A stretch of 63,183 bases of DNA, the filler included, from Perkinsus olseni (taxonomy: Eukaryota), in assembly GCA_013115125.1 (NCBI GenBank). It is 39 parts of 39 records of this genome, joined end to end, with 100 filler letters (N's around TTAATTAATTAA, not from the genome) between each part and the next. Parts side by side here need not be neighbours in the genome. Positions count along the whole stretch, not along the records: positions 23,031 to 24,561 come from JABANN010001849.1; 38 more parts are not named here. One strand, given 5' to 3'. Positions within the stretch are counted from its first letter, which is position 1, and every line of letters starts with the position of its first letter. Made by a program: the position numbers and the translations under genes. A model generated the notes under the pieces. That model made no database searches, had not been told where the DNA came from, and worked only from the letters and a program-made list of their open reading frames with translations. Below, one piece after another: positions 1 to 63,183 of this stretch.

Positions 1-681
1 CACGACCACCATACGCAGTTTGTAGCTGGCAGCGTACTGGTGTTCGCCTGAGAGACGCCGCGACTTCAGCGAGGGAAGGGCGTGGCGGCCAAACTATGGC
101 CGTCACCTTCTGCGGTCGTCTTAGGCTTGCCTAGGTTGATAACATCCCCTGCCTGGACGAAGCGTGTCTTCCCTTTCCCGATCCTCTCGCCGTTGATGAG
201 AGTGCCGTTGGTCGACTTGTCCTCCACCTAGGGGTCCGAGAAGGAGGTTGTGCAACGCAGCCCAAAGAAGATACCAACCGCCAGGGGACGAATGAAAACG
301 CACGATGATCTATTCCATCAACGCACCGAGACTGAGTATCTTTGGTTGACCCTCAGCCTCCACGGAAACAAAGATACGCCTGATCCACGATGAGCTTACA
401 CTGATGACGATACCATCGCCTTGTCGCTCTTGAGGCGACAGTATCGACAAGCCCACTATACAGTGAAGGCCGGACACGATCGTATCTGACCAGACCAGCA
501 GCTCGGGAATACCAACCAGAAGCCACGCCACAGGCCCACCGTTGACAACAATGTCGCACTCGGCCTTCCGACCGATGGTCTTCTTCTCGCCATTGCGGAT
601 CACCCACGGCTTGCCGCTGGCATGGTTCCCTTTCGGGTCGAGCAGCAGCGCTTCCTGCTGCTGCTCGGCAGTCTCAAGCAT
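1..681 (-). CDS. FHA-domain protein, multi-exon, 3' extent uncertain
   Basis: ATG at 681; TIGRKAECDIVVN, GT-AG intron 539-486, then DTIVSGLHCI; a later exon from 227 reads VEDKSTNGTLINGERIGKGKTRFVQAGDVINLG. These are the FHA G-R, SxxH and STNGT motifs. Confidence 0.85.
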
Positions 682-1189
682 CGTAAGAAAAACTACACAA
701 GGATGGACGACGGAGGTCCTTCTAGTAGGAAATCGTAAACGGCAAATGCTGACCGCAGAATCGCCGCCGAGGACTAGAACAGACGATCGACGGTGGTGAG
801 AAACACCTTACAAAATCCTTGTCATCATCATAATCAACTGAAGAACTTGAAGCCATAGCAAGATGCCACTACAGTGCACAGCACACGGGTAACTGACGCT
901 ACGCGTTTCGGAGGTCAACAACCTCGACCACCGAGCACCTGAGAGTGACCCCAAGGGGCAACGCGGTAGCCCGGGCCCGCCCCCCCCCTACCGAGCCCGC
1001 TTGTTAGCCTCATCGTCACTCGGTACTGACGCATACTCCTCATCCTTCGGCCTGACAAAGAAGCTCTATCAGCCCGTTTCCGAGAGGACTGCCACCACGA
1101 CCACCTCCGGCATTCCGCGATTTGCGGCGGCAAGCTCTCATTTCTAGTATGGCAATCCCCATAAACCTGATTGGCCTCGCGTGCCTAAA

Positions 1190-1553
1190 AAGACCTCATC
1201 CGGCCACGAATATCTTCCTAGTCGATCACTCACCACCGCGCTGTACTTGGCCAGCATCTGCCTCATGGCTCGCATCTGCCTCTCGGCATCTTCCTTCGCG
1301 CGCGTCGAGCTCACTGGCAGCCTCCCTGACAGAATCCCCCCACCTCGCGGCCTCAGCCTCTAGCCTGGCGCGGTCCTAAGTAACACCATCATCTTGCCAG
1401 GTCGTAATGCACCACCGAAAACGCCAAGGAGTCACTCCTTGGCTCCAAAGCTCTGCGGCTTCCTCGATAGCTACCAGGGCATCCTCCTTCGTCTGAGCCA
1501 TCGCCTTCAGGACGCGCACCCGGACTGTGAGCTCGTCGTTACCATCCTTCAAC
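1190..1553 (-). CDS. Exon fragments of a hypothetical coiled-coil protein
   Basis: After a TTTTTCTGCTCAG acceptor the frame reads LKDGNDELTVRVRVLKAMAQTKEDALVAIEEAAELW, with further E/R/A-rich short exons; boundaries approximate. Confidence 0.4.
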
Positions 1554-1976
1554 CTGAGCAGAAAAACGNNNNNNNNNNNNNNNNNNNNNNNNNNNNNNNN
1601 NNNNNNNNNNNNTTAATTAATTAANNNNNNNNNNNNNNNNNNNNNNNNNNNNNNNNNNNNNNNNNNNNTGGCAGTGTCCGAATCTGTGGTGTACGGGTTG
1701 ATACCTTGTACGAGTTGACCACTGTCCGAATTGCCACTGCCTCAGTTGGGATACACCCCTCTGGGCGTAGCGTCGCCTGTATTTGGCGCCAATCAACCGC
1801 GTGAACGACCAGCCCCGCACATTATCTTTCGCAACGCCCAGCGCTCGAAGCTCTCTCAGTTCCACTAATGGAAGAGCCAAGTGAGCGCAGAGGGAAGCGA
1901 GATAGCAAGACTTATCATCCACGGAGAATTTTCCCGCACAGCGGTGCTAAACTCTGTTTCTGCAACCTCGGACTGG

Positions 1977-2363
1977 CACTACACCTTTTAAAGGCCTATT
2001 TCGCGATCAGTAGGATCAATTTCGCAGAAGTCATTATGACTCCCATGATACCTCGTCGCCAGCCACGAGAGAAATCCAAGAAGCCCGATGCCACGGTAGC
2101 TCTCATCATCAGATTTGTGACTTGGATTTGGCATCATGAAAGGCGAAACGGCCAGCCTACAACAGTCGGACGTCAGAATCCGTCACTAGAGCGAAATTGA
2201 ATCTACTACCAGCGAAATTGATTTCCGCATTTCGTCGAAATTGGACTTACTTCGGGTGTGCCGGCGAAATTGATTGTACTAAGGCATATCTTGGCGCGGG
2301 TGATCACTCGCCCTGCGAAATTCATCTTACTGATCGCGAAATAGGCCTTTAAAAGGTGTAGTG
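1977..2363. mobile_element. 387-bp non-autonomous terminal-inverted-repeat (TIR) element (MITE)
   Basis: 51-bp terminal inverted repeats with 2 mismatches, CACTACACCTTTTAAAGGCCTATTTCGCG...; repeated internal CGAAATT motifs; no coding capacity. Confidence 0.9.
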
Positions 2364-5300
2364 ACGCCTCCCTTAGGGAGGCTCCCTAGGGCATTCAACA
2401 CCTCTGTACACTCAGCAATACATCCGAGGAGGGTCCTACGGGAGAAACCTCTCGCCGCTGGAGGCCGATTTCAACGGAATTACTTCCCCCAATTTCGTTT
2501 GCTCGAAAGTTCGTTTCGGAAGATTGCGGCTTTCCGTAAGGTAAGGAAGTTCGTTGATGACCGAGCTCTGCCTCGTTCCGAACCTCGCAGACAGCGTGTC
2601 TCCTTCGACCACCTGGCGCTGAATGATTCAATTTGAATCACGGGTGGATCGTCGAACACCCAACTGTCAAAGCCCAAAAGAGGTCACACAGTGCCGGGCG
2701 TATCCGCGGATATTGCAAGTCCAATAACACCTGTTCAAGGTCTAGTGGTGAACTGTACGCTACAACTTGGTTTGAAGAGTTAACTTGGAGAAGTTGTCAC
2801 TAATATCAGCTTGTTGGACATTCTCTTCGCTCATACCGAGTCTATCATCCTACGCTGCTAGGGTGGCACTGGCCTTCCACCTGGTGGAGGGGATGTCGAC
2901 CTCGGAGAAGATTCGGGAGAATCCGGTACAAACAAAGGTGGGTGACCTTGTATGATGGTCGGTTTCCTTGTTCGATTGCTGTGACGTCCTTGCAGGTACC
3001 TGTCGATAATGCTAAGCAACAGGCAACCAACCATGTTGCAACACTTTCTGATCGCGATGATCAATTTGTGAGGATATTCCATCTTGAGGCAGTCGATCAC
3101 CTTCCCTTCAGTGTGCTGTGGGTTGTGATGCTGAAGGAGCTGTGAATTTTATTGTCAAAGAGACGGCTAACTCTGAGTGATGGAACATCCTCAGCACTCC
3201 CCCTTAGGAGGGTCATGCGTGGCAATTTCTCAGATNNNNNNNNNNNNNNNNNNNNNNNNNNNNNNNNNNNNNNNNNNNNTTAATTAATTAANNNNNNNNN
3301 NNNNNNNNNNNNNNNNNNNNNNNNNNNNNNNNNNNTCAAAGTGCTTCCTAACTCAGTGGGGTAAATGCCTTGATCACGAGTGCCGTACTCTTGGTCCCGG
3401 TGTTCTCATTATTCAGCCCGGTGCCATGAACGATACCAACTTCAGTACCGCTGCAGGGTGCAAGGCGTCGCCTCTGTTTGCTCTTTTCGACATGTCATCT
3501 GAAAAGTGTACTGACGAAGTCGTTTGGAGGATCCAAAATGATGATGCTCGTATCGCTACTGGTGTCCACACCATCGGCTTCAAGAATCAGTTCTTGGTTG
3601 CCCTCGAGCCCTGGCTTAGTGATAGCTTTGCTGCGTGGGTTGGTAGGATGGAGATGCTTCAGCCCAACACTCCTTATCTTCTAGGGATGAACGCCAGAGA
3701 GAGTAAGCTCGCACTCCATTTTCCGTGAGCTACTTTACTTTTCTTTCTAGTCGGCCTGGTTTCGATGGACTTGTCTTTTTGCGACGAGGACACTCATGAA
3801 AATAGGTGTCCGAGTCGAGACGGCCCTAACCAGAGTTATATGTCACGTTCAGTGGCCTGCTGAGTGTTGTTTGTGAGTGAGAGAGGAACCGTGCAAAGTG
3901 TGGTTCCCCTCCAGCGACGTCTCTCAAGCATTTTTGCCGTCTTTTCCTCTAACCGGTAGCTGTCGAGTTTACGAGTCATCGTTTTGTTCAAATGATGGCC
4001 GCTGTCACTTCGTCTACGAGGGTCTTGGAGGAAACTGAATGCCCGAGAGCGGTCCCGTCATTTCTTATTCCATCACCAACTGCGAATTTTGGTGAAAGTA
4101 TTTTTCTCATCCCGGTGGTACTACGCCCATCGAGGGATTTTTACGGATAGTTCTGTCTACGAGGACACAGTTTTCTGTCCCATCGGACCAGCCTCGTACG
4201 TTTCTGGCTAAATTATTTACTCACATTGTGTTGTCTCCGGCACACAGTGTTGGACTTCCCGAGGTGTAGAGGGGACCTCATGCAGTACCCACCAGACAGT
4301 AGGATAGTTCTGTATTCATCATATGAAGAAAGAGCCCAGACCGTTGCAAAGCTGGATTGAGAACGACGCTCGTACATTTGATTTCTTTTCTCCGCAAGAG
4401 ATTCTTTCATCGTGGAATGCCGGCACAAATCCTCAGTCCACAACAAGCATCTCAGCGGTCTTGGTATCGGTTCCGCGTCTTGAACGCTGAGCATTCTTAA
4501 GCCGCCCTGAGTTCTTTTATGTTCCAAGATTGCCTAGTGAGTGACCGAGAACCGTGGCCTAGCTTCCGCCGGAAACCTTCCGGTATTCTAAGTTGTCCCC
4601 CTATGTGTTCTAGCTAGTGTTTTGGGGTTTCATTTAAGATGCGCTAGCGTGACTTATACGTTAACCGGTGTTGAAGTTGAGTTGGTGGTTCATTTCGAAC
4701 GGTACAGTCCAGTTGATTTGAAAAATGGCTGAAAAGCAAAGTTTGCCAGTGGTCCTTTCTATGGGTGCTTATCCATTCAACTTCTTTGAGTGGTTGACTC
4801 TCATAGCGATTATGCTTTGTTGCACACCCATCATCTTGACGGGTCTGGCTTTATCTTGGGTCGTCCACAAACTTCAGGGCCCTATCTTCANNNNNNNNNN
4901 NNNNNNNNNNNNNNNNNNNNNNNNNNNNNNNNNNTTAATTAATTAANNNNNNNNNNNNNNNNNNNNNNNNNNNNNNNNNNNNNNNNNNNNCTACGGGCTA
5001 TGGTGAGACGTCTACCACATCCCGTCCGCGGTTGAAGAAGTTGCTCCTATGGTATGTTTAGAACCTCTACCACGGTACGTGACCACAACCACATCGACTA
5101 CTATAAGCCGAGGGTTCTACTTCAACTGCATCTACTGTGTACGCCACTACCTGACGTACACGAACTGGGTTCCGATGGTATGGTCGCCTAACGGCTGCTA
5201 TGTCCGCCCGGGATGGTTCCCACTGGTACTCTTCAGAGCGCCAACTTCATCGACATTCTCCCTCACGACTTCAGCATCAACATGGTGGATGTCACGTAAC

Positions 5301-5663
5301 GTCTAGTCTCTTACCTGCTGCGTCATCGGTGGCTAAGTGCGGGCTATTCGTTACCTATTCCAAGCCCCTACGGTCTGGCGATACGTGATTCAACTTATCT
5401 CCTACGCTAACGTATCATATGACCCAGGTTACTCTATACCTACGACTACTAGAAGAGTGACCCTGTACCTCATGGTTAGTCTTATGACGAAGACCCTCTA
5501 TGGTGGTATAGTGAGTAGTCAACTACGTCTATTTGACGACTTATTCACTTTATATATAGACGTTTGAGTTATAACGTCAATTCAAGAGGAGATTGGCATT
5601 GGTTGGAACAAATACGTGGTAATCAATACCAGCGACTTGTTATATTCGCACTCTCCTATCTGT

Positions 5664-6538
5664 ATGCCTGCTAACCCCGACAACAACGACAACAACAACG
5701 GCATTGGTGTTGGCGCTGGCACCTCCATTGGTATCAACACCGACCCCAACGTCGTTCCGCCAGCTGTGTTCAGAAGGCCACTACTTCTGGACCCCCCACG
5801 TGAACCCTTCCGTGTTCAACACCCACCACAACCAGTCTACATTCCGGCTGACTACCACCCCCAAAGACGTCGCAGATTTCAAGAAGAAGATGACGCTCTA
5901 TCGGAAGACACCCTCCACTCCAGTCAGAGAGGAGGTGGCTCTCGTCGACGACCTCAACGACGCCAATATGAGTCGGACGACGGAAGTTCAGCTGAAAGCT
6001 ACTACCGTAAGGGAAGAAGACCCAGAAGATCAAGATCCTCTTCAAGTGATTCCTCCGAGGAACCACGCAGACGTCAACGTGCTCATGGACGACTACCAAG
6101 AGGATCTGGTCTAACCTCTGGCGCGTACTACGTACCTCCCCAACGTGGTACGACAACTACCGACCGGTGCTACGGATGCGGCCATCGTCGTTGCCAAAAC
6201 CCCATCACGGTGAAGGACTTCGACACCATGCAGAACGTGATCCGTACTCTCAAGCCTGAGAAGAACTTCGAGGGCGCTAAGGACGACCGTTCTGGTACGA
6301 CTTGGGTCGCGCAGATGCACCACGAGACCGAAGGCCACCCTGACGTTGTACGTTACCTATGGCTGAAGAGGTACACGTCAGCTAAGGTGTGGAATGAAGT
6401 AACTGGTGGTATGATTCCTCCTACACGTTGTTATCACGCCTATGAACGACAAGTTAAGAAGATCATCAAACAGCTACGGAAGACGTTCGACACTGATGAA
6501 CACCTGCACAAGACGGAGCACACCTTCAACAACTGCGC
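5664..6538 (+). mobile_element. Gag-like ORF of a retrotransposon, 3' truncated by contig end
   Basis: Intronless ORF with a low-complexity N-terminus, then NFEGAKDDRSGTTWVAQM, resembling AYRGRTDDRSITAYL in the gag-like frame at 10506-11182. Confidence 0.6.
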
Positions 6539-8285
6539 NNNNNNNNNNNNNNNNNNNNNNNNNNNNNNNNNNNNNNNNNNNNTTAATTAATTAANNNNNN
6601 NNNNNNNNNNNNNNNNNNNNNNNNNNNNNNNNNNNNNNAGGAGGGGGTAGAGGGCCTTGGTGACACGCTTCGTTCCATAGTAGTTGATGCTCATGGTAAG
6701 CTTAGCCTGATGACACGATCGAGCTCAGTTGGTCGAGCCGGTTAGTTGGTCTCAGTTTCACGATCGAGAGTCCGAACAGGTTCTGGACTGCCAACTGCCT
6801 CTTGACCAGTTGACCCCTCTGACCATTTTCACAACACATTTTTCTCACCTCTGCAAAATCTCCCGGGCATTCCTCAACCACAACTTCTGCTTAACAAGCT
6901 GGCGCTTCGCCTCAGCCTCCCTAAAATCGATCGCTCGGGCGAGCGAGATCGTCACGACTATGAGGACTCGAGTTAAACTCTCGTACTCCCACTCCTCGGT
7001 CGAAAGATATTCTGCTTCCGTTATTTCCCCCTCGTCAGCAACCTTGACTTCTCCTTCCTTCAACCTAGGATATGCGATGCAGGCATGAATGAGGGCAGAC
7101 GCGCTCGCCCGAGCGATCGATTTCCACTCTTTCGTGCTGGAACAGACTGTTCCGATTCATGATGGGTTAGTCGTTTAATGAGTGGACGAGTCGAAGCATG
7201 TTCGCCAAATCCTCAGAAGCAGGTCGCGAGTTCGATTCCCACTGGCAGCAATTTTACAACAATTATTCCTGTACAGTCGAAACTAGCATACAATTCGTCC
7301 CGCAGTCGTCCCACCTCTCCCGCAGACCCAAAATCTTCTCCTCCAGCCGATGGACCTCCTGTCGTAGACACCGTAGAGCGCTGCTCCCACTTCCATCGAA
7401 CGTATCTTAGGTTGAAGACAGGCTATCACACTCTCCAAAGATTCCGATACCTTTCTCAGTATGCCGCCCTTGACGGACGTGAGCAACTCCTGTCGATGCG
7501 GCGATCGGCGTAAGACTAAGCAACTGGTTATCTCTGAACCTCCTCTTGGGACTCTGGAGCCTTAGCGGAGCGAAGCAATTCACGTTTCGCAGTTTCGTCA
7601 ACCTCTACCCACCCGAAAGAAGCGACGTTTTCTTCATCTTCTACCACCTCCGTCGGTAGACCAAACATTGCATACATCGATGCTTGCTTCGTAGCGATCT
7701 GACCGGAACGTCTTAACCCGAGTTAAAACACCACAAATGCGCCGACATCAAGACGTGGTGTGTACACGGGTGTAGTAACTTCAGCAACGGTGTGATGGCC
7801 TGAACGAGACGATTCGGAAATCTTCGGCGAGCACAGGCTACTGCTGTTTGCTCCGCTCGATCCGAATTCTGACAGTCCATCTTCTATCGTGGGCTCACAC
7901 CCAGAGCACGATTCCTCCATAGCAAGCTCGAGAACTCCTCTCAGCTAAGCATGGAGAACGTTCAGTACCCACCACTGGAGTCGCAGGTCCAATCCCAACG
8001 AGGAGTATCTTCTCACCAACTTTTCCGCCAGGTCTTCATGAAGCCGATCGTAATCTGACACCAACACTACCTTCTGCAAAACGCTCGTCCGATCGACTCA
8101 CCTTTGCTATTTGATAGAACACTCTCTTCCCCGTCACTCGGTGTAGCCTCGCGCCTGAGAGCACGAATAAAATGTCGCCCGCCGGNNNNNNNNNNNNNNN
8201 NNNNNNNNNNNNNNNNNNNNNNNNNNNNNTTAATTAATTAANNNNNNNNNNNNNNNNNNNNNNNNNNNNNNNNNNNNNNNNNNNN

Positions 8286-9758
8286 TATACCAATAGGACT
8301 CGGCGGACGATCTACACCCGACGTGGGTGAACCACCACCAGGACTAGCCGAAGGCACCTTACCAATTGCTTCAAAGGTACCATCTGAACGTCTCACATAT
8401 AACGACGCACCCTCGCTCACACTACCAGCCCTAGCTCCGGACATAACCTCATCCTTAGCAATCGGTCTAGTAACACGAGAGTGATCAGAGCCATTAATAC
8501 CATCAATTATAAAACGATTACGAGTCGCATACCCGTGGCCACGATCATTACGATAGTCACCCTGGCCTGCACTACCTTGACCTCGTATAATCGGTCCCAA
8601 GGTCTTGCCGCCACATGATGCGCGGATCTGGTGATGCTGTACATTAACATAGTCACTCTCAGCCGGATAATAATTCCCAGTCTGGGTACCAGTAACACCA
8701 CCCCGATTTCCACCTTTATCATAACGACCATCATAACTACCACCATTACCACCATCACCACCATAGCGTTGAGCCATAGCCGGTTGGGGGGTAGAGATGT
8801 CGAACACGACTTCGTTGGCAGTACAATAGCGAGAACCATCATGATCAATAGTGACTTGCCTTCGGGTATCCAATGCCTTTCTCATAGTAACGTGATCGTC
8901 CTTAGGGATGGACCTCACTGAGGAGTGCGTTGACTTACACTCCTTACGATTAGACATAACCTCTGACCCAGTCATATGACCATAGCTTGGGTTCTCCGGG
9001 GGCTTTGATAGGTCTTCAATACGGCGTAATAAGGCCTCATTGACAACCTGCTGCCTAGACTCAGCCTCTCTTGCTGCACTCAATGCCTCCTGGACTCGTA
9101 ACTCCAACTTCTCAAATTGTGAAATAATAGTAGTCGGAGTCTCCTTAGCGGGTACCTCCTTAATAATATCGGTAGACCCACCAAGACCTTTCTCCTGACC
9201 ACCAACAGAAACACCACCAGAACCACCACCCAGACCAATACCAAAATGACTAGTACTAACCCCAGTCTCTAAAGGAGTCGACTTAGGGGGAACTCTACCA
9301 AGTTCTTCTAGATTTCTATCATCTTCCGTACTACTAATAATCAATGGTTCAGTTCCTCTAATAGGAATAGCGGTTCCAGAGTTTAGATCAGTACGAATAT
9401 CAGCCATAAGATCGTCGATACGCAATCGATTCCCTCTAGAGGCTTCTTCTACCTTATCCTTCGACCTATCTTCTCGGGGTATAGGATCCAACTGGAGCTC
9501 TTCTACTTCGGAGTTGTTGACATCGGGGACTTGGGGTTCTTCACCAAACTGCTTACGATAAGCCAACCGGTAAAGTATAAACTCACTCTCGTCTTGAACG
9601 TGCGAGTTACCACCCAAAATAGTCGCGACCATTTCGTCCCTCTTCAACGACGTCGGCAGTTGCCTACCAAAGCATAGACCCTCCAACTGCTCCAAAGATA
9701 GCTTAACCAGTAAAGGACCATTCCACGATAGAGCGGAATAACAAGGAGCTGCTACCAT
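8286..9758 (-). mobile_element. Gag-like ORF of an LTR retrotransposon with N-terminal SAP-like motif, truncated
   Basis: About 490 codons, intronless and low complexity; LSLEQLEGLCFGRQLPTSLKRDEMVATIL is SAP-like; begins right at an LTR end and PBS. Confidence 0.65.
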
Positions 9759-9830
9759 TTGTTGTGGATCGCGTTTTATTTAAAGAGCTCCCTATACCGA
9801 CCACGGTACTAGATAACACAATACCCGGTT
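9748..9830 (-). promoter_or_regulatory. 3' end of a 5' LTR plus primer binding site (PBS, initiator tRNA-Met type)
   Basis: Minus strand AATAAAACGCGATCCACAACA-AA-TGGTAGCAGC: AATAAA, CA terminus, 2-nt spacer, and TGGTAGCAG complementary to the eukaryotic tRNA-iMet 3' end (CUGCUACCA). Confidence 0.7.
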
Positions 9831-9944
9831 NNNNNNNNNNNNNNNNNNNNNNNNNNNNNNNNNNNNNNNNNNNNTTAATTAATTAANNNNNNNNNNNNNN
9901 NNNNNNNNNNNNNNNNNNNNNNNNNNNNNNTGTGCGATTCCACC

Positions 9945-11182
9945 ATGGATTACGCTCTTGTGTGAGCTGTTACAACACCCTCATCCCTTGTTGAGCCTCA
10001 GTCGTGGCACATGGTGGAGAACCCGGGCCTCTTCTCGAGTTCCTCGACCTTGGCTCTATCGAAGATCTTCAATACTTGACACTCGCCGACCTGGACGAGC
10101 AGTTCCGCGCCAAAAACGCATCGCCTGCTACCAAAGCCGGGATGCGCCGCCTTTTCCACGCCCACTTCAAGACCCCCCTGGTGTATCGGAGGCCCCTTCT
10201 CCCTCCGCCAGACCCTCTGACACCTCTGTCCAGATCCTGAACTCCGTTGGATCTGGAAGTTAGCGATCGCCCGAGATATCCGAAACGGCTGGCCGACCAT
10301 CGGTGATGACAACTATTATTTTGGTTTGATGATATTTTGGACTCCTATGGCGTTGTATATAAGCAATTAAGATAGGTCTAGTGATAGCGTGTGCACGCAT
10401 GAGTCCGTGTTGAGCCGTAGCCATCTTGGCTCAAGTTTGTTTGTTCTAATCTCCATCCTCCCCCTCGCGTCGTGTTCCACAGTCCTGGGACGGTGAAAAC
10501 TAACACTCCCTCAGCCGCGAGTCGCGGCCCGCGACGGCCCCTCTAGCCTCCTCACGACTGATGCCTGGAGCACTTCCGGCTCTGACCCCGCTCCTACCGT
10601 TTCCGCCACCAAGTTCCTCGACGTCGTGCGATGCATCACACTCCCGAACAACAATGCCTACCGCGGTCGGACCGACGACCGCAGCATCACCGCTTACCTC
10701 AACAGTCTCTATCAAGAGGTCGTCCAAGCTGATTTGACCCACCGTCAAGCTTGGCTTCTTCTCCTTCGTGCGTTCGACGAGCCTGCCAAGACCAGTCTCC
10801 GCCAGGCGGTTCAGGCATCCTGCGTGCCTCGTGGCGTGTGGATGAAGGATTTCGCCCTTATGGTTCGTGAAGGAGCTTCCTGGGCAGAACGTCAATATGG
10901 CGAGTCCAACTCTCACGACCGCATCGATGACAAGTTCGACGACTTCAAGCAGCGCTACGGCGAATCCGTCCATGCTCTCGCGGACCGCCTCGCTTTGCTC
11001 AAGTATGAGGCTGATTCCGCCGGATACGCTGTTACCCCGTCTCAGCTCCTTCGCGTTTATCGTCGTTCTCTGTATCCCCGTCTTCGCACTCTCGCCTCCA
11101 CCACCTACTGTGGTTGCGATACGGTCGACGCTCTTGTTCGCCACCTTCACCGACATCTCCGTCAGAATCCTGACTTCGACAA
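9945..11182 (+). pseudogene. Disrupted retrotransposon gag
   Basis: Gag motif FDDFKQRYGESVHALADRL; N-terminal part has a stop and a frameshift; interrupted at about 10206-10505 and cut at 11183 by another repeat. Confidence 0.7.
10414..10435 (+). other. Genomic spliced-leader copy, Perkinsus 22-nt type
   Basis: GCCGTAGCCATCTTGGCTCAAG, 21/22 to ACCGTAGCCATCTTGGCTCAAG; followed by TTTGT rather than a GT donor, so not an SL RNA gene. Confidence 0.92.
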
Positions 11183-11322
11183 GGGGTGTATTACGATTCG
11201 TACACCGAAAACTCGTACACTATCGCTTCGTACACGGCTCGTACTGTACGAGGTGTACACTGAATACTCGTTCACTCGTCGGATTCATACATCGTCATTT
11301 CGTACACTTGAGACTCGTACAC
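11183..11322 (+). repeat. Dispersed repeat with TCGTACAC sub-repeats (putative DNA-transposon end), copy 1
   Basis: GGGGTGTATTACGATTCGTACACCGAAAACTCGTACA; related to 19766-19839 and 55333-55404 on the minus strand. Confidence 0.75.
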
Positions 11323-11326
11323 GCCG

Positions 11327-11475
11327 GTGGGGAACACGCGGCACTACCTCCTCTCCTGTCCGCTCCTGGAGCAGGCTAGGAATAGGGTCAAAGGTGGTGT
11401 CCCCTACCATTTATATAAACTAATTGTTGATTTGAAGCGACGCAAGTCCTTCAATCAACTTTGTTCGGCCCTCAT
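11327..11475 (+). mobile_element. LINE ORF2 C-terminal fragment
   Basis: TRHYLLSCPLLEQAR matches the H-x4-C-P half of the non-LTR C-terminal CCHC motif. Confidence 0.5.
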
Positions 11476-12254
11476 NNNNNNNNNNNNNNNNNNNNNNNNN
11501 NNNNNNNNNNNNNNNNNNNTTAATTAATTAANNNNNNNNNNNNNNNNNNNNNNNNNNNNNNNNNNNNNNNNNNNNATGCTGATGCGCTGCGCTGATGTCC
11601 CAGCGCCGCTGCGCGCACTGGGACATCAGTTGAGGCCGAGCGAGTAAAAATGGTAGATTTTTGAACCCGCAGGGATTCGCTGACTGTGTATTAAAAGTTG
11701 CGGAACGCGAGAAGGCAGAACAATCAATGATGGATAGCCGTTCTCCCGTGAGCTGGAAAAGATGAAAAAATGACCATTTTGCATTTTTCCCCAGCAAGCT
11801 TTAGAAGCCTTTGTGATTGCACGTTGCAATTTGCACCGAGCTCATCCTCTATCGGAGCAATGTCAACTCCAACCTTGGCTGCCAGCCTGGCATTGCCGAG
11901 GACATGCGCGGTCAAAAGCAAGTGGACGATGAGGGAGAGAAGCACGAAAATGCACTTTGGAGAGTGATGAGTACAGTAGCACCACAGTAGTTTTCCATGG
12001 CCCGGACCCGTTGGGCGATCCGCCTCGGACCATGCAACGAGCGGCAAGGGTGCAAACAGCGTGACCTCAGATCCTCTCCTGTTGCTTTCTGAACATTATC
12101 CAGAGAGAGCTGCAGCGAACTCCTTCATCGCTTCTGCATCGACCTCAACGTAGCACACAAGTTCATGCGTGCGAGTTGGCCCGCACACGTGGCTCGATCG
12201 GTTTTGCTGTAGCGGATAACGGGTCAAGCTTCTGAGATAATTCTTGTGGTCAAA

Positions 12255-12698
12255 ATGTTGTTCATTCGCACTGCAGTGATGGTGCTGCTCTTCATCCTGA
12301 CCCTCGTGGGTGGTATTGCTTCCGGTAGTGCCGACACCCCGCAGAAGGACCCCTCTTCTACTGGAAGAAGACTCTACCCATTCAAGGCAGGCTACGAAAA
12401 CATCCGTAGTACTCTGGTTGAAGACATATATTTTGACAAGACCTTGGGTGGCACTGTTACCTTCTACCGCGCATCAACCCGCAGCCTGCCCAAGCCATCT
12501 TACTCGTGTGGTTACACTGCGAAGCAGGGTGGAAGGTTGATTGAGATTAAACTCAACGACGGTTGTCTACCTCTCATCCGTGATTCTCGTGGCAGATATG
12601 ATAGAACCCTCCTCACTGGCATGCGGGTCAAGTTGGATTACAGTGAGCTGACCGTTCCCGAAACCGGCGGGAAGGTCGGAACTTATCATGAGATTTGA
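12255..12698 (+). CDS. Small secreted hypothetical protein (147 aa), intronless
   Basis: Signal-peptide-like MLFIRTAVMVLLFILTLVGGIASG; two Cys; clean ORF with coding-like codon usage. Confidence 0.8.
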   Translation: MLFIRTAVMVLLFILTLVGGIASGSADTPQKDPSSTGRRLYPFKAGYENIRSTLVEDIYFDKTLGGTVTFYRASTRSLPKPSYSCGYTAKQGGRLIEIKLNDGCLPLIRDSRGRYDRTLLTGMRVKLDYSELTVPETGGKVGTYHEI

Positions 12699-13219
12699 TA
12701 ATGTCATTGCAGATGAATCATCTGAGATAATACGATAAAGGGCTTCACTTGAGCAACTCGAGCCGTCACGGCTCAGCTGCTGCTACGAAGAATCTTACTT
12801 TCTTCCAGCTGCCGTAGCTACCACCAAACTCTGCCCGAGTCGTATTTTTATCCATTATTCTCTAGCCTAGAGGTTACCTAGAGACTCTAGGTAACCTCCC
12901 CATTATTTTCTTTTCGAAAATACCCGGCGAGTGTCGCGTAAGTCTTCCCTTCATTCTTCCTTCCCCTGCAACACGAACCTTCACAAGTCTACTACCGACC
13001 TCCACCGGACGGGTTCTCGCTGGGGTTTTGACAAAACCGTTTTGTAATGTTATGACTCGTGCGAGCGTCCCGTACTAGCGCAACACCGACGTGCCGCCAG
13101 TCAATGATATCAGTATGCANNNNNNNNNNNNNNNNNNNNNNNNNNNNNNNNNNNNNNNNNNNNTTAATTAATTAANNNNNNNNNNNNNNNNNNNNNNNNN
13201 NNNNNNNNNNNNNNNNNNN

Positions 13220-13945
13220 CATCTGACGAGCCAGCACACTCGACCGACCGCGAAAGTTCTTGTCTACCCGTAGACACACCAGATCACCCGACATCATACA
13301 TATCTTAGCCAAGTAGCATAGATACTCGGCGGTGTTCGCTCCTCGCTGAGCGGATCAAGCCACTTCTACCGCCACCAACCAACCGCATAGAGCAAAGGTG
13401 AGCTCACTGAAAGAGCGCGGCTCTCTCGAACCTGGTCTTATCTTGACCTGAACCGATTCTCCGTCGAGGCGCTCTCTAGTCTCCGTGGACTCCTGGGTCT
13501 CGGCCTGATCACAGGGGATACGCAGGGAACGGTACACGCCCGGATCCAACAGTATAGCCGCCAACATAGGCGAGTCGACCAAGAGGTTATTGGTCAGGCT
13601 CCCACCAAACCTGGCTGCCGATCTCGTTAGGAACTCGGTCCTGACCTTAGCTGGGGGAACGCGCTTGCCCGAGGCAGAGTCGGCGACTGTCCGGAGCTCC
13701 CCCTTCACACGCATCAGAGCGACCTCACGGGCCACCCTCTGGTCCTCTGTCGCCTCCGCATCAACTGGCGAGAAACGGGTGTTGAAAGCCGTCAGGGGCG
13801 TATCGTTGGATAGCAGGCCCTCCAGATAGGTCACGCGGTTAATCTCCATACCATGAAGTGTTTCCACCGCTCTCGTAGCCAATTCCACCGTGCAGTCGGC
13901 GCTAGCTAGCTCCTTGAAGGCTTCAGGGGACAAGGGGCCGGCCAT
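13220..13945 (-). mobile_element. DIRS/Ngaro-like ORF1 with an internal TGA at 13357-13355
   Basis: Frame stays open past the stop as SAQRGANTAEYLCYLAKICMMSGDLVCLRVDKNFRG, which aligns by eye with GYGFRVAQVASLYGWEMALEVDEAFRR at 31167-31682. Confidence 0.55.
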
Positions 13946-14371
13946 CTTAGCAGGGAAACGAACTGGAATAGAGAGTGGAGGCCGTCAAGAGCCAAGGGTA
14001 AGACACATTAGATCCTGCGAGATCGAGTCTCTTTCCACTCTCCGACTCGGGCCGCCACGTAGCGCAGCCCGGCTTCAGCTCTTAGCTGCTCCGGCTACTT
14101 AGCCGGGCGCAGTGGACACCCAGAGTACTCACCCCAAAGCTGGATCCATTCTTCCGTTCACTACAAACTTTCGCGGCAGACTCGAGCGGGCCACGAAGAT
14201 GCTTGGACTACTCCGGCCCCTCCGCTGTCCTCCAGGTTGTCTCATCATCTTGCAGGACCGCTGCCCACTCGCAGCACATCATACGCAACTAGTCAACCTC
14301 GACACAAGAATGGGCATGACATTCGATTTGGGGGTGGATCCGCCCTCATAGGCGCTTTCCGAGGGTCCTTA

Positions 14372-14737
14372 ACACACTTAACTCCAATACTCACTCCGCT
14401 CGAGGACTGGATCTGCGCTCGAAGACGCGTTCCAAGACCTCCTGAGCACACTTAACTCAAATACACACTCCGCTCGAGGACTGGATCTGCGCTCGAAGAC
14501 GCGTTCCAAGACCTCCTGAGCACACTTAACTCAAATACACGCTCCGCTCGAGGACTGGATCTGCGCTCGAAGACGCGTTCCAAGAACTCACGAGCACACT
14601 CAACTCAAATACACGCGCCGCTCGAGGACTGGATCTGCGCTCGAAGACGCGTTCCAAGAACTCATGAGCACACTCAACTCAAATCCACACTCCGCTCGAG
14701 GACTGGGTCCGCGCTCGAAGACGCGTTCCCAGACCTC
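14372..14737. repeat. Tandem repeat, about 5 x 74 bp
   Basis: CGAGGACTGG(A/G)TC recurs at 14401, 14475, 14549, 14623 and 14697; whole units near-identical, no unique spacers. Confidence 0.97.
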
Positions 14738-15239
14738 TGCCATCGAACCCTCGGCCCTNNNNNNNNNNNNNNNNNNNNNNNNNNNNNNNNNNNNNNNNNN
14801 NNTTAATTAATTAANNNNNNNNNNNNNNNNNNNNNNNNNNNNNNNNNNNNNNNNNNNNCATATGAGACGTTAAATGCACCAATAATCAACAAAGCCTTTG
14901 TAACACCAGTGTTTCTTCACCGTTGTTAGCAGTAAATGTTACAAAACTTTTAAGAGGGCACTGTCCTCCTATTATCATGCAAGTTACAGAGCTGCTCAGT
15001 CCGGCGTTAAACTTAGAGTGGGAAATACGATGATCGACCCCTGTGCACAGTCATCAGGTACAGGAGAGTCGCAACAGCACAACACTTGCCGCGAACGCTG
15101 CGCAACAGCCCCAACTCGAAATTTGATGCGATACGACAAATTTTGAACTCAGTTGAATTTCAGTTGCAAATCCCGCTCCGTCGTACACTGGAAGCCTCGC
15201 CCGCCGCAGCCATTGGACTTGATCAACACAAGAGTTCAA

Positions 15240-15261
15240 CTTGAGCCACGATGGCTACGGG
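15240..15261 (-). other. Genomic spliced-leader relic
   Basis: CCCGTAGCCATCGTGGCTCAAG, 20/22 to the SL; followed by TTGAAC, not GT. Confidence 0.8.
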
Positions 15262-16082
15262 ACTGCTCCTGTCTCTACTTCCGGCTATCGACCTGACTAC
15301 TCGTTAAGTCAAAATGCGCTCGCCCGGGGGATCGATTACACCAACACGATCCACCCTAAATTCGGCGAACTCTACTCGTCCCGCCCTGTCGATGATAGCT
15401 GTGGGTATTGAACTACGAGGCTATAGCGCAAAGCAAGTAAGTCCCATACCAAACAAAAACCCTACAGAGATCATCGGTTGGGCTAGTTTGCCGGAAGTCA
15501 TACCAGACTGGTATTACCAGTGGCGGCCCGCCACTGGCGGGCTGGCCGTTCGCATCTCGCGTGACATGCCTTCCACGATGCACCGTCGGGTGGTTGGCAA
15601 CCACTGGTTGCTGGAACCGCCGCCACCGGACGAGTGCCAACTACAAGATAGGTGGGCACTCGTTGCATGCGACGGGGACACAGGCTTAAAGTCTGTGCCC
15701 ACCGAGATCTCAGTGGAGTCCACTGAGTGGACGGCCACTTGCTGCGTCCGCATACACAGGCCCTTGTTACACGGCCGCTTGCCACACCTAGTTCATCGGA
15801 CTACAGTAAGAGAGGCCGCTTGCCACACCTAGTTCGCCGGTGCTGACATGCAGAAAGTGCGTTGCGGCTCTCATCAATGTACTAATCTCTATACGGGTGT
15901 ACTAAAGTGAAGTCGGTTTTCTGAGACAAAGGTACAAAGGCAAAGGCGAGTACAACTAGCGGCGGGGTTCGGTGCCCTTGCTAGTGGCGCGCAGCAAGCG
16001 CTGACGAAGACACCACAGGCTGTGGTTTCTTTGTAATGATCTCTTCGCTGCGGGGGCTATGGATCACATGACAGTTGTCATC

Positions 16083-16325
16083 ACTCAACTCAACTCAACT
16101 CAACGCTTATTGCCGGGCATTACAGGTCAGGGGCCGATCGTCCTTAAACACACAATGGCCGACTCAAAAGTGAAACTAAGCTGGCCCAGCCACGGCATCC
16201 CCCGACAATGATAGGTACAGCACAAATGAGCAAAGTATGTTAATAGGGATTCGTACTGATGCATGCGCGGCAGCACCGGACCTACAGAGGCAACGTGGTC
16301 AGAGGAGGATGGGGATACTATCCCG

Positions 16326-16326
<1 letters not shown>
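16083..16326 (-). mobile_element. Probable non-LTR retroelement 3' end
   Basis: Minus strand ends AATAAGCG followed by (TTGAG)4, a short-tandem-repeat tail. Confidence 0.35.

Positions 16327-16394
<68 letters not shown>
16327..16394 (+). other. 68-nt poly-G at contig end, probable sequencing artefact
   Basis: Pure G run abutting a linker, typical of two-colour Illumina no-signal tails. Confidence 0.8.
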
Positions 16395-16494
16395 NNNNNN
16401 NNNNNNNNNNNNNNNNNNNNNNNNNNNNNNNNNNNNNNTTAATTAATTAANNNNNNNNNNNNNNNNNNNNNNNNNNNNNNNNNNNNNNNNNNNN

Positions 16495-18030
16495 CCAGCG
16501 AGGCACTATGGGCATGCGATGTGCGCTGTGAAGGGCCACGATCCAAATCCCCCCATGTGAGATTCGTCGGCAGTGTTGGAGTACACCCACTTACTTCTAG
16601 ATCTATTCCGGCCAAGGAGCTGGATAGTCTCTATAGAGCAGTGGAGCTAATTAAGAAGGTCATGCTGGACTGCCCGAAGGTCGAGAAGGTGACATTCTTC
16701 ACCGATTCGGAGATAACTATCCATCGATTGAGAGCCTGGTCCTCTGGAAAGTATCAGAGACTCGGCCTAGGTACCTTTGAGAAGAATCTTCTGCACAAAA
16801 TCAACGGGTTCTTGACGAGAAGAAGATTCACTGTGGAGCATATCATAGGTAGAGCGAATCCAGCTGATGCTGCGACACGCCCTGGCAAGGAGACGCTGAC
16901 TAGCAAAGAGATAGACTATGGCCTCAAGAAGTCCAAGAGAAGAGGGAATCTACGGTATGATCCTCAAGCTTATAAGTCGGTAGTCAACGCCTTCTCCGTA
17001 GCGACGGAACGAACGAGAGATGGAGAAGATTATGAGTTGGTGTTGCCCGGAGACTCTCAGCTTCGGTCGAAGTTAGTTCAATCTCAACTACGAGATCAAT
17101 GGATCCAAGGTATGAAGATTAAGATCAAGGAGGGTGCGACTTTGAAAAGTCCTCAGACGAGAGGCCTTCAAGTACATGAAGGAACCGGTTTGCTTGGTAA
17201 AAGAACGCTTTCTTGGAACGCCGCTGATGGTAAAAGGACGGTTGACTTAGGAGGACTTCGATATATTATTCCTGACGCAGATACCTTGCTTCAGGATGAG
17301 ACTATAGCTCGACTCCATATACACGGTGGCGTGCCGATGAACATCAGGAGACTATGCTCTGAGTTCTACTTTAAGCATATGAAGGCCAAATGCAAAAAGT
17401 ATGTTAACAACTGTGATGTGTGCGAGAAGCTGCGTGCAGACCGATCCTGTCGGAAGGCAACAGGTGCACTCCCTTCGTGGCAAGTGGGGTGGCTACCATG
17501 GGAATGTATATCGTTGGACTATGTAGGACCTTTGTGCCCTGGTGCTGAACTACCGGTGCAAAAAGATGAGCATCCTTCGGGGTTTAGGTACTATTTGAGC
17601 TTCGTCGATGTAGCGACGAAGTATATGATCAACGTCCCAGTAAGGGATCGTTCTGTATCCTCTCTCATCGCTACAGTGAAGGAGGTGTTCTTGGAAAGAG
17701 AGCAAGTACCGAAGTGCTTGATCACCGACCAAGAGCAATCCTTTCTAAGTAAGGCCTTCCAGAGTTTTCTGCTCTCATTACCATTCACCATTCACCATGT
17801 CATTGGAGCACCCTATCAGGGCCCTCACGCAGGTCACTATGAACGACTTCATGCTGACATTACGAAGTTCCTACAAGGAGCGTTAGTTGCCGCGGGTGAG
17901 GACACTTATTGTTGGCATCGTCATCTTCAACATGCCACTCAGCTCCATAACACCCTCCCCTATGATGAATGTATTGATGTCTCTCCTGCAGAGCTATTCC
18001 GGGGATATGTGCCCAGAAAAGCTATGGACA
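16495..18030 (+). mobile_element. Bel/Pao-like LTR pol fragment: RNase H and integrase
   Basis: SIPAKEL, FFTDSEI, NPADAATR (RNase H); HIHGG...CDVC zinc-binding motif; DDE triad in SLDYVGP, ITDQ, HYERLH. Confidence 0.92.
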
Positions 18031-19765
18031 NNNNNNNNNNNNNNNNNNNNNNNNNNNNNNNNNNNNNNNNNNNNTTAATTAATTAANNNNNNNNNNNNNN
18101 NNNNNNNNNNNNNNNNNNNNNNNNNNNNNNCAGTTTCAGTCTGAAACTCGCATATTAGAAATGGGTGGTACTCACAGCTGGTCACCACGACCAGAGACCC
18201 TCCGCTTCTAATAGGGTTACAGTATACCGGAATTCCTCGATCTCCGGGATTCGCGCATCCCTCTAACTTAGTGACCTAGTATTACTCGAATGCTGCTGTC
18301 ACCAGCATGATACCGGCAGCATCTCAACTGCATCGCCGAAAAGACGGCGTCGGGCCGAGATATCAGGGGGCCTTGCGGGAAATTGTGCTGACCCGCTCTT
18401 GTTGTCTCCCCACTGTCCCTCTGCGGCTTCGGAAGACGAGCTTGAACTCGACCAAAGGCGCGAATTCTAAGTCTTAAACAGGCTCCCACACGAGCCCTAT
18501 GTGGAATCTTCCTGCTCTGAAACAGAGGCTCGTGTGCGAGTAGATGTACGAGATGCTTGATGTTGATCATTTTCATCGCCACCCTGTGCTGGAGACAGCT
18601 CATGCGCGTGAGGGGGACAGCTGGACGAGATGTGGCAGTTTGAGTGGCAACGCTTACAATTAATGTGGTCTCCGACCGTAAATAACGAACCGTTATGTAT
18701 GGGCTTTGGGGCGAGCCCTTGAATGCAGTGCTTCTGCTATTGTTCCTTAGTGCCCGTGACTGAAATGCATGCCCGCTCTCATACGTACGACTGTATGTTG
18801 TATGAACCTCGTAGCCATTATCGAAGGGACGAACCGCATTTCATTGTTAACTGTAGAGGTATCGCCCTCAGAGCCTCGCTCTGTTTAATAGAGTCTGACG
18901 CGTCGCTCACTAAGTTCCGATATCATGAATCGTGCTATCAATGGCAAGTCCATGATGGAATTCTTTCCAGTCGATTCCACTCGGGCCTAGGGCTGATACT
19001 GCTTTGCAGCCCATAGTTTGCACAGAGAGTCTCCTGGCCATGCCGAGGCGGCATTACCAACTTTCCCAATGCAGCCGAGTTCAATTTAGATAACTGCCGG
19101 GTTCCGACTGAAGGTTGAAATCAAAAGACCAAATAATGGTTGTAGGGCTTTTGGCTGCAGTTGTGCCGCACAACTTGCGCGAACCGATTCTGGATTCAAG
19201 CGGTCTACCGCCGAAGAGCACCACCTGCCTATCCCAACCTTCAAGGGTACGTGTCAACGCGTTTAGCGTCCACTGGTACTGAGCACTGCCCAGTGTACAC
19301 GCCGAACACTTGACGGCGTCGATGACCGTACAACCGTCGACGACCCCGAATATGAATAGCCGGGGCCTTCAATGCACGAATAATCTCGAAGCCTAATTCT
19401 CCAAGTCTCGAGCCACGCTCAAGCGTCCATTACAACCTTGATTATGTGAACCGTCGTGAGCTCAAGTTCTTCAATATGTATACCACACTTGTGTGATAAG
19501 AGTGCGAGGGCTGTGATATCTTCCTCTCACATGCACGTACTACTAGTACGAATTTCTCGTCGGCCGGGATCGACGGAGCTTTGACTCCCGCATTAGCTAG
19601 GAGGATAGTTCTTTGTCTTGCTGTTACCATATCTTATTCAGACTATCACCCAAAGTTAACGCGTCNNNNNNNNNNNNNNNNNNNNNNNNNNNNNNNNNNN
19701 NNNNNNNNNTTAATTAATTAANNNNNNNNNNNNNNNNNNNNNNNNNNNNNNNNNNNNNNNNNNNN

Positions 19766-19839
19766 TCGAAGATGTATGAGTATTGGAGACATGAGTCGAA
19801 AATGTACGACTATTTGGTGTACGAAACGTGAACATCCCC
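19766..19839 (-). repeat. TCGTACAC-family repeat end, copy 2
   Basis: Minus strand GGGGATGTTCACGTTTCGTACACCAAATAGTCGTACATTTTCGACTCATGTC; contig breaks inside it. Confidence 0.75.
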
Positions 19840-20938
19840 TTCGATTAGCCTCTTGACCAGTAAGATAGTGACTATCGACCAACGCTCTTGCCGCACGAGT
19901 TGAAGCCGGATAAACTCCGCATAGCCATAGCAAGTACGCAACTGAGTCCCGCGAACGATGGGTGGACCAGTATTTCGCTGGAGAGGAGTCTGGGACTCCT
20001 CTCCAGCGAAATACTGGGGGACTCCGAGTCCCCCAGTAGAGACTCATCGACGCGGCTATGAGCACCTGGAAGACGGCTCTACATGAACGAAGAAGAAAAG
20101 CAGTGATACCGTGGTGCTCAAGTTGAGCCGCGGAACTACTTTAAAGTGAAGTTGAACAGCTCAACTTCACGCACACATCACGAGCGAAGGACTGCGAGAC
20201 TTGCAGTGTGTTGCCACGACACAACACTGTCGGCTGTCGCTCGCTACGATTGATGTTATACGCATCAATGAGCTGTTGATCAGTGATTGAGATGAGTTAA
20301 GCTTGATATTACCCTCTCTAACACCTGTCTATTCATTGTGTTCACCGAATTATACAGTGCAAGCTACTGTGGAGTACCCCATGCTGCTGCGTAGGTGATG
20401 CACTGGCGACGAGTGCGGTATGGCCCACATGGCGCGGGATAGCTGAGGTATTAGTACCTCAGCATCACCGAATCATACCATCATCAGCAGTGCCGGAAGT
20501 CGCTACGGACTAGCCATCCGAAGGAGGTCCGATATCCGGGTGGGCCATCATGTAGACGATACACCGAGTGATTGAGAACACTTGACCAGAGGTTTGCCAT
20601 CTGGGAAACCATTTGTCATCTACTGACTCAGTGTCAGCACCGAGTTAGATTATCTCCAACATAGCTTCTTATCGAAGCAAAATAGGATCAGCGGAATAAC
20701 CGTTGCAAGAGAGTCAAGAGGCCAAGTGAAGAGGCCTTGGGCGCACTCAGTGCGCACATAGGCTACTCAACGTGGTGACGAGAAATAAAAACTTGTTTCC
20801 AATGCTGGAAAAGAAGCTGAGTCAGCAGAGCTGATCTAATGGGAAGCACGGGGACAACTAAACAGGAAAGTTATCCATGAGTGAGCTGGCAGTATACATC
20901 TGCGCACAAGACGCTAATGTAATCAGCTCGTTGCCACC

Positions 20939-21298
20939 CTACCGCCGGGCTTGAACGACACGCTCTGAATATAAGAGAAGTCGTTTCCTTCTGAGTGCCA
21001 CAGGAACCCCACCAAGCTGTGAGTAGATTGTGCTCGGGGTCGCAAACATCACTGTAGAGAGATCATGAAGTCCGTGGGTCGCCAGAGGACAATTTTCCCT
21101 CACCCATTTATGTAGATCATCCAGAGAGCCTCTCCTAGTTGACTGTATTTCATAGTAGACGAAGCCAGACTCCGTCTCCTGGCGGGAAAGCTGCAAGTCA
21201 ATCAAAAAGGGTTTCTTGTTGCACAATGCAAATCCTGCTCCGATGCACACGACCCACCCTAAACTCGTCGAACTCGACTCGTCCCGCCCTGCCGATGA
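20939..21298 (-). CDS. 3' part of a hypothetical multigene-family protein
   Basis: Open frame ...VRENCPLATHGLHDLSTVMFATPSTIYSQLGGVPVALRR; 21251-21298 is similar to about 15348-15395; a frame change near 21250 implies an intron or frameshift. Confidence 0.5.
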   Translation of the reverse strand, partial: SSAGRDESSSTSLGWVVCIGAGFALCNKKPFLIDLQLSRQETESGFVYYEIQSTRRGSLDDLHKWVRENCPLATHGLHDLSTVMFATPSTIYSQLGGVPVALRRKRLLLYSERVVQARR

Positions 21299-21398
21299 NN
21301 NNNNNNNNNNNNNNNNNNNNNNNNNNNNNNNNNNNNNNNNNNTTAATTAATTAANNNNNNNNNNNNNNNNNNNNNNNNNNNNNNNNNNNNNNNNNNNN

Positions 21399-22300
21399 AA
21401 ACCTATAATTTTATTGACGTCCTTACCAACAAATATTTTGGAAAAAGACAAGGGAAACGACAGGGTAGTGAGGAACAGACAGAGCGCCGCGCTCAAAAAC
21501 GCCAGGGAAGAACGCAAACAGATGAGCGATACATCATCTACATACAGTATTACTACCCTGCGATAGGCCTTGGTCAACCAATTGAAAATGCGAACCAAGG
21601 CGCCAGCGACTCGTCCCCACCAAAGTGGGGACGATCGCAGCCCAAAAGGATATCTGAGATGACGGGCTGCGACCAACTTATCATCCGGTGAGAGCAGCTG
21701 TATAGAGAGATACTTAGACTCGCTCCTATCCACCGGCAGGTTCCTGAACGCCCCAGCAAAATCGAGCTGACAGACTGCCCAGTCCTCACCGAGCTCCTGC
21801 ATTCGACCCGCCACGGCTTCCATAACCATCCGATAGTCCTTCAGCTGCGGAAGGAGCGTAGTTTCATGTAGAAGCGACCTATCCACCGCGCAACGGTTCA
21901 CACCGTTTTCTTTGTAGTCTTCTACGACTCTGATTTGCACAGCCGGGTCGGACAGCCGCACAGACTTCTTGCGAGCGTCGGTACCTCCTTTGCATATAAC
22001 TGCACACTTGACGAAGACCGCATCCGGCGACGACGGCGACACCCATTCCATATGGCCCTTGTCAACGTCACGAGCCACAACCTCCCACAGGCGGAGGCCG
22101 GCCTCGTCCACACTCGGGTAATGGCTCTCAAAGGCAGCCGCCATAGACGGCGGTTCTTCCCGACGGATCTTAGTATAGTTAGGCTTGAATACAGGATAGC
22201 AACCAGAAGGAGGAATGTCATTCTCGATGCCCGCAGGAAGACCCCGAGGGACTAGCAAACATTGAGGGAGAGTCTGATCGACGTCCCCCGAGCATCTCAG
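21399..22300 (-). mobile_element. DIRS/Ngaro-like reverse transcriptase fragment
   Basis: GLPAGIENDIPPSG, QLDFAGAFRNLPV, YPFGLRSSPLWW, LYVDDV; open throughout. Confidence 0.88.
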
Positions 22301-22930
22301 CAGGGTTTGTCCATTTTGGGAATAATGGCACCTTGTTCCCAGAACGGGAAATTTCCCGGAAATTCCCGGGAAAAATAGTGGGAAATTTCCCATTTTTTCC
22401 CGCATTGGGAAAAAAGGGAAAAAATGTTTTTCCCTCTACCGAGGGAAGCTGCTGGCTTATATTTGATGCATTTGCACGAACTGCTCACCAAGCCTACTTG
22501 TCCCAGTGTGGTGGATTTTGCATTAAATCGAGCAGCTCGATCACCTTCGCATAGTTTCGGTGCAAGGCTTCAGAAGATGCCCCACTCGCGACCCACCGAG
22601 TGTCGGAACCCAGCAATATCTGCGTCCCCTTGTAGAACCGATGTGGGTAGCCAGAGTTGGTGAATCTTCTTGCGAGATCACATAACAGAACAAGGCCGTT
22701 GAATTCTCCTCTCCTCGTTATCTCCCCAGTAGCTTCTCTGCGGGTCACGCCGCACAGCTCACGTGCCATGATCCCATTCATATGCAAGTGACAGCCGATA
22801 CTCAGCGCCCGGGGGAGAGGTTCGTTTTCAGCAGCTGCCGAGTTCAAAGAAGCACATAATGTAGCCCTAGCCAGGGCAACATTTGCAGCATTATCCGTAA
22901 GGATAGAACCGATCCGGTCCATGGGAATGC
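22301..22930 (-). mobile_element. hAT transposon 3' end with internally deleted transposase, inserted in the RT ORF
   Basis: Terminus CAGGGTTTG at 22301; GGGAA/TTCCC subterminal repeats; transposase motifs LTDNAANV, CHLH (CxxH) and DTRW at 22494-22930. Confidence 0.85.
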
Positions 22931-24126
22931 NNNNNNNNNNNNNNNNNNNNNNNNNNNNNNNNNNNNNNNNNNNNTTAATTAATTAANNNNNNNNNNNNNN
23001 NNNNNNNNNNNNNNNNNNNNNNNNNNNNNNCGATCACTTCTTGCATCATATCACTCCAGCCAACTTCCCCAATCTCCACGCACCTTCACTCGCGCACTTT
23101 CACCTCAGTGCTATCTATCTGTCTACAATTCCCCGGGAGTTTCCCACGGACGATATATTTACTCGCTCACTTTCACGATGAACCGTACAGAGATAGCAAT
23201 TCAGCGTCAGCGATTTCCAGAGCTGGCACGCGCAAAAAGAGAAGACGCTGACCTTTCGAATGCTTCACCGTTTCGAACTCAGCATCTTTTTTCAACCGAG
23301 CATTCGGTACCGAAGAGGTTCCAGTCAGTCGAGCTCCATCTTTCACCTCACCCGATCGTCCAGCAATCGGAACGGATAGCATTGCTAGGTCAAGATGCTA
23401 GGTCATCAAGGATTTGCGCTGCTCGGTCCCTCCATGTGGAGCTCTGGCGGGGCTCACCAATGCTCCGCACATCACCGACTCCGTGCAATGTGCGACTCCG
23501 TGACTCCAACGCCATCACATCCTAGACTCTGGCAATGGTTTGAGGCTTACGATCAGTGATCGTCAATCATCTCTCCAATCGCTACATTGAGGGAGCTGTA
23601 CCGCTCAAAATTGTGTTCCGGTTGATCAGATAGGTCACCGGTCAACGCAGGCTTCAACTCGCAAAAAGATACCAAACCAAGAAGTGGTTTGCATCCGTAT
23701 AAACGATCGTATCAAGTGTACGAGACCTCGCCTGACCAAGGCCAGGGAGAGGACTAGATCGCCTAGTACACAAGAGCAGATCCACAAGAAGACAACAACA
23801 ATCTGCGATAGATGAAAGTGTTTCGATGGAGTGAAACGGACTACTCAAATCGAGCTTCCCGAACAACCCAGTACATCTTTATGATACCAACCGTAGGATT
23901 TTTGTTGCGCTGGCTGGGTGTTGTCTAAGGTCTATCCGTGTTTCACCACCTGGAGGCCCAGGATTGATAAAAGAGTTAGGTAACAAAGCGACATCCGCTT
24001 CCGCCTCACAGCATTCATTACCCTCAAATCCAGTGATATGATAGAGCTTCTCCAGTTCGGAGTCAAGATCTTTTTTAGGCTTTCCCTTATCATTTATGGA
24101 GCTTGTCGATGATGAAAGATTTTGGC

Positions 24127-24359
24127 TGTACCGCAGTACCACCGCTCCAATTGTGTGGTGAGCGGCACCCCTCAGCCGCTGCACTCTCAATTGACGACGT
24201 GAACTCAGACATTAGGAAGACTTGAGTCAAGATGGCTACGCACAATCTCTCCGCTCCGCGAGACGCCCCCCGCCGGTCACGTCACCCGTGACCGTCTCCT
24301 GAGCCTCCACGCGCGCGCCGCACGCGCGCCAACCTTTAGCTGGCACCGCGCCAGCTACA
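24127..24359 (-). mobile_element. Putative 3' LTR (233 bp, TGTA...TACA) containing an SL copy
   Basis: Starts 2 nt after an AGGGGG purine tract at the end of an integrase-like frame; TGTAGC/GGTACA termini; SL match at 24242-24221. Confidence 0.65.
24221..24242 (-). other. Spliced-leader copy within the LTR
   Basis: CGTAGCCATCTTGACTCAAG, 19/20 to the SL 3' 20-mer; followed by TCTTCC, not GT. Confidence 0.82.
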
Positions 24360-24561
24360 CGCCCCCTGGAGGAGGTGGAACAGGCTCGTCTAAACGGTGA
24401 ACAGCCTCAGGAGAGATGCGCTTCAAATGGTATAAGTGGACAGGACGAGTGTGAGCACAAGTAGCAGTGCGGACAAGGTAAACTTCGCGAGAAATGCAGG
24501 AAACAATCCGACAGGGCTCGAAGAAACGCCGAGACTTCTTTTGGAGACCGAAACGACGCAC
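24355..24561 (-). mobile_element. Gypsy-like integrase C-terminus
   Basis: KKSRRFFEPCRIV...VYLV...PVHLYHLKR resembles the GPY/F module (KL-x-x-x-F-x-GP ... VH-x-x-x-LK). Confidence 0.6.
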
Positions 24562-25109
24562 NNNNNNNNNNNNNNNNNNNNNNNNNNNNNNNNNNNNNNN
24601 NNNNNTTAATTAATTAANNNNNNNNNNNNNNNNNNNNNNNNNNNNNNNNNNNNNNNNNNNNCCGAATAATCGATCCGAGGCCAAGAAGTAAGATGTGACG
24701 CAGCAGGTTTAGCAATAACACGTAACGGAAGTCAGGGGTCCGTCATTGTGCCGCCTATTTGGAGTGAGAATATGCCTCATATGGAGCAATTTTGCATCCT
24801 ATTAGCATCGAGCTGAGATACTTGAGGTCTGGTTTGGTTGTTTAGTGGCCTTACTATAGCATTTATCACTGCAAGTCGAACTTAGAGCAGAACGCCTGCT
24901 ATCCAACAGACTCGATCGTCAGTAAAGGTTCATCTTAGGGTCGTATTATACGACCGTCAATGTCGCAGGTCAATATCTTATACGACCCGTATAAGATATT
25001 GACCTGGAAAGGGTATAAGAGGACGAAGGACTAGAGACGAGCTGTATATGCGCCCTATGCCATACCTTTCCCGATCTTAGACAAATGAGGCGTCCCGATC
25101 TACTTGAAA

Positions 25110-25610
25110 CTACACTACGACGATCGGCTGCGGCAAACTCACCTGGATCCCTTCTTCTCTGTGAGTGAAACCGCTAGCATGCGCGAAGAAACAACCCGAT
25201 GCTAAGAGCTTTCCCGAATCACTGAGCCTTTCGACGGGCATGTTGAACCTAACGAGCAAAAAGACGCTGGAAAGAAGCCGTATCACAGAGTCTGCATGCA
25301 CGTCATCGAGAGATTCGCTCCGCGGCCAACGAAGAAAGAAGTAATGGAACAGACTGAGTAATAACACCGACTTGCACGCCAGGTGTGCAAGTCGGATTTT
25401 GACTACACATGATCTAGTGGTGTGCCACACTTTGATAGAAGCATACTGGGAACCACATTGACGAGCAAGATGACCTTTTTTGAGAGGGCCCAGGCCCGCG
25501 AAATCCATGGTTTCGGGGCACGGACCAGAATAGTAATACGGGGCGTGACAGTGCTTGTCATCTCCTTCCTCGTTCCAGTGTTCCTATCGACTACAGCATA
25601 ATTCAATATG
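25110..25610 (-). pseudogene. Scrambled, degenerate LTR retrotransposon fragments
   Basis: KKGHLARQC (half zinc knuckle); RWPRSESLDDVHADSVIRLL...RFNMPVERLSDSG (integrase core-like). Confidence 0.5.
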
Positions 25611-26946
25611 GCAAATACACCCTTCGGGATGTCTTCGAGGCAAGGCTACCCTCGGCCAAGGTATTTTCTATCCGGCTTCGACCACCAGGACTGTGTCCTC
25701 TTGATGCGGCTATCAAATCACTTCATATATCATTACCACTTAAGAGTGTCAAGTCTCAAGTTGAGACTGAACCAAGCCTACGCTTGGCTTCCTTGAAATA
25801 AAATCTTTATGTCTCTAGATTGTGCTGCTATGTCTTTCCCCACTACTCTCTGTTGCATTTGCAGTCTATCGAGCCGTAGATTACGGCCAAGGGCGTAATC
25901 AGCGGCAGCAGGATAGTGCAACTGCGGAGAGGCGCGTAACCGGTATATCAGTAGCAGTCCTACCTTAAACCAGGCGAAGCTGATATTTTGATCGCATCTC
26001 CACGACTCAAAGTCAGAGTGTGAATAGTCGCAACAAGTGACGTCAGGGCAGTCAGACGGATCATTGGTGCAAGGATCTGGTGGAAGAAACTGCTTGAAGA
26101 TTGAATGATGTATGCAAACACTGAAGCAATTGCTCGCAGTGAAAAGCTTCCATTCTAGGCGGTTCCTACTGGGCACGCCTTACAGCTTCNNNNNNNNNNN
26201 NNNNNNNNNNNNNNNNNNNNNNNNNNNNNNNNNTTAATTAATTAANNNNNNNNNNNNNNNNNNNNNNNNNNNNNNNNNNNNNNNNNNNNTTTAAGACTCA
26301 AAGTTTGAGTTCACGGAAATTGACGAACACGATGCGAAATAGGCTGTACACAACGCAACAGTGAAATCTTGCACGCTTTGAACACGTTGGTAGTATAGCA
26401 GTTAGCTTCGCAGTGTGAACCCCCACACAGAGCTTATCTAGGGATGCCAAATTCGTTATATTCACGGGGTGATCTGCAGACCGCAGGCATAACGTAGACC
26501 CATAAAAGCGCGACTGTGGCGTGCCCTTTCTTGTGTTTGATAGCGCGCGCCCGTAACCCGCAGTTTTTGCCTCCTGCGGCGGAACTAGCAGCCTTGAGCA
26601 TTCGAGCGGATAGGATATGGGTCTGTAGGCACTGTGGAGTAGTGTGGCGGAAATTCAGGCTAAATCCATTGCACCTGAGTACTCTACACCGAAGATTCGC
26701 AAAGTGTCAAACGTGCGCCATTTTCAAGGCGGAGCGTAGTTGTGTCTCTTTTTTTGCGCCACGTCACGCGCGCGGCCCATGGAAATAGGTTAGTGTTTTG
26801 GTGTAAACGTTTCGTTTGAGACGAGATATAGCAGTGACACCATTTTAGAATAAGTAGAGTCGATTTGCAAAGTTTCAGCGAATTTTAACGGCTGGGAGTC
26901 GAGAAGGGTGTCTGGGTATAGCTTGGGGCCCCTAGATATAGACGGT

Positions 26947-27064
26947 CACTCTCCCGACCATTTAGCGCGCGCCTCGCTGGGGCCCTTCCCGCTCGGCGAC
27001 ATTTCCCTGGGCATACAGCATGGCGCTAAACCCCCGTACACCAAGGATGCGGGTGCGAGCAACG
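26947..27064. mobile_element. 118-bp insertion flanked by a 10-bp direct repeat (SINE-like or unknown)
   Basis: TATAGACGGT at 26937-26946 and 27065-27074; internal similarity to 58525-58594. Confidence 0.6.
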
Positions 27065-27489
27065 TATAGACGGTGAGAATATAACTAAAAACCATCGTCC
27101 TGTCGGTTGTCATTCGTTTCTCCCTCACCGGGCGACGTACCGGAGGTACAAGGTAGATCGCATAACGCAAACGGTGGTAGAGACAGAAAGAAAAGCGACA
27201 TTCTCGTTTTCTGGGGCGGTTCGGCCAGCAAACCTGTCCGAACCGCATTTTCTGAGCACTCCCGCGACGTGTAATGCGCAGTGCATAATGAAGTGAATAA
27301 TGCACAAATTAAGCGCAGTGCACTTAATGCACAATGCACGTCACTCGTCATACATGTGCAACGTCTCCTATGGTCGATATATTAAATTTAATCTAATAGA
27401 TTAACTGATCGATCATAACAATTTAGCTATCATCCTAAACATCATCTCAGGATCTCTGCTGCACGTTGAAAAATTTGTATGAAAACTGT

Positions 27490-27560
27490 GATATGCCAGG
27501 ATCGAACCTGGGTGGCGGAGATTTCCAGTCGATCGCTCGGCCTACTCGACTAGTGATTGC
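27490..27560 (-). pseudogene. Degenerate tRNA(Ser)-like sequence or SINE head
   Basis: A-box-like TAGTCGAGTAGG, GCGATCGACTGGAAATC, B-box CCAGGTTCGATCCTGG; acceptor and anticodon stems do not pair properly. Confidence 0.4.
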
Positions 27561-28025
27561 ACGAGGAGACATCGTAATCTTGCGCGGAGACAGTTTCATT
27601 GTGCGCAGAGACAGACCTAATCTTGCGCAGATGTCTCTAAGTTGTACGCACACACATGAAATGTTTTAAGTTATTTCTCGAGAACTACTCGACAGATTTT
27701 GACCAACATTCGCGTGCTGTCTTAGTTGGACCATTTGGCACCTTTTTGCAAAGTTTGAGAAAATTCTGACGGTGAACAGAAAAAAAGACCACTTTTTTGG
27801 GGCACCTTTAGCCTTNNNNNNNNNNNNNNNNNNNNNNNNNNNNNNNNNNNNNNNNNNNNTTAATTAATTAANNNNNNNNNNNNNNNNNNNNNNNNNNNNN
27901 NNNNNNNNNNNNNNNACGATCCAATGTGACTCGACGCGTCACCGATACATAAGCCTGTACGGCACGACTAATACTCATTCTTCAACAGCGTGGAGCGACT
28001 ACGAAGCAGGGACTGATACATGTGG

Positions 28026-29350
28026 CTACAGGTTTCCGATCAGAGCATGGAAGAGAGAATTCTTGTTCCACGGGAAGAGATCGGCCCGGCCTTTCTGTCG
28101 TAGTGATGCTTGCAGAGAAATACCATGAAGCCCATGCGCGTGGGCCACCTTGATCTTGTTGACAGCACATGGCTGCGAGAAGAAGTAGTAGTAGCCGCCC
28201 TGACCGTTGTACCAAGAGCCGTTGCCCTGTGGATTGGCATGAAAAGTATATATGAGCATCGAGTACCCGAGATCAATAGAACCGTAGTCCGATCGCGCGA
28301 GGAGAGGCACCTGAGATGAAGCAATAATGATGGGAACATAAATAAGGGGTTCTCGATTTGCACTGAAGCAACGAAGACTGAACGTGAAAGACGACTCTTG
28401 TTCACGATACTATTCGAACGTACATCTAGAACCATTTTGCCAGGATCCACGCCCGCCGCAGAAGCGTTCCGGATGGCTTTGACGGCGAACTGGTCTGTGT
28501 TGAACGCGGCTGTATCGTTCTTGTCATTATATCTTGGCCATAGAGAGAGGAAGGTGATATTGGCGATTCCTCCCACTTTGCCCTTCGCGAATGCATCGAG
28601 CTTGGCGGGTTGCAACCTGACAACCCAACTGTCTCAGGTGAGTGCAGCCGGATCACAGTGGCTTGTGTAGTAATGCATAAGACGAGATTCACACCAGCCT
28701 ACACATAATTCATAGGTTTGTGCGATTCCCGCGTGTGCAGTGTCCGACAAGTAAGGCCACTGGCTCTTCCTGATGCACCGCAAGACTTACCGGATTGATG
28801 AGATCAGCCCTAGCTCGTTGATAGTCTCCAAAGCCTCTTTCACATGCTCGGCGGTCTGGTCACGATAGGGGAGAAAGCCCGCTATTCTGAAGCCGTCGAC
28901 AGGGAAGAGCTTCACGAACTTGGCCACATTGTTGCGGAAGAGCGTCTTGTTGAAAGGTTTTCCATACACGCCTTGCTGGTCGCGAATGTCACCCAGTAGC
29001 CTGCCGCCTCGGGCTCGCACTTTCTCCCTCAGAGCCATGAACCCAGTCTGATTCCATCGGCTAGTAGCGTTGGACACAGCGAGGAACCTGATATCACTTC
29101 TCATCAGCGCGAGGCCGCCGAGCACGAAGTTCTTCACGCCCTTATCGAGGAGGTAATCGAAGTAGCCATCCCAGGTGTAGTTGGGGTTTTTGGGGCACAG
29201 CGTTTCGTTGAAACAGATGGGGGCCTCCTTTACCGCCCAAGGGTGGAACACATCCTCGTAGAACTCTAGATGGCTAGAAGGGGAGGGGGTTGGGCGCAAG
29301 AAAGCTGCCGACACGACGGTGCACAAGCACAGGTTGGCGTAGTTCCTCAT
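28026..29350 (-). CDS. Secreted GH18 chitinase-like protein, 3 exons (29350-28791, 28616-28424, 28310-28026), 345 aa
   Basis: Signal peptide; GT-AG introns join in frame; PVDGFRI, AGVDPGKMVLDVPLLAR, KIKVAHAHGLHGI follow the GH18 barrel pattern. Confidence 0.75.
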
Positions 29351-29541
29351 GAGGTGAACTGGAGGGGGAAAACTGCAGGGCTTGTTGTTTCACATGCGAC
29401 ATTCACAGCGAGACAGACGACTCTTAAAGAGAAAGCTAATGNNNNNNNNNNNNNNNNNNNNNNNNNNNNNNNNNNNNNNNNNNNNTTAATTAATTAANNN
29501 NNNNNNNNNNNNNNNNNNNNNNNNNNNNNNNNNNNNNNNNN

Positions 29542-31066
29542 AGCTCTTTCAAGCAAAACTTCGATCACTCCGAGTCCACTTTTTCCTCACCCCGATGTGA
29601 CTCATGCCGCCCCAACGGATCTTTAAGGTGTACTCCCACAGAACCTCGCCGCTCATTTGCCGCGCAGTTGGGATCTCGAAGTCGCTGAACTCTACTTCAG
29701 CTTTGATCAGTACCTGCCGAGATGGCCCAAACCCTTCCCAGCGAGGCAATGCTGGTTACTTTCTCTCGTGATGTCTTCTGCCAGTACTTCAGATCCAGCG
29801 AGACTACCTTCATAAGCTTCCCGTCGGAAGTCGCGCCCCGGGTCAAAACAACAGGGATGGCGTCCTAGCAGCACGCTTGAGGTCCCCGCACTAGCAAGAA
29901 TCGCTCACCGCCAGCGGTGCTTCAATGGAAGCGTACTCGACCGAACTGAAGGCGCGGCGCGAAATGTAAAAGAGTATCGTCCCTGACCAACACGGAGTTA
30001 CAATGAAGCTGCTGCTGGCGCTGGAGGCCATCACCAGATTGGCCTTCGAACCACCGAGGCAGCAAGAGCTTCTCATTGGGTATCTCATCCATCACGCATG
30101 ACAGCTCTATAGGTGCCGTAGAGCCATCATTGCTCGGGCCACAGTAGTCACCGCTGGCTAGGGCACCGAAGCTCAGTCGGTCGATCGCGACCTGTAGATC
30201 TTCGCTCAACTCAACTCGAGGAGACAAGGCCTACAGTGTCCTCCTCGTCTACTATACGGCATTTCTCTCCGTGCTCAACCACTTGCCACAGCGGAATGGC
30301 CCGTCCGAATCCACGGCAGTTCGAGAAGAATGGAAGATGCGACAGCCACAAAGTCTTTCGTCTGCTGGTGAAGTAGTTGCCGGCCCAAAGATACTCGTCG
30401 TAGTCGGCCGGATGTCGCATACAGTTGGTGAGAACCTCTTTCCGGGGCAGCCACGAGAGGAGGGCCTTACTCAGAATACCCCTCTGAGACAAGGCCACGA
30501 CCCCAGACACGCTCGACTGCTTTTCGAGGTTGTCGTACTTGACATCAAGGTTCGTGGTAACCCGATCGGGAGCAGCCAGCGGTGTATTGAAGGGCAGAGC
30601 CACGCCGCTGTCGTGCCGTAGTTCCATAACGAAGGCGCTGGAAGTGCCTAGAAGGTTCCTGCTCGGCTGTAGGACCTCCACCGAGGTCGTGCGAATGTAG
30701 CTGAATCGATCGGACATGACCATGCCGTTGAGGATCTGCACTTCCACTCGGAACTGGATATCGACCAAGGCGTGGAGCTCCAGCTCAATCACCTTCGGCT
30801 GGCCTGAGTGGTCCTGACCGCCCCTGCACGCGGTGGTCGATATGGACTGCGTGAAGCCGAAGCCAACGCAGAGAGGATCGGTTATGCTCGGACACAGACC
30901 GCTGGAGGCCATCATGAACCTCTCCAGGGCTATCGGCATACCCACCATAGTGCAATTGTACGTTCGCAGGTTGTCCTCGCGCACATCGGCAAGGCTGCCA
31001 AAGTAAAGCTCCTTGTCTAAGTACCATCGGGTCCATATATCCTCACAGACTTGAGAGTCGTCGAAG
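29542..31066 (-). CDS. Internal multi-exon fragment of a large hypothetical protein
   Basis: Open frame of more than 250 codons (...WLSHLPFFSNCRGFG...) plus a downstream exon IELSCVMDEIPNEKLLLPRWFE. Confidence 0.65.
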
Positions 31067-31166
31067 NNNNNNNNNNNNNNNNNNNNNNNNNNNNNNNNNN
31101 NNNNNNNNNNTTAATTAATTAANNNNNNNNNNNNNNNNNNNNNNNNNNNNNNNNNNNNNNNNNNNN

Positions 31167-31682
31167 TGGTTCCAGTGCTTTCACCGCTTCTGCGTGGCCG
31201 TGATGTTGGCGACTGTCACTCCTGAAAAAGTTGACGATAAGGCCAAACTCGAAATCGACTGGCTGACCCTACAAGGTTACGGTTTCCGGGTGGCGCAAGT
31301 TGCATCTCTCTATGGATGGGAGATGGCATTGGAAGTTGACGAGGCCTTTCGCAGGTTTGTCGACAAAGCCTACTCCGAGGCCCATATCTCTTTAAGCGAT
31401 TGCTACAAAAATATCGCGAAGTTCTCCCAGCTCAAGGTGGACGTCAGGCTCAACGCTAAAGATTTCCAGAAAGCTGACGCGGGTCGCGCTACTAGCCGTG
31501 CGGTTTCCGGTGACTCCAAGGGAAGTAAGTCGAGTAATGGCCAAAAGAAGAAGCGCAAGCGTGGTTTATGTTATGAGTTTATCGGCGGACGCTGCGAATA
31601 TGGTGACGACTGTAAGTTCTTGCACGAGAGGAGGGGTGCCGCCGATGCCTCCAAGAGCCAAGCTGCGGCCAAGAAGAAGTGA
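31167..31682 (+). mobile_element. Ngaro-like ORF1 C-terminus with CCCH zinc finger
   Basis: YGWEMALEVDEAFRR motif, basic linker, CYEFIGGRCEYGDDCKFLH (C-x7-C-x5-C-x3-H). Confidence 0.7.
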
Positions 31683-32108
31683 GCGAGGGACGAGGTCGCG
31701 TGAGTGTGTCATCTGATCTGTGAATTTCTTTAATCGTTTCACGACTTGTGGTTTCTTGTGTTGGTGACCCGATGCGCTATGCTGCGAAAGGGCATAGGGG
31801 AGATCGGGGTGGTCTCCGCAGTGAGCAAGGCGTTGAGTGCCGAGCGCTACTGCACAAGGGAGACGTGGGCTCTAGCCAGGCGACGCCGAGGATTCGAAAC
31901 GTTCTCGTTGCGGTCGTGTGCTGAGCTCAAACGAGCGAGTCTGGCTCGCTCGTGGTGGTCCGTCACCTACGGTCATGTCTGTGGGTGGCATGGTTTGGTC
32001 TGGGGCGCGGACGTCCATGGCCGGAGCTGCGCTGGGATGTCAGTTGGTTGACATTTAGTCAGCATATGGCCCGAGCGGTGATCAAGGTTGGGGTCTCAGG
32101 GGTCCTGA

Positions 32109-32685
32109 TTGGGGGAGGCACCAAGCTGCTCTCTGAGTAATGGCCGCTCCTCGAATTGTGCTGGCGTCTGCGACTGGACTATTGAGCTTGCTCAGTGTGT
32201 CTCTTTCAGATTAACCCCCCGCGGGTTGAGTGTGCTATGTTGCGGTCTGGCGGCTCAGGGGCTGGAAGACTGCTGGCAAATCGAAGCCCGAGAAGCCGAG
32301 GAACTCTACGACGGTAGTGGGATCGCCGCGAGAGTGTGTACAGAGTTCCGGCTCGATCCGTCGGCAAAGATAGAGTCTATTGGATCTATGTTGCGGGACG
32401 AGGTGGAGCAGATATGTGGATCAGATCTGGGGAAGGACCTAGATGTGTGGATCTCACTGGGACGCGAGGGCCAGCTCCACAGTGATTTCTGGGATAAAGC
32501 GAAGCCAACTCTCACGTCATGTGCGGAGAGACTCCGGAAAAAATGGGCTGATGTGCTTGGAGTGGGCGTTCGTAAGGCTGCGGTGGGAGGCAACATACGC
32601 GTTCCCTTGATGAAGGCCATCTTGGAGGCCATGCAGGAGGAGACGGCGGAGGGTCTGGATGTTAGCTATCTTGATGAGATGGACC
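32109..32685 (+). mobile_element. Probable pre-RT region of ORF2 of the same element, truncated
   Basis: Intronless open frame downstream of the CCCH ORF1, ending IRVPLMKAILEAMQ...DVSYLDEMD; no RT motif reached. Confidence 0.45.
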
Positions 32686-32785
32686 NNNNNNNNNNNNNNN
32701 NNNNNNNNNNNNNNNNNNNNNNNNNNNNNTTAATTAATTAANNNNNNNNNNNNNNNNNNNNNNNNNNNNNNNNNNNNNNNNNNNN

Positions 32786-34303
32786 TCGAAACACTGGGCT
32801 AAAACGCGTCTAGTGGCTTCACAGAGTAATAGTCGAGAACGCTCTTGCTCTGATCCAACAACCTTACACTCGGTGTAGAAGGAAGTGAACCTGAAAGGAG
32901 GACAACGACCACTACGATGATGTTGATGGAGGGAATTAATTACTTGTTGGTGAGGTCCCACATGTACTCGCAAAGTCTATGACATTGAAGATCAGACAAG
33001 ACGGCTTGCATGACTTCCGCGAATCGAAGAATCTCCAAAGCCAAGGCTCGCTCCTTCTCCTCGGTGATGGTAACTTCCTCAGTCGAGAAATCGAGACCAG
33101 AACTGATCAAAAAGGGAATACCAAACAATTCGATTTGGAATGTATTATTACTGATAATCGAAACTAGCCTTCCTAAGGATACTGCAGATCCTCGCATACG
33201 CGTAGAGGAGGAAAACGGCGGTGTTCCCCTTCGGGTCGAGCATCTTGTCGAAATTGAATATGTAATTTGTTGTTCTGTTCTGGCGAAGGTCGAAGTATCG
33301 AACTGATGCAACACCTGAGCGGAAAGGAGTTTCTCATACCATCTTTTCCCCAAATCATTACCGATGATCTTCGATGCATTATCGAATTCTTCTTCCGTCA
33401 GTCCAGTGGATCGTCCGGCCGCTTCTCCTTCACCAGCGTTCAGCCGCGACTCCAATTCCTTCTTCGCTCGGTCCTCAGCCTCATCGAGGAGGTCAGTCAA
33501 CTTCACAGTGGTGCCCTAAAAAGAATTACCCATCATAAAATTGCTTCCATCAGCGACACCTACCGAACGAGTTTTGAACTTTTTGCCGTCTTCCCCACAG
33601 ACGACACCAAAACCGAGATAGTCGAGTTTGGTTTGAGGGGGATGATGCCAACCCGCCATCTTGGCCACTTCGAAGAGTTTCTTGAAATGAACTTCTTGCC
33701 CGAGATCGGTTATATAAACAACTTCATCGGCGTGCAGTTGAGTTAATCTGTACCAAACTGCAGTGACGTCGGTACTGTCATAACCATAACCGCCATCACT
33801 CTTAACGACCATCATCGGCACCTGAGGAAATTATAATATTAACAAAATAATAATCACCGATGCCGCTGATGATTTACTTCATCAATATCAGTAAAGATGC
33901 ACTTCGCTCCGTTTGACTCGACCACGAGTCCCTGCTTCTCCAACATCTCAACGACCGGTCCGATCATTTCGTTATAGAAACTTTCACCTTGTTCCTTCAA
34001 CCCTTTAATACCGAGGCGACGGTAAACCTGATAATGAAGAAGAAGATGATGATAATGATGATGAAACTCCTCCGATGGTGAATATTAAATTACTTCTTCA
34101 AAACTCTTCCTCGAGATGTCACAGCAAATCTGCCATGCCTTCCTCGCGTATTCATCACCCGACTGGAGGGCGACGACTTCCTCCTGGGAACGTTTCTTGA
34201 ACTCGGGTTCCTCGTCGAAACTGAACGACACTCGAAGACCCTCCGACCGGGGATCATACTACCGTTTCTTAGCCGCCTTGTAAAACGTCTGCAGATCAGA
34301 GAC
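32786..34303 (-). CDS. RARS: Arginyl-tRNA synthetase, internal multi-exon fragment
   Basis: [41 protein letters not shown] (KMSKS equivalent), [26 protein letters not shown]; short GT-AG introns. Confidence 0.97.
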
Positions 34304-34403
34304 NNNNNNNNNNNNNNNNNNNNNNNNNNNNNNNNNNNNNNNNNNNNTTAATTAATTAANNNNNNNNNNNNNNNNNNNNNNNNNNNNNNNNNNNNNNNNN
34401 NNN

Positions 34404-35918
34404 GATTCCCGCCCCGTTCCATCAGTGTCTATGTTTTGGCAGAGTTCTGGTCGGCTTTGGGTTGCTACGTGGCGGCGAGGACCAGAGGGGCTGATCCAAC
34501 CTGCCACACAACCTGTCTCCACTTTTAACGCAAGAAAGGTATAGGGTAGACACCCAGAGCTCCGGTGGCACGAGACAACACACCCTCTCTCGTGCACTTC
34601 AATGCTTCCGCCAAAGGCCTTTCATCAAATCCGCGAAGCAGCTTCGAAGTTCCGCAAAGCTCCCAGGCTGCTGCGTCTCCGAGACGCCCTGCTAGCCTGT
34701 ACGAGACAGAGGTCGTGGGTATCTCATGAGCAAAGATCAACTCACCGTTGCCAGTCATCCAAGGACCGACTAAGTCTGTGCGGCGGTCGATCGTGTCCCA
34801 TCATCCTCTCACTCGGAGGAGTGCTTCGCTGTATTTCTCTCCAATCTAGAGTGACTCTGTCGGTCACAAATTCTACTGAGCGTTTAGCATGCTCGCTGTA
34901 CCGCGCTGAAAGTACGGTTGGGTCGATCGAACGCTGACAGCCGGTCGCGGAAGGTGCGCTGTTCGCCCAAGCGTAAAGCGCACGGCGAGTGATCGATCTC
35001 TGCCGAGCTGTCTTGATACGGCAGGCTAGCACCGATAATCGAAGAGATGCTCGAGCGAGGCTCTTCCATAATCTGAGGAAACGCATATGCTGAGGATGTC
35101 GAAGAGAGGAGGACTATTCCCACCTAAAAAGGCAACGGAGAGACCGCTGGTTCCTCCGCCCGGAGGATAGGTTCTTCCAGCAGCTAAATGCACTGAGTAG
35201 TTTGCTCCACTTCAGGATGAGCTCCTGACGATAGAGGGCTTTGCGTAGCCAGCAGAGCAGCTCGACCATACCACTCTTTCCCCAACTCTAGTCACCCTGG
35301 TGGCTCTATACCAGCGACCGAAGTGTCTCATACGCTGCTTCTGTCGAACGTCATACGCGTGTTCCAAACGCCTGCACATCGATGCAAATTCATCACTGAT
35401 CATGCACGGGTCCGCCAACCTGCGCCGCTCTCGATAGAAATTCGACCAGATAGTCAAACATCGACCAGCCAGCCGGCTGACCCTCTCCGCTTCCCCAGTA
35501 CCGGATAACGCCACCGCTCGGGTTAATTGCAGCCAGGCGAGTAGGGCTCTTCTGGTGGGTTTCAAATGTGCCCTCTCGCGCAGAGTCTCCCTCGAGACCT
35601 TCTGCTTGGCGACGTATCCAGCCCAAACCGCTGCGACTTCCGCCAGTCTCTTATCAGTGAACCTTACACGAGAAATACGACGAGCTCCTTCATCGCCCAT
35701 CCCAGGCGGGCCATCAATCGCTCCAGCCCGCCTCACCTAGCCGTGATCGCAGTTTCCACCTCCCTCCACAGTTCTCTGATGTTCTCTAAACTACGTGTCC
35801 ACCGACGCCAGACCGTCGCAAGGAGGCGACCGTCGAGGGAATCGCCGCTGCCAGCCCTGTAGAGCCTTCCCTGAGCAGACCAAAACTCGAAAGCGTCCGT
35901 GTCCCGATCGGTGGACCT
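34404..35918 (-). CDS. Sfi1-like Trp-repeat helical protein, multi-exon fragment
   Basis: Periodic motifs ALLAWLQL, CLTIWSNF, HFGRWYRA, FLRLWKSL, ALYAWANS in an Arg-rich helical context. Confidence 0.5.
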
Positions 35919-36057
35919 NNNNNNNNNNNNNNNNNNNNNNNNNNNNNNNNNNNNNNNNNNNNTTAATTAATTAANNNNNNNNNNNNNNNNNNNNNNNNNN
36001 NNNNNNNNNNNNNNNNNNTGCTGCTGCTGCTGATAATGCAAGCTTGTCCCTGTTCAG

Positions 36058-36969
36058 GTCTATGAGTCAATTCGGAAAGGCTACGAAGCGCCACCGGGTA
36101 TCCAGGTCTACCCGCCGGTCGTCGCTGAGGAGTTGACGGAGTCCCCAACTTGGCCGACACTCTGGGGTGGAGTGTTGAGCCTCTATCGAGAACAGCCGAA
36201 GATGAGCCCTTTCCTAGCAGGGCTGAAGGCGATCGGGAAGTTCCCTGAGGCCCGTGATAAGCTCACAATTCTGTCGTCGTTGGTGTCGTCGGCCGGGAGC
36301 CTCTCGCATGCGGTATCGCGAGACGCTTCGGCGGCCCTCACCCAATCGTTGAAGAATGACGATTCACTCCGGGTCGATTTGGCAGGTCTGCTGCTCCTTC
36401 TACGTCGGAAGATCACCACCGTAGCGGTTTTCCCGACCAGAGCCGATCGAGACGGCCGCTTCGCTGTGCCTTGGTTGACGACACTTGAACTTCTGCTCGA
36501 TCGAGAGCTGCTGTCGTTGGGGAAGGACCAAGTCGCCGAATTGACCAGAGCGATTCTGGCCGAGTGCCGTGGGTCTCGAAACGTTGGAAAGCTACGCGCA
36601 TGCGCTGCTTGTCTCTCTACCCTTTATTTTGGCATGCTCTCTGTGACGGTGGAAGCGAGAAACGCCGTCAAGGAGACCCTCTTCGGTCGCCTATTGTGTC
36701 ACGGCTTTCCCAAAGTCCGTCACGCCACCGCTAAGGTGATGTATGAAAAATTTTTGCAGTGCGCACGGTTAGAGGCTGATGACGAGACGTTTGATATGGT
36801 CATAGAAACGGACTGGACCGAGGACAAGACCGCCTGGGAAGAGGTTCACTCGAAGATCTGCAGACGTGTGGGAGTCCAGCCGTCAGCGGATGAGGAGGTT
36901 ACGGTCTCGCTTAGCGCACAATCGCATGTGTTTGGTTATGCCGACTTCGTTAAGGAAGAATATCGTTGA
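36058..36969 (+). CDS. TBCD: Tubulin-specific chaperone D, terminal exon
   Basis: Acceptor TTCAG at 36057; LLCHGFPKVRHATAKVMYE...IETDW...YADFV matches the TBCD C-terminus. Confidence 0.8.
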   Translation, partial: VYESIRKGYEAPPGIQVYPPVVAEELTESPTWPTLWGGVLSLYREQPKMSPFLAGLKAIGKFPEARDKLTILSSLVSSAGSLSHAVSRDASAALTQSLKNDDSLRVDLAGLLLLLRRKITTVAVFPTRADRDGRFAVPWLTTLELLLDRELLSLGKDQVAELTRAILAECRGSRNVGKLRACAACLSTLYFGMLSVTVEARNAVKETLFGRLLCHGFPKVRHATAKVMYEKFLQCARLEADDETFDMVIETDWTEDKTAWEEVHSKICRRVGVQPSADEEVTVSLSAQSHVFGYADFVKEEYR

Positions 36970-37851
36970 ATCAAGTAGCTCGTGTTTCGAAGCTGCTGTG
37001 GTGTTGCGTCGATACCTGGCGTTGCGGTGAAAGCTAGTGTGGGAAGATAATCTCCCGGAGAATATATCCTGTTTCAAGGACTCCGATCTAGGCCAGCGGT
37101 TATGACGGGAATAAGACAATTTAACGCTTGTTACCGTCAAAGTACACGAAGGTTCTAAGTGGTGAACTTGAGGATAAAGTAGATACCGCAGTAGAACCGA
37201 AGCAACTCTAATGGGGGTCAACAACTTCCATAGTGACGGAATCTGGATCGTGCACGGTAGCAGTCAAGTTGTTCTCGACTGACGCTCGGTATTCACGTTC
37301 CGTTTCTCAACGTGCATTTTCGATCACGCGTCATCTGGCGAAGCTACATGAGCGATATCAAGTCGGATATGCTTCGAGCTTCGAAGATATCTCGGAGAAC
37401 GGCGTGCGTTAATCGGAACAGGTCGGCCGACTATGTTGCCTCAAGTTGCAAATGCACGACACAAGAAGCAAGCGGAGGAACGTGGGAGTCAGCGTTTAGT
37501 CAATTGCGATGCACTAAGTGCATTGCACTTCAGNNNNNNNNNNNNNNNNNNNNNNNNNNNNNNNNNNNNNNNNNNNNTTAATTAATTAANNNNNNNNNNN
37601 NNNNNNNNNNNNNNNNNNNNNNNNNNNNNNNNNGGTGTCCAACGTGACAGCACCGAAGGGTCTCAGCTCGCCTGACAGGGGATCACTGCTGTGGCGTAGC
37701 AAGAGACAGGGTGGATGGCGGAAGGAAAAATAGATTTTCTTTCCTTCACTTCTTTTCTTTCAGGAAAATAGGAAAGTAAGGAAACTTGCGAAGGAAAGAA
37801 TAATCCAATTTTTCTCTTTTTTCGCCTCCTTCGAAAAATGCTTTTGTAGGG

Positions 37852-38240
37852 CAGTGCTTTCTGACTCAGAAAGCACTCAGAAACTCTGAGGCCGTATGCG
37901 GATCCTGATGCTTGCAACACTAGTAGTGATTCACTACCCCTGAGTAAAATCACCCACTGATCCCGATGCGTGAGTAAAATCGGGCGGTGATGCTGAGTAC
38001 GCAAGTCGGAGTATATTACTCTGAGTAATATGCAAGATTCAAGATGCTGATTCCTGAGCTCTGAGAGTGAGTATTGATTCACGATGGTGAATCAAACCCC
38101 GTGTCATGAACGATCTTAATCCGCGAATCACAGTGTGATTATCACACCAAATTGACACGTGAAACGCCCAGATCCAGTGCCGGGGGGTTCTCGCCGCGAC
38201 CCTCATGGGGATGCTGATTCAAAACCCTGAGTAAAGTCTC
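37852..38240. repeat. Region of short sub-repeats (CTGAGTA, GATTC), possible DNA-transposon subterminal region
   Basis: Many CTGAG/CTCAG and TGATTC motifs; starts CAGTG; no TSD found. Confidence 0.35.
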
Positions 38241-38549
38241 GCAATCTTGAGCTTTCGTAATTTTCCATAGAATTTGAAAGGTTAGGTCAAGTCGTGACTC
38301 ACGTTGATGCGAGTGTGTAAGATGCTTTAAACAGGCGGTCGCCTAGGATAGAACCGGCGATCCCTCCGTGCATCGGAGTAGGTCGCTGATTGCGATGAGG
38401 CCAGAATCGCAGTTCTCGATCATCCAAATCCAGTCGTTTCCGAGAAATGGATTTTTTAGGCTGTTCCCTTCGCAGGAAAAATAGGGAGGAATGAAAGAAA
38501 GAATGGAAATTTCAGCCACCCTGGCAAGAGAATACCCGAGTCCACTCAC

Positions 38550-38679
38550 CAGCAGCTTTGTCCAGCCCCGATTGATCTCTAGCTGTCATGATGACTTTAG
38601 CGCCTCCGGCGATGAGCTTCTTCGAGATCTCATAACCGATACCTTTATTAGCACCCGTCACGACAACTACCAGCGGCAT
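38550..38679 (-). CDS. Short-chain dehydrogenase (carbonyl reductase-like), first exon; downstream exons not resolved
   Basis: MPLVVVVTGANKGIGYEISKKL...MTARD (TGxxxGIG motif); GTGAGT donor at 38549. Confidence 0.75.
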
Positions 38680-39248
38680 TGCAAGAAGGGTAACCTGTAA
38701 GAACGTTTCTCTTCGTAGTATTTTTATTTCCGAGGAGCCTCCTATTTTGTTCGAGCTCAAAATTGAGCCTGCTGACGCTACAGCCTCACCACAGCATAAC
38801 TGCGCATGCGTACAGCGATTGATTGACTGTCAGGCTGACAGTCAATCAATCGCTGTACGCAATATGATTGCGCGATTGCTCGCAATCGTGCTGACAGTGT
38901 CAGCACGTGTACACTGCCAGGCAGTGACTGCCTGCGTCACGCGGAGACCTTGCGCGCCGCCTGTTGCAAGGGTTCGGAGAAGAAAAAATACGTTGCGCAG
39001 TTCGAGCTCGAAAAAATAGGTGGGAGGCCGACGGCCAAAAGGGCGCCCAAAAGGGGGGGGCAAGGGGGGCGGACGCCCCCCTCACTCAGCTTCTGAGGGG
39101 AGCACTGCCCCCTACTGTGTGACGAACCGCTGTTCCGAGGGGGCCGCGNNNNNNNNNNNNNNNNNNNNNNNNNNNNNNNNNNNNNNNNNNNNTTAATTAA
39201 TTAANNNNNNNNNNNNNNNNNNNNNNNNNNNNNNNNNNNNNNNNNNNN

Positions 39249-40760
39249 TCATCGTTCTTGTCGATGGCCACCTTATAGATGTCCTTGATCCTTACCCCTT
39301 GAAAGGTAGAGTCATCTTGTATTAGAGCTTCTGCTACCAACTTGGCTTGCTCGTCAGTCAGCTCGAGCGCCTTATCGATCTTGATGTCGTCTTCTTCATT
39401 GGCACCGTGGGATATGGTGTTCATCATACATGGCTTCTTATAGGGCGGAGCCCCCATAGTGGACTCCTCATCATTGGCAGATGGTCTTGTCGGGGCACTT
39501 GGTCTTGACACCCATCTTGACAGTAGATCCGCAAAGTCGTTAGACATACCTTTGCAGTGCTTAATAACATAAGGAAGTGCTTGCCATGATGCCACCGTCT
39601 CACACCATCCTAGGAATCTTCGGCTCTTTACTGAGCTTAGCGGCGACTCCGGTAGCTTGAAGTCTCTCCATCGGTACATACATACCATACTATCAGTTAA
39701 TATCAGGATCTTGGGCACCGCCATAGGATCTCCCTTTGTAGTAGGCTTGGTTGTCGCTACCAATAGCCGATACCACTTGCGCATACCCGTGAGGACGCTG
39801 TATATTTCCTTTTCGTATACAGCCCAACCTCTCTGATGAACATCGAGAGCCTTACTGAACACCCCAACCAAGGAACTCTTAGCCGGGTCCTTCAGGTCCT
39901 CAGTGTCAATGTCAGAAGTAGAGCCTTTACACCTGTAGAGGGCACCTCCGACGGCATCTTCACTAGCGTCGAAGATTAAAGTCCAACATGTGTTGACGCC
40001 ACTGATCAGATTACCATAGGAGTGCAACGCTAGAGGAGCGTTGCCATAGGCGTTAGCCAGTACCGCCAGGGCTTTTCGACCTTCTTGTGTAAGTCGAAAC
40101 GGTTTCACATCCACCAACGCAAATAAGGTCTTCTTGGCGGAGCTTAGGTCAGACCTCTTCTCTAGGTAGGGGAACGCACCTTGTGCAAAATTGACCGAAC
40201 CTAGTAGTCGCCGTAATTGTGCTCCAGACTTAGGCGTTGTGGTTAATGCAGTTCGTAGGGTAGCCTCGTTCTCCTTGTTGAGCTTCACCCCATCAGAACT
40301 CCATTCAAGTCCTACACAATCAATGTGTGTAGTCACCGTAGCGGGAGTCTTCGTAGAGATCTTCTTCTTCAATGCTCGTAGAACAGCACAGATGACTCTT
40401 CTCCTAGCCATACACTGGTCGTAGGTTTTGCCGAATACCAATATATCATCCACGAAGATAGCGCACATGTCAGTGAAGTTGGCACCAAGTGCTGCTTGTA
40501 GACCATGTCTAAGGTGATAGGTCCAGCACATTGCCGAATAACTGAACCCTTGTAGGGCCACCGTACTCTTGTAGACCTTGCCCATGATATTGAAGCATAG
40601 TAGGTTAGAGCCTTCTTCGGTCACCTCTAGGCTTTCAAATGCGGAGTCGATGTCGATGCATGAGAACCAGCACGAGTCGTTATTAACCGTGCGCATAAAG
40701 GTCTCCACATTAGCATTTCCAAGATGATAATGTTCAGGTACTTCCACGAGACTGTTGAGC
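39249..40760 (-). mobile_element. Gypsy-like pol fragment: RT and RNase H
   Basis: IDIDSAF, ALQGFSYSA, FVDDILVFG, LRRLLGSVNF, DASEDAVGG, EKEIYSV, TDS, NDFADLLSR. Confidence 0.92.
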
Positions 40761-41645
40761 NNNNNNNNNNNNNNNNNNNNNNNNNNNNNNNNNNNNNNNN
40801 NNNNTTAATTAATTAANNNNNNNNNNNNNNNNNNNNNNNNNNNNNNNNNNNNNNNNNNNNTCGATGAAGCAGATATACAGCAATATCCATATACAGCCGC
40901 CGACCAAGCACGACAGGGCACTATGCCGATATATTAATCGGACGCTGAACCTGCCCCGTCCAAAGAACGAGAAAGAAAAGAAAAAAAATCGGTGTGTTGG
41001 GCACACTCGCCACAGTAACTGTTCTGAACGTCATAGTATGCGTGGAACTAATGGTCAGAGCGCGCACAAGCGTCCTGCAATGCGCTGACACCTGCCGCTA
41101 GCTGAGACCGACCGAGTTGTGTGCCAAACACAAAATAGGAGACGAGCAAGGAGAGGTAACGACTCCGGGTCGAACTGCACTTCCAAGCACATGTGCATTC
41201 CAATTTTATCTTTCGGTGCCCACCTCTTCACGATGAGGCACGGTGCGTGTTGAGGGAGCAGGTTGCACGACAAATAATCTGACATTAGATGTGTACGCGG
41301 GTTCACCGACTTCTAGTGAGAGGAACGCGTTTTGCTCCGTTCAGGTGGCGTGAACATATACGTTCTGCATACCTCATGGCAGGGCGACGTAGAGATAACA
41401 TTGGGCTGGCTCTTGCCGCAAGTCTTGTGGCTATTGAAATCACTCTCCAATCGTGTTGATTAATGACCATTCATACGGCATGCGAACGTGGTGTCGTGGT
41501 GCCGCAGTTCACATCTCCAAAGCAAGCTCGTAACTTCCAATACACTGAAGGTGATTACGGGAGCAATAAGTGCACGAATAAACGTCAAGGGACTGACCGA
41601 AGATTTTCAAATATCGGAAGGCATGGGCTGACAAGATACGATACG

Positions 41646-41717
41646 TGGACGTGCCGAGAATTGAACCCGGGGCCTTCTGCATGCGAAGCAGACGTGATAC
41701 CCCTACACCACACGCCC
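41646..41717 (-). tRNA. tRNA-Ala(CGC)
   Basis: 72 nt; acceptor GGGCGTG/CACGTCC with G3:U70; anticodon arm TCTGC-TTCGCAT-GCAGA; T arm CCGGG-TTCAATT-CTCGG. Confidence 0.96.
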
Positions 41718-42130
41718 GTTGACTAAGGTTTGCTCCACTTGGCTGGCCTGTAGTCCTCAGCTGCCGAGCACGATCTATCCGCAAATGACATTTATTCGTA
41801 AATGTCAATTAACTGACACGATATCTTCAGACTCCTGAATCTACGGGCTATAAACAACAATAGACCATTCGTGCTTTCCAACTCAACAGAGATGGATGTT
41901 GGGGTGCGAGGTAGCCGAGCCCAGTAAGAGACCATCCCGACCCATCCCGGATCCAACAACCACGTGGTAGCAATCCTACGTTGGAAGGATCGGCGTGAGC
42001 CAATTTACCACGCAGAGACCATGCGCGCACGAAGGAAAGTGTGTGCAACGGGATAGAATCGACAGTGCCTCGAAGTAGTTGCATGCACTGAAAACGTATA
42101 GATGTGGGTACACCAAAATCGAACTAAATA

Positions 42131-42202
42131 TGGACATGCCGAGAATTGAACCCGGGGCCTTCTGCATGCGAAGCAGACGTGATACCCCTACACCACCCGC
42201 CC
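42131..42202 (-). tRNA. tRNA-Ala(CGC), variant copy
   Basis: 70/72 identical to 41646-41717; acceptor GGGCGGG/CATGTCC has a G.A mismatch and an extra G:U. Confidence 0.85.
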
Positions 42203-43852
42203 TTTAGTACCACCCCTTCGTACGTGGCTTGCCCGTGGTCCTCAGACCCCAAATGCGACTAATCCTACCCGCTCGTTGTGGGTAAGCGAATACTCAGTAA
42301 CGCAAAACCCGCAACGAAATCACGAACTGTCCAAACAATGGGTGAGAGAGAGGCGGACAGACCGCGACCCGANNNNNNNNNNNNNNNNNNNNNNNNNNNN
42401 NNNNNNNNNNNNNNNNTTAATTAATTAANNNNNNNNNNNNNNNNNNNNNNNNNNNNNNNNNNNNNNNNNNNNCTCGTGTCCCGTCATAGCGTCGCTGTCC
42501 CCGACGGTGTAAGTGTGAATTACTATTCCCGCTGTTGGTGGAAGCTGTCGTTATTGTTGTGCAGTCAGGAGGACGTGGTTTAATTCCGCGTATACTTGGC
42601 CAAGCGAAAGGTTGCAGACACCCCAAGCCCGGCGGCGGCTCTTGCTCATTAGGCACCTTTAGCACTATCACACAGGGCGCTGAGCGCACACGTCCAGCCT
42701 GATGAGCTGTCTCAGACGGCCCGTCTGCAATATAGTGCTAACCTGGTGACGAATATAGTGTCCGTGCGACCCACGTGTCACCGCAGGGAAGCGGCACGGT
42801 AACCAGATGCAGATTGACGACTAAACAGCAGAACACTAGAAACTTCAAACTGCTTAACAAATTCTGAGCAAAAATGGTTTTTGGGATGTTCTCTTTATCT
42901 GCGTGACGTGAGCCACGCCACGTCACCTTTGGAGACCAGTCAATCAATCTTGTTCATTGCTTGCAGCAGCTCTCTGACTCACGTTCGTCGATCGGGGACT
43001 TCGGGAGGTGCCGACGACATGATGCCCTTGCTTCTTCGTCGTTACTCGTAGTCAAGGCGAAGCGAGAATGAGTGTAAAGCTCATCTACCTCCCCTTCTTA
43101 GCTTACTCTCTCGTGGGGAATCAGCTATGCACGCATGCACAAGACGACGGTCTGGGCGGCCAGACCCCGGGTTGACTGTGCCTTTATGGCTTGGGATTAT
43201 GGCGAGATCGTGGACGATGCTCCACCTTCTGGGGAGGCTGCTGAAGGAGCTGCGGCTGACCAGGCTGGTGGTGGTGTCGTTGTCGAGACGCAGGCTCCTA
43301 GGGCCGCGCTGCTAGCTGTTGTGTCCCTCCGGCTGCTGACGCTGTCACTGTTGTGGCCGAACGAGACAACTCCGGGTCATTGGATTCAACCATCTCCTCG
43401 ACAATCCGCCGACCTCGGCTTCAATAATCAGCTCGTCCGATTCCGCCTTGCAGGTGACGCCTTTACACTCATTGAGGTTCGCTTGACAAGCGGACCATTA
43501 GCCTGCTGCGAGTCCCGAAACAGGTAGCCCGTGCGAGCCCTGGTTGAGGGGCCTCAAACAGAGCACACGAGCCCTGTTCTCTATTCAAGCCAGGGACTAG
43601 GACAAGCCTGCTGACTTGCTCATAAAGCGCTCGCCCAGTGTCGCACGTCGATTGACAACAAAAGCTTGACTCAGAACGATACGAACACTCAAGCAGTGGC
43701 GAGGTGAGCGAGTCCGTAGGTTTCTGAGCCGAGCATGGCCGGCAAACAGGAACCATTCCCCCTATTGTCGTAGTCGACTTACACGAAGTAACTTGCACTT
43801 CATGGTCGATCCATGCATAGCAATTCCATGCCGATGCTTATTCATAAGTGAT

Positions 43853-43984
43853 TGAGCTACTGAGTATCGCTGCCTTGATGCTCCCTTACGCGTGATGATG
43901 ATGCTAGGGGCTGAGCTACTGAGTATCGCTGCCTTGATGCTCCCTTACGCGTGATGATGATGCTAGGGGCTGAGCTACTGAGTA
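43853..43984. repeat. Tandem repeat, 59-bp unit, 2.2 copies, cut by contig end
   Basis: TGAGCTACTGAGTA at 43853, 43912 and 43971; units identical. Confidence 0.95.
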
Positions 43985-44084
43985 NNNNNNNNNNNNNNNN
44001 NNNNNNNNNNNNNNNNNNNNNNNNNNNNTTAATTAATTAANNNNNNNNNNNNNNNNNNNNNNNNNNNNNNNNNNNNNNNNNNNN

Positions 44085-45291
44085 TCTGCTTCACTCGGTT
44101 CGAGAAGCTCGTTAGTAGGGGAGGGACTGCGCCACCCCTCTCCTTAGCTTCCACGGTTGTCTTAGTCCTCCGAAGGAAGACCACATCATGAAAACTAGTG
44201 AGACTAGTGTCTTTTTTATCCATTCCCAGGCCAACCATGAGACCTTCAGTTGTTCGACAAAAGCCAATATTGGACACTGGCTGCTTTAGTTTGGGCTTCC
44301 CCAATCTTCCGTAGAGATCCTTTACGAACCTCCCAGCTTCACTCATCCCGTGCTGAGTTTGGGCTACGAAGCGGAAGCACTTCTTCACGTTAAGGCCGTG
44401 AGGTTTGAGGTCAATTTTGTACGCTCTGGACTTGCTATACCAAGCCAAACGATTTGGCGCGGTCATCAAGACCGGTTTTTTACCGACGTTGGCTTCTGCA
44501 AGAGCCACCAACTCTCCATCACTCTCCCAGACTTTCACTTTGAAATCAGTAAGTTGCGGTATAGTGCGGCAAACTTCAGCCGGTTTGACTGGCGTGTAAA
44601 CTCCGGTGAGGAGATCATCTTTGACAGCTGGTTGGTACGGCAACTCAGGCAACTTCTTTTTATCAGAAGCACTTGGCGGCGTTGGCCAGGGGTCCACAAC
44701 GTCCGCCTCACTCGGAACTTCGGGAGTCTCGGGCCCCTCAAGCTCTACTATATTTTTAAAATCTTTGAACCTGTGGTCATCCTTTCTCACAATACCAAGA
44801 CCAACCATCAGGCCCGAGAATGTTTTGCAAAATGCCAAATCTGAATGGGGCTGCGTCGGCACGAACTGACCAGATCGGTGGTACAAATCCTGTATAAACT
44901 CGCCAGCCGCGCTCATCGCAGCATCGCCAGAATTCCCGACAAACCGGAAGCATTTCTTTTCATCATCGACAACGTCAAAAGCCTCGAGGTCGAAATTAGA
45001 CTTGATATCTTGCGTCATACTCCTGCCGTACCACACCAAACGATTAGCCGCTTTCATCGGCACGAGCGTTCCATTAACGGCCGCTTTCACAGTGGCTACC
45101 TGCCACCCAGCACGCTCCCACACTCTTACCTCGAAATTGGTGAGCTGCGATATAGTAGGGCACACGTTACCCGGACTCTTGGCCTTGTAGATTCCAGATG
45201 GCACCTCCTCCTTCAAAACCGGCCTTAAGTTCTTCTCGGCAGTGCCACTACGGAGGGCTCCGAGCAGTAGGAGTATCACAGGGATGGGCAT
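44085..45291 (-). CDS. Secreted hypothetical protein with a duplicated domain (about 165 aa each), 3' truncated
   Basis: Signal peptide MPIPVILLLLGALRSGTA; two copies of VC-x-TI-x-QLT-x-F, NRL-x-WY, KKCFRFV, FC-x-T-x-x-GLMVGLG. Confidence 0.85.
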
Positions 45292-47301
45292 TAGCTTGTC
45301 GAAGCCAGTAAGAGTCGACGGAAGCACGATAATGGTGGGTGATTGATGTCTCGCTCGCCCCAGCTCTAGCCATCTTCAGTCCTCTTGCCAACTCTCCACG
45401 ATGGTCTTGGGGGGTTTCAGGGTTAAGGATTAACCCCTGTTCTGAGGTTCAGAATCGATTCTTACTCGTGAAATGCGGTTCCACGGTCAAAATCTGAGTT
45501 TGGAGACCTTTGTAGTGTCTCGAGGCTTTATTTCGGCCAGTTCGAAATGAATGTCGGTCAAATTTTTCCCGAGAAGCCTCTCTCCTCTCTTAANNNNNNN
45601 NNNNNNNNNNNNNNNNNNNNNNNNNNNNNNNNNNNNNTTAATTAATTAANNNNNNNNNNNNNNNNNNNNNNNNNNNNNNNNNNNNNNNNNNNNGCTTTGT
45701 ACCGTATACTGCTGATAAGGTGTGCGTTGGTTTTGGCCACGTGTACGGGAAGGGCTTCTGTTGGCGCGCCTTCGATCTCGAGAATGACAGACTTCTGGCG
45801 GAGCCATTTCCTATCAGCCGCTGCGGATTCTGTGGGAGTGTCTGCTTCGCTGTTTCCTCTCAGTGGGAGTGCCTCGCGGGAATCAGGGATGACGACGGAG
45901 AGGAGGAAATAAGAAAGTCATTGCTTGTGTCTATGGTGAAAATGCTCAGGAATCTTCGGCTACACTCTGCACTTCGATGCAACCCCTCCAAGACCATTCT
46001 GCTACTACTGCCAACTCAACAACATTTACCAGAGAAACCAGAATGGAATAGAAAATCAGTTACATTCCTGTTGATGATTATATTCTCAACTGCCATGCCA
46101 ACGTGAAGGGACGCCACAGTTTCCTTCACACATCGGGAAATAACCCTCTGAACTCGCAGGGTACTCGCGACTGTGACAAGGCAAAACGAGTCGTTTTAAA
46201 CGACCCGGTGACATAACTTAGCGGTGCCAGGCTGTTCAGCAAGAGTGGCTGATCATGAGTCAACACTTCATCAACAGCATACCTCTCCTTAGCAGTTCTT
46301 AAGACAGTCAAGAATACGACAAATCTCGTGGCCGGTAGATGGCAGACACAGCCGACAGAAAACTAGGAAGAAGGTGAGGCATTTTAGATCACAATCATCA
46401 AAGGTCTGTGGTGTCGAACATCTCCAAAATCTTTGCCATCATCTCAGCATGGCTCGAATTCTTAGAAGCCTGTGGCTGCAGGTACTCTCCTGCAGAATCA
46501 TCATGCTCCTGTTCAACAGCACGATTTGGCTGAATAAGTATAGACACCAGACGTAAAGACACATGCCAACTGAGTTGCGACGTTTCCTGATTTGATTTTG
46601 AAGCGGTCCGGCGTTTATCCGGGAATGGGCCATGCCGAGGCGACTGGTAGATCACTGTCGGCCAGCGAAACGCCACCACGGGTTGCGTTGAAGTGGCGAC
46701 CGATTAAAGTTGCTAACAGGCTGTACGAATGTGAGACGGCGGAGAGCGATCAAAGACTGCCGATCATGTCGGGCGGTTTGCCGATCGATGAGGGGGTTGT
46801 TAGGAGTGGGCTGCTGGTATATTGATGAGGATTGTGTGCGCTGTCCCCTTGAAGAAAGGCACAGCAGCAGCGGTGCAACCAACCTTCTCACAGGCCCTCA
46901 CGTCTGACACGTCACCATCGTAGACAGCAGCATCACATTTCGGGGCGTTACGTTCCCTCCAAAGCCCGATACCTGTGGCCACCGACACCCGCCTTGTCAG
47001 GAAGCGTCACGTCATCGTCACTAAGCGAGCTAAGCAGCAGCCGACGCTTAAGCTACTCGGACAGTTGTGCTCGTCGGCATCGTCGTTCCTCAACCGTTCA
47101 TGTCTATTAACTCCCGGTATCATAATCATTCTATTGTAGTTTCAGTTTGATACTTCCCCTCCTACTTACAGTACTAACAATGGCTTCTACTATCATCTCC
47201 ANNNNNNNNNNNNNNNNNNNNNNNNNNNNNNNNNNNNNNNNNNNNTTAATTAATTAANNNNNNNNNNNNNNNNNNNNNNNNNNNNNNNNNNNNNNNNNNN
47301 N

Positions 47302-47528
47302 CTGCCATTGAGAAGGCTGTTGATGACGCCTTGTCATGGTTGGATAGGAACCAACTCGGTGAGAAGGAAGAGTTCGAGGCGAAGCAGAAGGAGGTTGAGG
47401 CTGTTGTTAACCCCATCATGATGAAGGTGTACCAGGGTGCTGCTGGTCAGGGTGGTGCGGCTCCTGGTTCTGGTGCCGCTCCTACTGGTGGTAACGGCTC
47501 CGGTCCCACTGTTGAGGAGGTAGATTAA
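47302..47528 (+). CDS. HSP70: Cytosolic HSP70, 3' end
   Basis: [24 protein letters not shown]...GPTVEEVD stop. Confidence 0.97.
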
Positions 47529-47638
47529 GACTTTATCAGTGTCAAGTGTTAGATACATACCCTATATTGATTGTTCAATCTTAGCAGCCACTGAAGGCAA
47601 TGTCTTCTAGTGGCAACAGACAATATACACAGTAGACA

Positions 47639-47900
47639 CCCATTTTAAAGATACTGCGTAATTGGAGCTTCTTGAGTTGTTACGAGTTAGGGTGAAAGAG
47701 GCTTTGTCTTTGCAGGCTCTTGGATCTCGTGACGATTTTGGGATCGTGTGATGATGCGCTGCACGACGAGATTCTCGTCGTGCAGCGCATCAACCCATTT
47801 TAATGATACTGGGTAACTGGACCCTCTTGAGTTGTTGCAAGTTACGGGTGAAAGAGGCTTTGTCTTGTGGACTCTTGAATTTCGTCGCGCAGCGCATCAG
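47639..47900. repeat. Diverged direct duplication (period about 155 bp) with a central palindrome
   Basis: CCCATTTTAA...GGTGAAAGAGGCTTTGTCTT occurs near 47639 and 47794; 20-bp-arm palindrome at 47752-47792. Confidence 0.85.
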
Positions 47901-48546
47901 CTCGGTTGTTCACTCAACCAACGATCGTGAACCTTAGGGTGGGTGCTGGGGTTGATTCGTACATGATAAGAATAGTGCCATAATCGACCTAGAGCTTCAC
48001 GATCGGTTTACTGAACACCTTCCAATACAACCGCTGCGCATAAACAGTCCAGTAGAAGACATCGCGTTTTGGTTCGAATATAGCGACGGCGTGTAGCCTC
48101 CTCGGTCGTCTCCCATAGAATGGTTTCTGGTGGGAGGAGTACCCCAATGGCTCTGAAAAATGATAGGGAAACGAACCTTGAAGTCAGCACTACTCGTGGG
48201 ACTGTTGGGAGCACCCTGGACGAGGCAACTTCATCTATTCCGACGCACGCGATTAAACCTTCTGGCGATTCGTGGCCGAAACCTACCTCCTTCGACCGAC
48301 CACTCACAGCACCGAAAGTCCTCCGAGATCATTAGGCCTCGAGCGTCGACTCGAACTACTGTATTTCGTAGCCCGCCTGCCGGAGCCCACGGCTTCGCCG
48401 CCAGCGAATCGCCGGTGATCTCACAAACGGGGACGCCAACACACAGAGACAGTTAAGCGTTGTTGTACGCTAAAACGATGATACTACTCCATCAATAAGT
48501 TTCCAGCCAAGTTACTTAATATACTCAATTCATATTTTAAAACACT

Positions 48547-48808
48547 ATGTCCTCCTCTAACAACAAAGTACCCGCTATTGGTATCGATCTTGGTACAACA
48601 TACTCCTGTGTTGGTGTCTGGAAGAACGATGCCGTTGAGATTATCGCCAACGATCAGGGTAACCGGACTACTCCTTCTTACGTGGCCTTTACTGATACTG
48701 AACGTTTGGTCGGTGATGCTGCCAAGAACCAAGTAGCTAGGAACCCCGAGAACACCGTCTTCGACGCCAAGCGACTGATTGGTCGTAAGTTCGACGATCC
48801 GGTGGTCC
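48547..48808 (+). CDS. HSP70: HSP70, 5' end of the next tandem copy
   Basis: [15 protein letters not shown]...[15 protein letters not shown]...[11 protein letters not shown]. Confidence 0.98.
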
Positions 48809-50515
48809 NNNNNNNNNNNNNNNNNNNNNNNNNNNNNNNNNNNNNNNNNNNNTTAATTAATTAANNNNNNNNNNNNNNNNNNNNNNNNNNNNNNNNNNNN
48901 NNNNNNNNTTCTGAGACCCAGAATCATTCTCGGCAATGATGTTGCCTTCGGAGAGCAAATTGACTGTCTCAGGATAGCACTGGCAGTTTCTTTCCGCCTG
49001 CAACCAGAAGAAGAATTGCGGGAATTCGGCGCAGCGAGTCTCGAAGGAAGCCGTCCTATGACTGGTGGCTCAATCTCAATTTATTCCATACCGAGACACT
49101 TTCAGGAGATAGTGACACTATCATAGTGCCCTAAATGCCTTTTGGAGCCCGACCTATTGAATGCGTCCTATTTAGAAGGCTACACATCGACTCCAGTATA
49201 CTTCCATTGAAAGTTCGCGTCGCTGGATTCCCTATGTAGAAGAGGATATCTGCCATATTCCGGGAATATCCCGGAATGTGGAGTTGCACACCTTGCCAAC
49301 GCTACCTTGTAGGATACCGAACGCAACATTTTTCAAAGAAGGTGAGTCGTGTATATTGGATCATCCAGCATCTGCCGTCCAATATGGATGAACTTTCATC
49401 AACCTCGTCACTGTCGAGTCGCTAGACTTGAAGCCATCACGAAGCATCGTCAGCGCTTCAATGATGACGATCAACTTGTCTTTGAGTGTAGTGATCCACC
49501 TAGCAGTCTGCCAAGGGCGAAGGTTTACGGTCTGCACATTGCCTGATGCGACAGCTATCAAGTCCATGACATCTAAGGCGATCAAAAACTTGACCATCTA
49601 GTCGCTACGCACAATAGTAGCACTCTTATGATAAGAGTCTTATCGATATGAACGAGTAGAAGGTAGTTCAAAGAGGAGTTTTTTATACCCGGCACTCGAG
49701 CTCGCCCACCTAGTTGATATGAAGCCAACTGGAGTATGAGATGGCAGCCTTTTTTCAATGAGGCTTTCTCTTACGTCTTTCAGTAAGCAACTCTATCTGA
49801 TGATTGAGATGACGGATCATCGCTCTCTACGCCGTAGAGTCTACGGTGCGGCTCGCCTCTTGGATACTATCGCTGGCGGGCATCTGCTCCTCCTGCATAG
49901 GCTCAAAACTTGTCACGAATGGCAATTAAAGCTCTCAGTCACAGTCTATGCCTGCCTTGGGGGGAATGTAATCAACTCGCGAATCTTCTAACTTGATTCA
50001 TTCTCGCCGCGGCCGATGAGCCCACCCTTTAGTTCAACTGCTAGACCGAGCGTCAGCGTCGGATTCTCGATGCGCCATGGATGCACCAGCTCATACCTCC
50101 GCCTCAGCCTTTGACTCCGCCTGCAGCGAGAAAGCGTCTCGCTCGCCAACCATTGGTCTCAGTTTTTGAGTTGTCGTATTCCGTCGAGAAACAGCCAAGG
50201 AAAGTCTCCTAGGCTCAGGGCTATCAGGGCATAAAGCTCTGACTATGATGATCACTTGCTCAAGTCCCTCAAGAACTCTCGTCTCGTCAACTATAATGAA
50301 GAAGGCACCGTCATTCAAATGCCATGGACCTATTTTGAGAACTAGTAGAACCTGATAGTCGCATATTTCTAGGAGAGTTATTAGTGTCATAGTGTCCGAA
50401 GTCCTCGGAGAATGGNNNNNNNNNNNNNNNNNNNNNNNNNNNNNNNNNNNNNNNNNNNNTTAATTAATTAANNNNNNNNNNNNNNNNNNNNNNNNNNNNN
50501 NNNNNNNNNNNNNNN

Positions 50516-52021
50516 GTGACGATTTGGTTAAGAAGTACGATGAGCAATTTGAAGGTTGGTTGGAACAAGGTTTTATAAGCCCTGTTCCTGATGATCAAGT
50601 GAAGCACTACTTGTTTCATCATCCAGTTATTCGTGTTGGCCACCCTACTACCCCTGTTCGTCCGGTTATCAACGGTCAGTCACTCGACCCATACTTGAAT
50701 GAAACTGTATGTGAGTTGCTTAGGATCGTTGATATCTTGGTTGGTTGGAGGCAAGCTCGTAAGTGGGCAGCCTTCGACTTGAGTAAGGCATTCTTACGCA
50801 TTCAAATGCGCAAAGAGGATTGTCCTTACCTTGGTATTTATTGGAAGAACCAAAGCTATGTCTTTAACGTCCTTCCATTTGGTCTAAGTATGAGTCCCTC
50901 TTGGTTGACGGCTAACATTAAAGAAGTGCTGGTACGTCTCAGTAAGGACCCCGCCTTCTCTTCGCAAGTTCTTCCTTACATGGATGACTTAATGTTGTTG
51001 GTACAAGATGGTGTAGACATCATAACACAACAGCATGCCTTGGTACGAAGGTTCGAAGAAGATGGTTTTCCTATTGCTACGTCTAAGACGGTTTGGTTTA
51101 CTCAAGCCGAGTCGTCTAAGATTTTAGGTGTTCCTTGGTATGGCGCTCTTTCCGACTCTATAGGAGTTAGCTTCACCTTCAAAGGAGATGTTGTTGATTC
51201 TCGTAGAAAGTTGGTAGCCATGGTTAACGCCTTTTACGACCCGTTAGGGCTTTGCCTCGAGTTCGAGATGACTGGGCGAAAACTAATGAGGTTGGTATCT
51301 TCTCTAGAATGGGATGCAGATCTAACGCCTGAACTCTATTCCGAAGCTAATTCCTGGCTAATTAAAGCTAAGAAGATTGCCAAAGAATTTAGATGTCCTA
51401 GGTTAATAGACTGCTCTCAGTTGGTTGTTTATGCCGATGCTAGTGCTGATTCTTGGGGAGTTGATGTCCGAGACCGCCAAGGTGTACGCGTATTAGCTGT
51501 TGGTGGGTTATTTCCTGTCGACAGACAGGAAAAATGGACTATCCCTAAGAAGGAACTACTAGCCTTGGTTCATAGTCGAGAAGTAGTAACCCGTATCTGG
51601 AAAGATTTCGCTGATAGTGATAGCAAGAGGTCTGTGATTATCCTTAGTGATTCTCAGATTAATTGTTACCGCCTTCATAAGGAAATTCAATCCAAAGATA
51701 CAAAAGCGTGGGAGTTGAAGACAATAGCTTCCTTACGTGGTTGGTTACTAAATAATGATGTTATTCTTCGTCATGTTGCTACTGATTGGAATGTAGCCGA
51801 TGCGATTACTCGTGGTTGTTTTCCTAATCTGGTCAGCTCAGATAAGATCAACGCCACTATAGGTTGGTTGAGCTCTGGTTATTCTAACCAGGCTCCTTGG
51901 GGAGATACTATCAACTTCGAACATGAAGAATTGAAGTTTGAGAAGGCCCTCAAGAAAGACTACGATAGCCAGTCTATGTTAGTAACCGATCAACATGAAG
52001 AAGAATGTGCTAATGCCAAGA
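50516..52021 (+). mobile_element. Bel/Pao-like pol fragment: RT and RNase H
   Basis: [63 protein letters not shown]. Confidence 0.93.
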
Positions 52022-53727
52022 NNNNNNNNNNNNNNNNNNNNNNNNNNNNNNNNNNNNNNNNNNNNTTAATTAATTAANNNNNNNNNNNNNNNNNNNNNNN
52101 NNNNNNNNNNNNNNNNNNNNNATCAGTATCTCCACGTCCCAACTGCCTCTACTGGAGTGGACCTGTATCAGCTTCAGAGATGATATGTGTGATCGGTTAG
52201 ACGGTTACCGATGACTTCAATTCTTGATCGAACGTTGTATCATTCTCATTGTTGTCCTTACCATGATTTTATGTGTGGCCCACCACACAGTAGTACTGTA
52301 CCAGTACCCATTATAAAAAAAATTTTTCTTCCCGTCCTCTGATAGAGAACCTCTATTGATACTAGTCATTACTATGGACTAGGAATGATCCCCACGCCTC
52401 ACTGGTTGAGTTCTACAGTAACGGATTGAGCACGAATCCCCACCCTTGGGTGAGCGGTCACCGCTCAGCGGTGGGAAAACAGAAGCTTCAAATATTCAGT
52501 CGCGCCCATAGAAAAGGTCAACTGACGTGTGCAAGAATGCAGTAGAGCGGTGCGGTGATTTCTCTTCAAGAAGAATTCTAGAAGACTATAAAACCCCAAC
52601 CATGAGCGCAGGTTTGGTGTAAGTTCAGCAGAGTTTGCTGACTCGCTGAGATCACTGAAGAGCGAAATCGTCGACGGCGAGGGAGTGAGCTACACATTAA
52701 TTACAACAATTGACAACCGGATATGAATGCAGGATGCAGGGCTGCTGTTGACGCTGTCAACTTGACAGCAGCTTGCTTTCCGTGCACCGCAATGCGGTCA
52801 ATGTCCGGCCGTCGTATGACGGCGTCCTTTATGCGCTAGCCGGGAAGGCATGCCAGGGAATCCCCGACGGGGATTTACTAAATCCCCGTCCGAATCCCCG
52901 TAAACCCTAAATCCGATTTAGGGTTGACGTTCCTGGACGAGGCTTGTGGATGCTGCCCGACTCGGGCAGCCACACTCTCTGAAGGTTGTCACGGGTAACA
53001 TATTGTGGCGACGAAGTGTCCATTTTCGTCGGACCTCGAAAAATAAACTGTTCGATACAGTATCATTCAGTGGATAACGATAACGGTAACCGTTAAACCG
53101 TTAAACGGTTATCGGAGTCGGCCAGGATGACCCCGATGGCCGGTATCGTTATCGCACAGTGATCTTTCAATTCGAGTGAAACCTCTGAGTGTAGGGAGGG
53201 AGAGGGGGGCGTGCGAGCGCCGGAACCTGAGGCAAGCGCAGTTCCGTGAGAGAGCTCCCGGAACTGCCGAAACCCAAGCGATCACGGACTTGCAGGCCCA
53301 TGAAGGCCGAGTATTCGACCCAGCACCTTGCCCAGGGCAAGTTGCCCTGGTAACGGTGCTAGACACGTCCAGCCCGCCCCATCCTTTGGATGGAGACGAG
53401 CTCACCCACACTCTCGGTTTTGCAGGGTTCAGGGCTAAAAAAAGACGGAGAGAGGCCTCAGGCCTCGCCGCCAGGCTGGCGGCGCGACCCACGCGTCTCC
53501 GCAGGGACGCAGCCGTCTTCCTCCCGAATATAAGTGAGTCAAGTCAACTCAAGTAGCCGAAGACAGACATTGGTATAGCCCCGACATTGAGGGCCAGCCT
53601 TCGTGGCTCTCCGTCTCCTGGGTTGTTNNNNNNNNNNNNNNNNNNNNNNNNNNNNNNNNNNNNNNNNNNNNTTAATTAATTAANNNNNNNNNNNNNNNNN
53701 NNNNNNNNNNNNNNNNNNNNNNNNNNN

Positions 53728-55232
53728 ATCTCACACGGTGGTGCCCAGGTGACCGGTCATCTTCGACCACTTCAGCGAGAGGGCAGACGGACAGACTGTC
53801 CACGGCGGCACGGTTGGCTGTCAAGGGGGTCTTGGGTGGTTGGTTGATGGACTCGATGTTGGAGACATCAGCACCTGACCGAGACGACAGAGCCAAGCCG
53901 AGGGAAGGGAACATGTTCGTTCCGATAAGGATGTCTGGGTCAGCACCGTCACAGACCAAAAACCTCAGATGGCCGGAGCACTGACCGCTTGAGAAAGCCG
54001 CCTTGGCCACATGTGTGCCACGGAGTGAGTTGCCGTCAGCCACGCCTACTGGGATGTCGTTGTTGAGGGCGACGACGTCATTAGGGTCAAGCACCTTGGA
54101 CTCCAAGAGGTAGGCCAGGAGGCCTCTGCTCATGAGGGACACGTTGGCACCAGAGTCCACCAGAGACTCTGCATGGCACACACGCTCACATCCACCTCCC
54201 AGCTTCAGACGGACATGCGGTTGGCTACCGCCCCTGACGTTAGTCTGGTCCTCGAAGGCCGCTGCAGCTTTGGCAGTGATGATAGCGCTACGAGCAGAAG
54301 CGGTTGGGAACTTACCGACAAACTTGGAGAGGGGATCCGACTCCTGCGTCGGGAGAGACGTGGTTGCCACTGCTGACTGCTGTGGTGCCTCGGCGTTGGT
54401 GCCCGGAGTGGGAGCTCTACATACACCAGCTACATGTCCTTTGCGATTACAGCGAGAACATATAACACGCTTGGGCGAGATACGACAGTGATGTCGGCTA
54501 TTAGAGGCCTTGATATCACCACAGGTGCCACATCTCTCGGCTCGTCGGTGAATGCTCTCGGCTGGGGCAGTGCAATCTCGGGCAAAGTGTCCTCGGACGG
54601 AGCAACGCAGACAACCGTCTTGTGGAATACCAAGGGTCCCCGAGATGGCCGTATGCACCCTTGCATAGCAGGGGTCGGTGTCCATGACAACGGTCTTGGC
54701 AGACTGACGGGACTTGCTGGCAGGATTGGTAGTGGCAGCACTAGTGGTCGGCAGTGTCGGTTGAGCGGTTGCCGGAGTGGTGGTTGTGAACAAACCCTGC
54801 TGCTCAGCGTTGGAGTAGAAGGACTTGAAAGTGGCTTTGAACTTATCATAGTCCAGGATGCCACTGGGGTTGGTCATGGCCAATGCCAGCTTGCACTTGG
54901 GACAAGTGAAGCCACGTTGAAGGAGAGCGATCTTGTCGATCGTGGACACTTTCCCTTCCCCGGGATAGGTCATCTCCCTCAGGTGGAGCACGTGCTCGAA
55001 CTCCTTGATATAGTCGTAGGGCGACTGGCCAGGCGACTGTTGAGTGGATACCCAACGATTCTGTAGGGCACACTTTTCGGCGACGGTGAGGAACTCGTCG
55101 TCGAGAGCTTGAAGGACAGTGTCGCAGTGGGGAGTGTCGGTGTTACCTGCCGCGAGCTTGATGTCCTTCTTCAGCGGCTGCTCCAGTAGGTGTAGGATGG
55201 CGGCACCTCTCACCCGGGGTGATGGGTGAGAC
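53728..55232 (-). mobile_element. LTR retrotransposon gag-protease fragment
   Basis: QSPGQSPYDYIKEF; zinc knuckles CLRCSVRGHFARDC and CSRCNRKGHVAGVC; aspartic protease LVDSGANVSLM...ILIG. Confidence 0.92.
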
Positions 55233-55332
55233 NNNNNNNNNNNNNNNNNNNNNNNNNNNNNNNNNNNNNNNNNNNNTTAATTAATTAANNNNNNNNNNNN
55301 NNNNNNNNNNNNNNNNNNNNNNNNNNNNNNNN

Positions 55333-55404
55333 CGAAGGTGTACGAGTATTCGAGACATGAGTCGAAAATGTACGAGTTTTCGGTGTACGAGTCGTGAACA
55401 TCCC
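55333..55404 (-). repeat. TCGTACAC-family repeat end, copy 3
   Basis: Minus strand GGGATGTTCACGACTCGTACACCGAAAACTCGTACATTTTCGACTCATGTC; contig breaks inside it. Confidence 0.75.
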
Positions 55405-57196
55405 GCATTGAGCATACCCTGGGGAACACGCCCATGGGCCAATAGCCGAACAAGCGTAGACCTAAAAGAGCTACCTGTGGTTTTATTGATGCTTCTATTG
55501 GAAGGGTCCGTCAATGAAGCTCTTTTCGATAGGGGGTTTGTTGTTTCCACAGCTAACTTTCCGCAGCAATCGTCCGAGAGAGCCGTTTCATGAACCAACT
55601 CTATCCTTGACTGAGCTGTTTAAATGCTCATAAAGTAGTATGGGTGTTGTACATACATTTTGGATCGGAAAGACCTTCAGTCAGAGGGTTTGCCTATAAT
55701 CTAGCACTCGGCGTAATCTCGGTGAGTAGTCACTTCGTTCAACGAAGCGCCATATCGGCACCGTTACAACGAAGTTCGTTGTAACGGTGCCGATATGGCG
55801 TTCCATCTAGCAGCTCGCAATAGTTGTAACGGTGTCAATATGGCGCTCCATCCAGCAGCTCGCAAAAGGCCGATCAGGAGTAACCTTCCCGTCGTCGCCT
55901 AGCTTCGCCTCTCAATAGGCAACAACCCGCCGAAATCAAGGTAGTATTCGTTGGACCTGCCCTGTCCGCGTTCTGCCAGGGAAGCAGCGGGGAAGCGGTG
56001 CCGGTTGGGGATAAGCTAGGTTACTGTAACATTCGTTCCGCTGTCGAGCTTACGCCCTTTCGCGACGCCGTTGTCAAACCAAAGAGCCAACTGTAGGCAT
56101 GAGGTGATCAAGTGGAGGGCCAACAAGGGGCAAGAAGGCGAGATCATGGCGACATAAATCATCAACCAGCTTCTACCTTCGCCGAGAGCGGACAAGTCGG
56201 CGACGCTAACAAGTCGGTCAGCATGGTCATCTTGCCGGTCTGCAGAGTAGGTTGTGGGCTATCTCAGGCCTCCTCGGACCGCATGATAACGCTGCTAACT
56301 ACGGCGGCGGGGACGGGGTAGTACTTTGGAGTTACATGGTGCTCTGTTGAGGATTTTGGAATTCAAATTGTGATCAACTACAACGGAAAAGCTACTGCAC
56401 CTTATAGACAGCTGTTGAAGCACTCAACCAACTAGCTTTCGCGAGGTTTACAAAAGATTCGTGAACCTGATTGTGGTATTGTCTCCTCTTTAAACTACCT
56501 TGTGAACCTCTTGTATTGTCATATCCCAAAAAAAGGGACCAGTTCTGTTGGTGGGACGGAGCGGGACTGCTGGGGAGACGCGACTGCAAGATCTTCTACA
56601 CTGAGCGTTTAGACAATTCAGTCAAGGAGATGTGGTCGATGAGACTGCTCTGTCGAACAATTATCCCGGAACCTCAGTTGTGGAAAGAACGAGCTCCGTA
56701 CCGAACTGGTCGAATCAGCTCCCTATCACATTCGTTTCACCGAGTTAGTGCCCCTCTAACGAACACACCTGGACCGATATCATCATTTTCTGAAGGGCCG
56801 TGAGTGAAACGACAGCTAGCTCCCCCCCNNNNNNNNNNNNNNNNNNNNNNNNNNNNNNNNNNNNNNNNNNNNTTAATTAATTAANNNNNNNNNNNNNNNN
56901 NNNNNNNNNNNNNNNNNNNNNNNNNNNNTTAATGTATCGATTACATGGGCGCGCTCTTCGGAATTGGGTAAATTCAGGATTGGGTAAAATCGGGAAGAGC
57001 CCGATTCCGCTAGTTTTGGAGGGCACTTGGTGGTAACGTGCCATAAGGAGGAGGACGTCTGGGAGCAACTCGGGGACTGCATTTTTTATCGTTGTGCCTT
57101 CGTCTCTATTGCGTTGGCCGTCCCTGCGTCATCCCCTGTTACTTGAATACCACAAGACTCGGTACAGTTTGAACTTATAATCTCAAAGTATCCGAA

Positions 57197-58297
57197 ATGT
57201 CCATGCAGTCGTCGCAGTACTATGCTCCAATCAGTTTGAAAGGAGCAAGAGCCCTCATTACCGGAGCTACAGCGGGTATCGGTCGGGCCACAGCCAGGCG
57301 TCTTGCCGAACTCGGCTGTGAGCTCTATTTAGTAAGAATCTTCAGGAGACTCTCTGTGCATCCATTCATGTTTCAGTTGGGCCGCCGTACTGACAGGCTG
57401 GAGGCCCTCCAGAAGGAGTTGGAGGGGCAATTCCCAGAAGTGAAGGTCCACTGTATACCGTTCGATGTGAAAGATACCAAAGCCATTGAAGAGCTCCCCG
57501 GCACAGTAAGCATCATCGCGATGTCTCGGCTGTCTATGCTTCTCTTTATCAGATCGGTGACCCTCTGGACATTCTCGTCAATAACGCTGGTTATGCTGCC
57601 GGTGTCCCCAAGGCTTGGGAGGCCGATGTTGATGATATACGGGGCATGTTCGAAGTAAGTTGATGATAAGCTCGGGAAGGAGTGGTATGTTCCACGGCAG
57701 GTGAATGTCATCGGCTATATGGCAATGATCAAAGCATTCGTCCCTGGTATGTTGAAGGCTGGCAAGGGGCATATCCTCAATGTCAGCTCGGTCGCTGGAC
57801 GTGAGGTATAGCCGCTGCATCGCTCCGCTAATTTCAACCTTCCACAATTTGCAGCCCTATACCGGTGGTTCGATCTACAACGGGACGAAGTTCGCAGTGA
57901 ATGGCTACTCGATAGCTGCCCGTATGGACCTTGTCGATACCCCCATCCGTGTCACCTGTGTGTCACCAGGTCTGGTCGAGACTGAGTTCTCATTGGTAGG
58001 ATGCTCTACTGCAGCTACCTATCACGACACTATCATCATCAGGTCCGACTAGAAGACGAGAAGGCAGCGGATGCCGTCTATGAGGGCGTAATCCCCCTCA
58101 ATGCCAACGACATCGCTGATAACATTGTGTATGCTCTCACTAGACCGAGGCATGTCCAAATAGCAGATATCACCACCTATGCTACCAACCAGGTCAGCTC
58201 TCTTCCTCACACCATCTCTCAATATCAGCTCTATCGTCAGGCACGGGCCAACATGGTAGCGAGGGTCGGCAAGGATCTTGGTGCCGAGTCCTCTTAA
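57197..58297 (+). CDS. Complete SDR oxidoreductase (YdfG/NADP-dependent 3-hydroxy acid dehydrogenase-like), 7 exons, 272 aa
   Basis: [30 protein letters not shown]; introns 57332-57376, 57506-57552, 57655-57700, 57806-57854, 57996-58042, 58193-58240, all GT-AG and joining in frame. Confidence 0.93.
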
Positions 58298-58733
58298 GCT
58301 CGGTTCTCGCGAGTTATGTGAGATACTCTTCTAAAGCCACTAATGCTTACCATTGGTTTCCTTTGTCCAGCTGAGTAGTGCTGCAAGCCTTGTGTTGATA
58401 GTCATCAAATAAGATCATACTCAGNNNNNNNNNNNNNNNNNNNNNNNNNNNNNNNNNNNNNNNNNNNNTTAATTAATTAANNNNNNNNNNNNNNNNNNNN
58501 NNNNNNNNNNNNNNNNNNNNNNNNTCGCGGGGCCCTTCCCGCTCGGGCTAACATTTGTGAGGTACCCCGCATGGAAGCGAGCCCTCCGTTCACCCAGCGA
58601 TATGTTCTAGTACCCTGTGGATTGCTCATTGTACAAGACTAAGCGTATCGCCGGTTCACACCCTCTCCATCGCAGCCCAATATCTCCGGATCTTGTGTTA
58701 CACTTCTAGCAGCTCAGCTGCGAGTGTTGCTAG

Positions 58734-60013
58734 ATCCCAGCCACCTTAACCGTTGTAGGTTTATCAAGCTATCAAGTTTATCAAGTTCTTTCCTTGGCGT
58801 CGTCGATACCGTGCCGTCATCGGCCAACCTCCCAACTGGGAACAGTCCTCCTCTGGCTTTAAGCCGGGGAGCAATAGGCAGGGCACACACCCGAGATCGT
58901 ACATCCACACTCCACCCGATCCCGGATGCGTCACAGCTTACAATCAGTAACAGACCATCTCCTGGAAGGGAGTTCGCTTCCACAAGTGCAGTGCACTTAG
59001 TGCACCAAGCTTTGCTGGCACGAAGCGTGGCACCGGGGAGATCTTCCCAACATAGTCGACCCAGTGGTTGACTTCCTTTATGAGGGGCAAAGGAACAGCG
59101 GCTCTATAGGTTTCTTGGCAGCTCGCTCCTGGGGGAAGCTTCTCGTTGATGGCCAACACCACTCTGCGCCAAAGAAGGCGTGCCGCCATACCAACTTCCA
59201 GAAACCTTCCCAAGGGGTCGTAGAAGGACGATAAACATTGGCTGACTTTTCGCTTCGAAACATGTCCATCCTCTGGTAGTCGGCCACCGCTGAAAGCTGG
59301 TAGAAGATGGTCATTGGTGGTATACCGGTATCCCAGAGCGGCAGAGCCTGGTTTGGGAGCCCACGAACGAAACTCCTTGACCTCAGAGAAGCCAAAGCCT
59401 CGAAAGGAGGCAACCGATGTCATCACTTCTCTACTCCATAACACTTGCCATACATGATAACCAGGGAACTCCCAATCATCAACGTAATCTTCCCAACATA
59501 ACTCACGAACGAGTTGTAATCGGCAATCCGCAGAAACGTCTGATACCGTAACCGGACGAGTGTCAAAGGCACTAGTGATGATAGGTCGGGCATAATCATA
59601 CTCTGGGACATCATATATCGTCGGGACACCATCATGGTATTGTTCATGTAAGTAGTTAACCGGAGTGGATATCATGTCATTGAGGGATCTACCCTCGATG
59701 GATATGGTACCCGTACTCAGCTCTAGGCAACCCGGACTCGGCGATAGCCCAAATGCCATTGATGCCCATATGATTAAGATAGGAAGTGGTCTCGGATCCT
59801 CGGCAGTTGGAGACTTCTGTAGAATAGATGCACAGGTTGACGCTGTTCTGCTCGTCCATAAGACCTGGTTGAAGGCATGTTTGATGTCTGTGAAACACAC
59901 CGCTGGCATGATGCTCATGATCGTTAAGTAGCGAGTAACGTTCCACCTAGCAACACTCGCAGCTGAGCTGCTAGAAGTGTAACACAAGATCCGGAGATAT
60001 TGGGCTGCGATGG
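58734..60013 (-). pseudogene. Bel/Pao-like RT-RNase H with frameshift near 58970
   Basis: TDIKHAF, MAFGLSPSP, YVDD, YDPLG; the next frame gives SCDASGIGW and TTPRKEL. Confidence 0.85.
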
Positions 60014-60447
60014 NNNNNNNNNNNNNNNNNNNNNNNNNNNNNNNNNNNNNNNNNNNNTTAATTAATTAANNNNNNNNNNNNNNNNNNNNNNNNNNNNNNN
60101 NNNNNNNNNNNNNCCAGTATTAACAACGCGAGATTACTCGACAAGAGAGTTATCTGAAGCTGTCCGAGTTAACCCATCAAAGCTCGCAGCAGAGTCTGCT
60201 GCGCGGACAAGAGAGCTCCGGGATACGGTGCTCAGTTTGGCCCGCCATCTGCAAGCTCCTGAGGTCCAGCTCAGCATCGAATGGCCAAGAAGTATCGGAT
60301 CGGATTAAAAATTTCATGGGATAATAACGAAAGGCGTATGAGTCTCATACTGTGAGAGATGAAGTCTACGGAGATCTAAATCGGGATTCATCATCCTGGT
60401 GGACTCCCGAGACTTCCTCGTGCCTCCCAGTGCCTGAGGTAGCCGGG

Positions 60448-60879
60448 CTAACGAAGTAAGTCAATGGCATCGATGAAGGGGTACTTATAGATACCGTAGC
60501 AACCATAACCGAGCAGCATAGTGAACATGTCTTCAGATGGATTGTAGCGGATTCTCTCCCAGTCCTTGGCAATGAGGTTGAAATTCAGTCCGAAGGCGAT
60601 GAAGTGCCCACTTGTTGTATCCAGTTTCACCGTGTCTCCATCAGGCTCTAGAGCATACGGGATCGGACCCGTGTGGTAGGTGAGAGAGTTCTCGTCTTTC
60701 GTATACACAACGTCGATGTTGACTGTACCTGCAGGACCTCTTGTCGAAGGGGTGAACTTCCATATAGTCATGGAAATGGGTTGCCAATTATCGTCCGGGC
60801 TGAAATACACCTTGCTCGGAGGAAAGGGGGCCGCCCCAGACGTGAAGGCGACTGTCAGCAGGGTCAGGAGGCGAGACAT
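60448..60879 (-). CDS. Small secreted hypothetical protein (143 aa), intronless
   Basis: Signal-peptide-like MSRLLTLLTVAFTSGAA; clean ORF. Confidence 0.78.
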   Translation of the reverse strand: MSRLLTLLTVAFTSGAAPFPPSKVYFSPDDNWQPISMTIWKFTPSTRGPAGTVNIDVVYTKDENSLTYHTGPIPYALEPDGDTVKLDTTSGHFIAFGLNFNLIAKDWERIRYNPSEDMFTMLLGYGCYGIYKYPFIDAIDLLR

Positions 60880-61699
60880 ACGAAGGGGGGTACACTGTAG
60901 AGTCGACAAATGAAACTATAAAATTTCATCAAAACTTTCAAGAAATTCCCGAGGGAGCGGGTGCCTGACAGGAATGCAAGGTGGGCCCCCATCGATGGGT
61001 AGGTAACCCATCGAGGGGTTGCAGTGCGAGCCTAGCCTTCAACAAGGCCTAGCACATTCTCGTTCGCCCGCTCCACACACGGGGAACGCTGTCCCAGCCC
61101 TTGCTCAACTGTTAAGCCTTAACACTCAATGTCGTTCATGTAGCATTGCTCGATGCGTTACTTGGTTTACCATACCAACATTACGGAACTGCCAGTTGAT
61201 ACGAACCCAAGGTTGACGTCAATCGGTGCGGCTTATCCTTAGCCCTGGAAACCCTGGGAGGGCGCCACTGATACCGTATGAGTTGTCTCCGTATGCTCCA
61301 TCCTTAGAAGTCTTAATTCTACCTCTATATCCGAGAGCGGAAGTACCTACAGGTTTGACAGACCTGGTTTGTAGGATTCGGATCTGGGTACTATGGATGT
61401 GCCGGCTAAGGCGAAACTTACCTCACTCTGGACGTGTGAGAAGCTATGACGAAATGTAGGAAACGATGTACTTGTTTGGGGATTCGCAATCGTGAGTTTC
61501 CTGGAGGCTTCGAAGCGAAGCGGTGCTGGCCATACCGATTAACCGGACTGAGTTATGGTGGCATTCTTCTAATTTGGCGCCATTGTTGCCACACATGCCN
61601 NNNNNNNNNNNNNNNNNNNNNNNNNNNNNNNNNNNNNNNNNNNTTAATTAATTAANNNNNNNNNNNNNNNNNNNNNNNNNNNNNNNNNNNNNNNNNNNN

Positions 61700-62656
61700 G
61701 TCCGTCCAGCCGACTCGATTTGTTGACGCGGTTATCAACCCCCTGATCCCCTCAGAGAAAGTCGCGTAGGATAAACGCATCCTCGTCCGCGGGTCAACGA
61801 GGAGGGGCGCTCCTTGGCGAGTACTCAGGACGCCAGTCCGATAGCCGTCGTACATGTATTGATAGAGCTGATGTACCAGGCATAGGATTCCCCCGCATGG
61901 CCGATTCTTGGCCTGCCGCGTGCAGCCTACTTTTACCACGACTCCCTGGCCATACTGATCGCATTTGCCCTCTCTGATGGTTAGCCGCACAATGTCCATG
62001 CCGTCCTGGGTGTCGAAGACCACGTCTTTGGTGTTGAGCGCCAAGCCTTCCCCCGCCCGGAGGACTGCAAACAGAGAGAGGAGCATGCCCATCTTTATCT
62101 CTCTCGATCCCGGCGCCACGTTGCGCATGCACTCGCGGGCTTCGTCGACTGTTATGGGCTCCATTCTATTCACCATCTGGCTTTCTCCTGTTGTTCTTTT
62201 GCCCACGGTCTTCAACACGCGCTTTAGATGGTCTTCTTCGATGCTCGAGAGCCTGTAGCCGTGTTCTAGATTCTTAGTCTTTACCCCGGCAACATACGTC
62301 TTTATGGTGCTTGCCTTGTAGTTCACTCTCGTCATGACATATGCGAAGACCATCAGCATCTCACCCGATCTCGGATAAGTGTCGGCTGGGGCGTTATCTC
62401 CCCATATGATATCCCTAAAGAGATTTTCGGCTGAGCTGTATGTTCTGCGGCTAGAGTCCGCCAGCGCGCCTGCCACCATCACCGCCACCTCATCCCGAAT
62501 GTCTACGCCAGCGTCTGCTGCTTGTCTCAGGAAGTCCCTCGCCCTTTGACGCCTCTCGGCCATGACTCTGTGCGAAGGAACTAAGCCCGTCAGGCCACGC
62601 GCTACCAACCTCCGTTGCAACTTAATACCACCGTGTTGACAGAAACACTCTCTCAC
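61700..62656 (-). mobile_element. Tyrosine recombinase of a DIRS/Ngaro-like retroelement, C-terminus truncated
   Basis: ALADSSRRTYSS and ASTIKTYVAGVK (SAM-like N-terminus), LRAGE (catalytic R), GKCDQ (K), LCLVHQL; start codon uncertain. Confidence 0.9.
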
Positions 62657-62800
62657 TCAAGCATGAGGTCATACTCAAATTGAGTAACTCAACCGATTCT
62701 TCGGGCTTAGAGGGTAGGGGCAGTCGTACCTAAGTTCCCCAAGCGGATGCTTGCCTCCCAGAGCTCGACTAGCCACGGGAGGTGGACCACTATTACTTGG

Positions 62801-63183
62801 TCATATCTCCTCGAGGTCCACTGCCACTCTTTCCCAATCCGGTGGCAGCGCTTTCGCACATCCTCTTGAAATATCGTCCGCTACCTTGTTATCGGCCGTA
62901 GCTATGCGCATGGGGAAGAAGTTGCCGTCGGTGAGATTTGACAGCGTGGATACCATCCTTCGCATGAGCATCGCCAGGCCTGCAGTTTTGGCATAAATCT
63001 TCGCCAGGATCGCTCTTGTGCTCTCATTGTCGGTCAGGACCGCAACGGTGCGTTCACATACGCCGTCCCTCCCTGCTTGGCGTCGAAGTCGCACCTTGAG
63101 GCCTAGGCATGCGCTCAAAAGCTCGAAAGCCACGATGTTGCGCGACTCTGCAGGCAGGCCACTATCCTTTAATAGGCAGCACC
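62801..63183 (-). mobile_element. DIRS1-type RNase H C-terminus
   Basis: NIVAFELLSA, LTDNES, IATADNKVADDISR, directly upstream of the recombinase on the same contig. Confidence 0.88.

Follow-up and report, generated by a model that had tools for sequence, protein, structure and literature searches.

Replication of LTR retrotransposons needs an identical R region at both ends of the element RNA, and spliced leader (SL) trans-splicing replaces the RNA 5′ end. The Perkinsus olseni locus analysed here raises the question of whether a copy of the host leader, found in the middle of a repeat that follows an integrase-like reading frame, is a fixed part of an LTR and, if so, what it does there. An earlier note on this DNA had proposed that the SL marks the U3/R boundary of the LTR.

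The window, i.e., the whole stretch of DNA that was analysed (63,183 nucleotides, of which 59,383 are real bases), consists of 39 spacer-joined contigs of about 1.5 kb each. The contig at positions 23031-24561 holds the LTR, and the remainder of the element lies outside the window. Proteins with 95-99% identity to one reading frame of the window bear the NCBI species name Perkinsus olseni, as do the relatives of the integrase, and the DNA was taken as that of P. olseni. We compared the LTR locus with the contigs of four of ten listed public sequencing runs (X1, X7, X9 and X10). Statements on copies and variants rest on the 18 of 42 aligned contig pieces that were listed, and the substitutions and indels given are those among these pieces. 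Run X1 possibly gave rise to the window itself and offers no independent evidence on the LTR locus; in X9 (RNA, as a guess) and X10, the LTR has no contig cover. Summed contig depth is not equated with copy number.

Limits of the LTR

Based on the points at which the contigs change, we delimited a multi-copy repeat of 206 bp with TGT..ACA ends on the minus strand (24154-24359). At its left end, an X1 contig joins position 24359 to other DNA and an X7 contig ends exactly at 24359; a diverged X7 variant of the LTR has its own start, TGTAGCTG. At its right end, the match of one X1 contig to the window breaks off at 24154, and an X7 contig that lacks the repeat (a leader-free allele) agrees with the window from 24153 onward. 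Because the contigs switch DNA at 24359 and at 24154/24153, the LTR is 206 bp long and not 233 bp (TGTA..TACA), as had been read from the sequence; the TACA at 24127 belongs to flanking DNA (24127-24153, minus strand), which is present without the LTR in X7 record 13. A TG..CA pair with a 7-bp inverted end was found around 117 of 150 random points, and such pairs carry little weight when chosen by sequence only.

Copies of the LTR are dispersed, with differing flanks in X1 and X7. In X1, the flanks and the integrase tail have depths of 369-375 and the repeat has 3-7 times the flank depth, which is not a copy number; single-depth contigs (records 3, 4 and 8) span both LTR junctions. With its ends fixed by other flanks in two runs and with pol directly upstream, the segment is an LTR, as the earlier note had claimed; according to the contigs of X1 and X7, it is not single-copy, nor do the other members lack the SL, two of the findings that the note had set against its own reading.

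In X1, a stretch like 23212-23287 is joined to the LTR start, and in X7 such a stretch stands 89 nt before the empty allele. Because the downstream flank is single-depth in X1, the X1 join is probably the 5′ junction of the same element, which would imply a paired LTR. The start of the LTR's contig (23031-23160) is a high-depth repeat, with 13 times the flank depth in X1, that also aligned in X7 and X9. Regarding a primer-binding site (PBS), two loose ends near 24154 showed no clear tRNA complement. The only tRNA genes of the window are two for tRNA-Ala(CGC), located 485 bp apart on the minus strand (41645-41717 and 42131-42202). A branch at 24135, in which the LTR end is followed by 19 shared nt and then by other DNA, was set aside as a PBS candidate, as depth arithmetic suggests a minor branch (about 18 versus 369), and a likeness of the form CCACA-4 nt-TGG between 24154 and 10480, which was chosen post hoc, was set aside.

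Integrase tail and element class

Positions 24358-24561 (minus strand) encode the last 68 codons of a single-ORF Gag-Pol, i.e., an integrase C-terminal domain ending in GGV. The V codon and the stop codon overlap the beginning of the repeat, with the stop (TAG, 24357-24355) inside the LTR. Among 1.84 billion representative proteins, the 68-residue tail had one match, P0005 (E 5e-8), which contains an rve integrase core and to whose end the tail is 54% identical. P0005 led to P0009, P0010 and P0011, each of which is encoded in a single frame and contains RT and integrase domains; P0009 also has a zinc knuckle, and P0010 a protease. The tail is identical in 36 of 69 residues (52%) to the very end of P0010, a 1374-aa Gag-PR-RT-RNase H-IN protein of P. 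olseni, and GGV is terminal in both. Taken alone, the 68-aa tail gave no Pfam family and none of 13 candidates in a word-indexed search. The matches to P0005, with its rve core, and to P0010 confirm the integrase-like C-terminus that had been proposed upstream of the repeat. The repeat starts where pol ends and was therefore placed as the 3′ LTR; homology and contig junctions together show that 24154-24359 is the 3′ LTR of a P. olseni LTR retrotransposon with a single Gag-Pol ORF. The AGGGGG tract reported before is indeed present at 24367-24362 (minus strand), 2 nt before the LTR; it is a short polypurine tract of only 6 nt that also encodes the terminal GG, and its position suggests that it may act as the PPT.

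As to the class of the element, Ty1/Copia was rejected, integrase being last in P0009, P0010 and P0011 and at the LTR here, not before RT. For Ty3/Gypsy, the order in the relatives is RT-RNase H-IN, and the only PDB match was Ty3-G, over the integrase. For BEL/Pao, the RNase H motifs are Pao-like by eye only; Peptidase_A17, DUF1759 and DUF5641, which we take to be the names of Pao-type Pfam domains, were not found at E 0.1 in any of three relatives. P0009, P0010 and P0012 from Perkinsus and P0011 from a metagenome represent DUF7047 single-ORF LTR elements, known from proteins alone, and the likeness of the present element to P0010 comprises the 52% identity of the integrase tail, the GGV end and the order Gag-PR-RT-RNase H-IN. 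In viral contigs, the exact SL had 0 matches, and an alignment of four relatives gave 85 pattern hits, 0 of them confirmed. The nearest Atlas clusters to P0010 residues 520-1000 (RT-RNase H) have as their most frequent taxon Euglenozoa, another SL trans-splicing group, a lead from three records only. Elsewhere in the window, 16495-18030 (+) is an open RNase H-integrase frame (rve, Integrase_H2C2) of another LTR element, 21401-22432 (-) is a reverse-transcriptase frame matching RVT_1, and 50524-51144 (+) is a reverse-transcriptase frame distantly related to P0009-P0011.

The leader copy in the LTR

The sequence of PmaSL1, the 22-nt Perkinsus leader, is printed in the accessible part of PMC3101222. 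The 20-mer at 24240-24221 (minus strand) is identical to bases 3-22 of this leader in 19 of 20 positions, with G>A at 24227 as the sole mismatch, and TCT, not GT, stands directly 3′ of it. The 20-mer begins at base 120 of the 206 of the LTR. Before it lies the segment that we infer to be U3 (24241-24359, minus strand), which has about 72% G+C, no TATA, stacked palindromes, a fold z of -3.2 and a purine-rich end, with 33% pyrimidine in its last 30 nt; the 67 nt after it (24154-24220, minus strand) are the putative rest of R plus U5.

Matches to the last 21 nt of the SL with up to 3 mismatches number three in the window and 0 in each of 100 shuffles. The first is exact (10415-10435, plus strand; SL bases 2-22), the second has one mismatch (15240-15260, minus strand; SL bases 2-22), and the third is the LTR copy, found as a 21-mer at 24221-24241 (minus strand), in which 24221-24240 correspond to SL bases 3-22 apart from the G>A change at 24227. 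Each of the three copies is followed by one of TCT (the LTR copy), TTG and TTT, with no GT donor in any; all three lack SL base 1, and one also lacks base 2. Both the 19/20 match and the missing donor had been recorded in the earlier note and stand. A tandem 15-nt relic was not found, as the 15-mer (up to 2 mismatches) matched only the three single copies of the window; the 21-nt S-type SL had 0 matches there, and Rfam had 0 matches on 9931-24561. An SL RNA gene was rejected for the window copies, the GT donor and the SL intron being missing and no Rfam match being present in 9931-24561. A dinoflagellate-type SL-relic retrogene was also rejected, as the SL is internal to the 206-bp repeat, with a tail of 67 nt and no tandem relic. 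The use of G>A at 24227 as a marker of a self-encoded leader holds in part: the variant is present here, but it is not family-wide, with the canonical G in X7, and in a 3′ LTR it tests only its own copy.

Other leader-bearing insertions in the window

The second SL lies in a 155-bp insertion of solo-LTR type (15189-15343, minus strand) with TG..CA ends (TGG..CCA) and a 4-bp target duplication, GTGT, in its flanks (15347-15344 and 15188-15185, minus strand). An empty paralogous site was located in the contig at 19766-21298, at 21227-21298 (minus strand). Its left side agrees with the insertion flank in 47 of 52 nt and its right side in 16 of 20 nt, in a common register; this register requires 159 extra bases, the last four of which repeat the left flank. 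Across both strands of the window, a right-flank match of 16/20 is reached, apart from the query itself, at a single position, the empty paralogue. SL bases 2-22, with one mismatch, are bases 84-104 of the insertion. In local alignments, the 155-bp insertion and the 206-bp LTR have the SL alone in common. The SL is placed at 53% of the former and 57% of the latter, the tails are 51 and 67 nt long, and the 30 nt before the SL have 30-33% pyrimidine in both. A TGTAACA..TGTTACA pair, spanning 873 bp around the second SL, was rejected as within chance.

The third SL, the exact one, is found at about 61% of the length of an approximately 300-bp insertion (about 10232-10529), whose ends are not clearly LTR-type; it has small hairpins at both ends and a TATA-like word 60 nt before the SL. 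This insertion splits a gag-like frame that is continuous in P0002 and P0004; the gag label of 10004-11200 (+) was given by eye, with 0 of 3 relatives labelled by Pfam and an Atlas lead only (0.75). All three SL copies of the window are located inside short insertions or repeats, two of the three with LTR-type ends, and the presence of an SL in an LTR is a real and apparently recurrent feature.

Four metagenome loci with the SL followed by TCT (L001-L004, G+C 58-63%) were rejected as LTR cases, no LTR or pol being seen by eye; their internal SLs, with the Perkinsus-type C at the variable site, are probably relic leaders of other alveolates. The window also contains a tandem repeat of about five 74-bp units (14366-14735) and a common 45-72 bp repeat (19767-19838, 55333-55404 and 11181-11225), two copies of which stand at contig starts.

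Conservation of the leader across the LTR family

All four contig pieces spanning 24221-24240, among the 18 of 42 listed, align across the SL with no listed gap. A loose end of X7, from another strain, has the canonical SL, with G at 24227, followed by six extra bases, TCTCAG, and an X1 piece has a similar 6-base insertion after the SL. X1 record 6 is the exact window variant at 1.4 times the flank depth, which is not a copy number, and the non-canonical A could have been transmitted to a second copy. At the sequence level, several copies from two runs show that the family carries the host SL as a fixed part of its LTR.

In X7, record 14 and record 15 each end 7 letters past position 24218. 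Given the 30-letter contig overlap, their shared node extends from SL base 3 to the tenth base after the SL, and the two differ at the base that precedes this node. Upstream of the SL, record 15 has about 13 differences from the window in 76 nt plus a gap; at this rate, identity by chance is expected at 0.4-0.9% over 30 nt and at 2-4% over 20 nt. In this one contig pair, read from coordinates and not from letters, two U3-divergent variants, about 15% different upstream, are apparently identical from SL base 3 on, and conservation apparently starts at the 5′ end of the SL. From this conservation switch and from the second SL-bearing insertion of LTR type, we infer that the SL marks the U3/R boundary. 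Since other causes commonly keep R and U5 better conserved than U3, the switch supports the SL as the start of R, not its being refreshed.

Proposed self-restoring trans-splicing and alternative explanations

During LTR replication, the strong-stop DNA, a copy of U5 and R that reaches the RNA 5′ end, must pair with the 3′ R, so both new LTRs receive as the start of R whatever forms the RNA 5′ end. We propose, at about even odds, that first-strand transfer brought the SL into the LTR, where it marks U3/R and is regenerated whenever trans-splicing uses its own terminal AG. The RNA of an ancestral element would have been trans-spliced, and the reverse transcriptase would have continued through U5, R and the leader as far as the modified cap end. 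After first-strand transfer, both new LTRs would have had the leader inserted after U3 and before the rest of R. Thereafter, the RNA 3′ end would also have the SL, and a strong-stop DNA ending in anti-SL would pair fully. In later cycles, transcription would start in or upstream of U3, and U3 would be lost as an outron when trans-splicing used the terminal AG of the genomic SL, or occasionally the next AG, which would restore identical letters. R would survive, the SL of new copies would be refreshed from the host leader, and the G>A at 24227 would be a later change in a single LTR copy.

The lack of SL base 1 in all three copies is expected if the reverse transcriptase stops at the cap end. 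Use of an internal AG would build tandem relics, none of which is seen in the three window copies, and the purine-rich 30 nt before the SL in both LTRs would be a poor setting for an internal AG. The 6-nt length difference after the SL ends at CAG and is consistent with trans-splicing at the next acceptor; it is explained equally well by slippage at the AGTCT repeat. An AAG with no upstream pyrimidine tract is a weak acceptor. Against a refreshed leader, the SL has one change in 20-21 nt in both window LTR copies, which is no better than neutral decay. The possible second A-variant copy in X1, the missing clear products of intron-less SL-like loci in P. marinus (PMC3101222) and the avoidance of genomic-RNA trans-splicing by Cer1 and L1Tc also weigh against the proposed cycle. 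The capture of host mRNAs, suggested in the earlier note, would be awkward by geometry: on an mRNA that begins with the SL, a strong-stop DNA with anti-SL at its end would have nothing further to copy.

More tentatively, several unrelated Perkinsus LTR families may have converged on a trans-splicing-dependent replication, in which U3 is an outron, either instead of a promoter or in addition to one, and the 5′ end of the genomic RNA is set by the spliceosome, not by a start site. If so, the hard-wired leader would render trans-splicing self-restoring and strand transfer would work; the reverse transcriptases of such elements would routinely copy SL-capped ends and would be a prime candidate source of the relic-SL retrocopies of the Perkinsus-dinoflagellate lineage.

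Alternatively, the SL could have been captured in the same manner, with the LTR promoter now starting at the self-encoded SL, no trans-splicing, and selection keeping the sequence. The location of the SL at U3/R, the missing tandem relic and the conservation switch are also predicted by this explanation, which fits the unspliced genomic RNA of Cer1 and L1Tc and would fit the possible second A-variant copy in X1 (record 6). However, the 206-bp LTR has no TATA, SL bases 1-2 are not kept, two unrelated U3s must each have placed the start site on the SL, and the canonical SL of both X7 variants is equally explained by refreshing; we consider a self-encoded start unlikely.

We also regard as improbable that each family acquired the SL a single time, when a trans-spliced RNA was reverse-transcribed, and has inherited it passively, with transcription starting elsewhere. 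Relic SLs are common products of retroposition in the Perkinsus-dinoflagellate lineage, each window LTR copy has one SL change, and more than 100 intron-less SL-like loci of P. marinus are reported, with no RNA detected, in the accessible part of PMC3101222. Such an inheritance agrees poorly with two variants that diverge in U3 and yet are apparently identical from SL base 3 on, and with the occurrence of one almost complete SL at a similar position in elements that are unrelated.

A capture at the DNA level of an SL RNA gene fragment (promoter and exon), which would then serve the LTR as promoter much as a SINE head does, would let transcription start exactly at the SL, but is very unlikely, as the DNA before the SL is unrelated among the three window copies (local alignments found the SL only) and neither a GT donor nor an SL intron follows, unlike in the gene primers of Table 1 in the available text of PMC3101222. 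Finally, a one-off SL-headed retrocopy or a misassembly beside an integrase remnant, which would account for the copy at 24154-24359 having no visible TSD or PBS and for an integrase tail at flank depth in X1, is hardly credible in view of several differing flanks at two identical ends in two studies, single-depth X1 contigs (records 3, 4 and 8) that bridge both junctions, and a conserved GGV-stop that continues into the repeat.

Relation to known systems

An SL in an LTR combines two known kinds, the LTR element and the relic SL. Relic spliced leaders of dinoflagellate and Perkinsus retrogenes were reportedly described by Slamovits and Keeling in 2008. As far as the accessible parts of PMC3229502 and PMC6050394 go, relic SLs on retrogenes, P. 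marinus included, and the idea of two AG acceptors are already published, and the documented acceptor in dinoflagellate relic SLs is the internal AG (PMC3229502). Those retrogenes, as described in the same parts, share with the LTR leader a donor-less genomic SL, for which the best explanation is that a trans-spliced RNA was reverse-transcribed; they differ in that the SL heads a retrocopy of a host mRNA, with truncated tandem relics, whereas that of the LTR is single, near full-length and internal to a replicating unit. Which reverse transcriptase makes relic-SL retrogenes is stated to be unknown in the available portion of PMC6050394, and the SL-in-LTR bears on its source. It would also allow the AG that serves as acceptor in a genomic SL to be tested directly.

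Cer1, a Ty3/Gypsy element of C. elegans, is likewise an LTR element with an SL1 acceptor in an SL trans-splicing host; unlike in the reading favoured here, only its subgenomic 2.4-kb RNA is trans-spliced and the 8-kb genomic RNA skips the site, and no SL within its LTR is reported in the accessible text (PMC3315495). Pr77 of the trypanosomatid L1Tc/ingi elements is also a 5′ module of a retroelement that solves the trans-splicing problem; it differs in being an internal promoter of a non-LTR LINE, with unspliced RNA and no SL copy (PMC1874656, available part). An SL fixed at U3/R and re-made by trans-splicing would be the opposite of the Cer1/L1Tc solution, i.e., unspliced genomic RNA, and would apparently have been reached more than once. 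In a cestode, according to the portion of the source available, a solo LTR competes in cis for the trans-splice acceptor. In the full-text literature searched, with most subscription journals and supplements outside it, there was no report of an SL inside an LTR, and a mention in a Perkinsus genome paper is possible; none is given in the accessible parts of PMC9911081, PMC9399869, PMC3942190, PMC12014239, PMC7245778 and PMC4558846.

Zhang et al. (2011; PMC3101222, accessible part) described intron-less SL-like sequences of P. marinus at over 100 loci with variable downstream DNA, for which 3′ RACE and blots gave no clear product. They resemble the LTR leader in having an SL with no SL intron and differ from it in that many are tandem, starting with T. 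The available text has 0 matches for "transpos" and does not link these loci to transposons. SL-bearing LTRs may explain part of them, and genomic SL matches and SL-primed PCR products in Perkinsus can derive from LTRs. As a hint only, the L2-like primer in the available text of PMC3101222 includes TCTCAGT after the SL, as does the long form of the LTR.
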